Shown one piece after another: positions 1-64,000 of a stretch of DNA of 64,000 nucleotides (position 1 is its first letter; every line of letters begins with the position of its first letter). The notes under the pieces were generated by a model. The model had not been told where the DNA came from and searched no databases. It saw nothing but the letters and a program-made list of their open reading frames with translations. The translations under genes were made by a program, and so were the position numbers. The DNA comes from Candidatus Magasanikiibacteriota bacterium (lineage in GTDB: Bacteria > Patescibacteriota > Patescibacteriia > Magasanikbacterales > UBA922), in contig JAKITS010000001.1 of NCBI GenBank assembly GCA_021648085.1, forward strand, positions 324,948 through 388,947. The letters run 5' to 3'.

Positions 1-1128
1 TGGTTTACTAAAAATAAAGGTCCTTTGTACTGCTTACGAATTTGCTTCCAGACCAAATCAATCAACCTACCTTTTTGAGCAGTGTTTTCATATTTTACAC
101 CAAGCTCATCTAATTTCTTTTTCAAATCATCTTCCGAAGAGGTTAAAATATCTATATCTAATTTTTCTTTAATTGCAGAAACATAATCAAGTCTTTTCCA
201 CTTCTCTCCAAGATCAATTTCACCAAATTCTTTTAGATTAAACTTTAAAGTTCCCCAAGTTTTTTTTGCAACAAACTTTATCATTCTTTCGGTCATTTCC
301 ATGTTATCTTCATAGTTTTTATACGCCCAATAAAATTCCATTTGGGTATAATCTTGAAGGTGTTCCCTACTTATTCCTTCATTTCTAAATTGGCGACCTA
401 TCTCAAAGGTCTTCTCAAAACCACCGACCATAAGTCTTTTTTGCCACAACTCCCCCATTGAAATACGCAAGAACACATCTATATCTAGTGCGTTGTGATG
501 AGTTGAAAATGGAGATGCCTCTGCTCCTCCAGTTGTGGTTTCTAATACTGGTGTCTCCACCTCCAAAAATCCTTCGTTTACTAAAAATTCACGAATTGCA
601 GACCAAAATGTGCTTTTTCTTCTGAAAAGCTCTTTTGATTCTTTATTCATTATCAAGTCTAAATATCTTTTTCTAAATTTTATTTCTTCATTTTGAAGTC
701 CATGAAACTTGTCTGGCAAAGGAAGGAGTGATTTTGAAAGCATTTTCCAATTACTAACCAAAAGTGATTTCTCTTCTGTTTTTGTAATAAAAAAATCACC
801 AGAAACTTCAATAATATCTCCAATGTCTACTTTTTTTACGAAAAGTTTATAATTTTCTTTCCCCAAGTTATCCTGCTTGAAAACCATTTGCATTCTTGCA
901 CTTTCGTCTTCAATTTGTATGAAAGTCAATTTACCGATTTCTCTTTTCATCATGATTCTACCTACACAAACAAATTTATCATCTTCTTTTCCTAATAATA
1001 CTTCTGAAAGTGTATTTGTTCTGTCTGTTTTTGCTGGATAAGAATTTATGTTTAATTCTTGTAAATCTTGTAATTTTTTAAGGCGAACTGAACGCTCGTC
1101 ATTTATATTTACTTCGTTTGTATTCATA
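1..1128 (-). CDS. lysS: lysyl-tRNA synthetase, class II (C-terminal part lies beyond window start)
   Basis: Minus-strand translation from ATG at 1126-1128 gives MNTNEVNINDERSVRLKKLQDL... and later FEIGRQFRNEGIS and ETPVLETTTGGAEASPF (class II LysRS motifs). The frame is open to the window edge. Confidence 0.85.
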
Positions 1129-1131
1129 TTT

Positions 1132-1593
1132 TTATTGAATATTCAAAATTTTATACTCTTGTGTTCCTGATGGTATTTGGACTTCCACAACATCTCCTTT
1201 TTTCTTTCCCAAAAATGCACTTCCAAGTGGAGATTCATTGGAAATTTTACCGTTTAACGGATCTGCTTCTTGTGGACCAGTGATGGTATATTCTTTTTCT
1301 TTACCCCGCACTTCCACAGTAATAGTTGAACCCAATCCAATAGAACTAGACCCACCTTTCGTAATTATTTCTGAATTGTCCAAAATACTAGTAATTTCTC
1401 TCGCTCTTGCCATAGTCCAGCCCATATCTTCTCTGGCTGCGTGGTATTCTGCATTTTCGGATAAATCTCCCATTTGACGAGCTTCATCTATTCTTTTTGC
1501 TATTTCAAGTTTTTTTGTTTTTGTTAAAAATTTAAGCTCTTCTTTTAGCTTATCGTATTTATCTTGGAACAGGTATTGTACTTTGTTGGACAT
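1132..1593 (-). CDS. greA: transcription elongation factor GreA
   Basis: ORF-track protein MSNKVQYLFQDKYDKLKEEL...DLSENAEYHAAREDMG is a canonical GreA. Start chosen at the internal MSNK (1593) rather than the upstream MRLYF. Confidence 0.9.
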   Translation of the reverse strand: MSNKVQYLFQDKYDKLKEELKFLTKTKKLEIAKRIDEARQMGDLSENAEYHAAREDMGWTMARAREITSILDNSEIITKGGSSSIGLGSTITVEVRGKEKEYTITGPQEADPLNGKISNESPLGSAFLGKKKGDVVEVQIPSGTQEYKILNIQ

Positions 1594-1696
1594 AATCTTC
1601 AGCATTATAAAATATAACCGCAATTTGCGGCTAGATTTATTATATCAGATAGTAAAACAGTGTCAACTTTAATATTAAAATAATAAATTTTTTATA

Positions 1697-1733
1697 AAAA
1701 AAGAGGGTGTGACAATTGAGCCACACCCTTTAT
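1697..1733 (-). terminator. Rho-independent terminator (GAGGGTGTG-loop-CACACCCTC plus T-run on minus strand)
   Basis: Perfect 9-bp GC-rich stem followed by a T-run when read on the minus strand, immediately after the stop of the 73-aa ORF. Confidence 0.6.
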
Positions 1734-1734
1734 A

Positions 1735-1956
1735 CTAAGAGGTTTTTTTCTTGTGTACATTCTTGAATAGATATTTCCCAATTTCATTTGGTGAAAGTCT
1801 ATTCTCTTCTACGGGTGCTATAATATTTATTTTATAAGTTATTTTTTCCGTAAAACTTACTAAAGATTTTCCTTCAAGTAAATTCCTAGCATTATTTTCT
1901 CCCAACGCAGCTAGAAGTCTTTCAAATTCTTCACGCGTCCAATTTGGATATCCCAT
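1735..1956 (-). CDS. hypothetical protein (73 aa)
   Basis: ORF with its own downstream terminator. No recognisable motif. Confidence 0.45.
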   Translation of the reverse strand: MGYPNWTREEFERLLAALGENNARNLLEGKSLVSFTEKITYKINIIAPVEENRLSPNEIGKYLFKNVHKKKTS

Positions 1957-2154
1957 TATTTACTCCTTAATAGACTAAATCTCTATATTTTATGGGTTTC
2001 TAATCAAGATTTCCTAATTTTCCAAACATTATAAAAATCAGATAAATAATAGTATTATTTTTATAAAAAGTCAAAGAAGAAGTGTTCCAAATGTTTTATT
2101 ACTTCGTTTATTCTAAATGGTGGAAAATTGAAGTCTGAAGTCCGAAAACTATCC

Positions 2155-4134
2155 TTAAAACCTATATTCATACCACCACTTATAAAAATCATAGGCTATT
2201 TCTGTGGAGATTCCACTTCCCTCTTCTCCTTCTTCTACTAAAACTGTGACCACAATTTCTGGATAATTGAATGGTGCAAAAGATGTAAACCATGCATGAT
2301 TGTCTTTGGTAGAACTCCATTGCGCTGTTCCTGTTTTCCCTGCCACAAGCAGTGGAAGTGCAGAAAGTCTTCTGCAAGAACCATAAACAACACACTCACG
2401 CATTCCAAGTTTTGCTGTTTGAATATGACTTGAATTTATAAAATTTTCATTCAAAATAACTGTCTCAATTTTTTCTTCTTCTTTTGTCTCGGGGTTTATT
2501 ATTTTTTGAGCAATTCTAGGTTGATAAAGTGTGCCACCGTTTGCAACCACAGAAGTCATACTTGCTATTTGAAGTGGTGTCACCGAAACATCACCCTGAC
2601 CAATTGATAAATTATAAGTATCACCAACATACCACCTTTCATTTTTTACCTCTTGTTTCCACTCTTTTGATGGTAAGAACCCTTTTGCTTCTCCTGGAAT
2701 ATCTATATTCAATCTTTCTGCGAAACCAAATTTTTTTAGATATTCTACAATTTTTGTAGCGCCAAGACCCTCAAAATCATTGTATCCTCCACCGATATAA
2801 TAATAAAAAGTGTTTACAGACCAAGCCAAAGATTTGCGAACATTTGTAATTCCATGACCACCATATTTCCAATCTCTAAAAACCCACGAGCCAACATTAA
2901 TTCCTCCTGTACTTAAAAATGATGTTCTATTTGTAATTAATCCTTCTTGAAGTGCTGTAAGAGCTACTGCCATTTTTATTGTAGATCCAGATGGGTAGGT
3001 TCCACTTATTACTCTGTTGAATAGTGGGTTGTTTTCATTTTCCAAATATTCTTGATATTTTTGCAGCTCAATTCCTCCAGAAAAATCATTGTTATTAAAA
3101 GTGGGTAAACTTACTAAAGCTAAAATTTCTCCATTTCTGGGATCCATTACAATTACGGCGGCCTTCTTTTTATCGCTATCTTCCAAATATTTAGTAGTTA
3201 TTTCTTCCAATTTATTTTGAATTTCCAAGTCTATACTAAGTTGTACATGATCTCCGTGAACAGGAGCTTTTTCAATGACTACATTTTGTTTTCTACCGAA
3301 AGCGTTTACCTCAATTTTTTGATAGCCATACTTACCTCGCAAAGCTTTCTCATAAGTTTTCTCAATTCCTGTTTTTCCTATTGTGTCTGTCGGTATATAT
3401 CCTTTTGGATACAATTCTTTTAATTCTTCTGGGTTAAGTTTTCCAGCATAACCCAAAATATGAGATAAAGATAAATATTTTTTTTCACCCTCCTCTTTCA
3501 TTAAATAAAGTCTTTTACTTCTTCTTTCTATATTTATTCCTGGCAAATCGCTGGTTTCAATTTCTATCAAAAGTGCTGTTTCATAATCTAAATCATCTAA
3601 AATATCTATTGATTCATAACTGTAAGCTCCATATTCTTTTATAATTTCACTTATATCATCTCTATTTTTTTGTATCAATCCTGCTAATCTACTAATTATT
3701 TTATCCAATTCTTCTGCTTTTCTAGGCAAATCTTGCGGTGTAATGGCGAGAGAGAATTTCAAAACATTTTTGGTTAGTTGCTGTCTGTTTCTATCATAAA
3801 TAATTCCACGCTCTGCTGGCACAGGAATTGTTCTCTGACTATTATTTTTTGCCAAAAGTGAATAGTCTCCACCATCAACTATTTGGATAAAAAACACCCT
3901 TCCAATTAAAATAAAAAATATTATAAAAATTAAAATTAGCAACACCTTCTTTTTTTTAAGAGAAAAACTACTTCCCATATAGTTTTTACTTCCAGGAATA
4001 GCTGGCTGACGACTCGTTTTGTTTTGAAAAGAAAAAGAATCCTCAATCCAAGAATTTTTATATTTTCCTTCTAAACTTAAGTAGGAGAACTTTGGGATAG
4101 ATATTCCAAAAATTGTATTCTTATTTTTACTCAT
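2155..4134 (-). CDS. mrdA: penicillin-binding protein 2 / peptidoglycan D,D-transpeptidase (PBP2 or FtsI class)
   Basis: Transpeptidase motifs STIK (SxxK), SWN-like and KTGTA. N-terminal TM segment. Start taken at MSKNKN (4134), overlapping the mreD stop by 4 nt. Sits in the mreBCD operon. Confidence 0.85.
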   Translation of the reverse strand: MSKNKNTIFGISIPKFSYLSLEGKYKNSWIEDSFSFQNKTSRQPAIPGSKNYMGSSFSLKKKKVLLILIFIIFFILIGRVFFIQIVDGGDYSLLAKNNSQRTIPVPAERGIIYDRNRQQLTKNVLKFSLAITPQDLPRKAEELDKIISRLAGLIQKNRDDISEIIKEYGAYSYESIDILDDLDYETALLIEIETSDLPGINIERRSKRLYLMKEEGEKKYLSLSHILGYAGKLNPEELKELYPKGYIPTDTIGKTGIEKTYEKALRGKYGYQKIEVNAFGRKQNVVIEKAPVHGDHVQLSIDLEIQNKLEEITTKYLEDSDKKKAAVIVMDPRNGEILALVSLPTFNNNDFSGGIELQKYQEYLENENNPLFNRVISGTYPSGSTIKMAVALTALQEGLITNRTSFLSTGGINVGSWVFRDWKYGGHGITNVRKSLAWSVNTFYYYIGGGYNDFEGLGATKIVEYLKKFGFAERLNIDIPGEAKGFLPSKEWKQEVKNERWYVGDTYNLSIGQGDVSVTPLQIASMTSVVANGGTLYQPRIAQKIINPETKEEEKIETVILNENFINSSHIQTAKLGMRECVVYGSCRRLSALPLLVAGKTGTAQWSSTKDNHAWFTSFAPFNYPEIVVTVLVEEGEEGSGISTEIAYDFYKWWYEYRF

Positions 4135-4661
4135 GAGTGTATCCTTGCAGAATTTAACTTTTTTGTAAATTTTGTTAAGAAAATAAATATTACACTTAAA
4201 AAAATAGTGGTCGAGAATATCTCCCAACTCATCAAACTAAAAAAGTCTTTTGAAATAAAACTAAAGTCTTCATTAAAAATAAGACTGTTTGTTATGATAA
4301 GTATAAAATATAATATTCTAAACAAGATTAAACTTAAAAATGTAAGTGCTAAAACACCATACCAAGATTTATTTGTAAAAATATTCAAGTAAAGATAAAA
4401 AATAATTAGCGAAGTCATTGTTCCGGAAAAAAGAGTAATTCCAAAAGGTAAGGCTGAATAAAAATCTAATAATAAAAATAATAAAAAAGCATACCAAACC
4501 ACCCACCCAGACTCATACCAAATTATCATCAATATCACCGTCGCGAAAACCAAATTTATTTGTGAAAATGGATATGGTAAAATAAGAAATATAAAAGAAT
4601 GGGCAAAAAAGACTAAAAAAATACTTACAAAAAATAAAATGAAATCAATAAGTTTTTTCAT
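4131..4661 (-). CDS. mreD: rod shape-determining protein MreD-like polytopic membrane protein
   Basis: Small multi-TM protein between mreC and PBP2, the usual mreD position. Confidence 0.6.
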   Translation of the reverse strand: MKKLIDFILFFVSIFLVFFAHSFIFLILPYPFSQINLVFATVILMIIWYESGWVVWYAFLLFLLLDFYSALPFGITLFSGTMTSLIIFYLYLNIFTNKSWYGVLALTFLSLILFRILYFILIITNSLIFNEDFSFISKDFFSLMSWEIFSTTIFLSVIFIFLTKFTKKLNSARIHS

Positions 4662-4663
4662 AC

Positions 4664-5452
4664 CTATTCTTCATTTACAAAAGTGATTACAGAAACCAAA
4701 AACAATTTATCTAAATCACTAAGCGGTTGTAGGATAGCTTTTTGAAATGGTTGGTAAGGTTCTTTTTCTACAGCCTCCACAGTTCCTATCAAAAGACCTC
4801 TTGGAATTCTTGCCTCAAGCCCAGATGTAATAACGGTGTCGCCGATGTGAATAGTTTCATTTTGAGGAATTAAATTCATATGTACACTAATTCCATAACC
4901 ACCTTCAACCAAACCCATACTTGTATCTTTGTTTGTAAGCGTTCCTGCGATTTTACTCTGATTGTCATTTATTAGACGCACTACAGAAGTCGTGTCTTCA
5001 GATTTTATAATTTTTCCCACCAAAACACCGCCAGAGGCAATTACTGGATTTCCTATCTCTATCCCGTCTTTTTTTCCTTTGTTTAAAATTATTGAACTAC
5101 TGAAAGGTTCAAAATCTTTTCCTATAACCTGTGCACCAATATAATTAAATTTCTTGTCAATAAAAAAATTCAATTGTTCGCGCAATTGTTCATTCTCTTC
5201 TTCCAAAAGTATTAATTTTGCTCTATCTATTTTAAGTTTATTTAATTCTGTTTGAAGGTCTGGACACACTAAATTTTTATTTTGCTGTTCGTCTATATTT
5301 AGGCTAAGTTTGTAAACCGATCCAACACCACCATTAAAAATATCTCTAACAAAATTTTCAATTGGGCTTACCCAACCAGAAAAATGAAGTAGAATTGTTA
5401 AAAAAATTACAAAAGAAACCGCAATTATGGTTTTCTTTTTAGTTTTTCTCAT
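4664..5452 (-). CDS. mreC: rod shape-determining protein MreC
   Basis: N-terminal TM, a coiled-coil segment (LKIDRAKLILLEEENEQLREQL), then a beta-rich C-terminal domain. Immediately downstream of mreB. Confidence 0.75.
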   Translation of the reverse strand: MRKTKKKTIIAVSFVIFLTILLHFSGWVSPIENFVRDIFNGGVGSVYKLSLNIDEQQNKNLVCPDLQTELNKLKIDRAKLILLEEENEQLREQLNFFIDKKFNYIGAQVIGKDFEPFSSSIILNKGKKDGIEIGNPVIASGGVLVGKIIKSEDTTSVVRLINDNQSKIAGTLTNKDTSMGLVEGGYGISVHMNLIPQNETIHIGDTVITSGLEARIPRGLLIGTVEAVEKEPYQPFQKAILQPLSDLDKLFLVSVITFVNEE

Positions 5453-5504
5453 ATTTTATAAATAAATATTCCTTCTTTTCAGCCTAATTCTTAAATCCTG
5501 TAAG

Positions 5505-6572
5505 TTATCTAATTCTTCTTTTTTTATCATCTCTTGCAGAAGGAAGGGCCACTTCTTTTAAAAGTTTGTCATCCTCCAAAAGTACGCCAATTCCCCTAAC
5601 CACAGCAGTAAGTGGGTCGTCTACAATTCTCACAGATATGTTTGTGGCACGGGAGATAACTTTATCCAAACCACGCAAAAGAGATCCACCACCTGAAAGC
5701 ATAATTCCTCTTTCATGTATATCTCCTGTCAATTCCGGCGGTGTCGTTTCCAAAGTTATTTTTATCTGTTCTATTATTCCACTTATAGATCTCTCTAAAG
5801 CTTCTCGTACATGTTCATCGTTTATCATTATTTCTTTTGGAAGGCCTGTCATCACATCTCGCCCTCTCATCGGAAACTCAATAGACTCTTCCAGATTAGA
5901 GGCAGATCCCACTTTTATTTTAATATGTTCAGAATGACTTTCTCCAACAAAAAGATTAAAAACTTCTCTTGCATACTGTGTGATATTTCTATTCATCTCA
6001 TCGCCTGCGATTTGTGTAGATTTCCAACTTACAATTCCACTAAGCGATATTATTGCAACATCCGTAGTTCCACCACCAATATCAACTATCATATTTCCTA
6101 TAGGCTCTTGAATAAGCATACGCGAACCAATTGCTGCTGCCATTGGTTCTTGCACCACAAAAACTTCTTTTGCACCAGAAGAGATTACAGCGTCTTCCAC
6201 GGCTTTCATTTCTACCTCTGTCGCCTCAAGTGGAATGCAAACTATAACTCTTGGCCTAGCCATTATAAAAAAACCATTCTCGTAAACTTTATCTATAAAA
6301 TAGCGTATCATCTTTTCCGCAACTTCATAATCTGAAATAATTCCATTTGAAAGTGGTTTTGTCACCACAATATGCGAAGGAGTTTTACCAAGCATTCTTT
6401 TTGCTTCGTCTCCTACTGCCAAGATTTGTTCCGTCCTTGTATTTATTGCAACTACAGAAGGTTCGTTTATTACAATTCCTTTGTCTTTTATATAAACCAA
6501 AGTATTGGCAGTTCCCAAATCTATGCCGATATCTCGTGGTTTAAATTTTCCAAAAAAAGACTTTAAAGACAC
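5505..6572 (-). CDS. mreB: actin-like rod shape-determining protein MreB
   Basis: IGIDLGTANTLVY phosphate-1 motif and DIGGGTTD phosphate-2 motif. 355 aa. Confidence 0.92.
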   Translation of the reverse strand: MSLKSFFGKFKPRDIGIDLGTANTLVYIKDKGIVINEPSVVAINTRTEQILAVGDEAKRMLGKTPSHIVVTKPLSNGIISDYEVAEKMIRYFIDKVYENGFFIMARPRVIVCIPLEATEVEMKAVEDAVISSGAKEVFVVQEPMAAAIGSRMLIQEPIGNMIVDIGGGTTDVAIISLSGIVSWKSTQIAGDEMNRNITQYAREVFNLFVGESHSEHIKIKVGSASNLEESIEFPMRGRDVMTGLPKEIMINDEHVREALERSISGIIEQIKITLETTPPELTGDIHERGIMLSGGGSLLRGLDKVISRATNISVRIVDDPLTAVVRGIGVLLEDDKLLKEVALPSARDDKKRRIR

Positions 6573-6581
6573 AATAAAAAA

Positions 6582-7835
6582 TTAATTAATTAAGTCCGAT
6601 AATTTATTAATAGGTAAGATATTAGTTTCTCCAGTTCTGCGATCTTTCACTTCAACACTACTATTTTCCAAAGTCTTTGGACTCAAAATAACTTGCGTTG
6701 AAATTCCCATTAAATCACTCTCTGCAAATTTCTGTCCCGCACTTATTTTTAATCTATCATCCAGCAAAACATCCATACCAAGTTCTTTTAGTTTTTGATA
6801 AATCCATATTGTTTCTTTTTCGTTTTTATCTGGACGAAGACTTATTAAATGCAAATCAAATGGAGTCACTTCTTTTGGCCAAATTATTCCTCTTTCATCG
6901 TTGTTCAATTCTACCAAAGTTCCCATAAGTCTAGATGGACTCATTCCAAAAGATCCCATATAAACTAATTCATTTTTTCCGTCTTCATTCGCAAACTTCA
7001 ATCCAAAAGCTTCGGAATATTTATAACCTAAACTATATATATCACCCACTTCGACAGATTTTTTTTCTACTAAATTATTTTTATCAAATTTTAAATCAAA
7101 ATCTGCTAACATTTCATTGTTAAAATCCTCTTTATTTATTGCAATATTTTTTTCTTCATCTATATAAATAATGTCCTCTCCTGCTTCAGAAAGTGTTTGA
7201 AATTCATAAGAATATTTGGAAAATGAACCGCCAGAAGAAATTGTAAGATAAGTTTTATCACCCATTCCAAGTCTTCCAAAAACTTTCATATAAACATCTT
7301 TCATTTTTTCATAAAATACATCGTGTTCTTCTTTATTTTTGGAAAAAGAATACATATCTTTCATTAAAAATTCTCTACCACGAATTAAACCAGACTTTGC
7401 TCTTGTCTCGTTTCTAAATTTTGTCTGAATTTGATAAGCATAAAAAGGAAGATTTTTGTAAGAAGTAATATAATTTTTCATTATATTTGTGATAGCTTCT
7501 TCGTGTGTAAAAGCAAGTCCAAGCTCTGTGTTATTTTTCAATTTTGTTTTAAACCAGTTATCAACGACACCATCACTCCAACGCCCTGATTTCTCCCAAG
7601 TTTCTTTGTTCTGCAGAGTACTCAAAAACACCTCTTGTCCTCCAGCTTCATCCATTTCTTCTCTAATAATATTATTTATTTTGTTTAAAACACGAAGTCC
7701 GAGTGGTAAAAAGTTATAAACACCAGACATTGTTTTATCTATAAAACCAGCCCGAATTAAAAGTTGTGCATTCTTACTAACCTCATCTTTTGGGTGTTCT
7801 TTCAAAGTTTTTGTAAAAAGTTTTGTCTGTCTCAT
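6582..7835 (-). CDS. proS: prolyl-tRNA synthetase, short form lacking an insertion/editing domain
   Basis: N-terminus QLLIRAGFI, class II motif FRNETRAKSGLIRGREFLMKDMYSF. Only 417 aa. Confidence 0.85.
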   Translation of the reverse strand: MRQTKLFTKTLKEHPKDEVSKNAQLLIRAGFIDKTMSGVYNFLPLGLRVLNKINNIIREEMDEAGGQEVFLSTLQNKETWEKSGRWSDGVVDNWFKTKLKNNTELGLAFTHEEAITNIMKNYITSYKNLPFYAYQIQTKFRNETRAKSGLIRGREFLMKDMYSFSKNKEEHDVFYEKMKDVYMKVFGRLGMGDKTYLTISSGGSFSKYSYEFQTLSEAGEDIIYIDEEKNIAINKEDFNNEMLADFDLKFDKNNLVEKKSVEVGDIYSLGYKYSEAFGLKFANEDGKNELVYMGSFGMSPSRLMGTLVELNNDERGIIWPKEVTPFDLHLISLRPDKNEKETIWIYQKLKELGMDVLLDDRLKISAGQKFAESDLMGISTQVILSPKTLENSSVEVKDRRTGETNILPINKLSDLIN

Positions 7836-8233
7836 AAAAAATTGTCAGCTCGCCTTGATTTTCTATAAGAAACTGCGAAGGCAAATAATAATATAAAAAT
7901 AAATAAAAGTAATATAAAATTCCAAAATGTTAATACTTTTTTTGCATTTAGGTAAAGTACCATAACTAAAGCGAAAGATACAACCACAGAACATGTAAAA
8001 CTACGCCTAACATGAATATACAAAGGGATTATCCTATTTGTAAGTTTTCTAGAGATAATAAAAAAAGGCATTGAAAAAGTACCTAAAAGCGCAAAGTAAA
8101 AACTTAGATAGAAAAAAAAGAAACCGAGCTTACTACCTTGAAATGGGTCTATATTTACAAGTACAAAACCCCAAGAAATCCAGCACAAAATTGCAGCAAA
8201 GCTCATTATAAATAGATATTGCCGTAAACTCAT
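7832..8233 (-). CDS. hypothetical membrane protein
   Basis: 133-aa ORF with 3-4 hydrophobic helices. Overlaps the proS start by 4 nt. Confidence 0.45.
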   Translation of the reverse strand: MSLRQYLFIMSFAAILCWISWGFVLVNIDPFQGSKLGFFFFYLSFYFALLGTFSMPFFIISRKLTNRIIPLYIHVRRSFTCSVVVSFALVMVLYLNAKKVLTFWNFILLLFIFILLFAFAVSYRKSRRADNFL

Positions 8234-8246
8234 AAATTTTCAACTC

Positions 8247-8546
8247 TTAAAGTAAATATCTTATTGCATCAATTTCATTCTTACCAACTTTTTTATTTAT
8301 CTCTTCCACGAGTTCTTTTTGGCGCAATCTTAACTCTTGTGCCATCACAGAGCTTGCACAAGAAACTGTCAAAGTTCTGTTTTTTAAAAATAATGGCCTT
8401 GTTAGTGTTACAGAATCCTTTCCAAAAAATTCTTTCATAATTTCTTCGGCAATTTCTATAATAGAAGAAGTCTCTATCTGTTTTTGTAGAGTTGTGTTTT
8501 GGTTAAATTTATTTTTTAGCTCTTGTCCAAGTGGTGTAAAACTCAT
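8247..8546 (-). CDS. hypothetical small protein (DUF721-like?)
   Basis: 99-aa ORF downstream of the helicase. Size and context are reminiscent of DUF721. Weak. Confidence 0.4.
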   Translation of the reverse strand: MSFTPLGQELKNKFNQNTTLQKQIETSSIIEIAEEIMKEFFGKDSVTLTRPLFLKNRTLTVSCASSVMAQELRLRQKELVEEINKKVGKNEIDAIRYLL

Positions 8547-8564
8547 AATTTATATAATTTCTAT

Positions 8565-11500
8565 TTATATCTTCCCACAAATTAAGTCATTTTCAAAATC
8601 CTCCAAGCCTTTTAGTGTTTTTTCATATTTACTAATATCTGGAAAATCTAAGTTTCTTATCTTTTTATCCACAGCAACAATTAGTTTTTTCAATCTTTCC
8701 ACATCTTCAGAAGTTATGTCATAAGGAAGGCAGTGAATTTCATCTAATTTTGTAGGATTCAGAAATTCCAAATACCCACGGTTTACAGTATATTTTGAAT
8801 AATCTCGTGAGAATTCTACCAAAAGTTTATAAAAAATAATCTGTCTTTTATAACCATGGAGTTGTACTTTTTTGTCTGGCAAACTTTCCTTCCAGCTCAA
8901 TTTATAACTTCCTGTTTTAAAATCATAAACCTCCATTTCTCTTGTTTCTTCATTTGGAACTATTTTATCAATTTTTCCTGTTATTTGTACATTTTCCACA
9001 AAAACTTGTTGCATTCGAAAATTTGTTTCTATCCAGCTTGTCGCAGAAATTCTATCTTGGTATTTATTCAAATATATTTTCCAAACCTCATTTCCCTTTT
9101 TTAAATACTTTTCAAAAATATTTTCTCTCATGTTTTCTCTTTCCAGGTGTCCTTTGAAGTATTTCTGAACTTCTTCAATATTCGGTTTAATTTCATTTTT
9201 AGAAATATGGTTATGTATACTCTCTACCGTCGCGTGCATTGCAACCCCATAAGAAAGAAAAGGGGTTTTTGAAGTTGGAAATCTCAGTAAGTTTTGTTCA
9301 AAAAACTCGTGCGGTCCGCCACGCATTACATTTAGAAAATTGTTCAGATGCGTGACACTTAAAATATATTTATCTAAAATTGGTTTTAATACAGATTTTT
9401 CATCCAAAGATAAAGGGCTAAACGACGGCAAACTTGTTTTTTCCAAAGAATTCACAGTATCCAAAATATTAGATTTTATTTCTTTTGCTTCAATTTTATA
9501 CTCCACACCTTCAAAAATAGAAGTTTCCAAAAATGGTACTCGGAGTGAATCTCTACCATTTGTCTTCTTTTTATAACTTGTCACATACAAATTACTTTTT
9601 GCGCGAGTAATTGCTACAAAAAATAAACGCAAATAATCATCTATTGTATCTCCCGCAGGATCAATCGATAAATTTTTTGGGAAAGCAATCATATCTCTGG
9701 ATTGTGATTTTGCCCAAACTTCATTTTGACAATTCAATACAAAAACTGTATCAAACTCCAACCCTTTTGCTTTGTGTGCTGTCAAAAGCGTGATAGCGCT
9801 TACTCCACCAATATATGGACTTGTGTCTGTTATCGCTAAATTGTGCATCTCGTATATATCCACACAGGAAACCAAATCAAAAAGTTTTGGGGCTGAAATA
9901 TCAGAAGTATACGATCGCACAGTGCTTACAAAAGTGTTCAAACTAGATAAAAATTGTATATATTCTGATGGATTTTTATTATATTTATCTTTGTGAAAAT
10001 AAAATCGACGAAATGAAGATGTAAATTTATTTTTAATTTCATCTGCTGGACCAATCAATTCATCTAACAAACTTCCCATTGGTTCTATGTGAGCTCGAGA
10101 AGCAAGATCCAAAAACCAATTTGCTATTTTTTGTAATTCTTTATTTTCACTTTCCAGCATTACATCTATCCACCTTCCTCTTGTGTCGGTCTTTTGTTTT
10201 TTGTATGCTTCAATTGAAAGTTTCCAAATAGTAGACCTATCCAAACCCCAAAATGGAAAAGATAAAATTGTCGACAAAAAATTCTGAGAATAATAAATAG
10301 AATCTTTTGCGAGAGAAGAGACAAGTCTAGCCATACAAATAATCTGATTTATATGAACTTCTTCCAACACATTTCTCTGACGCTCGTATTGAATTGGGAT
10401 TTGCTTTGCAAACAAAAATGGTGCAATTTCTTGAAGTTGTCTGTGATTTCTTGCAATCACAGAAATATTATCCAAACTCACCCCATTTTCAATTTTATAT
10501 TTTATTTCATTGGCAATATATTCGTATTCGTGAACAGCTGTATCAAAAGTATGTGCTGTAATTACACCTTCTTTTATATCTGGATTTGCAGATTCCAATT
10601 TTTTTTCAACCTCCTCCAACCTATCTACCAATCTATCATCCCCTTGAGAAATTACACGGTGTGCAAAATCTACAATTGCAGGAGTGGAGCGATAATTTTT
10701 TACCAAAGTTATCAATTTTGTTTCAGGATACTGCTCTCTAAATTGTAATATATTATTTATCTCTGCTCCTTGAAATTTATATATAGCCTGATCATCATCC
10801 CCAACAACCATTACATTCGGTTTACCTTCGTTTACTGGATTTTCTGTCAGCATATGAATAATTCTCATTTGTGCTTCGTTTGTGTCCTGAAACTCATCGA
10901 CAAGAATATATTGATATTTTTCTTGAAGTTCTGCCAAAAGCCCGGGTTTTTTTAATAAAACTCGAATCAAATCCAAAATCATATCATCAAAATCTACCAA
11001 CCCAATTTTTGCCATTGCTTTTTGATATTTTTCATAAACCAATCCCAAAGATATATTTCTATCCAATTGATATGCATCTTTTAAGCGCTTTTTTTTAGTT
11101 TCCTTATCTCTACCTATCCAATTATCCTTCCATTTTGTGATTGGTTTTGTACTATTTTCTTCTATTGCCTGCTCGTACGCATTCAAAAGTGAACGCAATA
11201 AAATATCTTTATAATCCAAAAGGCTAATATGTTCTATTGGCAATTTTGGTAAATCTATTTGTTTAATTTGAGAAATTAAAGTTGGTATTTGCTCTTTTAT
11301 TTTTTTGGAAACTCGTGGCTCAAAAAAAGGGATTAAAATTTCTTCTATTTTTGCAAAACAATCTCCATTTGATTTTACAATTTTTTGATATTCTTCTGGT
11401 GTAATTCCAGCTTTTTTCAATTTACTAATTTTATTTTTTATACTATTTAAATATACAAAAGTTCCATTACGCTTTGTACTAAATGAATCTGAAAATAATA

Positions 11501-11888
11501 AAGATTCAAGAATTTTTCCCAAAACTTCTATCTGCTTTACATTTTCAGCAGATTTCATTTGTTGTGCCTCATAAAACTCCTCTCGAAATTTATAAGTGAC
11601 ATCTAATGCAAAACTATGAAATGTGTGGATTGAAACTTTATATGCAGAAATCCCAATAAAACCGCTCAAGCGATCTTTCATATTTTTTGATGCTGCATCT
11701 GTGAAAGTTAGGCAAAGTATATTTTCTGGATTTACATCAGCTTGCTTCAATATATTTGCCACACGCATACCGAGCAACTCTGTCTTTCCACTTCCTGGTC
11801 CAGCTATTACCATTACTGGTCCGTCTATTGTGTCCACAGCTTGCCTTTGTTCATTATTTAATTTTTTATACCTATCATTAAACTTCAT
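8565..11888 (-). CDS. UvrD/PcrA-family ATP-dependent DNA helicase with C-terminal PD-(D/E)xK-like nuclease domain
   Basis: Walker A AGPGSGKTELL at the N-terminus and UvrD-type motifs (VDEFQDTN, VGDDDQAIY). 1107 aa. C-terminal EVYDFKTGSYK resembles a RecB/Cas4-type nuclease motif. Confidence 0.85.
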   Translation of the reverse strand: MKFNDRYKKLNNEQRQAVDTIDGPVMVIAGPGSGKTELLGMRVANILKQADVNPENILCLTFTDAASKNMKDRLSGFIGISAYKVSIHTFHSFALDVTYKFREEFYEAQQMKSAENVKQIEVLGKILESLLFSDSFSTKRNGTFVYLNSIKNKISKLKKAGITPEEYQKIVKSNGDCFAKIEEILIPFFEPRVSKKIKEQIPTLISQIKQIDLPKLPIEHISLLDYKDILLRSLLNAYEQAIEENSTKPITKWKDNWIGRDKETKKKRLKDAYQLDRNISLGLVYEKYQKAMAKIGLVDFDDMILDLIRVLLKKPGLLAELQEKYQYILVDEFQDTNEAQMRIIHMLTENPVNEGKPNVMVVGDDDQAIYKFQGAEINNILQFREQYPETKLITLVKNYRSTPAIVDFAHRVISQGDDRLVDRLEEVEKKLESANPDIKEGVITAHTFDTAVHEYEYIANEIKYKIENGVSLDNISVIARNHRQLQEIAPFLFAKQIPIQYERQRNVLEEVHINQIICMARLVSSLAKDSIYYSQNFLSTILSFPFWGLDRSTIWKLSIEAYKKQKTDTRGRWIDVMLESENKELQKIANWFLDLASRAHIEPMGSLLDELIGPADEIKNKFTSSFRRFYFHKDKYNKNPSEYIQFLSSLNTFVSTVRSYTSDISAPKLFDLVSCVDIYEMHNLAITDTSPYIGGVSAITLLTAHKAKGLEFDTVFVLNCQNEVWAKSQSRDMIAFPKNLSIDPAGDTIDDYLRLFFVAITRAKSNLYVTSYKKKTNGRDSLRVPFLETSIFEGVEYKIEAKEIKSNILDTVNSLEKTSLPSFSPLSLDEKSVLKPILDKYILSVTHLNNFLNVMRGGPHEFFEQNLLRFPTSKTPFLSYGVAMHATVESIHNHISKNEIKPNIEEVQKYFKGHLERENMRENIFEKYLKKGNEVWKIYLNKYQDRISATSWIETNFRMQQVFVENVQITGKIDKIVPNEETREMEVYDFKTGSYKLSWKESLPDKKVQLHGYKRQIIFYKLLVEFSRDYSKYTVNRGYLEFLNPTKLDEIHCLPYDITSEDVERLKKLIVAVDKKIRNLDFPDISKYEKTLKGLEDFENDLICGKI

Positions 11889-11899
11889 ATTTTTTTATT

Positions 11900-12736
11900 T
11901 TATATTGTCAGCAATAGCAAAGCAATTCCAAAAAGTCCTAATCCTACAAATTTTATAGCCACATGCTTTTCCTTGAAATATACATTTCCAAAAATAATAG
12001 TCCACAAAATTCTTCCAGATCTTTTGATAGAAATTATAATAGACGGTGGTGCATAAAGGTAAGCAAAACTTTCCAAAACCGTACCAACCCCACTAGAAAC
12101 TGATTGCGAAAGAATTATTTTTTTCTTTAAAAATTTGATAGGATTTTCTCCTGCTATAAATTTGGCAGTCACCATAAAATATATTGCCAAAATACCAGTA
12201 AAAATCATTTGTTCGGCTTCCACACTATTGAAATTTGTAATATTATATTTGAATAAACTTATAGTTCCAACTGCTAAAACAGAAGTTAGTAAAACATACT
12301 TCACACCTCTCTTTCCTATCCCATGATTTAATGTTAGAAAAGCCAAGGCAAATAAAATTACAACAATACCTATAATATTTTGAAAACTAAGTGCATAACC
12401 AACAAAATAATCTACAATTAATAATAAGGGAATAGTAAGACTACTCAAAAATCCAAAAGTGCTACGAGATGCTAGCACAACACCTTTTAATCCAAAATGA
12501 ATTAGGAAAATCTCCAAAATTAGACGCAAACCAAAAGTAGGAATAGAAGCTGGATCAAATAATAATTCCTGTCTAACAAAAATTACCAAAATTAAAAAGA
12601 ATACGAAACTTGCCAACAAACTAAGCGATGCAAAAGTATAAGGACTTTCTTTTTTTTGTTCAATCTCGTGTTTTCCAATTGATACAGAAATTTCATGAAA
12701 AAATTCTGCAATCATTACTAATAAAGCTCCAAACAT
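11900..12736 (-). CDS. polytopic membrane protein (about 10 TM, DMT/EamA-like; unconfirmed)
   Basis: 278-aa ORF dominated by hydrophobic helices. Confidence 0.5.
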   Translation of the reverse strand: MFGALLVMIAEFFHEISVSIGKHEIEQKKESPYTFASLSLLASFVFFLILVIFVRQELLFDPASIPTFGLRLILEIFLIHFGLKGVVLASRSTFGFLSSLTIPLLLIVDYFVGYALSFQNIIGIVVILFALAFLTLNHGIGKRGVKYVLLTSVLAVGTISLFKYNITNFNSVEAEQMIFTGILAIYFMVTAKFIAGENPIKFLKKKIILSQSVSSGVGTVLESFAYLYAPPSIIISIKRSGRILWTIIFGNVYFKEKHVAIKFVGLGLFGIALLLLTI

Positions 12737-12826
12737 ATTTTTATAAGATTTACCAAACTATTTGATATATTTTAATCTAATTACTTTATATTCTAAACTA
12801 AAAAAGCTCTTTCTACAAATGCATAT

Positions 12827-12856
12827 TTGACTTCTTTCTTTTTTTATTGATATAAT
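12827..12856 (+). promoter_or_regulatory. sigma70-type promoter for the ncRNA (TTGACT - 18 nt - TATAAT with TG extension)
   Basis: TTGACT at 12827-12832 and TGATATAAT at 12848-12856. The GC-rich RNA begins about 7 nt downstream. Confidence 0.6.
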
Positions 12857-12862
12857 AAAATT

Positions 12863-13076
12863 ATCCGGTCAGTAGTGTGAACCGCGTCGAGTAGGTCCTC
12901 GGGGTAGGATTCGAAATATGACAAAGTTTTCCCCACACACTGCTGACTGGTTCTAGTTCTTTTCCTCTGCAGCCGCACGAGCTCTCACCAAGGTTTTCAC
13001 ACCACAGGTCTGCGTATTTTCGCTCCCGCCCAACAACCAGCCAAAAAACCTCACACACAGCTCGTGCGGTTTTTTT
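12863..13076 (+). ncRNA. unclassified structured ncRNA (about 213 nt, about 50% GC in a 30% GC background)
   Basis: Bounded by a near-consensus promoter and by a helix CCGCACGAGCT/AGCTCGTGCGG followed by T7. Internal long-range helix CCGGTCAGTAGTGTG/CACACACTGCTGACTGG with G-U wobbles. The internal ORF (12861-13058, minus) is judged spurious. Confidence 0.5.
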
Positions 13077-13177
13077 ATTTTATTGATCTAGCAAAAAGAT
13101 TGTAAACATTGATTTAATTTTACTAAAATGATACATTAAAAATAATAGCTCATTACAAAATTAAATAGGAGGAGAAA

Positions 13178-13606
13178 ATGACTAGACTAATAGACAATGT
13201 TTTCAAAGATTTTTATTATTACGAAATAGATCTATCTCCATTTTTTGGGTGCAGGGTTCCTAAAAAATTTTTATATTATGCTGAAAAACTTAAATATTCT
13301 TTTAAAGCTCCATACAAAATAGATGGAAATGAAGTAGAGTGTTTATTTTTTACAGACTTTAAAGATATAGAAAAAATTTGGCATCACAGCTTATTGAGAC
13401 TAATTCGAACTGCAAGATTTGTTATTGGAATTCCTTTGCAAACCAACCAAGGTTTGATATACAAAGGTGAGATTTTAGTCGCACAAACATATTTGCGTCC
13501 AGAAGATGCAAGTGGTAAAATTTCTTCACTTCCTTACAGATCTAGAAAATCGAAAAAAACTACAATGATTCTCCATCCTGTTTTTTACAATCCATCCTTT
13601 TTCTAA
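13178..13606 (+). CDS. hypothetical protein (142 aa)
   Basis: Strong RBS AGGAGG, own TTGTAA/TAAAAT promoter, and the terminator at 13608-13642. Confidence 0.55.
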   Translation: MTRLIDNVFKDFYYYEIDLSPFFGCRVPKKFLYYAEKLKYSFKAPYKIDGNEVECLFFTDFKDIEKIWHHSLLRLIRTARFVIGIPLQTNQGLIYKGEILVAQTYLRPEDASGKISSLPYRSRKSKKTTMILHPVFYNPSFF

Positions 13607-13607
13607 A

Positions 13608-13642
13608 TAAAAAGTCCCGCTTTACACGGGACTCTTTTTTAT
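13608..13642 (+). terminator. Rho-independent terminator (AGTCCCG-loop-CGGGACT plus T-run)
   Basis: Hairpin followed by CTTTTTTATTT directly after the stop of the 142-aa ORF. Confidence 0.7.
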
Positions 13643-13734
13643 TTACATTTGCAACAACTCTTGCATTCATTCTCACACTCTTTACAACTTTTATCAGTTG
13701 TAATCTCTGCTTTACAGCTCTTGCATTCTTTCAT
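13639..13734 (-). CDS. possible 31-aa Cys-rich micro-ORF (MKECKSCKAEITTDKSCKECENECKSCCKCK)
   Basis: Complete ATG...TAA ORF below the ORF-track size cutoff. 8 Cys in 31 aa. Contains two copies of the 11-nt repeat CTCTTGCATTC. No clear RBS. Confidence 0.25.
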   Translation of the reverse strand: MKECKSCKAEITTDKSCKECENECKSCCKCK

Positions 13735-13829
13735 AGCTTTGTATTAATAATTATCTTTTTTATTATAACCTATTTTTTGAAAATAAAAAACCACCCTTTT
13801 TAAAAGGTAGTTTTATTTTTAACTATTTT

Positions 13830-14732
13830 TTAAACTTTTTTCACTGTGAAATTCGTTTCATCTGTAAAAACTACATTGAAAATTGGCAAACCTTTTGCAA
13901 GATGTCCAACAGTTGTAAGTAATTGCCGAGTTCCAAGTTTCTCAACTTCAACTTTATAATCATCTACACTAACTTCAAAACCCACAAGTTCAGAAATATT
14001 CTGAGCCTCGTAAGTCCTCATAAAATTTGCAGCTTGTGGATGATTTACAAACATTTGTTCACCATCTACTTCTGGCACAACTACTGGAATCATGCTCTCT
14101 GAATTTATTTCAGTGTCTACTGTTAAAATATTTACAACAGCACCTTCCTGGTGCTCACCTTCCAAAACAACAAACTCCAAATAGTCGTTTCCAGACCAAA
14201 GCAATTCATAAAAAGATCTTACAACAGCCTGAACAAGCTCTTTACGAACTCCATATTCTTCTGGATTTTTCATCATCAATTTTATATGTCCACAACCAAC
14301 ATTGTCTGCCTGCATAAGTGCATTCAAAAGATTCTCACGCAAATTGGACACTGGGTTTTGTATCATTGAAATTATATCTGATAAACTCATATCCAAACTC
14401 ATACTTTTCATTAAATTCTCTATCGCATGAGTATCTGTATGCATATAAAATTTTCCAAAAATCTGACAATACTTTTCCATGATTTCTCTCATTTGAACAA
14501 TATCAATTGTGTTTCCAGAAACTTTTTCTGCAGTAGTCAAAGCTAGTACAAACTCACCGGCATTTCCACCAGGAGTTCCAACAATTCCAATTTCTCCACG
14601 ACCATCTACACAAGATTCAAATTGATCTGTCAAAAGACTGTTCATTTTCACAAACTGAAAATTTTCTACAATATGTTTTTCGATTTGCTTTGCTGTTAGC
14701 ACTTGCTTCTCCTGTTGTTGACTATTTGACAT
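13830..14732 (-). CDS. hypothetical protein with beta-carbonic-anhydrase-like metal-site motifs (C41-x-D43-x-R45, H98)
   Basis: 300-aa ORF 19 nt downstream of atpC. SCVDGRG matches CxDxR at the typical position and His98 aligns with the beta-CA HxxC position, although the Cys is replaced (HTDTH). Speculative. Confidence 0.5.
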   Translation of the reverse strand: MSNSQQQEKQVLTAKQIEKHIVENFQFVKMNSLLTDQFESCVDGRGEIGIVGTPGGNAGEFVLALTTAEKVSGNTIDIVQMREIMEKYCQIFGKFYMHTDTHAIENLMKSMSLDMSLSDIISMIQNPVSNLRENLLNALMQADNVGCGHIKLMMKNPEEYGVRKELVQAVVRSFYELLWSGNDYLEFVVLEGEHQEGAVVNILTVDTEINSESMIPVVVPEVDGEQMFVNHPQAANFMRTYEAQNISELVGFEVSVDDYKVEVEKLGTRQLLTTVGHLAKGLPIFNVVFTDETNFTVKKV

Positions 14733-14751
14733 ATGTTGAAAGGTTTTATAT

Positions 14752-15162
14752 TTATTTACGATATTTTTTAGATATTCTCAAACGGTTTGTCTCCCGTTCA
14801 ATAATAGCCTGTAGTCTCGCATAATCAACGTCACCTCTATTTTCAATTTGAGCCATTTGCTCTTCTGCTCTTCTTCTTGCTTCCTCAGCTCTTTCTAAAT
14901 CAATTTCTGCAACTCTTTCTATGTTGTCTGCTAAAATGATCAATTCGTTGTCGCCTCTAATTTCCAAAAATCCGCCAAAAACCGCAAAAGGATGTTCACC
15001 TTCTTTGTCTTTTATACGAAGTTCCCCAGCTTTCAAAACACCTACAAGCGGTATATGGTTTGGTAAAACTGTTATCTCTCCGGCAATTGTTGGGATTGTC
15101 ACCTGAAAAATTTCGTCTTCGTAAACTACTTTTTCTGGTGTAGCGATTTTAAATTTTAACAT
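14752..15162 (-). CDS. atpC: F-type ATP synthase subunit epsilon
   Basis: MLKFKIATPEKVVYEDEIFQVTIPTIAGEITVLPNHIPLVGVL is canonical epsilon. Last gene of the atp operon. Confidence 0.9.
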   Translation of the reverse strand: MLKFKIATPEKVVYEDEIFQVTIPTIAGEITVLPNHIPLVGVLKAGELRIKDKEGEHPFAVFGGFLEIRGDNELIILADNIERVAEIDLERAEEARRRAEEQMAQIENRGDVDYARLQAIIERETNRLRISKKYRK

Positions 15163-15164
15163 AA

Positions 15165-16544
<1,380 letters not shown>

Positions 16545-16713
16545 TTATTATTGAGACCTTTGGCAAATATAGCGCCGTTACGAAATCTTTAAATTTTGAG
16601 CGAGACGAAAAGAAAAAATCTTTGCCCAGCACATTAGCTGCGGAAATATTTTTTCTTGAAGTCATAGCTAAAATTTGGGGATTTTAGTAGGCGTTATATT
16701 TGTTAAAGGTTCT

Positions 16714-17640
16714 TTACTCTAATACTACTGCACCACCTGCAATTTCCGCAATTTCTTGCGTAATACTTGCCTGACGAGCTTTGTTAAAACTTAAATTTAA
16801 TTCTTTAATCATATCATCTGCTGCTTCATTTGCACTTTTCATTGCCATCATTCTAGAGCTGTGCTCACTTGCAGATGATTCTAACACTGCCTGATAAATC
16901 TGAACATCAACAAGTCTTGGTAATAAAATTTTTAAAACCTCTTCTCTGTTTGGTTCAAAAATATAATCGGTTAAATCATTTTTATTTTTACCAAAAGCTT
17001 CTGTTTTATCCGCACCGTCATCAGCTCCAAGTGCGTTTATAGTCTCTTCTAAATCTTTTTGTGAAATTGGCAAAAGCTGTCTCAAAACAGCAACTTGCGA
17101 TAGACTAGATTTGAAGTCTGTATAAGCTAAAATAACTTTATCATATTTTTCTGCTATAAAACTTTCTATAATCATCTTACTAATTGGAGAAATGTCTGAA
17201 AGTTTTGGAACATTTGATAATTCACTAAAACTAGCTATTAAATTATAGTTATTTTTCTTTGCAAAATCAGCTCCTTTTTTTCCAATTCCAATTACTTCTA
17301 CTGTTCCATTTCCCAACATTTTATCATCAGATAAAAGTTTAGTTGTTTTTTTAATAATATTCGAATTGAAACTTCCACAAAGTCCTCTGTTTGAGGTAAT
17401 TAAAACTACTAAAACTTTTTTTACTGGACGCTCTTGTAAAAGTGGGATACTACCTTTTACACTTTTAGACAAATTTACCAATAATTCCCACGCAAGCGTT
17501 GCATAAACTCTTGTATTCAAAGTAGCTTCAATAGCTTTACGCATTTTTGCTGCAGAAACCAATTCCATTGCTTTGGTAATTTTACCAATATTTCCAATAG
17601 AACGAAGCCTTCTTTTAATTATTTTAGTATTAACAGCCAT
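16714..17640 (-). CDS. atpG: F-type ATP synthase subunit gamma
   Basis: MAVNTKIIKRRLRSIGNIGKITKAMELVSAAKMRKA N-terminus and ITQEIAEIAGGA C-terminus. Confidence 0.9.
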   Translation of the reverse strand: MAVNTKIIKRRLRSIGNIGKITKAMELVSAAKMRKAIEATLNTRVYATLAWELLVNLSKSVKGSIPLLQERPVKKVLVVLITSNRGLCGSFNSNIIKKTTKLLSDDKMLGNGTVEVIGIGKKGADFAKKNNYNLIASFSELSNVPKLSDISPISKMIIESFIAEKYDKVILAYTDFKSSLSQVAVLRQLLPISQKDLEETINALGADDGADKTEAFGKNKNDLTDYIFEPNREEVLKILLPRLVDVQIYQAVLESSASEHSSRMMAMKSANEAADDMIKELNLSFNKARQASITQEIAEIAGGAVVLE

Positions 17641-17649
17641 ATTTAAGTA

Positions 17650-19137
17650 CTATTGTTTTTTACTTTCTTCAAGAGATTCTTTTAGACCATTCTCAACATC
17701 TTCGCTCCATTCACCTTTTGCAATTCTAGATAACAAATCTGATTTTATTTTTTTCATAAATTCATGAAGTTTTACTTCCAAAACTCCAACTTCACCTATC
17801 TCAACATCGTCAAAATAACCATTATTTACAGCATAAATAGATACGACTTGAAGCTCCACAGACAAAGGTGAATATTGCAATTGTTTCAACATTTCTGTAA
17901 CTCTCCTTCCTCTTTCAATTTGCTTTTTTGTTTCAGGATCCAAATCACTTGCAAATTGTGAGAAAGCTTCTAGTTCACGAAATTGTGCCAAGTCTAACTT
18001 CAACTTACCAGCAACTTTTTTCATTGGCTTTATTTGAGCTGAGCCACCAACACGAGAAACTGATAAACCAACATTTAAAGCTGGACGAACACCTTTGTAA
18101 AACAAGTCTGCCTCCAAGAAAATCTGTCCATCTGTGATAGAAATTACATTTGTTGGAATATATGCACTCACATCCCCTGCTTGAGTCTCAATAATAGGAA
18201 GTGCTGTAATAGAACCACCTCCATTTTCTTCATTCAAATTGCAAGCACGCTCCAAAAGACGGGAATGGAGATAAAACACATCTCCAGGATAAGCCTCACG
18301 ACCCGGTGGACGACGCATCAAAAGAGAAAGTTCGCGATAAGCCCAAGCTTGTTTTGTTAAGTCGTCAAATACAACTAAAACATCTTCACCTTTTTCAGAA
18401 AAATATTCTGCAATTGAAACTCCAGAATATGGAGCAAGATAAGACATTGGTGCTGGTTCTGACGCTCCAGCCAACACAATTGTTGTATATTCCATTGCCC
18501 CAGCCTCTTCTAATTGTGCCACAATGCGAGCAATTTTTGATTCTTTTTGACCGACAGCGACATAAATACATTTTACATTTTGACCTTTTTGGTTAATGAT
18601 TGTATCGATTGCAATGGCAGTCTTTCCAACCTGCCTATCGCCAATAATAAGTTCACGCTGACCTCTTCCAATTGGAATAAGTGCATCAACTGCCTTAATA
18701 CCTGTTTGAAGTGGTTTGTTTACAGGAGTTCTGGTCATTACTCCAGGAGCAACTCTTTCCAAAGGCATAAATTTGCCCACCTTCATATCCCCTTTTCCAT
18801 CTATTGGCTGTCCCAAAGCATTTACCACGCGACCTACTATTTCGTCTGAAACAGGCAGAGAAAGAATTTTTCCTGTTCTTTTTACAACATCACCTTCTTT
18901 GATGTCTTTATAATCTCCCAAAATAATCGCACCAACAGTTTCTTCTTCCAAGTTAAATGCCAAACCAATCACTCCACCTGGAAATTCTAACATTTCCTGT
19001 GCCTGACAATTTGTAAGACCACTCAACTTTGCAATTCCGTCTCCTGCTGTCAATACATTCCCAACCTCTTCAACTTGTACAGTTTGTTCAAAAGAAGCGA
19101 TTTGTTTTTTTAATTTTTCCACTACTATATTGCTCAT
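17650..19137 (-). CDS. atpA: F-type ATP synthase subunit alpha
   Basis: GDRQVGKT Walker A. 495 aa. Follows atpH. Confidence 0.95.
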
Positions 19138-19142
19138 AATAC

Positions 19143-19529
19143 TTAGATTAAACTTTCTTTCATTTTAGCTAATTGTGTTTTTATACTTGTATCAAATATT
19201 GTGTCTCCCAATTTTATTCTCAATCCTCCCAAAATTTCTTTGTCTTGTTTTTTTATTATTTCCACCTCTCCACCAAAATGCTCCTTTATTTCTTTTACCA
19301 CACTTTCTGAAACATCGAATGCAGAAGTGATTTCAATTTCTTTTATTCCTTTTTGTCTTTTTTCGTATTTTATGTATATTTCTATTATTTTGTCTATTTT
19401 TGATATTTTACCGTCTCGTGCTAGAAGTTCTATAAAACTTTTCAAAACATCCTCAAGTTCTTTTTCATTTACACCGCGTGTCACCTCATACAAAGCTCTG
19501 GCGTAATCTTTAATTAAAGCTTTTTTCAT
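19143..19529 (-). CDS. atpH: F-type ATP synthase subunit delta (short form)
   Basis: 128-aa ORF between atpF and atpA. OSCP-like helical N-terminus. Confidence 0.7.
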
Positions 19530-19530
19530 A

Positions 19531-20112
19531 TTACTTTTTCAAATTTTTCAAAGCTTCTTCAATTATTTCTTTGTCTTTACTACTGTCCATCTTCTCTCTT
19601 ATAATTTTCTCTACTGCTAGCATTACAAGTTCTACAGAATTATTCTTTACACCCTCTATCATTGCATTCTTTTCTGCTTCTATTTTACTTTTTGCCTGTT
19701 TTACTAATTGTTCAATCTCCATTTTAGCATTATCTTTCATTTCTATAGCCATCTCTTCTGATTTTTTGTATGTATCTTCCAATACTTTATTTGCACTTAC
19801 TTTTGCTTCGTCTATTTTTTCTTGGTAAACTTGTTCGCTCATTTGAAGCTTAGTTTCAATTTCTTTTGCCTTATCCAAACTATCATCTATTATATTTTTT
19901 CGCTCTTCCATCTTTTTTATAAGAGGCTTTAGAATTAAAAACCACAAAATAACTGAAACAATTGCAAAGTTTAAAAATTGAAAAGCAAATAATTGAGTAT
20001 TTAAACCCAATGAGGCTGCGACGCTTTGATCTGCTGTATTTTCTACTGTTTGAGAAGTTTGTTCTGTAGCTGAATATGCTTCGGCAGTATTTTCTACTAA
20101 ATTTGTAGACAT
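19531..20112 (-). CDS. atpF: F-type ATP synthase subunit b
   Basis: Single N-terminal TM followed by a long charged helix. Sits in the operon. Confidence 0.8.
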   Translation of the reverse strand: MSTNLVENTAEAYSATEQTSQTVENTADQSVAASLGLNTQLFAFQFLNFAIVSVILWFLILKPLIKKMEERKNIIDDSLDKAKEIETKLQMSEQVYQEKIDEAKVSANKVLEDTYKKSEEMAIEMKDNAKMEIEQLVKQAKSKIEAEKNAMIEGVKNNSVELVMLAVEKIIREKMDSSKDKEIIEEALKNLKK

Positions 20113-20201
20113 AATAAAACGAAATTAAAGATTAAATAAATTATCGTTAGATAAACCAACTAAGAAGGACCTTTTTATAAAAAGATCCTCCATGAATTGA
20201 T

Positions 20202-20429
20202 TTACACTAAAGTAAAAACAACTACAAGTGCATAAATAGCAATCGCCTCTGCGAAAGCTGCGCCCAAAAGCATTGGTACAAATACCTTTCCTGCCGCTTC
20301 TGGATTGCGTCCAATAGCTTCCATAGCTTTTGCAACCAAACGACCGATTGCTAGTGCTGGAGCTATACCACCGATAGCAATTGTAAGTGCTTTTGCAATT
20401 ACCACTATTGATTGATGATCCATATACAT
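20202..20429 (-). CDS. atpE: F-type ATP synthase subunit c
   Basis: 75-aa two-helix proteolipid with conserved carboxylate ([15 protein letters not shown]). Confidence 0.9.
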
Positions 20430-20555
20430 AGATTTACATTAGAGCCGTTCGAGGGGAAATTGGTTTTTAACCTCGCGGCTAATGCTGAATAAAAAGCGTA
20501 AAAACGCCACACTAAGATAATTATCAAATTATTTTAGTGTGGAGCTTCTATTTAT

Positions 20556-21344
20556 TTAATGCTCCTCGCTACCGTGTGGCATCTCTGACGCAAGTGTAAG
20601 ATAAACCAAAGTTAACATTGCGAATACTGAAGCTTGAATTAACCCAACCAAAACTTCCAATAACATAAATGGAGTTGGGATAAAAGCTGCGGCAAGTGCG
20701 CTAATGACTGAAATTAGAACTTCTCCAGCAAATACATTTCCAAACAAACGCAATGATAAGGATAGAATTTTTGCAACCTCGCTAACAAGCTCCAAAACCC
20801 CAACACCAAACTCTATAAATGCTTGGAAAATTGCTATAGGGCCTTTTGTAAAACTTTTTAAAACATTTTTGATTTGGATAAACTTTCCAATATGTGTAAA
20901 AACTCCAATAGCCATAAAACCAAAAATGTGTGATGAGACAACAGAAACCAGCGCCATTGCGACAGTAAGATTTAAGTCTGTGTTTGCAGGACGCAACAAA
21001 AAATTGTGTCCAACTGTAATACTTCCAGTTCCAGGAATTAAACCAAGCCAGTTTGAAAGTAAAATAAAAAAGAAGATAGATCCAACAACAGGCAAAAACC
21101 TAATTGTTCTTTTTCTATCTCCAGTCACTTGATCAAAATAAGGTAAAAGTAATTCCAAAATATATTCACACGCATTTTGTAATTTGTCAGGTCTAAGCTT
21201 CAATTTTCTTCTCAATAATATTCCCAAAACCAAAAATATTATAATTGCAATCCAAGCATTTATCATTGTGTTTGTGATATTTATGCTTCCAACCTGAAAT
21301 AAAACTTCTGGTGCTAATGTAGGAATGTGGATTGATGCTGACAT
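20556..21344 (-). CDS. atpB: F-type ATP synthase subunit a
   Basis: 262 aa, polytopic, with conserved Arg in LSLRLFGN. Confidence 0.9.
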   Translation of the reverse strand: MSASIHIPTLAPEVLFQVGSINITNTMINAWIAIIIFLVLGILLRRKLKLRPDKLQNACEYILELLLPYFDQVTGDRKRTIRFLPVVGSIFFFILLSNWLGLIPGTGSITVGHNFLLRPANTDLNLTVAMALVSVVSSHIFGFMAIGVFTHIGKFIQIKNVLKSFTKGPIAIFQAFIEFGVGVLELVSEVAKILSLSLRLFGNVFAGEVLISVISALAAAFIPTPFMLLEVLVGLIQASVFAMLTLVYLTLASEMPHGSEEH

Positions 21345-21347
21345 ATT

Positions 21348-21629
21348 TTATTTTTTTTCAACTTCTTTATTTACCCCTTTTCCTTCTATCGCTAAATATT
21401 GTGCGTTGTATCTATGTGCTTTTCTGTAAATCATGAGTGCAGATAAAATAGCTGCAACCACAAAACCCAAAATTGTAAGCAGTGGTGCTAAATCAAACCT
21501 AGTGTCCAAAGTTTTTCCTATCCAAACAAACAAAATTACTGGTGCAAAAAGTGTTACGCCAAAATCTCCCGCAATCTTTAGTCCAAACATTGCATACTCA
21601 CGATCTCTTGAGTTTTCAAATAAACTCAT
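21348..21629 (-). CDS. AtpZ/AtpI-like small membrane protein at the head of the atp operon
   Basis: 93 aa, 2 TM, directly upstream of atpB. Confidence 0.55.
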   Translation of the reverse strand: MSLFENSRDREYAMFGLKIAGDFGVTLFAPVILFVWIGKTLDTRFDLAPLLTILGFVVAAILSALMIYRKAHRYNAQYLAIEGKGVNKEVEKK

Positions 21630-21788
21630 AATTGAATTTAATTTTTTATATACAAAACGATAATAGTTTACAAAATTTCAAGCCACAAGTCAAGGGTTTT
21701 TGTAAAGTTATATTTATAATCTTGACTTTTTAGCTATTTTGTGATAGTTTTGAGTCGTAGCTCATTTCAATTTGTATTAGGAGGAGAA

Positions 21789-21974
21789 ATGAAAAATAGT
21801 AGAAAAAGTTCTGATACTTTTGTTTTTATTGGTGTTTTTCTTTTTGTTTTATCTTTTGTTTTAATTATTTTTTCAAGTAGTTTTTTTGTAAAGCTAGTAG
21901 CATTTATGGGGGCAGTTTCTATGTTGATGGCTGTTTTTGTGGATCAACCAACCATAAAGAACTCAAGAAAATGA
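21789..21974 (+). CDS. hypothetical small membrane protein
   Basis: RBS GGAGGAG 6 nt before ATG at 21789 (in frame with ORF-track 21741..21974). Confidence 0.4.
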   Translation: MKNSRKSSDTFVFIGVFLFVLSFVLIIFSSSFFVKLVAFMGAVSMLMAVFVDQPTIKNSRK

Positions 21975-22480
21975 ATAAAGAAAAAATATTCCGATTATCA
22001 ACTTTTTGTTTTTACATAGGTTTAATTTTAGTTTTGGTAGCTTTAATATCAACCTCACGAATAGAATCAAATATTGTTTTGTTTATTTTTATCCCAATTG
22101 GAATAATTTTTTTTATTATTTCTGCCTTCTTTTTTGAAAAAACAGAGACAGAATATCAAAGAAAAATAAGTTGTCTAAAAAATAAAACTGAACCATTTAA
22201 ACCTTTTATTGATGAAGAAGTTTTAATTACAAAATGTCCAAAAGAATTTAAAACTCCAAACAAATGGACGCTTTTAACCATACGGATAATAGAAACTGGT
22301 TTTTTAGATAGCCTAGAAGATATTAGAAATTGGAATTTTAGAACAACAGATGACTTTTGGAAGAAAGCATATATTAAAAAACTATTAATTATTTCAAACT
22401 CGAAGCATTTAGAAAAAAAAGATAAGGTAGCAATTATAAGTTGGAAGCTGTCTTTAATTTTAAATGAGCCTCCTGAATAA
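21971..22480 (+). CDS. hypothetical membrane protein (169 aa)
   Basis: ORF overlapping the previous stop by 4 nt. Two N-terminal TM helices. Followed by the 22486-22516 hairpin. Confidence 0.5.
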   Translation: MNKEKIFRLSTFCFYIGLILVLVALISTSRIESNIVLFIFIPIGIIFFIISAFFFEKTETEYQRKISCLKNKTEPFKPFIDEEVLITKCPKEFKTPNKWTLLTIRIIETGFLDSLEDIRNWNFRTTDDFWKKAYIKKLLIISNSKHLEKKDKVAIISWKLSLILNEPPE

Positions 22481-22485
22481 AAATA

Positions 22486-22516
22486 TAAAACTGTCCTAAA
22501 ATAGGACAGTTTTATT
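22486..22516. terminator. bidirectional terminator hairpin (CTGTCCT-aaaat-AGGACAG flanked by A- and T-runs)
   Basis: Sits between convergent genes. Confidence 0.7.
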
Positions 22517-22519
22517 ATT

Positions 22520-22924
22520 TTATTTTAAACCATTTTCTTTGAAACATTTTACATATTTCTTATCCTCTTTATCCAAGTGGATGAGTAGCCAATCTATCAA
22601 ATGTTTTACTAATTTGTGTGTAACTTTTATTTTATTTTCGATATTTTCTTTTTTTAAATCTTGAATTTCTTTTATAAACTTATCGTGATATTTTTTATGA
22701 ATTTTTGCATTTTTATAGTGAAACTTATCAAAATAATCTTCTTCTGTTTTAAAATGAAATTTTATATGTTCTAAAACCTCCTCAAACATCCCAGAGATTA
22801 AATCCTTGGATTTTGGGATATCCACAGTATCATTAAATCTATTTACAATTTCTACAAATTTTTTATGCTGTTCATCTATAATATCAATCCCCAAACTATA
22901 TTCTTTCTTCCAAAAAAATGACAT
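22520..22924 (-). CDS. hemerythrin-like (HHE cation-binding) protein
   Basis: W-x-G-IDIID-x-QH-KKF N-terminus and downstream H/E/D ligand pattern typical of bacteriohemerythrin. Confidence 0.75.
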   Translation of the reverse strand: MSFFWKKEYSLGIDIIDEQHKKFVEIVNRFNDTVDIPKSKDLISGMFEEVLEHIKFHFKTEEDYFDKFHYKNAKIHKKYHDKFIKEIQDLKKENIENKIKVTHKLVKHLIDWLLIHLDKEDKKYVKCFKENGLK

Positions 22925-22986
22925 AATTTATATACTTATTTTTAATAATTTAAATTATATAACAAAATATAAAATTATACTAAAAA

Positions 22987-23016
22987 TAAAAAGTCCTTCT
23001 CAGGACTTTTTATTTT
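22987..23016. terminator. terminator hairpin AAAAAGTCCT-tctc-AGGACTTTTT
   Basis: Perfect palindrome immediately downstream of the RND gene stop. Confidence 0.7.
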
Positions 23017-23021
23017 TAAAT

Positions 23022-26000
23022 TTATTTATTTCTTTTAAATCTATAAACTATTTTTCTACGAATTCTTTTGAAGCTTTCTGCTCCAGACTCAACCCATTGG
23101 TATAGAATTGGAGTCATAAACAATGATAATATTGCTGAAGACAAAATTCCAAATATAATAGACGCTGCCAATCCTTTCCAGAATGGAGATAAGAATACAA
23201 GTGGCGCCAAACTTCCAAGTGCAGTAAGTTGTGTTAAAATAATAGGTCTAAACCTTACAGTCACTGCAGTAGAAATAGCTTCTGCTGTACTCTTCCCTGT
23301 TCTCTTCAGTTGGTTTGCATAATCAATAAGCAAAATGGTCACATTTACCACAATTCCTGCCATTGTGACAACACCAAGCAACTCCAAAAATCCAAGCTGT
23401 CCAGTTGTAATCCAAAGTGCAAAGAATACTCCAACCAATCCAAGTGGAATCGCAAACAAAATGATAAATGGTTTTATATAAGACTTGAAAAATCCAACTA
23501 ACAAAACATAAATCATAAATATTGCAATCGCCAAAGCAACAAGCAAATCTGTAAAGGATTGTGTAATAGAATCTGCAGTTCCTTCATAATTAAGTGCATC
23601 TTCACTCAACCCCAACTCTTCCAATTTTTCTTTTGATAGATAATCTTCCAAATCATTTTGGATTTTTCCAGAATCACCACCATCTTTTACAGATGCATAA
23701 ACTTCTACATATCTATCGCCGTTCACACGCTGAATCGTAGTTGATTCTTTATTTTCTTTTTCAGAAATAATATCTGCCACAGTCACAACTTCTGGTTTTT
23801 CTACAAACCTCTCTGGATTTTGAATTCCTTGTACTCTCATTTTAGTCAAGGTTTGTTCATAAATCACTTCTTCCATTGTTGGAACTGGAATATCTAGTAA
23901 ATCCTGTTCAGAAACAATCTCTGGTGTAATCTTTGAAATAATCTCATAATTCTTACCGTTCAATTCAATATCACCCAATTCATTTTCAGCCAAACGCTCA
24001 TTTAGTGAAGAATAGATCAAAAATGGATTTTGTGCATTTTTATTTTCAACATCCAAGACGAGTGTAATTGCTCCACCAGAACTTCCTTCTGAAACATTAT
24101 CTTCCACGCGTTCAATATCTTCTATTCCACTCAAATATGCTTTAATATCTTCTACTGCTATCATCAAAGATTCGGTCTCATCCCCCATCAATCTTACACG
24201 AATTGGAAATGAATCTTGCGGAGGACCTTCGCCATTTGTAGAAGCTTTAATATCCGCATCCAGATTTAATTCTTCAAAAGAATTATTCATAAACTCTGCA
24301 ACTTCGTCCGAAGTTCGCATTTCTTTATCAGCTCTTTCATTTATTGATAGTAATTGCGCTAGTATTACAAATGAATTTCCATTTTGTTGATAAAAACTAA
24401 AATTCTCTATTTCTGGAGTATTTTTCAAAACATCTTGAACCGGAACAACAATATCATAAACAGCCTTTTCAAAAGACCATTCATTTGAAATGTCACCTTC
24501 TATCAAAAGAAATACAGCATCTTTGGATGAAGAAAACTGCACAACCTCAATAGCACCTGTTTTTATAAGTACTCCACCAGAAATAAACGGGAGAGATAGA
24601 ATTGTAAAAAATAAGACTATTCTTAGCACAAACCTTGGTTTTGTCTTACCCAAAAGCCATTTTATACTTTTGCCAATCCACTGCCCAACCTTCCATGTTC
24701 CTATAATTTCACTATCAATCCCTTCTACATTTACTATACTGCGTTTTTTGAATATTCTTGCCGCAAGCGATGTAAAAAATATTGCTGGAATTACCATAGA
24801 AGCAACCATTGCCGGAATAACAGTTGCTGGAATATATTTGATAATTTCACCAAAAAATCCAGAAACAATACCAAACGGTACAAAAACTAAGATATTTGTA
24901 GAAACTGCCAAAAACACACCAGATCCTACAGTATTCCAAGTCTTTGCAGCAGATTCACGAGCTGAAAAACCCTGATCTTTGAAGCGTTGCAGTGACTCCA
25001 AAAATACAATACTTGGGTCTATCACAAGTCCAATAGTCAATACCATTGAAAATAAAACCAAAGTATTCATCTCAATTCCAACAGAATTTAAATAAATAAA
25101 AGAGAAAAATAATGAAAGTGGAATGGACGCTGCAGCAAGCAATGCTACACGCAAATTCATAAACAAAAGCAAAAGTAACACTACAAATGCAAGCCCACCA
25201 AACATATAACCCAAAAATCCAAGCTTTCCCCAACCATCTATATTCCCACCAAAAATACTCTGTGTAATCTCCTCAATTTGACGACGAGTATCGTCTGCTT
25301 GATTATAAAGCATCACATATTTTCCAAATTCCTCCTCATTTAGCTCTGCCAAAACAATTCTGATACTATCGTCTAAATCCAAAATATCTGCCCCGCTTTC
25401 CATTTTTATAGCATAAACCAAAGAACGCTCCACGCTTAATTTTTCTTTATTTTCCTCTCTAAATCCAGTACGGTTATAAAAATCATTATTGTTTAATGTT
25501 GTGCTAATTTCTGCGATATCTGCCAAAACAATACCCTCTCCAACAACAAAATTTTTCACATCATCCAGAGTCGAAATACTCTTTTCCAATATAATACTAA
25601 CAGACTCATCGTCTCCATTAAAAGAGCCTGCTGGAGCTTTAAATTCTGCCATGGCCAATGCATCTTCTACTTGCTTACGAGAAAGACCTTTTTCAACCAA
25701 CCTATCGTTATCAAAAGAAATTACTACCTGAGGTGTCAATTCATTTTGAACATTTACCTCCTTTACACCATCTAATTTTTGCAATATACTTTGCAATTCA
25801 TTTCCTTTACTATATAGTTCCCACTCATCTCCATAGCCTGTAATTCCAAGCAAAAACTCTCCAGGACCTGCTACAGAAAATTTATTCACCACAGGATCTT
25901 TTGCACCTTCTGGCAATTTTACTCCTGCCATTTTTGTATTCAAATCTGCAATTGCGTCATTTACATCTGCTTTTGCATCAAATGTCACAATCGCTGTACC

Positions 26001-26282
26001 AAAAGAATTTCCAGCAATAGTTTTATATTCCTCCACATCCTCCATTTCTTTTAAAGTATTCTCCAATGGAATCAAAACCTCTTTTTCCACCTGCGTTTCA
26101 CTTGCGTTTGGGTATACTACATTTACACTAGCAATATTTACATTCACATCTGGAAATCCTTGTTTTTGCATTTGTGAAACAGAAATTCCGCCAAATACAA
26201 CTAAGAATACAAATACCAAAAAAAGTATTTTTCCATTATTAAATAGAATATCTATAAATTTATTTTTTACATTTTCAGGCAT
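23022..26282 (-). CDS. RND-superfamily exporter (AcrB/HAE-like, 12-TM, two large periplasmic loops)
   Basis: 1086 aa. N-terminus shows the AcrB pattern (QYP..V..P.V.V...YPGA...VE). No adaptor or outer-membrane partner gene adjacent. Confidence 0.85.
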   Translation of the reverse strand: MPENVKNKFIDILFNNGKILFLVFVFLVVFGGISVSQMQKQGFPDVNVNIASVNVVYPNASETQVEKEVLIPLENTLKEMEDVEEYKTIAGNSFGTAIVTFDAKADVNDAIADLNTKMAGVKLPEGAKDPVVNKFSVAGPGEFLLGITGYGDEWELYSKGNELQSILQKLDGVKEVNVQNELTPQVVISFDNDRLVEKGLSRKQVEDALAMAEFKAPAGSFNGDDESVSIILEKSISTLDDVKNFVVGEGIVLADIAEISTTLNNNDFYNRTGFREENKEKLSVERSLVYAIKMESGADILDLDDSIRIVLAELNEEEFGKYVMLYNQADDTRRQIEEITQSIFGGNIDGWGKLGFLGYMFGGLAFVVLLLLLFMNLRVALLAAASIPLSLFFSFIYLNSVGIEMNTLVLFSMVLTIGLVIDPSIVFLESLQRFKDQGFSARESAAKTWNTVGSGVFLAVSTNILVFVPFGIVSGFFGEIIKYIPATVIPAMVASMVIPAIFFTSLAARIFKKRSIVNVEGIDSEIIGTWKVGQWIGKSIKWLLGKTKPRFVLRIVLFFTILSLPFISGGVLIKTGAIEVVQFSSSKDAVFLLIEGDISNEWSFEKAVYDIVVPVQDVLKNTPEIENFSFYQQNGNSFVILAQLLSINERADKEMRTSDEVAEFMNNSFEELNLDADIKASTNGEGPPQDSFPIRVRLMGDETESLMIAVEDIKAYLSGIEDIERVEDNVSEGSSGGAITLVLDVENKNAQNPFLIYSSLNERLAENELGDIELNGKNYEIISKITPEIVSEQDLLDIPVPTMEEVIYEQTLTKMRVQGIQNPERFVEKPEVVTVADIISEKENKESTTIQRVNGDRYVEVYASVKDGGDSGKIQNDLEDYLSKEKLEELGLSEDALNYEGTADSITQSFTDLLVALAIAIFMIYVLLVGFFKSYIKPFIILFAIPLGLVGVFFALWITTGQLGFLELLGVVTMAGIVVNVTILLIDYANQLKRTGKSTAEAISTAVTVRFRPIILTQLTALGSLAPLVFLSPFWKGLAASIIFGILSSAILSLFMTPILYQWVESGAESFKRIRRKIVYRFKRNK

Positions 26283-26400
26283 AAAATTTTTTTAAAAATT
26301 ATATTCAAATCTACTTTTTTAATTACAAATTTGTTATTTTAAGAATTTTTTATAATACATTATTTTTAGCTTTTAGTCAAGTAAAAAATCTATTATAAAT

Positions 26401-26431
26401 AAAAAACTACTGATATTTCCAGTAGTTTTTT
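26401..26431. terminator. terminator hairpin AAAAAACTACTG-atatttc-CAGTAGTTTTTT
   Basis: Perfect 12-bp palindrome with flanking A/T runs, 14 nt after the stop of the small basic ORF. Confidence 0.7.
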
Positions 26432-26444
26432 ATTTACTCTATTT

Positions 26445-26564
26445 TTAATTTTTGCGTTTTTTAATTTTCACGCTTTTTCTAGGTTTCAATTTCTTTTTCA
26501 ATCTTTTTCCTATTGTTGTATTTTTCTGTGAGTGTTTAATTCTAGATTTTAGTGCACTATTCAT
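26445..26564 (-). CDS. possible small basic protein (39 aa, MNSALKSRIKHSQKNTTIGKRLKKKLKPRKSVKIKKRKN)
   Basis: Below the ORF-track size cutoff. Has its own TTGCTT-17-TATAAT promoter and its own terminator. Ribosomal-protein-like composition, but no family recognised. Confidence 0.35.
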   Translation of the reverse strand: MNSALKSRIKHSQKNTTIGKRLKKKLKPRKSVKIKKRKN

Positions 26565-26663
26565 AAATTTTATTTAAACTTAATATTCTACAATTATACA
26601 CAATTCCTTATAAAAAAGCAAGTGTTCAAGCTCTTCTTTTAATTTATTATAATTATTTCGATA

Positions 26664-27569
26664 TTAAGAAGATTTTTTACCTTTTAACTTTTTAAGTTCT
26701 TTTTTTAAATCCACCATTTTCATCTCTCTTTCTGATATAAGTTTTTCTATTTTTTTAGATTTAATTTTATCCTTTTTCTTTCTTTTTTTATCTTTTTCTT
26801 TTTTTGTAATATCCTCAAAAATTGTCACAAACTTGTCTTTTCCAACTTTATAGGCTGATATAGAATAATGCCTCCCAAGCTCTTTACTAAATTGATCGAA
26901 TTTTATACTTTTACCAGATGAGATAACCTTTCCATAAATTTTTATAAAATTAGAATTTCTTATACCAGGTATCACATCTGTTACTTTTTTATTTAATACC
27001 TCATCTTTCTTCAGTCCTGTTAATTTTTCAAAAGCTGGGTTAATACCTAAAAAAATATAATCTTTAGGTCTATTGTGTTTATTGAATAGCATTTTATGAA
27101 ATGCTATTCCAAAAGGAGAATTTTCTACCAAAAGCTTATTATATTTATTATTTTTTGCTAATTCTTTTTCTATCTTTTTTCTTTTTGAAATATCTCGCAC
27201 TGTCGCCTGAAGAGCTGGCTCGCCTTTAATTTTTAAGCGACTTAACAAAACCTCTGCTGGAAAATTCTTTCCACTTGATGTTTTATGCACCCACTCAAAA
27301 AACTGTCTTCCCTCGTCAAATGCTTTTTTAATATATTTGTTTGCTTTTTCAAAAGAATTTTTACCGTCTGGCTGTTTTGCTGGAGACAAATCTGACGGAT
27401 GTGTTTTTACAAACTCTTCTACTGAGTCTATTTCAAATAAATCTAATGTTGTCTTATTACAATCAAAAAAACCTTTTTTATTCAAAAGCATTATTGCATC
27501 TCTTGAAGTTTCAAACAGGGATTTGTAATTTACTTGTTTTCTAAGTTTTTTATGAGATCGTTCTTTCAT
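26664..27569 (-). CDS. PAS-domain protein (two PAS-like repeats plus Lys-rich C-terminal tail, no output domain)
   Basis: Two PAS-like segments (FETSRDAIMLL... and LLVENSPFGIAFH... with ATVRDISKRKK and IFEDITKKEK caps). Confidence 0.6.
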   Translation of the reverse strand: MKERSHKKLRKQVNYKSLFETSRDAIMLLNKKGFFDCNKTTLDLFEIDSVEEFVKTHPSDLSPAKQPDGKNSFEKANKYIKKAFDEGRQFFEWVHKTSSGKNFPAEVLLSRLKIKGEPALQATVRDISKRKKIEKELAKNNKYNKLLVENSPFGIAFHKMLFNKHNRPKDYIFLGINPAFEKLTGLKKDEVLNKKVTDVIPGIRNSNFIKIYGKVISSGKSIKFDQFSKELGRHYSISAYKVGKDKFVTIFEDITKKEKDKKRKKKDKIKSKKIEKLISEREMKMVDLKKELKKLKGKKSS

Positions 27570-27669
27570 AATTTATTTTAATTAATCTTTTAATCTTATA
27601 ATATCACAATTAACAAAATTGAGTAAATAAAAAGTAACACATATTAGGTTACTTTTTCGCTCGACGGGT

Positions 27670-28119
27670 CGGATTCGAACCGACGACCAATTGGTTACAC
27701 TCTACCCTCTGTTCCCAGAAGAAGTGGACTATATTATCACCCTCGCCTAAACCGCGTAAATCGCGGACGTTAGGGTGCGAAGCGCTTCCCAACAAATTGC
27801 AAACAATCTGTAAGTACTCCCGTAAAGGGATAGTCTCTGAACCTTCCGAATATAAGTCCTTATTACACAGACTATGCAAAACACATAAAGTGTACATATT
27901 CCTTTTTGTAATCTTTGGACTATACAAGGCTTGGCTGCTGATTGCCCTTGATATAGGGAACTGTTATTAAATACCATTTCTATTAAAAGCGTATTTAATG
28001 ACAGTTCCCAATTCATCGATTGGGTTTCCAGCAATTCACTTCGTTATTCACCTTGATGTTTCCACCAAGGGCTGCATTTTATATATACAGCCAACTGCTC
28101 TACCACTGAGCTACCGTCG
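27670..28119 (-). tRNA. tRNA-Asn(GUU), split by an intron in the anticodon loop (5' exon 28086-28119, 3' exon 27670-27707)
   Basis: Minus strand. 5' half TCGACGG-TA-GCTCAGTGGTAGAGC-A-GTTGG-CTGT and 3' half TAA-CCAAT-TGGTC-GTCGGTTCGAATCCGAC-CCGTCGA-G. Acceptor stem and T-arm are perfect. The spliced anticodon loop is CUGUUAA. Confidence 0.75.
27708..28085 (-). other. group I-like self-splicing intron (about 378 nt) inside tRNA-Asn
   Basis: Exon GGCUGU pairs with intron GCAGCC 9 nt into the intron (P1 with a U-G wobble at the splice site). P2 is CCTTGGTG-GAAA-CATCAAGG. CAGAGACTA motif in the P7 region. Intron ends in G (omega-G). The ORFs called inside it are spurious. Confidence 0.65.
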
Positions 28120-28165
28120 AATATTGGAACCTGAAAGATTCCTTTTGTAAAAATTACACCCCATC

Positions 28166-28194
28166 ATTATATACCATTCTTCAAAAAAAAGCAA
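28166..28194 (-). promoter_or_regulatory. sigma70-type promoter for the intron-containing tRNA (TTGCTT - 17 - TATAAT on minus strand)
   Basis: The reverse complement of 28166-28205 reads TTGAAAACACTTGCTT-17nt-TATAAT. The same upstream block, TTGAACACTTGCTT, precedes the small basic ORF at about 26612-26640. Confidence 0.55.
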
Positions 28195-28407
28195 GTGTTT
28201 TCAAGGATTAAAAAAAGAGCCTTTGAAAAAGCTCTTTAAATTCTTAATTATGATTACGATTTACATTGTTTACACTTTTTACAAAAATAATATTGAAAAA
28301 TAAATATATTTTTAGTAATAAAAGTATAATTTAAAACTTTTTCTTTCTTTTTTATTTAATTCTAACTTTCAACTTTAAAAACTTTATAGACTTTTCAACT
28401 TCTTCTG

Positions 28408-28503
28408 CCATCCTTAGCTTGACTAAAAATCCAGGGTTTAACTCAACATTCATTTACTAAAGACTCTGGATTCCCGATCAAGTCGGGAATGACATAAAGC
28501 AAA
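28408..28503. repeat. intergenic repeat family R2, copy A (contains ACTCTGGATTCC and hairpin ATTCCCGA-tcaag-TCGGGAAT)
   Basis: Homologous copy at 42945-43052 and partial copies at 55975-56000 and 56070-56102. Confidence 0.6.
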
Positions 28504-28504
28504 T

Positions 28505-28625
28505 ACGTCATATTGAGCGAAGTGAAACGGAGTCGAAATATCTCGAAACCATATCACCAAAACTATGAATATTTAAAGTTCTTATTAAATTATCTCGAGA
28601 TCCCCCTACTGTCGCTCAGGATGGC
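28505..28625. repeat. structured repeat family R1, copy A (about 120 nt, three nested helices)
   Basis: Outer helix CGTCATATTGAGCG/CGCTCAGGATGGCG, middle ATCTCGA/TCGAGAT, inner AGAACT-atgaatatttaa-AGTTCT. Second copy at 41814-41935 with compensatory substitutions. Confidence 0.65.
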
Positions 28626-28670
28626 GTCTATATTTTCTAACTTTCTACTTTTCTAACTTCATTAACTTTT

Positions 28671-30869
28671 CTAATCAAGCTTCCTCCTTTTCAAAAGTAA
28701 AGAATTCAAAACAACAGAAATACTACTCATGGCCATCGCAAGCCCAGCATATTCTGCTTTCAAAAGTCCTAGTGCGGCAATTGGAATTCCCACACTATTA
28801 TAAAACAATGCCCAAAACATATTTTGTCTTATTTTACTCATAGTCATCCTACTCAGACGAATTGCCTTCACAGCATCCAAAATATCATTTTTCACCAACA
28901 CGATATCTCCAGATTCTATTGCCACATCTGTACCGCTACTCATAGCAATTCCAAGATCTGCTTGAGCCAAAGCCGGCGCGTCATTTATCCCATCTCCAAC
29001 CATTGCAACAAGCTCGCCTTTTTCTTGAATTTTCTTTATTTCTCCTGCTTTTTCTTCGGGCATTATTTCTGCCAAAACTTTGTCTATCCCAACTTTTTTT
29101 GCTATTGCTTCAGCTGTTTTCTTGTTATCTCCCGTCATTATTACACTTTTTATACCCATTTTATGTAGAAGTTTCAAAGCCTTTTTAGATGTTTTCTTCA
29201 CTGTATCTGCCACCGCCACCAAACCAATTACTTCTTTTTCTACTCCCACTATCATTACTGTTTTTCCCTCGCCTTCCAACTTGCTTTTTTTATTTTTCAG
29301 ATGAGATTCAAACTTTATACCATTTTTTTGCATAAATTTTTCAGTCCCCACATAAACTTCTTTTTTATCTATTACTCCACAAATTCCACTTCCTGGCACA
29401 GCTCTAAATTTACTCACCTCACTCAATTTAATTTTATCTTCTGCTGCTTTTTTCAATATAGCATCTGCCAAAGAATGCTCAGAATTTTTTTCCAAAGATG
29501 CAGACAAGCTCAACAATTCGGTTTTCTTTATTTCTTTTTTCGCAATAACCAAATTGGTCACAACAGGTTTTCCTTTGGTCAAAGTTCCAGTTTTATCAAA
29601 AACAACAGTTTTTACTTTTCCCGCAATTTCCAAGGCTTCACCTGTTTTTATCAAAATTCCATTTTCAGCACCTTTGCCAGTTCCCACTATAATTGCAGTA
29701 GGCGTCGCCAAACCAAGCGCGCATGGACAAGCTATAACAAGCACGGCGGTAAACGCAAGAAGTGCTGAAACGAAAGTAGAGCCGACTACAAAAAACCAAA
29801 CCACAAATGTCACAATCGCAATCACAACAACCGTTGGAACAAAATAGCTAGAGATTTTGTCGGCATATTTTTGAATTGGAGCTTTTGAACCTTGTGCCTC
29901 TTCTACCACTTTTATAATATGCGACAAAACTGTGTCTGCCCCAACTTTTTCTGCTTTAAATGTAAAACTTCCATTTTTGTTTATTGTTGCACCAATTACA
30001 TCACTTCCCTTCTTTTTGTCCACTGGAATACTTTCTCCAGAAATCATAGACTCATCTACTGCAGATCGTCCGTTCAAAACAACACCATCAACAGGAATTT
30101 TTTCACCGGGACGAATTACTATAGTATCCCCTACTTTTACACTTTCTATTTTAACCTCTACTTCTTTTCCATTTTTCAAAATCCTCGCAGTTTTTGCCTG
30201 CAAACCAATCAATTTTTTTATAGCGTCTCCTGCTTTTCCTTTTACCCTAGCTTCTAGCCATTTTCCCAAAACTATAAAAGTTATAAGCAAAGCTGAAGTC
30301 TCAAAAAACACCTCTCCACCCAAAATATAAGTAGATGCTAAACTATAAAAATATGCTGCACTCGTCCCAACTGCAACCAAAGTATCCATATTTGCAGTTT
30401 TGTTGCGCGTTGCATAATACATTCCTCTATAAAATCTGTAACCTATTCCAAATTGAATTATTCCTGCGAGCACAGATTGAACGACTAAACTTCCAAAAGA
30501 TTTGTTCATCAAAAACATACTCAAAATCAAAACAGGCAATGCCAAAAATGCACTTAGTAAAAATAAGTTGCGCTCTTTTTTTATTTCTTTTTTGGTATCA
30601 ATTTTTGAATGGTTGTGGTTATTAATATTTAAACCTTCTTCACCTTTCTTTTTTGATACCACCCCAACCATCTTATATCCACTTTTCTTTATTACCCTCT
30701 CTACTTCACTTGCATCCAAATCACCCTCTATTGTCGCTTTTTGTGTAGCATAATTTACATTCGCACGTTTTACACCTTTTAATTTTGATAAGTTTTTTTC
30801 TATTGTTATCGCACAAGACGCGCAGTGCATCCCTTCTATTCCATACTGTTTAATTTCTTTTTTATCCAT
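28671..30869 (-). CDS. copA: copper-translocating P1B-type ATPase
   Basis: N-terminal HMA domain GMHCASC, CPC in TM6, DKTGTLT, and GDGINDAPAL. 732 aa. Confidence 0.93.
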   Translation of the reverse strand: MDKKEIKQYGIEGMHCASCAITIEKNLSKLKGVKRANVNYATQKATIEGDLDASEVERVIKKSGYKMVGVVSKKKGEEGLNINNHNHSKIDTKKEIKKERNLFLLSAFLALPVLILSMFLMNKSFGSLVVQSVLAGIIQFGIGYRFYRGMYYATRNKTANMDTLVAVGTSAAYFYSLASTYILGGEVFFETSALLITFIVLGKWLEARVKGKAGDAIKKLIGLQAKTARILKNGKEVEVKIESVKVGDTIVIRPGEKIPVDGVVLNGRSAVDESMISGESIPVDKKKGSDVIGATINKNGSFTFKAEKVGADTVLSHIIKVVEEAQGSKAPIQKYADKISSYFVPTVVVIAIVTFVVWFFVVGSTFVSALLAFTAVLVIACPCALGLATPTAIIVGTGKGAENGILIKTGEALEIAGKVKTVVFDKTGTLTKGKPVVTNLVIAKKEIKKTELLSLSASLEKNSEHSLADAILKKAAEDKIKLSEVSKFRAVPGSGICGVIDKKEVYVGTEKFMQKNGIKFESHLKNKKSKLEGEGKTVMIVGVEKEVIGLVAVADTVKKTSKKALKLLHKMGIKSVIMTGDNKKTAEAIAKKVGIDKVLAEIMPEEKAGEIKKIQEKGELVAMVGDGINDAPALAQADLGIAMSSGTDVAIESGDIVLVKNDILDAVKAIRLSRMTMSKIRQNMFWALFYNSVGIPIAALGLLKAEYAGLAMAMSSISVVLNSLLLKRRKLD

Positions 30870-30956
30870 ATACTTCTAAATTACTAAATATTTTACACAA
30901 TACCCACTTATTATAACATTTTTCAAGTTTTATGCGGGTATTGTGCAAAATCTAAA

Positions 30957-31838
30957 CTACTTTTTATCACTTAATATTACTGTGTTTGTATCTAAATCTT
31001 TATAATTAACACCAATAACATCCAAATCTCTAAATATAAACACACCGTCATCTTCTACACTTCCAACTTTAGACCAAACATTACGCAAAGAATTGTAATC
31101 TCCAGCCTCTTTTGACATTATTATTGTTGGAACAGACTTTATATTATATCTATCTATCAATTCCTGCCCCTCCAAATCTGAAATATCAACAAGTTTTTCA
31201 CTAGCAAATACAATTCCAAATCTTTGCAAAATAGGTTTTTGTGTCTGAACGACATCAAAACACACATCACAAGTCTTGTCAACTATATATATTGTATTTA
31301 CTAAACCAACCGTCTTGTTTGAAGTATTATCAAAGAAAGGAAGTTTTGTTTTTTCCCATACCAATGTTTTTTCTTCGAATAGTCGTAAATTATTTTTAAA
31401 CGCTCTTGATAACTTACTTTTTATATTTTCTTCAGACTGAAATATTAATGCGGGAAGTTTACTTATATTTAATTTTTTTATCAATTCTTTTGCTGTGTCA
31501 TCATTTGCAAAAATAACTTTGTCATCTAAAATTTCAATATTTTGCGCGAGTAAAACTGTTTTTTCTTCTAACATATCCCCACAACTCTCACAATCCAAAG
31601 GCTTAATAAGTGTCAAGGTTCCTTCTTGCGGTTTTGCAATATCAACCGCTTCGCCCAATTTACTGTTTACAGAAAAGGTAAATAGTGCCATTGCAATAAT
31701 ATTTACAACAACCACAATCGCAAAAAATATAATAAGGTTTCGTGTTAAATTCTTTTTCAATTTTGATAGAATTTTTATATTTTTATATTTTTTTTCACTA
31801 CAACAATCCACAATCTTTTTTTTATTTATATCTGTCAT
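30957..31838 (-). CDS. membrane-anchored thioredoxin-fold protein with two CxxC motifs (CESC, CDVC)
   Basis: N-terminal TM, then two repeats each carrying CxxC and a conserved cis-Pro context (KSVPTI). Confidence 0.55.
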   Translation of the reverse strand: MTDINKKKIVDCCSEKKYKNIKILSKLKKNLTRNLIIFFAIVVVVNIIAMALFTFSVNSKLGEAVDIAKPQEGTLTLIKPLDCESCGDMLEEKTVLLAQNIEILDDKVIFANDDTAKELIKKLNISKLPALIFQSEENIKSKLSRAFKNNLRLFEEKTLVWEKTKLPFFDNTSNKTVGLVNTIYIVDKTCDVCFDVVQTQKPILQRFGIVFASEKLVDISDLEGQELIDRYNIKSVPTIIMSKEAGDYNSLRNVWSKVGSVEDDGVFIFRDLDVIGVNYKDLDTNTVILSDKK

Positions 31839-31858
31839 ATTTTTTCTAATTAATTATC

Positions 31859-32044
31859 TTAACAACCACCAACCATTTCTGGCGATGAGCCATCATCTGT
31901 AAAACTAACAGAAGTAGGCGAAGAACCAATTCCAATCTCAGCCTCATTTATATTCTTGCTCATATCTACAAGCATAAATGTCTGATAAGATGATACCGCA
32001 ATTGCTAAAACCAACATTATAGTTAGAGTTTTTTGTGAAAACAT
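31859..32044 (-). CDS. small secreted or membrane protein ending in SPEMVGGC
   Basis: 61 aa. N-terminal hydrophobic segment. The C-terminal 6 codons are encoded by the same 17-nt string TTAACAACCACCAACCA that ends the next gene. Confidence 0.4.
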   Translation of the reverse strand: MFSQKTLTIMLVLAIAVSSYQTFMLVDMSKNINEAEIGIGSSPTSVSFTDDGSSPEMVGGC

Positions 32045-32065
32045 ATTTTATTATTTAGAAATTAA

Positions 32066-32794
32066 TTAACAACCACCAACCATTCCAGGTGATTTTATGT
32101 CTGGCTTAAATCCAGAATTTTTTGCTTTTTCTTTTAGATTTTTCAACTCATCTTCGCTCAAATTCATTGTCAAATACTTTATGTCTGAAGTAAATTTTTC
32201 AACCTCTCCAGAAAGTGAATTTGCCATACGCTCTTGCATTTGAGATGGAAAATACATTCCCTTTTGCCGCATAAGCTCATACGCAATTTCAGCATCCGTC
32301 ATTTCTGGATAATTTCTAATTAAATACGCAGCTGTGCCACGCATTGCAATAGAATGTGCACAACCACAGGTTGGAGAGCCATCTTTTCGCACCAAAGTTT
32401 TTACACCACAACAAAATTCACATGTAATATACGGCTCTGTCCCTATTTTTACATACCTTTCCATCTCCTCTTTATTCAATTCAATCGGATTAGAACCTTG
32501 CATTGGTGCCATTATAGACAACTTCTTTATAGATGCATTTATAGCGTTTATACTAGACATATCCAAACCAAGCTCTACTCCATAAAATGGCATTTCTGTT
32601 GGTGTCACTAAAATAGCAACATCTTTTGCAAAGTCTCCAGTCATAATCATACCGTCCATATTGTGAGAACCAATCATTTGTGAGCCTACCTGCATTGCAA
32701 GTGCCTGATTTGCTATCAGCACAAAACCAACCACAACAATTGCCACCTTTTGAAATAAAAGATGGATATTTTTATTTAAAACATATTTTTTCAT
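32066..32794 (-). CDS. Met/His- and Cys-rich putative metal-binding protein ending in SPGMVGGC
   Basis: Signal/TM N-terminus, Met-rich stretch (GSQMIGSHNMDGMIMTG), Cys cluster (CEFCCG...CGCAHS), C-terminal MVGGC. Confidence 0.55.
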   Translation of the reverse strand: MKKYVLNKNIHLLFQKVAIVVVGFVLIANQALAMQVGSQMIGSHNMDGMIMTGDFAKDVAILVTPTEMPFYGVELGLDMSSINAINASIKKLSIMAPMQGSNPIELNKEEMERYVKIGTEPYITCEFCCGVKTLVRKDGSPTCGCAHSIAMRGTAAYLIRNYPEMTDAEIAYELMRQKGMYFPSQMQERMANSLSGEVEKFTSDIKYLTMNLSEDELKNLKEKAKNSGFKPDIKSPGMVGGC

Positions 32795-32811
32795 ATAACA
32801 TATTTAATTAA

Positions 32812-33252
32812 TTACCAATCTCTACAACACGCAATAATTTGCTCAACTGTTTTTTTAATTTTTGGACTATTTCTCATAAAAAATAAACTCAAAAATATAA
32901 ACCAAACAATCAACAAAAATATAATCGTGTCAACCCAAAACTTATTTTGATCAAGAAAAAAAGCTATAAAAACAATAGATGACAATAAAAAAGGTAGTCT
33001 AAATATATGCCATTTATTTTTTAACTTTCTTTCCAATAAATAATAAAAACCTATCGTACTTTGCCCCATAAGAATTCCTATTACTAAAGGATTGTCAAAC
33101 AAGCCTTTCCAAAAAAGAAAAAGTAATACAATCCAAGCAATAGAAATACTTGCACAAATAGCACAGACCTTAAGTTTTATTATTTGTTTTATAATCAAAA
33201 TTAATAAAAATAAAACTGTAATTAAGACTATTGCAACAATTAGTGAATTCAT
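32812..33252 (-). CDS. small polytopic membrane protein with CAIC motif in TM and C-terminal CC
   Basis: 146 aa, 4 TM. Sits in the copper/redox operon. Confidence 0.45.
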   Translation of the reverse strand: MNSLIVAIVLITVLFLLILIIKQIIKLKVCAICASISIAWIVLLFLFWKGLFDNPLVIGILMGQSTIGFYYLLERKLKNKWHIFRLPFLLSSIVFIAFFLDQNKFWVDTIIFLLIVWFIFLSLFFMRNSPKIKKTVEQIIACCRDW

Positions 33253-33776
33253 AGTGTCAATTGCACAATTAAAGAGAACAAAACCAAAAGACTAAATGTA
33301 ATAATAATGCCTTGATAAGGAATTAACTTTCCATTACGCTTTTCTTTTATATACATACTCAAATACGGAGATGCGTACATAATCAAAGTTCCAACAATAA
33401 CACCAACAATAAATTTATTGTACATATAAGTACGGTTCAAAAGAGATCCGTATTCACCAAATAAATATAAATTGAAAGATTGATATTCTGTAATTAACGG
33501 CATAATTGGAATAATTGTAGACAAAAAAACAAGAGTAATAATTATCTGTTTTTGATATTTTATATATTGTTTTTTTACTATTCTCTCTATCCACAAACTA
33601 AGTGCCAAAGCAAAAGCTCCTATAAACATACCGACAATAATAGTAGACACACCCAAATATGCAGCACCGACAGCAAGCGCGCCCGCGCCCGCTGTACACA
33701 GCGGACAATGGGCTTTTGCAATAGTTGGCACAAACAAACCGATAGAAAGAAATGATACAGCTATTTTTTTATTCAT
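33249..33776 (-). CDS. membrane protein with N-terminal HCPLC motif
   Basis: 175 aa. CxxC at the start of the first TM region. Overlaps its neighbours by 4 nt. Confidence 0.45.
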   Translation of the reverse strand: MNKKIAVSFLSIGLFVPTIAKAHCPLCTAGAGALAVGAAYLGVSTIIVGMFIGAFALALSLWIERIVKKQYIKYQKQIIITLVFLSTIIPIMPLITEYQSFNLYLFGEYGSLLNRTYMYNKFIVGVIVGTLIMYASPYLSMYIKEKRNGKLIPYQGIIITFSLLVLFSLIVQLTL

Positions 33777-33785
33777 ATTTTAAAA

Positions 33786-34271
33786 TTACAACTGCATAAA
33801 TTCTGAAGTTCCACCATCATCCATTTGGTAAATTGTAAACAATCCCTTTTTTGAACCTGGCATCCCAGGAGAACCAACTGGCATTCCAGGCATTGCAATT
33901 CCATTTACACTAGGTTTTTCTTCCAAAAGTTTATTTACAGCCTTAACTGGAATATGACCTTCTACAACATAACCATCGTTTATTATTGTTGTATGACAAC
34001 TCTCCATATTTCCTGGTATATTATGTTCATTTTTTATTGTATCCATATCATCTGTTTCTATCATTTCCACTTCAAATCCATTGCGACGAAGATATGAGAC
34101 ATAGTTTGCACAACAACCACAGCTTGGAGATTTATAAACTGTAGCTGTTTTTGCAGACACATTTTCTACACCACCACTAACTCCTTTTTTTGTTATTCCA
34201 ATTCCAGAAATCCAAGCCCCAAATACTAATACTGCAACAGACAAACCAATAATTTTTGTTTTCTTTTTCAT
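33786..34271 (-). CDS. DUF411/CopG-like periplasmic copper-binding protein
   Basis: SPSCGCC and ESCHT motifs plus MPGMPVGSPGMPG Met-Pro repeats. Typical of copper-resistance-operon DUF411 proteins. Confidence 0.65.
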   Translation of the reverse strand: MKKKTKIIGLSVAVLVFGAWISGIGITKKGVSGGVENVSAKTATVYKSPSCGCCANYVSYLRRNGFEVEMIETDDMDTIKNEHNIPGNMESCHTTIINDGYVVEGHIPVKAVNKLLEEKPSVNGIAMPGMPVGSPGMPGSKKGLFTIYQMDDGGTSEFMQL

Positions 34272-34367
34272 AACTTTAAACTTAAATAATTAATAAATTA
34301 TATATAAATATAATTTTATATATCAAAAAAACCATACCCTAAAAAAACAAGAGTATAGATCTAAAAA

Positions 34368-34748
34368 TTACCAAGTTTTTGGATGAAGTATGCCTATCTT
34401 AAATAGACGAGAAAAATAATTGAAAAAGCTGAAATCACCAAAGCGTGACCGAACTCGTTTTAAATATAAATAAAAATTATCATTTTTTAGCGAACTAAAA
34501 ATAAATGATAGAAAAATAGAAAAAACTAAAGAAAAAAGTATTTTTTCAAATGGATTGGAAGTTAAAACAAAATCATACATATGCATTCCCAAATTTACTG
34601 TATATTGCTCTGTGCAACAAGGCATATCATGGTCTGAAGAATTTTGCATACCAGAAAAAGCCATAGCAACAGAACCACCAAAACAAGAAACTATAAGAGC
34701 TATAAATACTCCTATTGAGAATAAGATTTTCCAATTCATTTTTTTCAT
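34368..34748 (-). CDS. hypothetical membrane protein with MPCC motif
   Basis: 126-aa ORF with N-terminal TM. First gene of the island. Confidence 0.4.
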   Translation of the reverse strand: MKKMNWKILFSIGVFIALIVSCFGGSVAMAFSGMQNSSDHDMPCCTEQYTVNLGMHMYDFVLTSNPFEKILFSLVFSIFLSFIFSSLKNDNFYLYLKRVRSRFGDFSFFNYFSRLFKIGILHPKTW

Positions 34749-34793
34749 AGTCTATATATTATAACAAATTTTTTAAAAAGTACAATGCTTTTA

Positions 34794-34832
34794 AAACAAA
34801 AACAAACCTATTCAAAGGTTTGTTTTTGTTTT
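34794..34832. terminator. long hairpin terminator AAACAAAAACAAACC-loop-GGTTTGTTTTTGTTT
   Basis: 15-bp stem. A near-identical stem recurs at 41666-41702. Confidence 0.65.
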
Positions 34833-34840
34833 AAAAGTTT

Positions 34841-36268
34841 TTATCTTGCAACTCTTGCTCTACTACGATAATTCCCATTACTTCTTTTACCTTGGTTTTG
34901 ACCGTTTCCAGCACTTCTTTTTTTTCTACCAAATCCAGAACCAGAACTTGAAGAGCTAGGTCCAGTTTTTGCATAACTAGAACCTCTTCTTTTGTGTCTA
35001 GAATAAGAATTTCCTCCACTATTTCCTCCTCCGCCACTTCTTCTGTTTCTACCTCTATATCCACCGCCATTGCTTCTGGCATATGAACTTCTACCTGAAC
35101 CACTAAACTCTGGTTCATAAGCTAATTTTGGTCTTGCTTCTGGAAGATCTGGAAGATCCAACATTGGCAATTTCTTGCGCATTAGTCTCTCGATTTTTCT
35201 AACATCATTTCTTTGAGAAGGATTTACAAAAGAAATTGCTTTTCCAGAGCGCCCTGCTCTACCGGTTCTACCGATACGATGAACATAATCTTCTGTACAA
35301 TCTGGCAAATCGAAGTTAATTACCAATGAAATATGTCTTACATCAATTCCACGAGCAGCAATGTCTGTAGCTACCATTACGCGAAATCTTTTGTTTGTAA
35401 AACCATCCAAAGCAGTTCTTCTTTGTGCCTGAGAGCGGTTAGAGTGAATTTCTGTTGCAGTGTGCCCCATTCCGCGGATATCACGAGCGATACGCTTTGC
35501 ACCGTGTTTTGTACGAGAAAAGATAAGAACTGTATTAGATTTATATTCTTCCAAAAGTGCATCGAGCAAACGCATTTTGTTGTTTTTAGCAATCATAAAA
35601 AGTTCATGCTCAATGTTTTCAGCAGAAGTTCCCTGCTGTGCAATTTCAACCCTCATTGGCATATTCATAAATTCTCCTGCAAGAGATGCGATCGATTTCG
35701 GCATAGTTGCAGAAAATAACATAGTCTGTCTTTTTGCTGGAGCAGTTGATAAAATTTTCTTAATCTGTGGCAAAAACCCATCGTCAAGCATTCTGTCTGC
35801 CTCGTCCAATGTCACCATTGTCAACCTATTAAGTTTGTAAACTCCTTGTTTTATCAAGTCGTCCAAACGCCCAGGAGTAGCAACCACAATATGTGGATTG
35901 CGTTTCAAATCCTTTTTCTGTAGATATTGAGAAGCTCCGCCAATTACAACAGCTGTCTGAAGTCCAAGCGGACCACCAACATCTTTTAATGCTCTTTCTA
36001 CTTGAATAGCAAGCTCACGAGTAGGTACCAAAATAAGTCCTTGTCCGTTTGAGTTGATAAGGTGATTTATCATTGGAATACCAAAAGCCAAGGTTTTACC
36101 TGTACCAGTTTGCGCAATACCAATCACATCTCTTCCTTCCAAAGCTCCAGGAATAACATGACTTTGAATAGGTGTTGGGATGTTAAACCCCTTTTTTGTA
36201 AGAATAGAAAGAAATCTCTCGTCTATCCCAAGGTCGCAAAAACGACCTGTTTTTTGTTCTTTTTGCAT
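34841..36268 (-). CDS. DEAD-box ATP-dependent RNA helicase with Gly/Arg/Ser-rich C-terminal tail
   Basis: Q motif, AQTGTGKT, DEAD, SAT, HRIGRTGRAG. 475 aa. Confidence 0.92.
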   Translation of the reverse strand: MQKEQKTGRFCDLGIDERFLSILTKKGFNIPTPIQSHVIPGALEGRDVIGIAQTGTGKTLAFGIPMINHLINSNGQGLILVPTRELAIQVERALKDVGGPLGLQTAVVIGGASQYLQKKDLKRNPHIVVATPGRLDDLIKQGVYKLNRLTMVTLDEADRMLDDGFLPQIKKILSTAPAKRQTMLFSATMPKSIASLAGEFMNMPMRVEIAQQGTSAENIEHELFMIAKNNKMRLLDALLEEYKSNTVLIFSRTKHGAKRIARDIRGMGHTATEIHSNRSQAQRRTALDGFTNKRFRVMVATDIAARGIDVRHISLVINFDLPDCTEDYVHRIGRTGRAGRSGKAISFVNPSQRNDVRKIERLMRKKLPMLDLPDLPEARPKLAYEPEFSGSGRSSYARSNGGGYRGRNRRSGGGGNSGGNSYSRHKRRGSSYAKTGPSSSSSGSGFGRKKRSAGNGQNQGKRSNGNYRSRARVAR

Positions 36269-36416
36269 ATATATATTGGGTTTTTATCTAAATATTGTAA
36301 TATATTTAGGCAAAACCACTTATGACCCAATTTTCTCCTAGGCCATATATTGACACAAAAAGACTCGAGTCGCTTTGAGCAATCACCCAAAGCATTAATT
36401 TAAAGTACATTATAAC

Positions 36417-36446
36417 AAAAAAACCTTGAAATGTCAAGGTTTTTTG
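36417..36446 (-). terminator. terminator AAAAACCTTGA-aatg-TCAAGGTTTTTT
   Basis: Palindrome with T-run just after the cupin gene stop. Confidence 0.7.
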
Positions 36447-36458
36447 TTTAAATTCAGC

Positions 36459-36848
36459 TTAATTTTCTGTTGTCACCCCATCAAAGTGCTCTTCTACTTC
36501 TTCTAACTTTGTTTTATGGACAGTGCCATCTTTGTGTTCTGGTGGAGAATAAATTGAATAAACTTTAAGCTCAGACTCTCCAATATTTATAACATTGTGT
36601 TCTGTTCCAGCAGGTATTACTACAGCAAAATCATCTTTTAAAACACTTTCAACACCATCTAAAACAACTTTCGCCTCTCCCTGTTCTACTCTGATAAACT
36701 GATCCAGCTCATGAACTTCGCTTCCAATTTCATCGCCTGGCTGTATATTCATAACAACCAATTGACTACTTTTTGAAGTGTAGAGAACTCTTCGATAATC
36801 ATTATTTTCAAGTGTTTCTTTTTCTATATTTACAATATAACCTTTCAT
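36459..36848 (-). CDS. cupin-domain protein
   Basis: Cupin_2-like motifs G(x)5HxH...E and PxGxxHxxxN (EVHELDQ ... IPAGTEHNVIN). Confidence 0.7.
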   Translation of the reverse strand: MKGYIVNIEKETLENNDYRRVLYTSKSSQLVVMNIQPGDEIGSEVHELDQFIRVEQGEAKVVLDGVESVLKDDFAVVIPAGTEHNVINIGESELKVYSIYSPPEHKDGTVHKTKLEEVEEHFDGVTTEN

Positions 36849-36934
36849 AAAATTTTATTATTTATTTATACTTTTAGACTAACACAGAAATATCATCTTT
36901 ACAATCTTAATTTTTAAAAAATCCGTGAAGATTC

Positions 36935-38389
36935 TTACAAAAATCTTCCCAAATCCAACTCATTATTAAATCTAATTTTTTTTACAAAATCTGGCATATG
37001 GCTAATCAAAATGATAGTTCCTTCATAATTATTTATAGCTTTTGCTATCACAGGAATATGGCGGAAGTTGATGTGGTTTGTAGGCTCATCCAAAATCAAA
37101 AGTCCAGGTTTCATAAGCGCTAAGCGTGCAAAAGACAATAAACCTTTTTGACCTTCAGACAAATGGGAGATTTTTGATCCCATCAATTCACCAGTAATCA
37201 AAAATCCAGCAGCAATAGCACGCATATCTTGTACGTCGAATCCATCTGCCAACACACTTTCCAAAGAGTCAAAAACAGTCTGATCATAATCCAAAGTTGC
37301 AAAATCTTGACTATAATAACCAATTTTAACTCCTTCCAAAATAACTGCACCATCATTTGTATTTGTAAGCAAAGAGCGCAAAAGTGTACTTTTTCCCACA
37401 CCGTTTGGTCCAGATACAAAAAGCCTATCTTTTTGTCTCAACAAAATATCTACCTCTTTTTCTATTGGCTCATGATTTTTTATCACTTTTACAGAATTCA
37501 AAGTGACTATTTTACCCACAATTTCCTGATTTGGAATATTAAAATCTCTAATAGTTTTATCTTCGCGTCTCACATCTACCTTGTTATCTTCCATATCTCT
37601 CACCTCTTCTTTCAATTTACTCGCCAATTTACGCATTTTCCCACCTTTATTTGCAAAAAAGTTAACTTTTTCTTTATTATCTTTTATTTGTTTCTGCAAT
37701 TGAGCATTTTTCTTTTTCTCTCTTTCAACCCTATTTTTTATCTCTTCTACCACAGTATAATAGTCGCCAACATAAGATTCTATTTTTTTAGTAAATACAT
37801 CCAAATATATCACTCCCTCGGTAAAACAGTTCAAAAAGTCTGCATCATGAGAAATCACAATCACAGTTTTGTCGTACATTATCAAAAATTGTATCAAACT
37901 GTCTATTCCTTCGGTATCCAAATTATTTGTAGGCTCATCCAAAAGCAAAACATCTGGATTTTGTATAAGCGCGTATGCTAGCAAAATTCTAGCTTGCTGA
38001 CCACCAGATAGATCCCCCACTTTTCTCTCAAGCGGTATATCCAAATTCACAGCATTCATTACTCTACTTATGTGACTTCTGATATTTCCAGGAACTTCCA
38101 CAAAAGCTGTTCCAAAATATTCTTCTATTGTTAACGCTAAATCCTCTTTATTTACCACTTGCAAAGATGTTCCTATGGTTATGTTATCATCTATATGAAC
38201 ACTTCCTTTCGTTGGCTTCAATTCCTTTTTTATTAGTTTAAAAAGTGTACTTTTTCCAGCTCCGTTTTGCCCCATTAATGTCACTTTTGAACCTTTACGC
38301 AAACTAAAAGAAGCCTCGTTCAAAACAGGCTTTTTTTCTACATATTCAAATTTTACATCATCAAATCTCAAAATTACGTTTTCTGCCAT
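36935..38389 (-). CDS. ABC-F family ATPase (two ABC cassettes, no TMD; translation-associated, Uup/EttA/ARE-like)
   Basis: Two Walker A (GQNGAGKST, GPNGVGKST), two LSGGQ-like (LSGGQQAR, LSEGQKGL) and two Walker B motifs, with a charged inter-domain linker. Confidence 0.88.
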   Translation of the reverse strand: MAENVILRFDDVKFEYVEKKPVLNEASFSLRKGSKVTLMGQNGAGKSTLFKLIKKELKPTKGSVHIDDNITIGTSLQVVNKEDLALTIEEYFGTAFVEVPGNIRSHISRVMNAVNLDIPLERKVGDLSGGQQARILLAYALIQNPDVLLLDEPTNNLDTEGIDSLIQFLIMYDKTVIVISHDADFLNCFTEGVIYLDVFTKKIESYVGDYYTVVEEIKNRVEREKKKNAQLQKQIKDNKEKVNFFANKGGKMRKLASKLKEEVRDMEDNKVDVRREDKTIRDFNIPNQEIVGKIVTLNSVKVIKNHEPIEKEVDILLRQKDRLFVSGPNGVGKSTLLRSLLTNTNDGAVILEGVKIGYYSQDFATLDYDQTVFDSLESVLADGFDVQDMRAIAAGFLITGELMGSKISHLSEGQKGLLSFARLALMKPGLLILDEPTNHINFRHIPVIAKAINNYEGTIILISHMPDFVKKIRFNNELDLGRFL

Positions 38390-38412
38390 AGTAGATAATA
38401 GTTTTATAAAGA

Positions 38413-38440
38413 AAATCTATGATATATTTATCATAGATTT
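38413..38440. promoter_or_regulatory. perfect 12-bp inverted repeat AAATCTATGATA-tatt-TATCATAGATTT in the ABC-F leader
   Basis: Lies 24-51 nt upstream of the ABC-F start codon. Candidate operator or leader hairpin. Confidence 0.45.
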
Positions 38441-38539
38441 CTTAGGAAATGATAACATTATTTTGTGCTTTTGTCAATGTTTTGGATTAAAAAACAAACC
38501 GAAAAGCAGACCCTCAATGCTGGAAATAACAAAAAAACA

Positions 38540-38569
38540 AATAGTGTATTACTTAATACACTATTTTTT
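38540..38569 (-). terminator. terminator AATAGTGTATTA-ct-TAATACACTATTTTTT
   Basis: Perfect palindrome plus T-run at the methyltransferase stop. Confidence 0.65.
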
Positions 38570-39146
38570 ATTTTAATAAAAAAGTTAGGATTTCACCGTT
38601 ATCACCAAAAGATTCTTTATTTATTATATTTATACTTGTAAAAACATTATTTAAAAGTTCATCTAATTCTTTAAAATAAATAGCAATTCCGGGTTTATCT
38701 TTTTTTGTATATTCAATATTTTTATATAAAACTGGAGTTATTAATACAAAAGAAGAATTTTCATTCATCATCTTTTTTACTATTTTTAGGAATTTACTTT
38801 TGTTTTTAATAAATGCTAAAACTAATTTACAAAAAATAACATCTGCTTTTTTATATATATTAAGATTTTCCAAATCCATTTGAATTAACTCTGCTTTCAG
38901 ACCAAGTTTATCTAGGTTTTGTTTTGCTTTTTCCAAAGCTACTTTTGAAAAATCTATTCCAACGACACTAAATCCTTTTTTTATAAAACTAATAAGAGAA
39001 TCCCCCGGTCCACAACCTAAATCTATTAATGTTTTTGGAGATTCCCCTGTTTTTTTATTTATCTCAAGTAAAAGTTTATTTAAAAATTCCTCATTTATGG
39101 GTCTATATTTAGCTCCTTCACTATACAATTTATTCCATTTATCCAT
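38568..39146 (-). CDS. class I SAM-dependent methyltransferase
   Basis: Motif I LIDLGCGPGDSL and acidic motif II (VVGIDFS). Confidence 0.8.
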   Translation of the reverse strand: MDKWNKLYSEGAKYRPINEEFLNKLLLEINKKTGESPKTLIDLGCGPGDSLISFIKKGFSVVGIDFSKVALEKAKQNLDKLGLKAELIQMDLENLNIYKKADVIFCKLVLAFIKNKSKFLKIVKKMMNENSSFVLITPVLYKNIEYTKKDKPGIAIYFKELDELLNNVFTSINIINKESFGDNGEILTFLLK

Positions 39147-39213
39147 AAAAAAATATTATCTAATATAAACAAAAAATACTATCTTTTATTTTAAACTTTT
39201 TTTATTTTTATTG

Positions 39214-39516
39214 CTAATACACCAAAATCTTTTTCTTGTTCTGGTGTGTAAAACTTACAATACACATTTGCGCTTTTTTTTCAGTTTTTTTATCTGGAAT
39301 TACATTTTCTAACCCCTCACTCTTTATCATTTCTTTAAAACTAATATAGGAATTCTTTTCTATCACCTCAAATTTTTCTTGTTCATTTACAACCAAAATA
39401 TCACCCAGATTTATTTGAGCAAACTTACCTTTGTTTAACCTACCTTCTACAGTTTTTTGTCCACTTACAATAAAACTATAGTACGGTTCTTGCACATTTA
39501 TTTTTACTATTGTCAT
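39214..39516 (-). CDS. ASCH/PUA-like small domain protein
   Basis: 100 aa. EGRLNKGKF beta-barrel signature. Confidence 0.5.
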   Translation of the reverse strand: MTIVKINVQEPYYSFIVSGQKTVEGRLNKGKFAQINLGDILVVNEQEKFEVIEKNSYISFKEMIKSEGLENVIPDKKTEKKAQMCIVSFTHQNKKKILVY

Positions 39517-39589
39517 ATTTTAGTTGTTTAATATAATTTAAATTAGTTCATTTTAGACATAAAATCAAGGAATTCAAAAAGTTAGAACT

Positions 39590-39637
39590 TTCGAATCCAT
39601 GCCGAGAGTGAAGCAGTTCACTCTCTCCTCTCTTCAC
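39590..39637. repeat. partial copy of the tRNA-linked repeat (TTCGAATCCatGCC plus hairpin GAGAGTGAA-gcag-TTCACTCTC plus CTCTCTTCAC)
   Basis: Shares TTCGAATCC-hairpin-CTCTC..TTCAC architecture with the units at 41583-41665 and 60791-61024. Confidence 0.5.
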
Positions 39638-39708
39638 AAATAAGAACTGTTTCCGAACTTTTTTAACCAAATTAAAATAAAACGTAATTATTTAGTTGTT
39701 GCAAAATA

Positions 39709-40929
39709 TTATCGCAAACAATAAGCAAACCACGTTTTTTGCCTATTTTCCAAAACCCTAGGATATTCAAAAGAAGATCCAATGGAATCACCACAAGCCG
39801 CTGGGGTTCCTGCTTCTTCAATGTAATTCGCTATTGGTGCAACAAATTTTTTATTTCTTAATAAATTGTCAATATCATTTTTATCTGTCGTTATTTTTAC
39901 TGACATATCAGATATATCAAAAGTAACGAGACTATCTCCTATCATCTGAACATATTTTTCAGTATCAATATTGTATAAGTTTCCCATTGTGTAGTAAGTA
40001 TCATAATAATCTCCTTTTTTAACAGGATTACTTGGATATAAGGTTAGTTTAGGCTCTGTATTTCCTTTTGGCCATATATCGCCTGTTGTCTTTAAGAAGT
40101 AAGACGAAGTATTTTGTTGATCATCATAAACGGAACGCAAATAATCACTTGCCGAAATATTTTGATCTAGTATATATGTACGATTTAATGTGCCAATCTT
40201 GTTAAAATAGATCTTGATAGAATCACTACTTACTGGGAATGAGATTTGATGTATACCATCAGGTCTCATTACTGTATTATTTTTCATTACACCATAATTA
40301 TCAAAAACCATCTGATATACTTCATTACCTGTAACTATTCTGTATTCTGTTTGATATTTATTAGATTTTACATAACTTTTTGGTGATAACAGGGTGCCAT
40401 CGTTAGCATTATACAATTGAATAACAGCTTCTCCGTCTACACCATATTCATTTATAGCCAAAACATCATTATCTACATATTGAATTCCTCCCACAATAGA
40501 ATCAATTAGCTTGCTATCAGTTTTATCTTTTAGATCTATTTTATTTATTACTCCTACTTGAGTTTTTTTAACAGAATCATATTTACTATTTATATAATAA
40601 ATAGTATCAGACGACTTATCAAAACTAATAGAAGATACATTAAAAAAATCTATTTTAGGTATATTTAAAATGACCTCTTTTCCTTCTGAGGTTAAGCCAA
40701 TAAATTCTCCAGTATTTTTATCAGAATACACGACAATTGGAGACAATGACTCTAAGTATGTGTTAAATTGCGTTTCTTTTTCTCGATATTCATTATCTAT
40801 ATATATTTTAGATGTAGACGTATCGTTGTTATATTGTAAGTACACAAAAATACCTGTTAAAACAATCAAGCTTGCTAATACGATTGAAATTATTTTAGTT
40901 TTTTTGTTGATAAAATTATCTTTATTCAT
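39709..40929 (-). CDS. hypothetical secreted or membrane-anchored protein (406 aa, beta-rich)
   Basis: N-terminal TM. Tyr/Asn/Ser-rich repetitive beta-strand-like composition. Confidence 0.5.
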   Translation of the reverse strand: MNKDNFINKKTKIISIVLASLIVLTGIFVYLQYNNDTSTSKIYIDNEYREKETQFNTYLESLSPIVVYSDKNTGEFIGLTSEGKEVILNIPKIDFFNVSSISFDKSSDTIYYINSKYDSVKKTQVGVINKIDLKDKTDSKLIDSIVGGIQYVDNDVLAINEYGVDGEAVIQLYNANDGTLLSPKSYVKSNKYQTEYRIVTGNEVYQMVFDNYGVMKNNTVMRPDGIHQISFPVSSDSIKIYFNKIGTLNRTYILDQNISASDYLRSVYDDQQNTSSYFLKTTGDIWPKGNTEPKLTLYPSNPVKKGDYYDTYYTMGNLYNIDTEKYVQMIGDSLVTFDISDMSVKITTDKNDIDNLLRNKKFVAPIANYIEEAGTPAACGDSIGSSFEYPRVLENRQKTWFAYCLR

Positions 40930-41030
40930 AAAGTTCTATTAAAGAACATACGCTAAAACTATTTTTTTGTCAATTAAAAACCTTACTTTTAGATCTTTTA
41001 TTAAAAATCCTTGTAAAAAAAATACTTTGT

Positions 41031-41369
41031 ATGATAATACCTTTCTTTTTTCATACAAATTTCTATCTACGACATTATTCAAACCCTTTCATAATAATAG
41101 ACGTTGAGCAAAATCTTGTTGATAAATTTATTGATAATATACATCCCGATCTCGATGCACTCCCCTACTGTGTAATGCTTAATCTGGATAAGTTAACTAG
41201 TCCTATTAATTCTATAGAAAAAACATTATTTTTAAGACGAATAACAATAACTGACAAAAAGGAAGAGGATATTTATAAATTAGACTTTAGAACATTTTTT
41301 AATATTCGATACAAAAAAGATGTCTTAACACCAAAATTTGATACTTCAAAAATAAATAAACGTTGTTAA
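41031..41369 (+). CDS. hypothetical protein (112 aa)
   Basis: ORF only. No motif. Confidence 0.35.
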   Translation: MIIPFFFHTNFYLRHYSNPFIIIDVEQNLVDKFIDNIHPDLDALPYCVMLNLDKLTSPINSIEKTLFLRRITITDKKEEDIYKLDFRTFFNIRYKKDVLTPKFDTSKINKRC

Positions 41370-41392
41370 AAAATGTTGTTTTCTTCATAAAA

Positions 41393-41448
41393 GTTCGAAT
41401 CCCGTTCTTCCTCACATTTTTTTATTTGTTCGGAGGCAAAAATTCGGT
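41393..41448. repeat. tRNA 3'-end remnants (GTTCGAATCCCGTTCTTCCTCA on plus strand; TTGTTCGGAGGCAAAAATTCGG, a degenerate copy of the tRNA-Gln 3' end)
   Basis: T-loop-like TTCGAAT plus acceptor-like strings without 5' halves. TTGTTCGGAGGCA recurs at 41699-41711 adjoining the intact tRNA-Gln. Confidence 0.55.
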
Positions 41449-41582
41449 CACAGATAAATTTATTGACTTAAATTTTCCGCGACCCCGTCTCACGGTCTTC
41501 ACCTTACCTCTTCGGGTAAACTCAGACATCGCTCCGACTTTCAAATCCCTGTCGAGAGTGAAGCAAGGGCATGTTGATTCCT

Positions 41583-41665
41583 TTCGCTCCGACTCAAGCC
41601 GGGGTGTTGCGTGCTCTCACACCCTTCGAATCCCTGCCGTGACACAAGACTTTGTGTCACTCTCC
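41583..41665. repeat. tRNA-linked structured repeat core (Gln-locus copy)
   Basis: Over 85% identical to the 60791-61024 units. Hairpins GGGTGT/ACACCC and GTGACACAAG/CTTTGTGTCAC carry compensatory changes relative to GGGTGC/GCACCC and CAGGCAAAG/TTTTGCCTG. Confidence 0.6.
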
Positions 41666-41702
41666 AAACAAAAACAAACCTTTTCAGGTTTGTTTTTGTT
41701 TG
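41666..41702. terminator. hairpin AAACAAAAACAAACC-ttttca-GGTTTGTTTTTGTTT abutting the tRNA-Gln 3' end
   Basis: 15-bp stem identical to the one at 34794-34832. Confidence 0.6.
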
Positions 41703-41774
41703 TTCGGAGGCAGGGATTCGAACCCCGATAGTCAGGATCAAAACCTGAAGTCCTACCATTAGACGACCTCCGAA
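41703..41774 (-). tRNA. tRNA-Gln(UUG)
   Basis: TCGGAGG-TC-GTCT-AATGGTA-GGAC-T-TCAGG-TTTTGAT-CCTGA-CTATC-GGGGTTCGAATCCCTG-CCTCCGA-A. Anticodon loop UUUUGAU. Confidence 0.85.
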
Positions 41775-41813
41775 TATTTATAGAATTAAGAACTTAGATC
41801 TTAATTCTATTCA

Positions 41814-41935
41814 CGTCATATTGAGCAGAACGAAGTGGAGTCGAAATATCTCGATGCAATATTATTAGAACTATGAATATTTAAAGTTCTAGTGTTTTTG
41901 AATCGAGATCCATTCGACTTCGCCCAGGATGACAT
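41814..41935. repeat. structured repeat family R1, copy B
   Basis: Same three-helix architecture as 28505-28625. A 10-bp hairpin TAGAATTAAG-aacttagat-CTTAATTCTA sits at 41780-41808 between it and tRNA-Gln. Confidence 0.65.
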
Positions 41936-41976
41936 ATTTTTTACTTAATCTGCATACTTTGCCTAATTTGCTGACC

Positions 41977-42888
41977 TTATGACTTCAATGACCTTCGCAT
42001 TGCCAAAAAGCTGGAAAATGCTGTGAGAAGTAAAACCCCAACAAACTGTAGTACAAACAGCATTATTATATTGGAATTGAAGTAATTTGTCAAGATATCT
42101 GACCTTTGAAACACAGATTTTATGTAAGGATCTATGACATCTATTGTCATAAAAACGAAAGCTAAAGCAAAAATTGTACTCAAAAAACTAAACAAAACAG
42201 CTTCTACCAAATAAGGTCCACGCACAAACCAATTTGTAGCGCCAACAAGTTTTTTTATAGTTATCTCCATTCTTTGTGTATACACAGAAACACGAATTGT
42301 ATTGAAAATAATTACAAATGCAATAACCGCAAACAAACCACTAAAAGCAAATATAAATTTTTCTAAATTTGAAGTGACTGTATCTATTCGCTCTATTGCC
42401 TGTTCTGTGTCTGCAAAAGTCTTTGCTTCTATAATATCTTCGTATTCTGGAACACTCAAAGCTGTAATTATTTTGTCATAATCACTAGTTTCTCTAGCTT
42501 TTACAACTAAAGTTGGTCCCAATGGATTCTCGCTCAGCTCCTCTAGCGATGCCAAAATATCTGGACTATCTTTGTGCTGTTCCTTGAAATCTACCAAAAC
42601 CTCATCTCTTGTCATTAGTGTTATTTCTACAACCTCTGGAAAAGATTCCAAATAAGATAAAACCTCTGAAACATCTTCTTCTGTGGAAGTATAATCGAAA
42701 TAAACACTTACATCTATCTGATTTTTTATAGTATTGGTTGCCTCAAAAGTTAATACGCGAATAATAATAAGTGTATTTATAGATAAAAGCATTAAAACCA
42801 AAATAAGCACTGTCATAAATGAAAGGCTAAAATTCCTCAAAATATCTTGAAATGCAAATTTTACTACACGAAAAAATCTAATAAACAT
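41977..42888 (-). CDS. ftsX: cell-division ABC transporter permease FtsX-like
   Basis: 303 aa. N-terminal TM, large extracellular loop, three C-terminal TM. Sits downstream of ftsE. Confidence 0.8.
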   Translation of the reverse strand: MFIRFFRVVKFAFQDILRNFSLSFMTVLILVLMLLSINTLIIIRVLTFEATNTIKNQIDVSVYFDYTSTEEDVSEVLSYLESFPEVVEITLMTRDEVLVDFKEQHKDSPDILASLEELSENPLGPTLVVKARETSDYDKIITALSVPEYEDIIEAKTFADTEQAIERIDTVTSNLEKFIFAFSGLFAVIAFVIIFNTIRVSVYTQRMEITIKKLVGATNWFVRGPYLVEAVLFSFLSTIFALAFVFMTIDVIDPYIKSVFQRSDILTNYFNSNIIMLFVLQFVGVLLLTAFSSFLAMRRSLKS

Positions 42889-42944
42889 AATTTTTAATCA
42901 AATTCTAAATGCTCTATTGCTTAACCAGTTCTAAATATTCTTTC

Positions 42945-43052
42945 TGTAATCCTAATCTTGTTGGGGATTCAAAGTTTGTGTCAAATCAACATTCTATTTT
43001 GTAAACTCTGGATTCCTAAGTTAAATTCAGGATGATGTATTTAAAATAGCAG
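42945..43052. repeat. intergenic repeat family R2, copy B (in the ftsE-ftsX spacer)
   Basis: ATCCTAATCTTG...TCAACATTCtATTTtgTAAACTCTGGATTCC aligns with 28408-28475. Confidence 0.55.
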
Positions 43053-43130
43053 ATTAAGCAAATTAAGTTAGGAAAGAAAAGCAAAGCTTTTCGATATATC
43101 AAATTGAACAAAGTTCAGCGATTCATCATT

Positions 43131-43811
43131 CTACAAAACATATTTACCTGTTTTTTTATCTGAAACAACAACACCATTGTTTAGTGTGACAACACGCTTT
43201 TTGAGATGATTTACCACTTCCCTATTGTGTGTCACCAAAACTACTGTTGTGCCAAAATTATTTATCTTTTTTAAAATTTCAATAACATCTTTTGTATTTA
43301 AAGTATCCAAATTTCCTGTAGGCTCGTCTGCGATTAAGACTTTTGGCCTGTGAACAAGCGCGCGCGCAATAGCAACTCTTTGTTGTTCTCCACCAGACAA
43401 ATGCTTTGGATAACTATTTATTTTGTCTCCCAAACCTACAATATTCAAAACACGAGGCACAACCTCTTTGATACGTTTTTTTGGTGCTCCAGAAACCTGC
43501 AAGGCAAAAGATACATTTTCTGCCACAGTTTTTGCATGCAAAAGTTTAAAATCCTGAAATATAACTCCAATTTGTCTACGCAAAAGTGGAATATCTTTGT
43601 TTCGAATTTTTGTAATATCCCATCCTCCAATTTCCACTTTTCCTGCAGTTGGATATTCCTCCACAATTAGAAGTTTCACCAAAGTAGTCTTTCCGCTTCC
43701 GCTTTGCCCCACAATAGAAACAAACTCTCCATGTTCTATATGAAGATCTATTTTATCCAAGCCAATACTATCTTTATTATAAATTTTACTAATACCTTTT
43801 AGTCTAATCAT
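43131..43811 (-). CDS. ftsE: cell-division ABC transporter ATP-binding protein FtsE
   Basis: Walker A GQSGSGKTT, signature LSGGEQQR, Walker B LIADEPTGNLD. Confidence 0.88.
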   Translation of the reverse strand: MIRLKGISKIYNKDSIGLDKIDLHIEHGEFVSIVGQSGSGKTTLVKLLIVEEYPTAGKVEIGGWDITKIRNKDIPLLRRQIGVIFQDFKLLHAKTVAENVSFALQVSGAPKKRIKEVVPRVLNIVGLGDKINSYPKHLSGGEQQRVAIARALVHRPKVLIADEPTGNLDTLNTKDVIEILKKINNFGTTVVLVTHNREVVNHLKKRVVTLNNGVVVSDKKTGKYVL

Positions 43812-43897
43812 AAAAATATTATATCATAATATTTTTAAATAGTAAAAAACAAAATACACAGAATTTTCTGTGTATTTTGTTTTAACTTTTCGTTTTT

Positions 43898-44962
43898 CTA
43901 ACTTTCTGATTCTGAGCTACTTTCTTCTGTTTCTGTGGATACCTCAGGCTCTTTGTCTGTTCCTTCTTGCAAATTATTAAACGGTGTATTTACAGGAAGA
44001 GTTATTTTAATATCTGCTTCTTTAATTTTTGCATCCAAAAATGCTGCAAAGTTTCTAGTAGACCTTCTTTCATCCAAACGAATTATGTGAAAGCCAAATT
44101 GAGTTTCTACTAAATTTGTGTCCACCTCTCCAACATTCAAAGCATATACAGCCTTTTCAAACTCTTTTACCATCATCCCCCTACCAAACCAACCCAAATC
44201 TCCGCCAGTTTTTGAAGTTCCGTCTGAACCAAACTCTTCTGCCAATGTTCCAAAATCTTCACCAGCCAAAACTCTCTTTAATATGGAGTTTGCCTGAGCT
44301 TTTACAGTTGCACTCGTCTCTGGATCTCCAACTTGAAATAATATGTGACGAGCCTTTACCTCTTCATCTCCAAATTCTGCCCACTCTTCATTTGTACTTT
44401 CTGCAAAAAACTTAGCAACTTTTTGCTCCAAAACTATTGGTGTGATTATTTTTTTTGTATAAGTGTCTAAATCCCAACCATACTTTTCTTTCAAATTTTT
44501 CTCTGCCTCCTCCTCACTTGCAAACTGCAAAACTAACTCTTTTTTTACATTAGCCACCTCTTCATCTGTCACTTCCACATCATTTTCTTTTGCAAAATTA
44601 GCTACAAAACGATTTGCCAAAAGTCTCTCCAAAACCTGATTTGACACATCATCGTCTGATACTGGTGGAAAACCTTCCGGTTGTTGTGAATAAAATAATT
44701 TTAAAGTTCTTATATCCTCAATATAATCATAATAACTTATATTCAATCCATTAATTGACGCAACTGGAATATTTAAACTTTTTGAAAATGCACGCACCAT
44801 AGTATTATCTTGTAAATTATAAACTCCCCGAATAACAAAAATTAATGATAAAAAAAATACTAACACAAACACACCTGCTATACCCATAAGAAAAAACTTT
44901 TTATTTTTTAGACTGACAGGGCTAACTACTTTTTTACTAACTACTTTCTCTTCTTTTTCCAT
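43898..44962 (-). CDS. PpiC/parvulin-type peptidyl-prolyl isomerase (PrsA/SurA-like, membrane-anchored)
   Basis: Parvulin core HILFQV...GGDLGWFGRGMMVKEFE...GFHIIRL. Confidence 0.8.
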   Translation of the reverse strand: MEKEEKVVSKKVVSPVSLKNKKFFLMGIAGVFVLVFFLSLIFVIRGVYNLQDNTMVRAFSKSLNIPVASINGLNISYYDYIEDIRTLKLFYSQQPEGFPPVSDDDVSNQVLERLLANRFVANFAKENDVEVTDEEVANVKKELVLQFASEEEAEKNLKEKYGWDLDTYTKKIITPIVLEQKVAKFFAESTNEEWAEFGDEEVKARHILFQVGDPETSATVKAQANSILKRVLAGEDFGTLAEEFGSDGTSKTGGDLGWFGRGMMVKEFEKAVYALNVGEVDTNLVETQFGFHIIRLDERRSTRNFAAFLDAKIKEADIKITLPVNTPFNNLQEGTDKEPEVSTETEESSSESES

Positions 44963-44991
44963 AATATTTTAATTAACTAATAATTTCTAAA

Positions 44992-45399
44992 TCACTCTAT
45001 ACTCTTGTTTGTAAAATAATACCACCATTTCAAAGGATTATGCAAGACCTTTCTATTTTCAGTATCATATTCATTTTTATTTTCGTTTTCAAAATCTTCA
45101 TGATTATTAAAAAAAACTATCTTTTCACCCTCTTCTTGCATATTCAATTCTGTACGCGCTTTCTCTTCCACAAAACTATTACTCATAACATAAGAAAGTA
45201 TCTCCATTGATTCTAGTTTTTTACTTTCCAATCCTGCTATTTCTTTTTCCAAAGATTCTATTTCTCTTTTTATCTTAAAATCCTGATAAAAACCTTTTGC
45301 ATAAACAAAAAAAACAAAACAAACTATCAAAATTAAGCCAAACAAAAAAAGTTTAGTCGCAAAAAAACCACTCCACAATTTACCACTTTTCCTACGCAT
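44992..45399 (-). CDS. FtsB/DivIC-like septum formation protein (TM plus coiled coil)
   Basis: N-terminal TM followed by IESLEKEIAGLESKKLES heptads. Confidence 0.5.
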   Translation of the reverse strand: MRRKSGKLWSGFFATKLFLFGLILIVCFVFFVYAKGFYQDFKIKREIESLEKEIAGLESKKLESMEILSYVMSNSFVEEKARTELNMQEEGEKIVFFNNHEDFENENKNEYDTENRKVLHNPLKWWYYFTNKSIE

Positions 45400-45408
45400 A
45401 AATATAAA

Positions 45409-46032
45409 TTATTCTTGTGTATCAGTATCGATAAAACCTCTATTTTTTAACTCCTCTCTTGTGTTTAAATAAACTCTTTTAAGCTCTTCGTCCTCCAAAA
45501 TATTGATCGCACTATTTTGGACTTGTTCCTGTTTTTTTAGACCTCTCAAATTTTCGTGTCTAAACTCATTTATTTTTTGCTGAATAATTACAGGCTCTTT
45601 TATCTTTTTTACAACAATTTGAACACTTCCAGCTGCTGTTTGAATAGTCACATCTCCATAACGAAAAATAGTTCCAGCAATTCCTTTTACCCTTCCAGAA
45701 ACACCCTCCACCTGATCGTACAAAACCTCGGAAATAACTTTGTCAAAAATAGCGCGTCTATTTATATCAATTATCCTATAATTTGTAATTATACAAGTAT
45801 CCTTTCTCCACATATAAAGTCCACGAGCCCAAAACATAGCAGAAAACCAAATAAGAATTACAAATACAATACTCCCCCAAATTCCATAAGAAAAAAGCCA
45901 GAACATAAGAAAGAAAGCCAAAATTAAGAAAAATAAACCACCCAACCACATCCAAAAAAGTGTAAGAGCGTGCCTACGAAGAGATAGTAAAATCTCTTCA
46001 TCGTGTTTTAAATTAATTTTTTTTGTATTCAT
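45409..46032 (-). CDS. membrane protein with bacterial PH (bPH_2/YdbS-like) domain
   Basis: Two TM helices then a beta-rich domain (TNYRIIDINRRAIFDKV...). Confidence 0.45.
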   Translation of the reverse strand: MNTKKINLKHDEEILLSLRRHALTLFWMWLGGLFFLILAFFLMFWLFSYGIWGSIVFVILIWFSAMFWARGLYMWRKDTCIITNYRIIDINRRAIFDKVISEVLYDQVEGVSGRVKGIAGTIFRYGDVTIQTAAGSVQIVVKKIKEPVIIQQKINEFRHENLRGLKKQEQVQNSAINILEDEELKRVYLNTREELKNRGFIDTDTQE

Positions 46033-46034
46033 AT

Positions 46035-47366
46035 TTATTTTTTAAATCTTAATTCTTTTTTAATTACTTCTCTGTCATCCCAATCAATCTTTTTACCATT
46101 CTCTACTACTATTGCCTGTTCACTACCTTTTCCAGTGACTAAAATTAAATCTCCTTTTTTTACCAAGTTTACTGCTTTTTGTATTGCTTCTCCTCTATCC
46201 AAAATTTCAAACAAATTTTTATCGAGTTTTTTGCCAGATTTTTTTGCACCTCCTGAAACTTGTTTTATTATCTCCATTGGATCTTCATCATAAGGATCTT
46301 CGTTCGTCACAATACAAATATCTGCATTCCTACCAACCAATTCTCCAATTGGCCCTCTTCGGGATCTATCCCGCCCACCACCTGCTGAACCACAAACATG
46401 GATTATGCGTTTTGGTTTCAAAACTTTTACAACTCTATAAAGCGACTTCAAAGCTATGGGCTCAAAAGCATAATCCACAATTACCTGAAATCCGAATTCT
46501 TCAGCTTCTTCTATAAACTCAAGCCTTCCAGGAACTCCAGCAAAATTCTTCACAGACTTGTTTATCTTTGACCAATCCACCATCAATTCTCTGGCCACAG
46601 AAACTGCAGATAAAATATTCAAAGCATTGTGTTCGCCAAAAAGTTTAGTATTAAATTTTTTATTGTTTATTTCAAATTCCAATCCTTTTTCAGTTGTCTC
46701 CACATTATCCAAAATAAATTCCTCTCCAAGATTTTTTACAAAAACTTTTTCTCCTTTTTTACCAAATCCAATCTTCTTTGAAAAATTAAAATTTACAAAC
46801 TCACTAGCTTGTTTTATGTTTTCATTTACAAAAACTTTTTTATCTATTGGTTTACCTTTTAGAACTTTCGTTTCTTTATTTGCAGTATATTCAAAAAGTT
46901 TCAACTTTGCATTTTTATAGTTTTCAAAACTTCCGTGAGATTCTATATGTTCTGGATACAGATTTGTAAGCAAAACATAATCATAATTTATAAACTTATG
47001 ACGATACTGGACTATTCCTTCTGAAGTTGTCTCAACAATTGCAATATCACATTTTTTATTTACCATTTCACGCAGATATTTTTGTATTTCAGTTTTTCCA
47101 AGCATGGTCATTTTTGTATCATTTAGCTTGTCTCGTCCAGCAACATAAAAATCTATAGTAGAAAGTGAGCCAACTACAAAACCAGAACTTTCCAAAAGTT
47201 GACGAAGTAAATAAGCAGTTGTAGATTTTCCACTTGTTCCTGTAATTCCAATTACTAACAATTCTTTTGAAGGATATTTGTATTTTATAGCTCCGTACCA
47301 AGCAAAAAATAAATGCCTAAGATTCAAAATATTTTTTGGTATAATTTTTTTTAATATTTTTTTCAT
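46035..47366 (-). CDS. Mur ligase family protein (MurE-like)
   Basis: GITGTSGKSTT P-loop, Mur-ligase middle-domain TNLYPEHIESHG, and C-terminal domain. Confidence 0.8.
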   Translation of the reverse strand: MKKILKKIIPKNILNLRHLFFAWYGAIKYKYPSKELLVIGITGTSGKSTTAYLLRQLLESSGFVVGSLSTIDFYVAGRDKLNDTKMTMLGKTEIQKYLREMVNKKCDIAIVETTSEGIVQYRHKFINYDYVLLTNLYPEHIESHGSFENYKNAKLKLFEYTANKETKVLKGKPIDKKVFVNENIKQASEFVNFNFSKKIGFGKKGEKVFVKNLGEEFILDNVETTEKGLEFEINNKKFNTKLFGEHNALNILSAVSVARELMVDWSKINKSVKNFAGVPGRLEFIEEAEEFGFQVIVDYAFEPIALKSLYRVVKVLKPKRIIHVCGSAGGGRDRSRRGPIGELVGRNADICIVTNEDPYDEDPMEIIKQVSGGAKKSGKKLDKNLFEILDRGEAIQKAVNLVKKGDLILVTGKGSEQAIVVENGKKIDWDDREVIKKELRFKK

Positions 47367-47452
47367 AATAAAATTTACAAATCCTATTTAATTATGTAAT
47401 ACTATTAGTGTATCAATTTAAGTAAAAAAAAGAAACCCAAAAGGAGCGTAAA

Positions 47453-47797
47453 ATGTCTATTCCTGTTTTTATTTTTAGAAACCAAGAACATTTTATAAAA
47501 TATATCCAAAATATACTCCCCAAAAAAGATACAAAAACAACAAAAGATACTAACTTAAGTATAGATATTGACTTAAAACATGGTTTAAGTATTGGTGCAA
47601 AAAGGTTTAAAGATATACAAAAAAAACCTTATTATATTTTTACACATTATACTAATAACTTTGATGGTGTCGCAGGTAAACAGGCTATTGTAAAATTTAT
47701 TTTCCATATTATAAGCCCAGATCAATACCGAGACTTAGTTCATTATCTTGAAGTTATGTTAGGACTTGAAGTGTATGAATATTCACACACAAAATAA
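47453..47797 (+). CDS. hypothetical protein (114 aa)
   Basis: RBS AAAGGAG. Followed by the terminator at 47796-47824. Confidence 0.5.
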   Translation: MSIPVFIFRNQEHFIKYIQNILPKKDTKTTKDTNLSIDIDLKHGLSIGAKRFKDIQKKPYYIFTHYTNNFDGVAGKQAIVKFIFHIISPDQYRDLVHYLEVMLGLEVYEYSHTK

Positions 47798-47824
47798 CCC
47801 GCAAATATAGCGGGTTTTTATTTG
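47796..47824 (+). terminator. terminator AACCCGC-aaatata-GCGGGTTTTTATTT
   Basis: GC-rich stem plus T-run. Confidence 0.75.
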
Positions 47825-47849
47825 TTCTCAAAAAAATTATACAAATTTT

Positions 47850-48416
47850 TTATTTCCTCAAACTAAGTTCATAATTTACTTGCTCCAACTTTCTCACAGC
47901 ATTTTTTGCCTGATCTAATTTATTACGAAGATAACTAGTCAAATTAAATTCTATTAACTCTCCAACTACTTCCTGAGCAGTCTCAACACATCGCTCAACC
48001 ATTTCAAAATCTCTTTTAGTCGCAAACTTCACAGCATACCGCAAAAGCTCTCCTGGTACATCACAAAGACCTGCAATGTAAACATCGTCTGGAACATCCA
48101 ATTGAATTCTTCCAAAATCTACTCCATTTATAAAATCAAAGAATAAAGTAGCTTCTACAAATTCCTCCATTCCAGCTTTATACGAACCCTGTCCTTCCAA
48201 AACATTTATATCAAACTTTTTCTGCAAATTTAACATTATATTTTCTGATTCTTTCATTTTATCTTCTGCGTCTTCTGCATCATCTCGATGAAGTGAGAAA
48301 ATAGCCCGCTTTGCCAAATGCAGTGCATCTCCAGATTGTTTAATTATCTCTCTTCTCTCTGTATCTTTCTTTGTCATTCTCTCTTTTTTCTCCTCTATAA
48401 AATTCTTATCTATCAT
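47850..48416 (-). CDS. hypothetical helical protein (two-repeat, PhoU/DUF47-like?)
   Basis: 188 aa. Overlaps the stop of the upstream P-type ATPase by about 10 nt, so is likely co-transcribed with it. Confidence 0.5.
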   Translation of the reverse strand: MIDKNFIEEKKERMTKKDTERREIIKQSGDALHLAKRAIFSLHRDDAEDAEDKMKESENIMLNLQKKFDINVLEGQGSYKAGMEEFVEATLFFDFINGVDFGRIQLDVPDDVYIAGLCDVPGELLRYAVKFATKRDFEMVERCVETAQEVVGELIEFNLTSYLRNKLDQAKNAVRKLEQVNYELSLRK

Positions 48417-51060
48417 ATTTTTTTCTTCTTCTAATTAAATAAATTGTTTTTATAAACTCTATCAAAAACACATTTACAAGTCCAAAAATTATTAAAATTG
48501 TCCATTCTTTTAGACCAATTGGGACTGTTTTTAACAAAATTTGAAGTGGTTTAAGATATACAGCAGCAATAAGCATCAACCATCCAAACAAGACAGCGAG
48601 ATTTAAATACATATTGCCAAAAGGATTTCTCTCCCAAACATGATGACGCATACTTCTTACAGAAAAAATATAAAGAAGTGAATCTACAGCTAAACCAAGA
48701 AATACTATTGTGCGGGTTAGTTGTATATCTCCTGTAGTTTTCCAAAAGTACAAAAATATTCCCAAAAGCATTACATTTGCAACAATACTTATAATACCAA
48801 TCATTGCCTTCATTTCACCATCAATTAATTTTTCATTTTTCCTCCTTGGTGGTTCTTTCATATTTTCCTTTTCTCCTTTATCAAAAGCTAGTGCCATGTT
48901 TGGAAATGAATCTTCAATAATATTTATCCACAAAATCTGTGCTGGTAAAATCGGCAGAGGTAAGCCAACCACCAAACTAACAGAAATAAGAGTAATCTCT
49001 GCAAAACTCCCAGAAAGTAGGTACAAAACAACTTTTTTTACATTTTGATAAATTGTCCTTCCTTCTTCTACAGAATAAACAATTGTACTAAAATTATCAT
49101 CTAGCAATATCAAATCTGAAACTTCTTTTGCCACATCTGTCCCAGAACCAAGTGAAACCCCAATATCAGCACCTTTTAATGCTGGTGTGTCATTTACTCC
49201 GTCTCCTGTCATTGCTACTATTTCTCCATTCAATTGCAATGCTTTTACTATTCTCATTTTATCTCCTGGCTCAACTCTTGCAAAAATATTTACCTTTTCA
49301 ATAACTTTTCTAAGTGTTTTGTCATCAATTTTCTGTAAATCATCTCCAGACAAAACACTCTCTTTTGATATATTTAAACCAATTTTTTCTCCTATCGCTC
49401 TAGCTGTTTCTATGTGGTCTCCTGTTATCATTATTACCCTTATCCCAGCTTCTTGTGTTATTTTAAAAGTTTCTATTACATCAGCTCTTATTGGGTCTGA
49501 AATACCAACCAAGCCAAGCAGTATTAAGTTTTTTGTATCTTTAAAACTTAACTCATCTTTATCTTTTGAAAAAGTTTTATAACCAACCGACAACACACGC
49601 AGGCCACGACTAGCCAATTCTTTATGCTTTTTCTCAAAAAACTTTCTTTTTTCTGCCGTCATTTTAAAAACCTTCTCTCCTTTTCTATAAAATTCTGCTT
49701 TTTTCAAAATTACCTCTGGTGCACCTTTTATATACATTGAAGTTTTACTTTTTTCAGACTGCAAAACAGCTATATATTTTGTCCTACTTTCAAAAGGTAG
49801 TTCGTCTAATCTATGATTTCTTTTTTCAAGCTTTACCTTGTCCAAACCTATTTTATGCCCAAAATGTAAAAATGCAGCGTCTGTTGTATCACCAATTACA
49901 GAAACTTTTTTACCAACACTTTTTTGCAAATATGCATCATTTGCAAAAATACCAGCAAGTAAAATAAAATAAGCCTCTTTATTTTTCTTTAAATTATATT
50001 CATTTTCTACATCAAAATCATTGTTAACCGTAGAAATCTGTGTCACAAACATTTTACCTTCTGTAAGTGTTCCTGTTTTGTCTGTACATATTACACTTAC
50101 AGAACCTAGAGTTTCTGCTGATACAAGCCTACGCACCAAAGCTTTTTTCTTTAAAATCTTTTGCATTCCAATGGCCAAAATTACCGTCAAAGATATTACC
50201 AAACCTTCTGGAATTGCTGCTACTGCCATTGCTACAGAAACCTCAAAAAGCTCAACTATTTCATACTCTGCAAAAGGACTAAAAATACCAAGCAATATAA
50301 CAGCAAAAGAAACTAATACAATTAAAATTCCAAGTGTTTTTGCCAATTTTCTAAGCTGTTCTTGAAGTGGAGTACCTACATCTTCTGTTTCTTTTACAAG
50401 TTGTGCTACTTTCCCTATTTCTGTATTTACACCAATAGATGTTACCACAACCCTGGCAACACCGCTCGCCACGATTGTTCCTTTGTGTACCATATTTCTT
50501 CTATCTGGAAGTCTTGTATCTTTTTCTATTTTTTCTATTGTCTTTTTTACTGGCTCCACCTCTCCAGTAAGTAATGCCTCGTTTACCTTTAAGTCTTTTT
50601 CTTGAATTATCCTTCCATCTGCCTGTATTTTATCTCCAGCATTCAAAATCAAAATATCACCAACTGTCACACTTTCACTATTTAAACTAACAACATTTCC
50701 ACCACGCAAAACAACTGCCTTATACTTTATCATTGAACCAAGTTTTTGAAGTGCTCTATTAGCTTTGTCTTCCTGCACAAAGCCAATCACGGCATTTACA
50801 AGTGTTGTAATAAAAATAATTATCATGTCTGGATAATCCCCCAAAAAACCACTAATCGTTCCCGCTACAACCAAAATTATAATCAACGGACTTTTCCATT
50901 GATTCAAGAAAATCTTAAATCTGGAGATTCTTTCTCCAGCTGTAGAAAATTTATTTTTACCGTATTTTGCAATTCTTTTTTTCGCCTCATTATTGGATAA
51001 ACCCTCTCTAGAACTGTTCAATTTCTTCAAAACATGTGCTATATTTTGTGCATGATGCAT
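48406..51060 (-). CDS. cation-transporting P-type ATPase (P2, Ca2+/Mg2+ type)
   Basis: DKTGTLT, TGDGVNDTPAL, and a 10-TM layout. 884 aa. Confidence 0.92.
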   Translation of the reverse strand: MHHAQNIAHVLKKLNSSREGLSNNEAKKRIAKYGKNKFSTAGERISRFKIFLNQWKSPLIIILVVAGTISGFLGDYPDMIIIFITTLVNAVIGFVQEDKANRALQKLGSMIKYKAVVLRGGNVVSLNSESVTVGDILILNAGDKIQADGRIIQEKDLKVNEALLTGEVEPVKKTIEKIEKDTRLPDRRNMVHKGTIVASGVARVVVTSIGVNTEIGKVAQLVKETEDVGTPLQEQLRKLAKTLGILIVLVSFAVILLGIFSPFAEYEIVELFEVSVAMAVAAIPEGLVISLTVILAIGMQKILKKKALVRRLVSAETLGSVSVICTDKTGTLTEGKMFVTQISTVNNDFDVENEYNLKKNKEAYFILLAGIFANDAYLQKSVGKKVSVIGDTTDAAFLHFGHKIGLDKVKLEKRNHRLDELPFESRTKYIAVLQSEKSKTSMYIKGAPEVILKKAEFYRKGEKVFKMTAEKRKFFEKKHKELASRGLRVLSVGYKTFSKDKDELSFKDTKNLILLGLVGISDPIRADVIETFKITQEAGIRVIMITGDHIETARAIGEKIGLNISKESVLSGDDLQKIDDKTLRKVIEKVNIFARVEPGDKMRIVKALQLNGEIVAMTGDGVNDTPALKGADIGVSLGSGTDVAKEVSDLILLDDNFSTIVYSVEEGRTIYQNVKKVVLYLLSGSFAEITLISVSLVVGLPLPILPAQILWINIIEDSFPNMALAFDKGEKENMKEPPRRKNEKLIDGEMKAMIGIISIVANVMLLGIFLYFWKTTGDIQLTRTIVFLGLAVDSLLYIFSVRSMRHHVWERNPFGNMYLNLAVLFGWLMLIAAVYLKPLQILLKTVPIGLKEWTILIIFGLVNVFLIEFIKTIYLIRRRKKYDR

Positions 51061-51165
51061 ATTTTAACAAAAAAACTTGATTTTTTTCTATAAATAGTAT
51101 ATCATATTTAAGTCTATATTTTATAAAAGTGTGTAAATACTAAAAAGTGATAAATATTACAAAAT

Positions 51166-51238
51166 GATCTGGTAGCTCAGTAGGTAGAGCAGCAGCCTTT
51201 TAAGCTGATGGTCGTGGGTTCGATCCCCACCCAGGTCA
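51166..51238 (+). tRNA. tRNA-Lys(UUU)
   Basis: GATCTGG-TA-GCTCAGTAGGTAGAGC-A-GCAGC-CTTTTAA-GCTGA-TGGTC-GTGGGTTCGATCCCCAC-CCAGGTC-A. Confidence 0.88.
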
Positions 51239-51312
51239 CAAAAAAAACATCTTAATTGGTGTTTTTTTATTTTTAATGTAAAATAGATATAAATTCTACA
51301 AAGGAGGGAAAA

Positions 51313-51594
51313 ATGGAAGCTGTAAGTATTAGTTCTGCAATTAATTCAATCTTAATAATCATTGGAATTCTGTATTTTACAGGAATTGCTCTTTACACAT
51401 TTACAATATTAGTAGATAAATCAAAAAAGTTTACGCAAAGAAAAATATTAAAAGTAATGATTCTTTTTTCTATACCTTTATTTGTCATAACTTTTTCAAG
51501 TATCTCAATGTCAAGCTCTGGTGCAAGTATTTTTATATACTGTTCACTTTTTATCTTATCAATCTTTTTTGTAATAACTTGGCACAAAACATAG
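51313..51594 (+). CDS. small 3-TM membrane protein, cassette 1
   Basis: RBS AAGGAGGG. Followed by the terminator AAAGCACCTAAACTGGGTGCTTTT. Confidence 0.5.
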   Translation: MEAVSISSAINSILIIIGILYFTGIALYTFTILVDKSKKFTQRKILKVMILFSIPLFVITFSSISMSSSGASIFIYCSLFILSIFFVITWHKT

Positions 51595-51597
51595 TAA

Positions 51598-51624
51598 CAA
51601 AAAAGCACCTAAACTGGGTGCTTT
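51598..51624 (+). terminator. cassette terminator 1 (GCACCTAAACTGGGTGC hairpin)
   Basis: First of three near-identical hairpins (see 52028 and 52436). Confidence 0.7.
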
Positions 51625-51696
51625 TAATTTACAAAAATATAAAAAAATGGTAGTATGAAGTAGGTCTTATTTTTTTACACCCAAAAGGAGGTACAA

Positions 51697-52020
51697 ATGT
51701 CTGAATTTCTAAATTCAATTGTAAATATTAATACCTACTCACTATTGCACTTTTTAGTTATAATTACTTTTATATTTATTATGATTTCAATAATTTGTCA
51801 GGTTTTTTTGAAAAAATATTATTATATACTTGTTATTTCAGTTTGTTCTACACTCTTGTTTTCTGTGATTACTTTTTCCACAGGACTTTATTATATGATA
51901 TTCGACTTATCTTCAGAACTTAGTATTATGATATATGTAAGTTTAGTGCTTATTTTTATAAATATGATCATAAATGCTTTAAATATGAACTGGGTGTTAG
52001 ATAAATATAAAAAGGTATAG
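51697..52020 (+). CDS. small 3-TM membrane protein, cassette 2
   Basis: RBS AAAGGAGG. Own TTTACA/TAGTAT promoter. Followed by terminator copy 2. Confidence 0.5.
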   Translation: MSEFLNSIVNINTYSLLHFLVIITFIFIMISIICQVFLKKYYYILVISVCSTLLFSVITFSTGLYYMIFDLSSELSIMIYVSLVLIFINMIINALNMNWVLDKYKKV

Positions 52021-52027
52021 AAACAGT

Positions 52028-52053
52028 AAAGCACCTAAATTAGGTGCTTTTTT
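52028..52053 (+). terminator. cassette terminator 2 (GCACCTAAATTAGGTGC hairpin)
   Basis: Repeat of the terminator at 51598. Confidence 0.7.
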
Positions 52054-52055
52054 AA

Positions 52056-52083
52056 TTGACAAAATATCTAAAAAATGATAATG
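52056..52083 (+). promoter_or_regulatory. cassette promoter (TTGACA - 15/16 nt - GATAAT), fused to the preceding terminator repeat
   Basis: TTAATTGACA follows the terminator in copies 2 and 3; copy 1 has TTAATTTACA. Confidence 0.55.
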
Positions 52084-52122
52084 TAGTGTTTGAAAATAAA
52101 CCAAAAAAATAGAGGAATACGC

Positions 52123-52446
52123 GTGAATTATCTAGAAATTCTAAAAACACTTATAATGTTTAGTTTATTTTCAATAGCACTGCACATTATATTTTATATG
52201 TTTTTTGCAGGAAATCCCTATTCAACATTTGGTAAATCTAACGCAACTTTGGAAAAAACATCCACATCTAGCACTTTGACAATCACAGGACTTACAAGTT
52301 TAGCCTGGATTTATCTAGCTTTTGTAGAAAAAATAGAGATGAGTACAAAAATTACAGCAATTTGCTTTATTATAATCTGTATTTTTTTTGGAATTTTAAT
52401 ATCCCAATCTAAAACATTTAAAAGTGATAATCCACGAAGCACCTAA
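52123..52446 (+). CDS. small 3-TM membrane protein, cassette 3 (GTG start assumed)
   Basis: The ORF-track start at 52090 lies before the predicted -10 (52077-52082) and TSS. AGAGGAA RBS precedes in-frame GTG at 52123. Confidence 0.45.
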   Translation: MNYLEILKTLIMFSLFSIALHIIFYMFFAGNPYSTFGKSNATLEKTSTSSTLTITGLTSLAWIYLAFVEKIEMSTKITAICFIIICIFFGILISQSKTFKSDNPRST

Positions 52447-52462
52447 TTTAGGTGCTTTTTTA
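52436..52462 (+). terminator. cassette terminator 3 (GCACCTAATTTAGGTGC hairpin)
   Basis: Repeat of the terminator at 51598. Confidence 0.7.
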
Positions 52463-52523
52463 ATTGACAGCTTTGATAAAAAAATATTATGCTAAATAGA
52501 GTTCTTTAACAAAGGAGTTCCCA

Positions 52524-52820
52524 ATGAATGAGTTCATTTACAGATCGCTTTTTGTTGTTGCAGATTTTGCTTGCTTATTTACAATTGTTTTATTACTTCC
52601 ATATTATGTTTATCCAAGAATAAAACTCAAACTTATTCCACGAGCTAAAAATTTAAAAGCATTATCTTTTTCTTCTTTTACAACAGCATTTCTATATTTT
52701 ATATGTTTTCTAGAAAATTATACTTGGTATTTTCTACTTACTTCTATAATATTTATAGTCTCATCTATGTTTTTTATGGGGCAACTAATAGAATATAAAC
52801 GCAAAACAACGGGTAAATAA
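52524..52820 (+). CDS. small 3-TM membrane protein, cassette 4
   Basis: RBS AAAGGAG. Different terminator (CCCGTTGTTTTTTT). Confidence 0.5.
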   Translation: MNEFIYRSLFVVADFACLFTIVLLLPYYVYPRIKLKLIPRAKNLKALSFSSFTTAFLYFICFLENYTWYFLLTSIIFIVSSMFFMGQLIEYKRKTTGK

Positions 52821-52848
52821 CCCGTTGTTTTTTTAAATTATTTATGTT

Positions 52849-53919
52849 TTATCTTCCAAACAGCTCATCTATAATACTAATTATATCTTTTTCTTTAGCG
52901 ATTGGAAGTAAACTATTCAATCTCTCCCCCATTTCTTTCATTTTATTTTTATTTTGAAGTAAGTCTTTTATTACTTTTGCCAATTCTACTCCACTTATTA
53001 AATTATTATTAAAACTAAGTAAAGCACCGCTAGACGATAAAAATTTTACATTATCCTCTTGATGACCCTCGTTTGGAATTATAATTACTGCCTTTTTTAA
53101 TGCTGCAACCTCAGTTAAAGTTCCAAAACCTCCACGCGCTACCACCAATTCAGAAATAGCATAAGCGTCTTTCATTTCTTCTGTAAAAAAATCAAATTGA
53201 AAATAATTTTCAAACTCTTTAAATTTTTCATTATCCTCACTTTTATTTTTTCCAGTCAAATGAATTATCTGGCATATTCCTTTTAAGTGTGGCAAAGACT
53301 CTATTACAAGCCTGTTTATTTTTAAAGATCCGGTTCCACCTCCCATTACAAAAACAACTGGCAAGTCTGATTTTAATCCAAAACCTTGAAAAACTTTTTC
53401 TTTATTACCAATTAAAATTTCTTCTCGAACAGGGTTTCCAAGCCACTCAACTTTTTTTGCAGAAAAATTTACAACTCCCTCCTCCAAAGCTGTGGTTATT
53501 TTTATTGCAAAAAATGACATTATTTTATTGGAAAGCCCAACTTTTACATCTTGCTGATGAATCCAAGTTGGAACTCCCATAATCCACGCTATGAAATGCA
53601 CTGGAACAGAAACAAATCCGCCCGCAGAAATACACAAGTCTGGTTTTTCTTTCCACAAAATTTTGAATGACTGCAAAAAACCAAAACAAATTTTAAATAA
53701 ATCTGTAAAATTCCAAAAAGACAGATAACGGCGAAATTTTCCAGAAGAAATAGCAAGAAATGGTATGTTATATTTTTTAACCAACTCTTTTTCTGGTCCA
53801 GTCTTTGTGCCAACCCAAACAAATTCTATTTTCTTATCTTTTTTTTCTAACACTTCTTTTATTGCAAGCAGTGGTGTTACTGGACCAAGTGTCCCGCCAC
53901 CAGAAAAAATTATTTTCAT
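52849..53919 (-). CDS. murG: UDP-GlcNAc:lipid I N-acetylglucosaminyltransferase
   Basis: GGGTLGPVTP N-terminal motif and GT28 C-terminal domain. Overlaps ftsW by 4 nt. Confidence 0.88.
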   Translation of the reverse strand: MKIIFSGGGTLGPVTPLLAIKEVLEKKDKKIEFVWVGTKTGPEKELVKKYNIPFLAISSGKFRRYLSFWNFTDLFKICFGFLQSFKILWKEKPDLCISAGGFVSVPVHFIAWIMGVPTWIHQQDVKVGLSNKIMSFFAIKITTALEEGVVNFSAKKVEWLGNPVREEILIGNKEKVFQGFGLKSDLPVVFVMGGGTGSLKINRLVIESLPHLKGICQIIHLTGKNKSEDNEKFKEFENYFQFDFFTEEMKDAYAISELVVARGGFGTLTEVAALKKAVIIIPNEGHQEDNVKFLSSSGALLSFNNNLISGVELAKVIKDLLQNKNKMKEMGERLNSLLPIAKEKDIISIIDELFGR

Positions 53920-55031
53920 AAACGATATTTAATTCTATTTTTTGATATATTTATAAGTATTCCAACCGAAGCCATAGAAATCATTAGTGCTGTCCCTCCA
54001 TGGCTTACAAATGGAAGTGGCACACCAGTAAGTGGTACTAAACCAACCATTGCACCAATATTAAAAAAAGATTGGACTATAAACCATATCATTATTCCAA
54101 ATACAAGAAATTTTGCAAAATCGTCGTGAGACTGTTTTGCAAGTTTTACCATACGAAAGCTTATTGCTACAAGTAAAATTATAAAAGCGACAACAATAAC
54201 AAAGCCTAGTTCTTCTGCCATAATAGCAAAAATACTATCTGCGTGGACTTCTGGTAAATATTGAAATTTTTGCCTTGAGTGTCCAAGTCCAAAACCAAAC
54301 CAACCTCCAGAACCTATTGCCAAAAAAGCCTGATTTATATGATAGCCTATTCCTTGCGGATCTAACTCTGGATGCATAAAAGTCATAAGTCTTTCTGCTC
54401 TGTGTGGCACGAGAGCTATCATAAGAATAAATGCACCAACCCCAGCAGACAAAAGTACTCCTAAATGGGAATATTTTGCACCAGCCAAAAATAGCATACC
54501 AAAAATTACTGCAAAAAGTATACTAGCTGTTCCAATATCTGGCTGAAATACAATAAGTCCGATTGGTAAAATACCTAAAAATAGAGCTGTCAAAAACCCT
54601 GTTTTAAATTTTTCTATAGAACTACCCAAATCAGCCAGATAACTTGCAAAGAAGATGATAGTCCCTAATTTTACAATTTCTGCAGGCTGAAAAGAAAAAG
54701 ATCCGAACACAATCCAACTTTGTGCAGTAGTTCCAAAACTAGATCCCATTCCAGGAATTAAAACTAATATCACCAAAACCAAAGAGACAAAATAAATAAA
54801 CAAAGACATCTTTTTCAAAAAAGTATATGGTATTTTACTCAACAAAATAAAAAGGAATAATCCAGGTAAAAAACCATACAAAATTTGTCTTTTTAGAAAA
54901 AAATAACCATCTCCAAACCTCTCAAACCCAACAACAGAACTTGCAGAAGCTAGCAAAATTAATCCAAAAAAAATAAGAACCCCAAAATATGACAAAAGAA
55001 GATAGTCTACTTTAGATTTATCTATTGCCAT
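53916..55031 (-). CDS. ftsW: SEDS-family peptidoglycan glycosyltransferase FtsW/RodA
   Basis: 371 aa, 10 TM. Conserved loop including the conserved SEDS Asp (DIGTASIL). Confidence 0.88.
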   Translation of the reverse strand: MAIDKSKVDYLLLSYFGVLIFFGLILLASASSVVGFERFGDGYFFLKRQILYGFLPGLFLFILLSKIPYTFLKKMSLFIYFVSLVLVILVLIPGMGSSFGTTAQSWIVFGSFSFQPAEIVKLGTIIFFASYLADLGSSIEKFKTGFLTALFLGILPIGLIVFQPDIGTASILFAVIFGMLFLAGAKYSHLGVLLSAGVGAFILMIALVPHRAERLMTFMHPELDPQGIGYHINQAFLAIGSGGWFGFGLGHSRQKFQYLPEVHADSIFAIMAEELGFVIVVAFIILLVAISFRMVKLAKQSHDDFAKFLVFGIMIWFIVQSFFNIGAMVGLVPLTGVPLPFVSHGGTALMISMASVGILINISKNRIKYRL

Positions 55032-55034
55032 AAG

Positions 55035-55397
55035 CTAAAGATTCAAAAAAACTATCAATAATGTCGCCACTAGTAAAAAAACTTGGCAAATAAGATTTAC
55101 AGCATTCAATATGTACGCTATAAATTTATCTTTATGAAACAAAACCCAACCTAAAATAAAATTTATAATTAGGATAAAAATTCCTGTAATTGGTAAATAT
55201 AAAATATTCCACCACTCTCCTATTAAGTCTACACCAAATAATATGTTATAATGCAAAAAAATAGGATCTTGCTGTGGACCGAGAACATACAAAAGCCAAA
55301 ACCACATAAATATGTTTACTAGCAACGACAAAATAACCATTGATAATATAGCTGGTTGTTTTATATAAAGTTTTAATGGGTAAGTTGTTCTAGCCAT
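55035..55397 (-). CDS. hypothetical membrane protein (120 aa)
   Basis: 3-4 TM ORF upstream of ftsW. Confidence 0.45.
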   Translation of the reverse strand: MARTTYPLKLYIKQPAILSMVILSLLVNIFMWFWLLYVLGPQQDPIFLHYNILFGVDLIGEWWNILYLPITGIFILIINFILGWVLFHKDKFIAYILNAVNLICQVFLLVATLLIVFLNL

Positions 55398-55437
55398 ACA
55401 ACTATTATATTTTATTAATAGGTTAAAGTAAAGAATT

Positions 55438-55905
55438 ATGTATATAACTATAATCTCTGTTGGAAAACTAAAAGAAGAATATTGGAAAATTCTTTATGAA
55501 GAATATTTAAAAAGAATAAATCCTTATGCTAAAATAACTGTTAAAGAAGTTATTGGCGTTCCATTTCGCAATGGAGATAATTTAGAAAAAATAAAAGAAA
55601 TAGAACTGACTGCAATAGAAAAACAAATAGAAAAAGATAGTTTTGTTATTTTTCTGAAAGAAAATGGAAAAGAATATTCTTCTGTTGAGTTTTCCAAATT
55701 TTTAGAAAAAAAAACTAGTACAGGACAACACATAACTTTTGTAATTGCTGGTGCACTCGGTTTTGCAGAAAAACACATAGATTTAGAAAACTCATCGCTT
55801 TCTTTATCTAAAATGACTTTTCCACACAAAATGGCTAGAATTGTACTTTTAGAGCAAATTTACAGAGCTATTACAATTAAAACTGGAAAAAAATATCATT
55901 ATTAA
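55438..55905 (+). CDS. rlmH: 23S rRNA (pseudouridine1915-N3)-methyltransferase RlmH (SPOUT)
   Basis: 155 aa. C-terminal SPOUT knot motifs (VIAGALGF, ARIVLLEQIYRA). Confidence 0.85.
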   Translation: MYITIISVGKLKEEYWKILYEEYLKRINPYAKITVKEVIGVPFRNGDNLEKIKEIELTAIEKQIEKDSFVIFLKENGKEYSSVEFSKFLEKKTSTGQHITFVIAGALGFAEKHIDLENSSLSLSKMTFPHKMARIVLLEQIYRAITIKTGKKYHY

Positions 55906-56155
55906 TATAATAACTTCGGACTTCGGTTAATTAAAAAAGATGGTCTAATTTTTCTGTCATCATAAGTTTGACTGCGGATCCAGAGTTTATGTCACTATTC
56001 TTTGGATTATTATATAAGTTTATATTTGTATTCTACATATTGCTATATAAAACAGTTTTTACTAGTATTCCCTGGATTCGAGATCTGAATCTGGAATGAC
56101 AGACTTGTTTTTTATTAACTTCTAAATACTAATTATTAATTTAGCACCTTAAACC

Positions 56156-56184
56156 TTGACAAAAATGCTTATATATCCTATAAT
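56156..56184 (+). promoter_or_regulatory. consensus sigma70 promoter for rpmA (TTGACA - 17 - TATAAT)
   Basis: TTGACA at 56156-56161 and TATAAT at 56179-56184. Confidence 0.65.
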
Positions 56185-56230
56185 ATGAGCACTTTAATAA
56201 ACAACCGAAATAGATTTAATCTAATTTTAT

Positions 56231-56524
56231 ATGGCACATAAAAAGGCGGGTGGTTCCACCAGGCTGGGCCGTGATTCCAAAGCACAATACCTAGGGGTAA
56301 AAGTTGGCGACGGACAAACAGTCACAGCTGGAAGCGTATTGATACGCCAAAGAGGAACAAAATGGCACCCAGGTACAAATGTACGCAAAGGAAAAGATGA
56401 CACACTTTTTGCAACTATTGCTGGAATTGTAAAATTTCAAAAGAAGAATAGAAGAAAGTTTGACGGATCACTGAAATTTACAACCTTTGTAAATATTTTA
56501 GAAACAAACAAAGAAGAAAAATAA
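56231..56524 (+). CDS. rpmA: 50S ribosomal protein L27
   Basis: [17 protein letters not shown]-terminus. Confidence 0.92.
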
Positions 56525-56547
56525 ACTTCGCTCCACGAAGTATTATT

Positions 56548-56582
56548 AAAAAACTACGGCTTATTTGCCGTAGTTTTATTTT
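56548..56582. terminator. bidirectional terminator AAAACTACGGC-ttatttg-CCGTAGTTTTATTTT
   Basis: Sits between convergent rpmA and the 56581 ORF. Confidence 0.7.
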
Positions 56583-57126
56583 AGTTTCTGTGCTTTTCAT
56601 CAGCAATTTTTAAGTTTTCTCCAAAACCCAGAAACTCGTAAAGATTAGTTTCCATATCATTTCCTTCCAATTCTAATGCCCAAGTCTTTGACCAAAATCT
56701 ATCACCATCCTCATCCACTTTTATGACAAGCTGATCTTTTGGTGGTTTTAAAAATTGTGGTTTATTTTCTAAAACCTCCTTTCTATCATATGGATATACC
56801 AATTGTCTATTATACCAAAATAAAAAATGATGGGCTTCGGTTGCTCTGTAAACTGTCGTTAGAGATCTTTTAAAAAATTTTGCAGAACCTTTTGTTGAAT
56901 TTGGAACTTCTGGCTCTCCAAAAAACATTATTAAACCCGGTTCTTTTTTTAATAAACTTTCAGATTTACCATTCCAAACCTCTATTTTTACAGCGTTATC
57001 ATCTCCAGTTATTTCTATAAACTCCGCCAATATATCAAATATTCTAGGACAAGTTTCCAAAAAATAGTCTGTAGAATAAAACCACGGCACATAAAGAGTT
57101 ACGCTTTTTTTCATTATATCCCCCAT
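56581..57126 (-). CDS. hypothetical protein (181 aa)
   Basis: ORF only. Confidence 0.45.
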   Translation of the reverse strand: MGDIMKKSVTLYVPWFYSTDYFLETCPRIFDILAEFIEITGDDNAVKIEVWNGKSESLLKKEPGLIMFFGEPEVPNSTKGSAKFFKRSLTTVYRATEAHHFLFWYNRQLVYPYDRKEVLENKPQFLKPPKDQLVIKVDEDGDRFWSKTWALELEGNDMETNLYEFLGFGENLKIADEKHRN

Positions 57127-57220
57127 TTTTTTATTTTTAAAAGAGCTTCACTATATTTAGCTTAGCAGACAAAACATAAAAACACCAAATTTGGTGTTTT
57201 TATGTTTTTATCATTAAGTT

Positions 57221-57955
57221 TTAGAGACTAGATTCTATTGCAGATGTAAACAACTCAACATTTAATGTATTAGGCTCAAACCTTTCTCCATTTAAAAAGA
57301 AAGTTGGCGTTCCTTGGACATTCATTGCATTTCCGGAAGCAATATCTGTTTTAATTTTATTTTCTACCTCATCACTGGAAAAATCTTGCAAAAACTTATC
57401 TCTGTCTAAACCCAATTCTTCCGCATATTCTACAAATTTTTCTTTTGCTTTACTACTACTTGCCCAGCTAGACTGTCGTGAATAAAGTAAGTCATGCATC
57501 TCCCAAAATTTATCCTGTTTTCTGGCCGCCTCTGATGCTCTAGATGCATCAAATGCATTTGGGTGAATAGATTCAAGTGGATAATGCCTATAAACCACTT
57601 GCAGACCCCCACTCATCTTTTCATAAGCTCCACTTACAACACTGCTATACTGCTTACATCCTCCACATTGAAAATCTGCATATTCCACTAAAACTGCAAC
57701 TGCTTCTGGATTTCCTTTTACCACATCATCTACTCTTATTTCTTGTGGATTTTCCACTTTTGGTGAAGTTTCTATATTATTTTTCAACCACCAAAATCCT
57801 ACCACAACCAAAACACCTACAACCCCCCAAATCACAATATTTTTTATCTTTTTACTTTTTTCTGCTTTTTCTTTATTTTCCTTATCCTCTTCTTTTCTTT
57901 TATCTCTCCTTTCTCTCTTTGTTAAATTATGTTCATTTTGTATTTCTTCTTCCAT
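57221..57955 (-). CDS. DsbA-like thiol:disulfide oxidoreductase (membrane-anchored, CGGC active site)
   Basis: Lys/Glu-rich N-terminus, TM, then a thioredoxin fold with YADFQCGGCKQY. Confidence 0.6.
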   Translation of the reverse strand: MEEEIQNEHNLTKRERRDKRKEEDKENKEKAEKSKKIKNIVIWGVVGVLVVVGFWWLKNNIETSPKVENPQEIRVDDVVKGNPEAVAVLVEYADFQCGGCKQYSSVVSGAYEKMSGGLQVVYRHYPLESIHPNAFDASRASEAARKQDKFWEMHDLLYSRQSSWASSSKAKEKFVEYAEELGLDRDKFLQDFSSDEVENKIKTDIASGNAMNVQGTPTFFLNGERFEPNTLNVELFTSAIESSL

Positions 57956-58048
57956 ATTTTATTATTATTTTAAGTTTTTAAATTATACTTTAAAGTTAAG
58001 TTTAGTGCAATAAAAAAAACTCAGATTTTATTCTGAGTTTTTTTATTT

Positions 58049-58255
58049 TTATTTTTTTAAAAACTTTTTAGATATAAATACCAAATATAAACCAGATAAT
58101 CCATACAAAATATACAAAAACCTAGTTAAATAAGAAAACTCTCCAAACAAATATGAAATCAAATTGAAATCAAAAAAACCAATCAATCCCCAATTTAGAG
58201 CGCCAATAATAACTAACCCAAAAACTAACTTATCCAAAAATTTAATCCTCCCCAT
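58049..58255 (-). CDS. DUF378-family small membrane protein
   Basis: GALNWGLIGFF motif typical of DUF378. Confidence 0.55.
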   Translation of the reverse strand: MGRIKFLDKLVFGLVIIGALNWGLIGFFDFNLISYLFGEFSYLTRFLYILYGLSGLYLVFISKKFLKK

Positions 58256-58260
58256 ATTTT

Positions 58261-58689
58261 TTATTTATTATTACTTTTTAGTAGTTTCCAATACATATAA
58301 ATACTCTCTTCTTCTGCGTCTATCCTAAGAGTAAGCCCTTGCTTCATTGATTTAAAATCTTTCTTAAATCCACTAAAATCTCCTTTTATATCTTTTGAAG
58401 TTTCAAACTCTTGTAAAAAACTATAAACTGTTTTTTCAATATATTTTATTTTAGATATAAAATCTTTTGTTTTTTTAGAATCTACACCCACCTTATCCAT
58501 CTTCCTCAAAAGACGAGGATAAAAATACTCATTTTCAAGTTTTAAGTGTTTTTCTAATTTTTCTGTAAAAACTTCCAAAGATTTATGTATTTTCTGAATT
58601 TCTGTATCTTTTTTCTTAGAAATCTTCTTTAGCTCATCTCTAAGCTCGTCATGCTGAAATGTCAAAACCTTGACTATATCTTTCTTCAT
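58261..58689 (-). CDS. hemerythrin-like (HHE) domain protein
   Basis: Start taken at internal MKKDIVK (58689), because the upstream part of the ORF-track ORF overlaps the VKOR gene in another frame. H...E pairs and FYPRL motif. Confidence 0.45.
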   Translation of the reverse strand: MKKDIVKVLTFQHDELRDELKKISKKKDTEIQKIHKSLEVFTEKLEKHLKLENEYFYPRLLRKMDKVGVDSKKTKDFISKIKYIEKTVYSFLQEFETSKDIKGDFSGFKKDFKSMKQGLTLRIDAEEESIYMYWKLLKSNNK

Positions 58690-58703
58690 AGAATATTTCT
58701 TTT

Positions 58704-59105
58704 TTAAAGTAAAAATGTTGCATAAGCTAAAATTGTAAAATTTATAGCTGACAAAACACACCAAGTGCAAAAAGCTTTCAAAACAAAACCTTGGACATAA
58801 AGAAAATATATAGAAAATAAAAATCCTATCGCAACCACAATTTGAATTGGCCAAAAAAGCATAGTGACGCTATATGCATACAAAATAGTGCAAATGAAAA
58901 TAAATGTGTACATTACAAAACCAGCATATGAATTTGGAATTCCAAAAGTTTTACTTTGTTTTGAGTGTTGAACCTTTTTACACCATTTTTTTGGAAAAAA
59001 CAAACAAAGGACATCTGTACCGCGAATTTTGTTGTAAATAAGATACAAAGTATCAAAAATACCGATAGCAGACACAATCAACAAAAGCTTTAGTTGCAAT
59101 GACAT
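58704..59105 (-). CDS. vitamin K epoxide reductase (VKOR)-family membrane protein
   Basis: 4-5 TM. Loop Cys pair (C34...C42) and TM CTWC redox motif. Confidence 0.7.
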   Translation of the reverse strand: MSLQLKLLLIVSAIGIFDTLYLIYNKIRGTDVLCLFFPKKWCKKVQHSKQSKTFGIPNSYAGFVMYTFIFICTILYAYSVTMLFWPIQIVVAIGFLFSIYFLYVQGFVLKAFCTWCVLSAINFTILAYATFLL

Positions 59106-59168
59106 AATTATTTTTAAGAATTATATTTTTATTATACCATTTTTATATAACAAAATATAGTTTAATAA

Positions 59169-59951
59169 TTAATTTACTAACTCAGAAATCTTTAACTCTT
59201 TAGCATTTTTCTTTAAAAAATCAGTTGCAAAATTATCTGCATAATTTTCATATGAAGAATTTCTGTATGCAAGTTCTTGTGCATTTAAAAGATCTTGTAG
59301 TGTTTTTATATTGCTAGTCTTTACTATTCTATAAACATCCGGATTAGCTAATAAAAATTCTTCTAAATTAGTAAATTTAGCCATTTCTTCTCGCAAATCA
59401 ACCGGATCAAATCCTGGAACAGGTAATGTATATAAATTTGCATTATAGTGTGACGACCATTCTTCTGCAGCATCTGCACCTTCAAAATCTGGGTTGGTTT
59501 CATAATTTTTTATATAATCCGTAGCATGCCCCAACTCATGAGCAATAATAAATTGCCTAAGTAAGTTTGGCGTCATATTTTCAAAGCTAATTCCCAACAT
59601 ATCAGCAACTTCTTTGGCAGAAGATTCACGAACATCTTTTAATTTTTGCAAGTGTTCTTTATTTTCAGAAACAATAAATATTGTAGGAATAAACACATTT
59701 TCGCCAACCTGAACTCTATGAAAAAAACCGTCCGTATTTGGCTCGTCTTCTGGGGAAATAGTTACAACCTCAACATGAGATAAGAAATCATTTTGTTCTA
59801 ACATAAGCTTAAGCATTGCATCCATAGATTTATCTATTTCTATACCTTCTCTTGATATTAATTCATCCAACCGTACACCTTTATTTTTTCTCTCGTCTTC
59901 TTTCTCTAAGTTATTTTGATAAAAAGAAGTAGATTGTTCAGAGTTTTCCAT
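59169..59951 (-). CDS. HExxH zinc-metallopeptidase-like protein (ImmA/IrrE M78-like)
   Basis: FIIAHELGHATDYI. Otherwise unassigned. Confidence 0.45.
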   Translation of the reverse strand: MENSEQSTSFYQNNLEKEDERKNKGVRLDELISREGIEIDKSMDAMLKLMLEQNDFLSHVEVVTISPEDEPNTDGFFHRVQVGENVFIPTIFIVSENKEHLQKLKDVRESSAKEVADMLGISFENMTPNLLRQFIIAHELGHATDYIKNYETNPDFEGADAAEEWSSHYNANLYTLPVPGFDPVDLREEMAKFTNLEEFLLANPDVYRIVKTSNIKTLQDLLNAQELAYRNSSYENYADNFATDFLKKNAKELKISELVN

Positions 59952-59978
59952 TGGTTTTTAATATTTAATGATAAAAAT

Positions 59979-60491
59979 TTAATTATTTCTAAAAAAAGTT
60001 TGTTCAAAAAAAAATTTAACTTTTTCTTTTAATTCATCATCTGATATTTTTTTACTTTCATTCTTCATTGCAACAATAATTGCAAGATTATAAAGCCCAA
60101 AATCTTTTGGTTCAAACCCTTTCCAGTTATAAAAACTACAATCACCAAATAACGATTTTAAAATACTTTTATAGTTTTCTTTTGATAAAACAGAAGGTAA
60201 ATAATTATTTTTTTCTAAAAAATAAACAGTACTAACAACAGAAAGTCTTTTATTTCCATTAGAGAAATAGTGAGTATTTATATTTATAAACAAAAATGAA
60301 GCTTTATCCGTTATGTTTGGATAATAAATAGTTTTAGACCTATCAATTAAAGCAAAATATTCGTCAATTGAATCTCTTTGACTATCATAATCTGGCACCT
60401 CTTCTTTATGTTCATATTCAAAACCTCTAATAATATTAATGATATTGATTAAATCTTCCGGTAAAATATATTCAATATTATTTTGTATCAT
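59979..60491 (-). CDS. Fic/Doc-family protein (Doc-type motif HYFSNGNKR)
   Basis: The HxFx(D/N)GNKR variant characteristic of Doc toxins. 170 aa. Confidence 0.7.
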   Translation of the reverse strand: MIQNNIEYILPEDLINIINIIRGFEYEHKEEVPDYDSQRDSIDEYFALIDRSKTIYYPNITDKASFLFININTHYFSNGNKRLSVVSTVYFLEKNNYLPSVLSKENYKSILKSLFGDCSFYNWKGFEPKDFGLYNLAIIVAMKNESKKISDDELKEKVKFFFEQTFFRNN

Positions 60492-60499
60492 AAATAAAT

Positions 60500-60673
60500 T
60501 TATGTATTTCCAAGCCTTTTAACAACAATGCTATAATTTCTTTTTACAGATTTTGCTGTAGTTTTGCTTTTGTAAGAACCGATAATTTGCCCCTTCTTTC
60601 CAGAAGAAGTGGTTCTTTGTCTAATTGCATAATATTTTTTTGTAGAGGTATTATGAATTCTTTTTGTAGCCAT
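60500..60673 (-). CDS. possible 57-aa basic protein immediately upstream of doc (MATKRIHNTSTKKYYAIRQRTTSSGKKGQIIGSYKSKTTAKSVKRNYSIVVKRLGNT)
   Basis: Complete ORF below the track size cutoff. Its stop is 8 nt before the Doc start, the antitoxin position in phd-doc operons. Confidence 0.35.
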   Translation of the reverse strand: MATKRIHNTSTKKYYAIRQRTTSSGKKGQIIGSYKSKTTAKSVKRNYSIVVKRLGNT

Positions 60674-60790
60674 ACTATTTTATTTATATTTATTTTATCA
60701 TTTTTATTTTTAAAAAACAAGCTTTATTTTTAAATCAAAATCAAAAAAGTTTTTTGATTTTAAACTATTCTAAAAAAGTGGCAGGACTTT

Positions 60791-61024
60791 TTTCGCTCCG
60801 ACTCAAGCCGGGGTGCTACGCGCTCTCGCACCCTTCGAATCCCGACACAGGCAAAGACTTTTGCCTGCTCTCTCTCCTTCACTTCGTTGCGGAAAGGGCG
60901 GGATTCCTTTCGCTCCGACTCAAGCCGGGGTGCTACGCGCTCTCGCACCCTTCGAATCCCGACACAGGCAAAGACTTTTGCCTGCTCTCTCTCCTTCACT
61001 TCGTTGCGGAAAGGGCGGGATTCG
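60791..61024. repeat. two perfect tandem 117-bp direct repeats downstream of tRNA-Ser, each ending with a copy of the tRNA 3'-terminal ~18 nt
   Basis: TTTCGCTCCG at 60791 and again at 60908. TGCGGAAAGGGCGGGATTC at 60888-60906 and 61005-61023 (the latter is the real tRNA 3' end). Overlapping ORFs on both strands are spurious. Confidence 0.8.
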
Positions 61025-61093
61025 AACCCACGGTACGATTTCTCGTACACATGCTTTCCAAGCATGCGCATTAAACCACTCTGCCACCTTTCC
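61007..61093 (-). tRNA. tRNA-Ser(GGA)
   Basis: GGAAAGG-TG-GCAGAGTGGTTTAATGC-GCATGC-TTGGAAA-GCATG- long variable arm TGTACGAGAAATCGTACC -GTGGGTTCGAATCCCGC-CCTTTCC-G. Confidence 0.85.
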
Positions 61094-61102
61094 AATTTTA
61101 TT

Positions 61103-61873
61103 TTATGTACTTTTTTTATTTATTTTATAAAATAAAAATATTCCACTTATCAAAAGAATAATAGCAAAATATTGAGCTGGAGTCAATCCTAAATACCTAA
61201 CATCTGCATGTGCTATATCTACTGCCCTAAAAAAATCCAACACAAAACGCATAAAACCATATTCTGTGAGTAAAATAATTGTAAACCAACCGTCGCCAAA
61301 TTTTACTTTTTTTCTAAGAATCAAAAAAATAATAGCCACAGGAATCAACCACAAAATTTCTAGCAATGCCATTTCTAGTCTTGCTCCGTCTGGCGTATTT
61401 ATAGCAAGAAAAAAGTCTACTTTTTGACCCAAATGATCGTGAATTGCAAAACACCCAAGCCTGCCAACAATCCAACCAAAAATTGCAGAAAAACTTAGTA
61501 AATCTGCAATCTTCAAATATATTTCTTTATTCCAACTTCTACTTGAACCGTAAATAAAAAATCCCAAAACTGCACCGAATAAACCACCAAAAGAAGAAAA
61601 TCCACCGTTCCAAACTTTGAATATTTCAAAAGGATTGCTGAAAAAGAAAGAAGGCTCATAAAATGCAATGTGAAAAATTCTAGCAAATAAAAAACCTAAA
61701 ACAATAATTAACAACATCAAATTGGTCAAACTCTCTGAATCCATTCCAACTTCTTTTGATTTTTTAAGTAAGATTATAAAAGAAGTCAAAAAACCAAGTG
61801 CAACAAAGAAACCCCAAGCATAAATTGTCAAAGGACCTATATTAAAACTTAGATATTGAAACCACGGAATCAT
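61103..61873 (-). CDS. lgt: prolipoprotein diacylglyceryl transferase
   Basis: SIGPL..YAWG N-terminus, FxxWNGGxSxxGG, GRLGCF. 7 TM. Confidence 0.85.
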
Positions 61874-61878
61874 AAAAA

Positions 61879-63210
61879 CTATTTCTCTTTTCTAGACTTT
61901 TTTATAATTTCAACAATTTCTTCTTCATTATCAACAATATGAAACAAATCCAAATCTTCACTATTAATTGTTTTAAATTGCTCTACCAAAACTTTTCTTA
62001 TAAACTCTTTCAAAGGTCCCCAAAACTCTGTGTCATACAAAATAATTGGAAGTTTTGCCATCTTTCCAGTCTGTACCAAAGCCAAAACCTCAAAAAGCTG
62101 ATGAAGTGTACCTAGTCTTCCTGGGAAAAATACAAAACCTTTTGAAGGTGCTGTCACCAACAATTTCCTTACAAATGGAAAACTCGTCACCATTGAACGG
62201 GTCACATATTCATTTAAAGGTGCTTTGTCATTCAATTTCATTGCAATTCCAATGGAATCTCCTCCGGCTTCTTTTACACCCTTATTTACAGCTTCTGCCG
62301 CCCCAATTCCCCCACCTGTCACAACTGCAAAACCTTCTTCTGCCAATTTTGTTCCTAGGTTGTTTGCAACATTGTAATATCTATTATCTTTTTTTATACT
62401 TTTTGAACCAAGCACTGTCACATCTTCTACCAAACCAGTCAAAAATTCAAAACCTTCTACAAGCTCTGCCATAATTCTAAAAATCTTCCAATCAATTTTT
62501 TCATCGCACACAAAATTCATTGGCGCTAATTCACAAATATTTATATCTTCTACATCTTTTACTATTTTCTCCACCTCTTCAACACTATCCACAATTCTCC
62601 ATCTTTGAATTTCTTCTTTGTGTTCGCATACCAATTTTTTACAACTTTCATTTAAAAAATTTATAATTGGATTCCAAAATTCACTTCCAACCAAAATTAA
62701 AGGTGAACGATACATCTTTCCCAAATCCATCATATCTACAATTTCAAAGAATTCATCCATTGTTCCATAACCACCAGGAAAAAATACAAATGCGTGAGCT
62801 GGAGCAGTAAGCATTACTTTTCTAGTGAAAAAATAATGAAATGCTGTGGACTGTTTTACATAAGGATTTATCCTTTGTTCAAAAGGAAGTTGGATATTTA
62901 GACCAACACTTTCACCTCCAGCTTCTGTTGCACCCCTATTTCCTGCTTCCATAATTCCTGGGCCTCCACCAGTCACAGTTGTGATACCATGTTTTGCCAA
63001 AACAGACCCAACCTCTTGCGCCAAATTGTAATATTTACTATTTTCCGGAAGACGCGCAGAACCCATTATTGTGACGACTTTTTTAAATTGAGACAAAAAC
63101 TGATAACCATCTACAAATTCAGACATTATACGAAAAATTCGCCAAGTATCACGAAATTCTCCTGTTTCATTTAATGCAGAAAATTCTTGCTTTTTTATTT
63201 CTTTTTTCAT
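61879..63210 (-). CDS. tandem-duplicated LOG-family (TIGR00730) protein
   Basis: Two complete LOG modules, each with GGGxGxMEA/AEA and the PGGxGTxxE motif (FPGGYGTMDE and FPGRLGTLHQ). Confidence 0.8.
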   Translation of the reverse strand: MKKEIKKQEFSALNETGEFRDTWRIFRIMSEFVDGYQFLSQFKKVVTIMGSARLPENSKYYNLAQEVGSVLAKHGITTVTGGGPGIMEAGNRGATEAGGESVGLNIQLPFEQRINPYVKQSTAFHYFFTRKVMLTAPAHAFVFFPGGYGTMDEFFEIVDMMDLGKMYRSPLILVGSEFWNPIINFLNESCKKLVCEHKEEIQRWRIVDSVEEVEKIVKDVEDINICELAPMNFVCDEKIDWKIFRIMAELVEGFEFLTGLVEDVTVLGSKSIKKDNRYYNVANNLGTKLAEEGFAVVTGGGIGAAEAVNKGVKEAGGDSIGIAMKLNDKAPLNEYVTRSMVTSFPFVRKLLVTAPSKGFVFFPGRLGTLHQLFEVLALVQTGKMAKLPIILYDTEFWGPLKEFIRKVLVEQFKTINSEDLDLFHIVDNEEEIVEIIKKSRKEK

Positions 63211-64000
63211 AATTTATTTCCAATTCTTAAAACTAAATCTTCTCTAAGTCTAGGCCCTATAATTTGTGTACCAATTGGCAGTTTTGACTTTGTAAATCCT
63301 GTTGGTACAGACATTGCCGGCACTCCTGCCACAGACGCAGGACTTACAAAAATATCAGACAAATACATTGCCAAAACATCATCTTTTTTCTCCCCCAATC
63401 CAAATGCTGGGAATGGTGAAGTTGGTGTTATTAGTACATCAACCCCTCTAAACACTTCTTCAAAATCACGAATTATCAAAGTCCTCACTCTTTGTGCCTT
63501 TTTATAATAAGCATTATAATATCCAGCAGATAAAACATAAGTTCCCATCATAATTCTTCTTTTTACCTCGTCTGGAAATCCTCGTCCACGAGAATGTGCA
63601 TACAAACTATACAAATCACCTTGCCCTAAACGAACTCCATAACGAATTCCATCTAGTCTTCCCAAATTTGAACTGTCTTCACTGGAAACTGTAATGTAAT
63701 AAACTGAAATTGCATATTTTGTGTGTGGAAGTGAGACTTCTTTTATTTCACAACCTGCTTTTTTTAATTTATCAATCTGAGCTTCTACATTTTTTCTAAC
63801 CTCTTCATCCAATCCATCCACTTCAAAATATTCTTTTGGAACTCCAACCTTCAAACCATTTACTCCTTTTTCCAGTTCTGCCAAATAATTTGGTACCGGA
63901 TTTGGAACTGTTGTACTATCTTTTTTATCTTGCCCAGCCATTACTTCCATTATTATAGAAATATCTTCCACTGTTTTTGCCATTGGCCCAACAGTATCCA
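63207..64000 (-). CDS. gatA: Glu/Asp-tRNA amidotransferase subunit A (amidase); N-terminus beyond window end
   Basis: C-terminal GatA sequence ...YYNAYYKKAQRVRTLI...DVLITPTSP...DIFVSPASVAGVPAMSVPTG. The frame stays open to position 64000. Confidence 0.85.
   Translation of the reverse strand, partial: DTVGPMAKTVEDISIIMEVMAGQDKKDSTTVPNPVPNYLAELEKGVNGLKVGVPKEYFEVDGLDEEVRKNVEAQIDKLKKAGCEIKEVSLPHTKYAISVYYITVSSEDSSNLGRLDGIRYGVRLGQGDLYSLYAHSRGRGFPDEVKRRIMMGTYVLSAGYYNAYYKKAQRVRTLIIRDFEEVFRGVDVLITPTSPFPAFGLGEKKDDVLAMYLSDIFVSPASVAGVPAMSVPTGFTKSKLPIGTQIIGPRLREDLVLRIGNKL

Follow-up and report, generated by a model that had tools for sequence, protein, structure and literature searches.

A tandem 117-bp repeat behind tRNA-Ser(GGA) in a Magasanikbacteria genome: a candidate structured module resembling the top half of the preceding tRNA

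Introduction

What is the perfect 117-bp tandem repeat that stands directly behind a tRNA-Ser(GGA) gene of a Candidatus Magasanikiibacteriota bacterium, and what does the copied tRNA 3′ end do in it? CPR bacteria form a large, poorly understood share of bacterial diversity and have reduced genomes. The window analysed here is a stretch of 64,000 nucleotides (GCA_021648085.1, contig JAKITS010000001.1, positions 324,948 to 388,947 of the forward strand), and all coordinates refer to it. An earlier interpretation, made from the letters of the window (the sequence-only reading), had taken the repeat as a miniature non-autonomous integrative element or as the scars of repeated integration and excision.

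Layout and sequence of the repeat

TRF returned one array at 60791-61023, with a period of 117, 2.0 copies, 100% matches, no indels and a score of 466. The array spans 233 nt on the minus strand at 100% identity and stands directly 3′ of tRNA-Ser(GGA). This gene lies on the minus strand (61007-61093), which places the repeat downstream of its 3′ end. The statement that the 117-bp unit occurs twice without a mismatch was confirmed, with the unit sequence as quoted earlier. The units are tiny and tandem as described (a 117-nt period, two head-to-tail copies). The G+C content of the array was 58%, against 32% in the window and 24–31% in the flanks.

The host gene was identified by ARAGORN and by the Rfam tRNA model (60.2 bits). 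Its 3′ end has no encoded CCA (..CCTTTCCG|CAAC). The terminal 17-mer of the tRNA, GAATCCCGCCCTTTCCG, is the first copy of the shared segment (61007-61023, minus strand) and runs from tRNA G57 in the T-loop to the discriminator G73. It has exactly two copies in the window, the other being at 60890-60906, and with three mismatches allowed no further copy was found in the window (0.05 expected). Read along the minus strand, the tRNA with its terminal 17-mer is followed by X (100 nt), the 17-mer, X (99 nt) and a decayed 17-mer. By eye, the decayed segment, AAGTCCTGCCACTTTTTT at about 60771-60788 after the second unit, agrees with the 17-mer in about 11 of 19 positions. The sequence-only reading had counted the tRNA 3′ end three times, in the gene itself and at the close of each unit. 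Two perfect 17-mers were found, and the third is only this decayed look-alike; the tRNA end closes unit 1 (17-mer at 60890-60906) but not unit 2, where the strand has decayed. That the units re-create the tRNA 3′ end held good, the copied part running from the T-loop to the discriminator. A consensus scan placed a promoter-like site (TTGACT-17-TATTAT with a TG extension, 10/12) at 61158-61186 on the minus strand, about 65 nt upstream of the tRNA gene. From its sequence, this site could drive transcription of the tRNA and the units.

The base at the internal junction, G60907, differs from both C61024 and A60790. Because it is unlike the equivalent base of either flank, naive tandem duplication fails to give the junction. 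G60907 belongs to the motif GGAATCCC, which is invariant in all 13 sequences of alignment A1; this invariance is partly built in, as 11 of the 13 came from a search pattern that already contained GAATCCC.

A coding repeat was rejected, since neither reading frames nor unit lengths (117, 113 and 82 nt) were conserved. The window unit lacks the ATG-initiated ORF of the sister-species units at locus L002, and the ORFs that cross the array overlap the tRNA. The ORF list of the window holds a 111-aa frame that runs across tRNA-Ser and both units.

Fold of the unit

The fold was derived from the 13 diverse units of alignment A1, and each unit has five helices, P1–P5. Unit 1 (60890-61006, minus strand) is complete at 117 nt; it matched the covariance model R1 with 108.6 bits (E = 7e-24) and all 112 model positions aligned. 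Its first part, on the tRNA strand, is the purine-rich spacer CAACGAAGTGAA (60995-61006). P1 is formed by the last 7 nt of the 17-mer (tRNA positions 66–72) with the 5′ strand of the unit, GGAGAGA (60988-60994). The P2 hairpin (60964-60985) occupies the place of the D, anticodon and variable arms. In P3, the T-stem 3′ strand and T-loop residues 57–60 are paired with GGGAU(UC); the 5′ strand of P3 in unit 1 is CGGGATTC (60954-60961). P4 (60945-60950 with 60928-60933) and P5 (60922-60924 with 60907-60909) form a tight three-way junction within P3, in the place of the T-loop. P3 and P1 take their 3′ strands from the unit's own 17-mer (60890-60906). As the copied 17 nt pair in P1 and P3, they are a working strand of the fold and not a by-product.

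The 5′ strand of P1 equals the acceptor 5′ strand of the tRNA itself (7/7) at loci L018, L040 and L030, and at L018 the P1/P3 boundary falls exactly at 65/66, the acceptor/T-stem border. In the window unit, six of the seven positions of GGAGAGA are paired with CCTTTCC, two of them as G-U, and there is one A-C mismatch. P1 is weak in Met-type units, with only 4–5 bp. GGAGAGA is identical in the window and L002 units although the acceptor strands of the two tRNAs differ, which makes the P1 helices imperfect. From this comparison of sequences, DNA recombination, and not selection on the RNA alone, seems to maintain the identity between 17-mer and host tRNA.

Three subtypes of unit were distinguished: long (with the P5 insert, the type of the window), medium (Met-type) and short (without P2). 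The minimum free energy fold of unit 1 contained P1–P4 and a fifth hairpin, CGGC/GUCG, instead of P5. This alternative, seen in single-sequence folds, was dropped because the CUY/RAG pairing is common to the long and short subtypes and covaries.

Unit 2 (60771-60889, minus strand) was found by TRF and scored 87.4 bits with R1, with mismatches confined to the 3′ strand. Its body (60791-60889) matches that of unit 1 at every position (100% identity). Because its 3′ strand has decayed to AAGTCCTGCCACTTTTTT, unit 2 cannot close a P1 and P3 of its own; the body could still take the upstream 17-mer as its pairing partner.

Covariation of the paired positions

In A1, 91.6% of the paired cells could pair, against 77% in shuffles, and 17 pairs had changes on both sides. 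The covariation score was 0.431 against 0.158 for shuffled alignments, and none of 500 shuffles reached it. When the register was slid, the paired fraction was at most 61%. RNAalifold, run without a given structure, recovered P2–P5 and four pairs of P1. Among 50 distinct R1 matches, double changes were found in 26 of 34 pairs, and P2, P4 and P5 were about 98% paired; this alignment was fitted to the model and leans toward the structure. Several of the motifs that appear conserved were fixed by the search pattern, so their conservation carries an ascertainment bias.

The window unit and the L002 unit of the sister species share 81% identity, with 21 differences. Fourteen of these make up seven compensatory pairs, and three more track the acceptor strand of the tRNA. 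The P3 pair 41:106 covaries with the T-stem of the host tRNA. P2 contains 13 G-U pairs and zero A-C pairs, which indicates that the folding strand is the tRNA-sense strand.

An acceptor-type helix and a T-stem-type helix, both with covariation, were thus found, as expected of a tRNA-like RNA. The results are strong evidence for a conserved sense-strand fold that rebuilds the acceptor/T helix of the host tRNA. The earlier proposal of excision scars or plain att repeats did not survive them, because the 100-nt interval is a conserved, covarying structure and the 17-mer is a strand of two helices. Folded single-stranded DNA of the sense strand would be expected to leave the same covariation signature as RNA.

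Other units in the window

A second member of the family was found at 41560-41674 on the minus strand (R1 72.2 bits, E = 3e-15; alignment A3). It lies 27 nt downstream of tRNA-Gln(TTG), its host (41702-41773, minus strand; ARAGORN and Rfam), and a terminator-like hairpin fills most of the gap. The core is almost identical to that of the Ser unit. The 5′ strand of P3, GGCAGGGATTC, is complementary to the tRNA-Gln 3′ end GAATCCCTGCC; by its sequence, this strand is retargeted to tRNA-Gln. The unit's own copy of the 3′ strand is disrupted, and behind it lies a partial unit (about 41520-41559).

An AT-decayed remnant of a unit was found at 39560-39639 on the minus strand (R1 21.4 bits, E = 0.0035), with P2 and the P3 5′ strand recognisable and P4 and P5 lost. 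It lies 70 nt past the stop codon of a 406-aa ORF (39709-40929), which sits between the Gln unit and the remnant. No unit was found after tRNA-Lys in the window.

Distribution and hosts of the family

A degenerate pattern built from three unit types found 34 metagenomic loci, about eight of them chance matches in GC-rich coding DNA. In these 34 loci together with the window, R1 gave 65 matches at E ≤ 1. With the pattern scan and the covariance model combined, about 35 metagenomic loci yielded 76 matches at E ≤ 1, some 60 of which are confident. A strict pattern of trailer plus GGGAT, run against GTDB genomes, returned the sister species as its sole match. Loci with a nameable taxon belong to Magasanikbacteria and Moranbacteria. 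The host tRNAs are Ser (GGA, CGA, GCT), Met, Tyr and Gln, and more weakly Asp. The units are always on the tRNA strand, each with the 3′ end of its own tRNA.

In a tRNA-Tyr/tRNA-Thr operon, units lie between the two tRNA genes. They must therefore be transcribed there and cannot be terminators. In Moranbacteria, the order tRNA-Ile, tRNA-Met, array and ABC transporter is kept while the identity of the transporter falls to 63%; 0, 1 or 3 canonical units stand between the tRNA and a distinct terminal unit with an extra hairpin, which closes the arrays. Arrays at L024 and L022 are heterogeneous yet carry identical 17-mers. Solitary high-scoring units without an adjacent tRNA (L018, L010, L017) have their own 17-mer intact and the upstream copy decayed.

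The units were compared with known RNAs. ARAGORN and the Rfam tRNA model called no unit in the window or in 34 oriented extracts, only the host tRNAs. Rfam 15 at the gathering threshold returned only tRNAs in the whole window and 12 loci. At E ≤ 10 in 60000-62000, two sub-gathering matches partly overlapped the units: sX4, which lies mainly on the tRNA and scored 26 bits where 70 is the gathering score, and sRNA162 (E = 1.6). Both were taken as chance. A second tRNA, tRNA-Sec or allo-tRNA was rejected, with no ARAGORN or Rfam call and the anticodon arm missing. Known self-cleaving ribozymes were rejected, with no Rfam match; for the hammerhead, the J3/4 sequence GAUGAGAAG is unlike the core and variable (UUCGAAG in other units). 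A phage or plasmid origin was rejected, since blastn gave no match in 50,697 phage and 72,556 plasmid records and two pattern scans of IMG/VR returned no units. Full-text searches of the literature gave no description of such arrays, and the family has so far been found only in CPR/Patescibacteria.

Copy number in related species

By its Lgt protein, encoded next to tRNA-Ser(GGA), the organism of the window is a Candidatus Magasanikbacteria bacterium and so a member of the CPR; an exact look-up of this protein returned no identical record. The sister species (L001–L005), whose Lgt is 73% identical to that of the window, is represented by five independent assemblies. All have lgt, tRNA-Ser(GGA) and two X-type units in this order. 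The X units end in the species' own, different tRNA end, GAATCCCGCTCTCACCG, and are followed by a truncated unit. Next comes tRNA-Ser(CGA) with a shorter, 82-nt unit ending in the end of that tRNA, GAATCCCACCCTCTCCG. The number of copies of the 82-nt unit differs between samples, with one copy in L001, L003 and L004, two in L002 and at least 2.5 in L005, whose contig ends within it. In L006 and L007 (Lgt 54–59% identical), lgt and tRNA-Ser(GGA) are present without a unit; the downstream flanks there differ from that of the window, and an exact empty site was not among them. On these sequences, the unit is conserved from one species to the other but accessory, with an unstable number of copies. 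The contigs of related loci often end or carry N gaps inside arrays (L005, L009, L012, L016, L021, L032, L043), which makes the copy numbers in assemblies uncertain.

Neighbouring genes and search for a recombinase

Several loci carry DNA between a tRNA or unit and a further unit. At L026, tRNA-Gln and a diverged unit are followed by an 11-kb type I restriction-modification island, with a 28-nt direct repeat at both ends, and by an intact unit; a terminator-like hairpin stands between tRNA and unit, as in the Gln case of the window. At L034, an NYN-domain gene lies between direct repeats of about 190 nt that start inside a unit. At L017, an ORF lies between tRNA-Ser(GGA) and a decayed 17-mer with a unit. 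Judged by these arrangements, the units mark sites of DNA accretion. The window array is followed downstream by small genes, among them one with a weak Fic/DOC match (E = 9e-4; 20.4 bits, below the Pfam cutoff of 24), which corresponds to the Doc-toxin module proposed earlier as a neighbour. The equivalent place in the sister species is taken by RhuM and an EcoRI-type methylase.

Pfam was run on 39 ORFs across the 64-kb window. None of them encodes an integrase, recombinase, transposase or reverse transcriptase, in a screen that takes in the ORFs of at least 150 aa with a Pfam family match. Pfam likewise found no recombinase in the neighbour ORFs sampled at L011, L016, L024, L026, L033 and L034, and no integrase was found in the L026 island. 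All-vs-all BLAST of the flanking ORFs gave no shared enzyme; the recurrent ones were only syntenic housekeeping genes (lgt, LOG, gatA and the ABC transporter).

Of the two marks of an integrative element, the direct repeat of the tRNA 3′ end was present in the window and in related loci, whereas no tyrosine or serine recombinase in or beside the element was found among the window ORFs screened or the sampled neighbours. The earlier claim of integration at the tRNA end stood in part. Accretion at tRNA 3′ ends is real, since the units are accessory and copy-polymorphic and have cargo between them; the integrase that integration would call for was not found in the window or the sampled neighbours.

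Proposed explanation

With moderate confidence, the 117-bp repeat is explained as a structured module of about 100 nt, from a family of which no description was found, that mimics the top half of the preceding tRNA, is co-transcribed with it and accretes. In the most parsimonious mechanism, the modules would be transcribed from the tRNA promoter in one precursor with the tRNA. RNase P and RNase Z would release each module, and a CCA tail would then be added to give a stable tRNA-like RNA. Release by these enzymes and CCA addition are probable because the module is an acceptor/T-type coaxial helix ending in a discriminator. In the DNA, the repeated 17-mers and the unit bodies would recombine, so that arrays expand, contract and homogenise; homogenisation would explain the perfect identity of the two window copies. 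Recombination would also let new units, and sometimes genes, accrete beside the tRNA.

We infer an RNA product, its expression and its processing. The units in tRNA operons, the promoter-like site before tRNA-Ser and an array of 58% G+C in a genome of 32% were counted for an RNA. The terminator-like hairpin between tRNA and unit, in the Gln case of the window and at L026, was counted against it. Unit 2 without a usable 3′ strand and the decayed remnants indicate that many of the copies can be done without, as would be the case for a selfish repeat.

A more active role for the module is possible, but doubtful. The unit would be a self-propagating, tRNA-mimicking module of an unknown accretion system, which chooses its target by complementarity to the tRNA 3′ end and copies itself there, sometimes with cargo. 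The 5′ strands of P1 and P3 would be guides, retargeted among Ser, Gln, Met and Tyr tRNAs. The module might act as an RNA that is, for instance, processed and given a CCA tail before it returns to the DNA by reverse transcription or recombination. Alternatively, it might act as folded single-stranded DNA in the manner of attC, with no locally encoded integrase.

Alternative explanations

Miniature non-autonomous integrative elements are an unlikely explanation, which accounts for the accretion but not for the structure. The units would be inserts of X plus 17 nt derived from circles, with a tyrosine or serine integrase encoded elsewhere, and would accrete in tandem like CIMEs and ssrA islands. 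The direct repeats of the tRNA 3′ end begin in the T-loop, the classic sublocation of integrase crossover. The identical 17-mers in the heterogeneous arrays of L024 and L022 and the varying presence of units at orthologous sites fit this well, as does cargo bracketed by a tRNA or unit and a further unit (the 11-kb island of L026, the ORF of L017). However, the roughly 40 window ORFs and the L026 island gave no match to an integrase, recombinase or transposase domain, and neither the IMG/VR pattern scans nor blastn of phage and plasmid records returned anything. A circle of 117 bp is an implausible substrate for recombination. An att arm would need no GC-rich helices with compensatory changes, and the units occur inside tRNA operons.

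A recombination site made of folded single-stranded DNA, like the attC of integrons or the attP of CTX phage, is improbable. The units would be the cassette-end sites of a gene-capture platform; P1 and P3 would rebuild the 3′ end of a tRNA gene as a duplex, and a recombinase would exchange it with the real tRNA gene. That structure is more conserved than sequence, with a strand-specific fold, would agree with this, and a gene is followed by a unit at L034, L026, L017 and in the window (39560-41674), with neighbouring cargo of defence or toxin type. Most arrays are nevertheless gene-free. No integrase domain was found in the window ORFs, where an integron would have IntI with an adjacent attI, and no IntI-like or other recombinase was found nearby. 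Inspection of A1 showed no conserved GTTRRRY/RYYYAAC boxes at the unit borders. The repeats of about 190 nt at L034 look like the result of homologous, not site-specific, recombination.

As the origin of the array, a plain and functionless duplication in recent times, in which slippage or unequal crossover doubled the tRNA 3′ end with its trailer in tandem, is very improbable. It would fit the 100% identity of the two copies and the unstable copy number, and short direct repeats and hairpins favour slippage. It gives no G60907, which derives from neither flank. The same architecture also recurs with its own tRNA end in the species whose Lgt is 73% identical, and units with covariation stand at other tRNAs and in another CPR lineage. 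Plain duplication is thus contradicted as a complete explanation and is likely to be a mechanism of copy-number change.

An assembly artefact, by false expansion or collapse of the repeat, is hardly credible: related contigs do end or carry N gaps inside arrays, but all five independent assemblies of the sister species have two X units, the 233-bp array lies within a read-pair span, and the family recurs in many unrelated assemblies. Neither plain duplication nor assembly error can explain conservation across species and across tRNAs.

Implications

If the units are expressed, they would be a CPR class of tRNA-like RNAs with a specific acceptor helix and no anticodon. Such RNAs could serve as a substrate or a decoy for RNase P, RNase Z, EF-Tu, the CCA-adding enzyme, aminoacyl-tRNA synthetases or tRNA-targeting toxins. 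If the units are mobile, they would be the smallest tRNA-targeting elements seen so far, with a target set by base-pairing in a structured module, which bears on how genomic islands accrete at tRNA genes. In practice, the arrays break assemblies and can be taken for ORFs by gene callers; R1 offers a direct route to annotating the units.

Comparison with known systems

Integrative elements are described (Williams 2002, cited in PMC9897764; PMC5704250) as making partial duplications of tRNA and tmRNA 3′ ends, with tandem accretion and CIMEs. Tandem accretion of such duplications is also known from the ssrA islands of Dehalococcoides (PMC3146451). The CPR units resemble these in being direct repeats of the tRNA 3′ part from the T-loop onward, in tandem and downstream of one intact gene. 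They are likewise accessory and strain-variable, with defence or toxin genes nearby. Unlike these duplications, the CPR inserts have only 65–100 nt without the 17-mer and are gene-free. They are GC-rich and covarying, and their base pairs take in the repeat itself. They occur inside tRNA operons, and no integrase was found for them.

Integron attC sites and the attP of CTX phage are recombination sites of folded single-stranded DNA. The CPR units are similar to them in size (60–140 nt), in conserving structure over sequence, in the strand-specific fold and in head-to-tail arrays, sometimes with single genes between. They differ from attC in having no IntI/Xer context and no R′/R″ core boxes, and in being anchored to tRNAs and mostly gene-free.

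Further tRNA-like RNAs are the stable RNAs of phage T4, encoded in its tRNA cluster, and mascRNA. Domains of this kind are found in tmRNA (PMC3985003) and in bacterial Y RNAs such as YrlA (PMC4201824). Like those of tmRNA and Y RNA, the CPR unit stacks a helix of acceptor type upon one of T-stem type and has other structure in place of the anticodon half. Co-transcription with tRNAs or processing by tRNA enzymes is known for tRNA-like RNAs and is presumed for the CPR units. The differences are that the CPR units match no Rfam model of these RNAs, that a three-way junction replaces the T-loop, that their strands are copied from a neighbouring tRNA of any identity, and that they form variable tandem arrays.

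Allo-tRNAs are non-canonical tRNAs with 8/4 or 9/3 acceptor/T configurations (PMC5389517). They keep a cloverleaf and an anticodon, whereas the CPR units have neither and receive no tRNA call from ARAGORN or Rfam. The unusual geometry of the acceptor/T branch is shared, as is discovery through metagenome mining. In a combination of which no description was found, the CPR units join the traits of integrative-element duplications of tRNA ends with those of tRNA-like RNA domains.

Genes bracketed by units in related loci

Units, the structured modules of about 100 nt located 3' of tRNA genes, were found to bracket other genes, alone or with a tRNA gene, in related metagenomic loci. The 11-kb island of locus L026 (635-12050) carried the type I restriction-modification genes hsdM/S/R, DUF4145, and a gene for an unknown 1192-aa protein. 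One side of the island was bordered by tRNA-Gln(CTG) and a diverged unit, and the other side by an intact unit. Its ends showed a 28-nt direct repeat composed of the tRNA-Gln 3' end and CTTAGTAATTT; integrase was absent from the island. In L034 (3290-4440), a lone NYN-domain gene was located between direct repeats of ~190 nt, each made up of two-thirds of a unit (the 3' part), the unit's 17-mer copy of the tRNA 3' end, and ~95 nt of downstream sequence. The 5' half of the left copy differed, and this copy looked like a recombination product. The L017 locus (1-1270, minus strand) was syntenic to the window. There, an insertion of ~750 bp with one ORF separated tRNA-Ser(GGA) from a decayed duplicate of this tRNA's 3' end, and the next unit carried the 3' end of another tRNA, Ser(CGA).

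Further units in the window

A second family member (41560-41674, minus strand) was located behind tRNA-Gln(TTG) (41702-41773, minus strand). The 27-nt gap between them was mostly a terminator-like hairpin (AAACAAAAACAAACC..GGTTTGTTTTTGTTT). The 5' strand of helix P3, the segment pairing with the copied T-stem and T-loop 3' strand, was retargeted to tRNA-Gln in this unit, and the 3' strand was disrupted. The second unit was followed by a partial unit at ~41520-41559. An AT-decayed remnant (39560-39639, minus strand) lay 70 nt past a 406-aa ORF (39709-40929) with no Pfam match, which gives the order unit, gene, remnant.

Array ends and neighbors in related loci

The Moranbacteria arrays (L015, L041, L045, L043, L046, L024, and L021) closed with a distinct terminal unit, in which an extra hairpin preceded the T-stem strand (..CGCAGGAGAGAGATTCCCTGGGAGGGAATTTCTCCCACCCCCGC). 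In L027, by contrast, an inserted hairpin separated the T-stem strand from the acceptor strand. Between the tRNA-Met array and an ABC transporter, some Moranbacteria had a small GIY-YIG domain ORF of 89-91 aa (L043 1216-1491; L044 492-767; L046 356-625), which was missing at L024 and L045.

In L033 (~11100-12100), tRNA-Thr(TGT) and a tRNA-Tyr-like 3' half were ~1 kb apart. This stretch (e.g., ..AGATATAGTCCG..) is suggestive of a tRNA-Tyr gene interrupted by an intron, which is possibly of group I. The ~1-kb region had no Rfam match at the gathering threshold.

Assembly and annotation of the arrays

A scaffold gap (runs of N) coincided with an array in L043 (767-865), and contig ends coincided with arrays in L005, L009, L012, L016, L021, and L032. 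Unit arrays break short-read assemblies, and the reported copy numbers are therefore lower bounds. In the mechanical ORF list, frames of 105-111 aa ran through the tRNA and both units of the window array (60760-61095, minus strand; 60754-61074, plus strand). Gene callers could mis-annotate these frames as repeat proteins.

Genes downstream of the window array

Three ORFs were located downstream of the array (59169-60673, minus strand), where the sequence-only reading had placed a Doc-toxin module. The first encoded a basic protein of 57 aa. The second (170 aa) showed the motif HYFSNGNKRLS and a Fic/DOC match below threshold. The third (260 aa) had a HELGH motif and no Pfam match. A Doc module is plausible here but weakly supported. 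Elsewhere in the window, a Translin-family domain protein was encoded at 47850-48416 (minus strand, E = 1.6e-20); this family is uncommon among bacteria.
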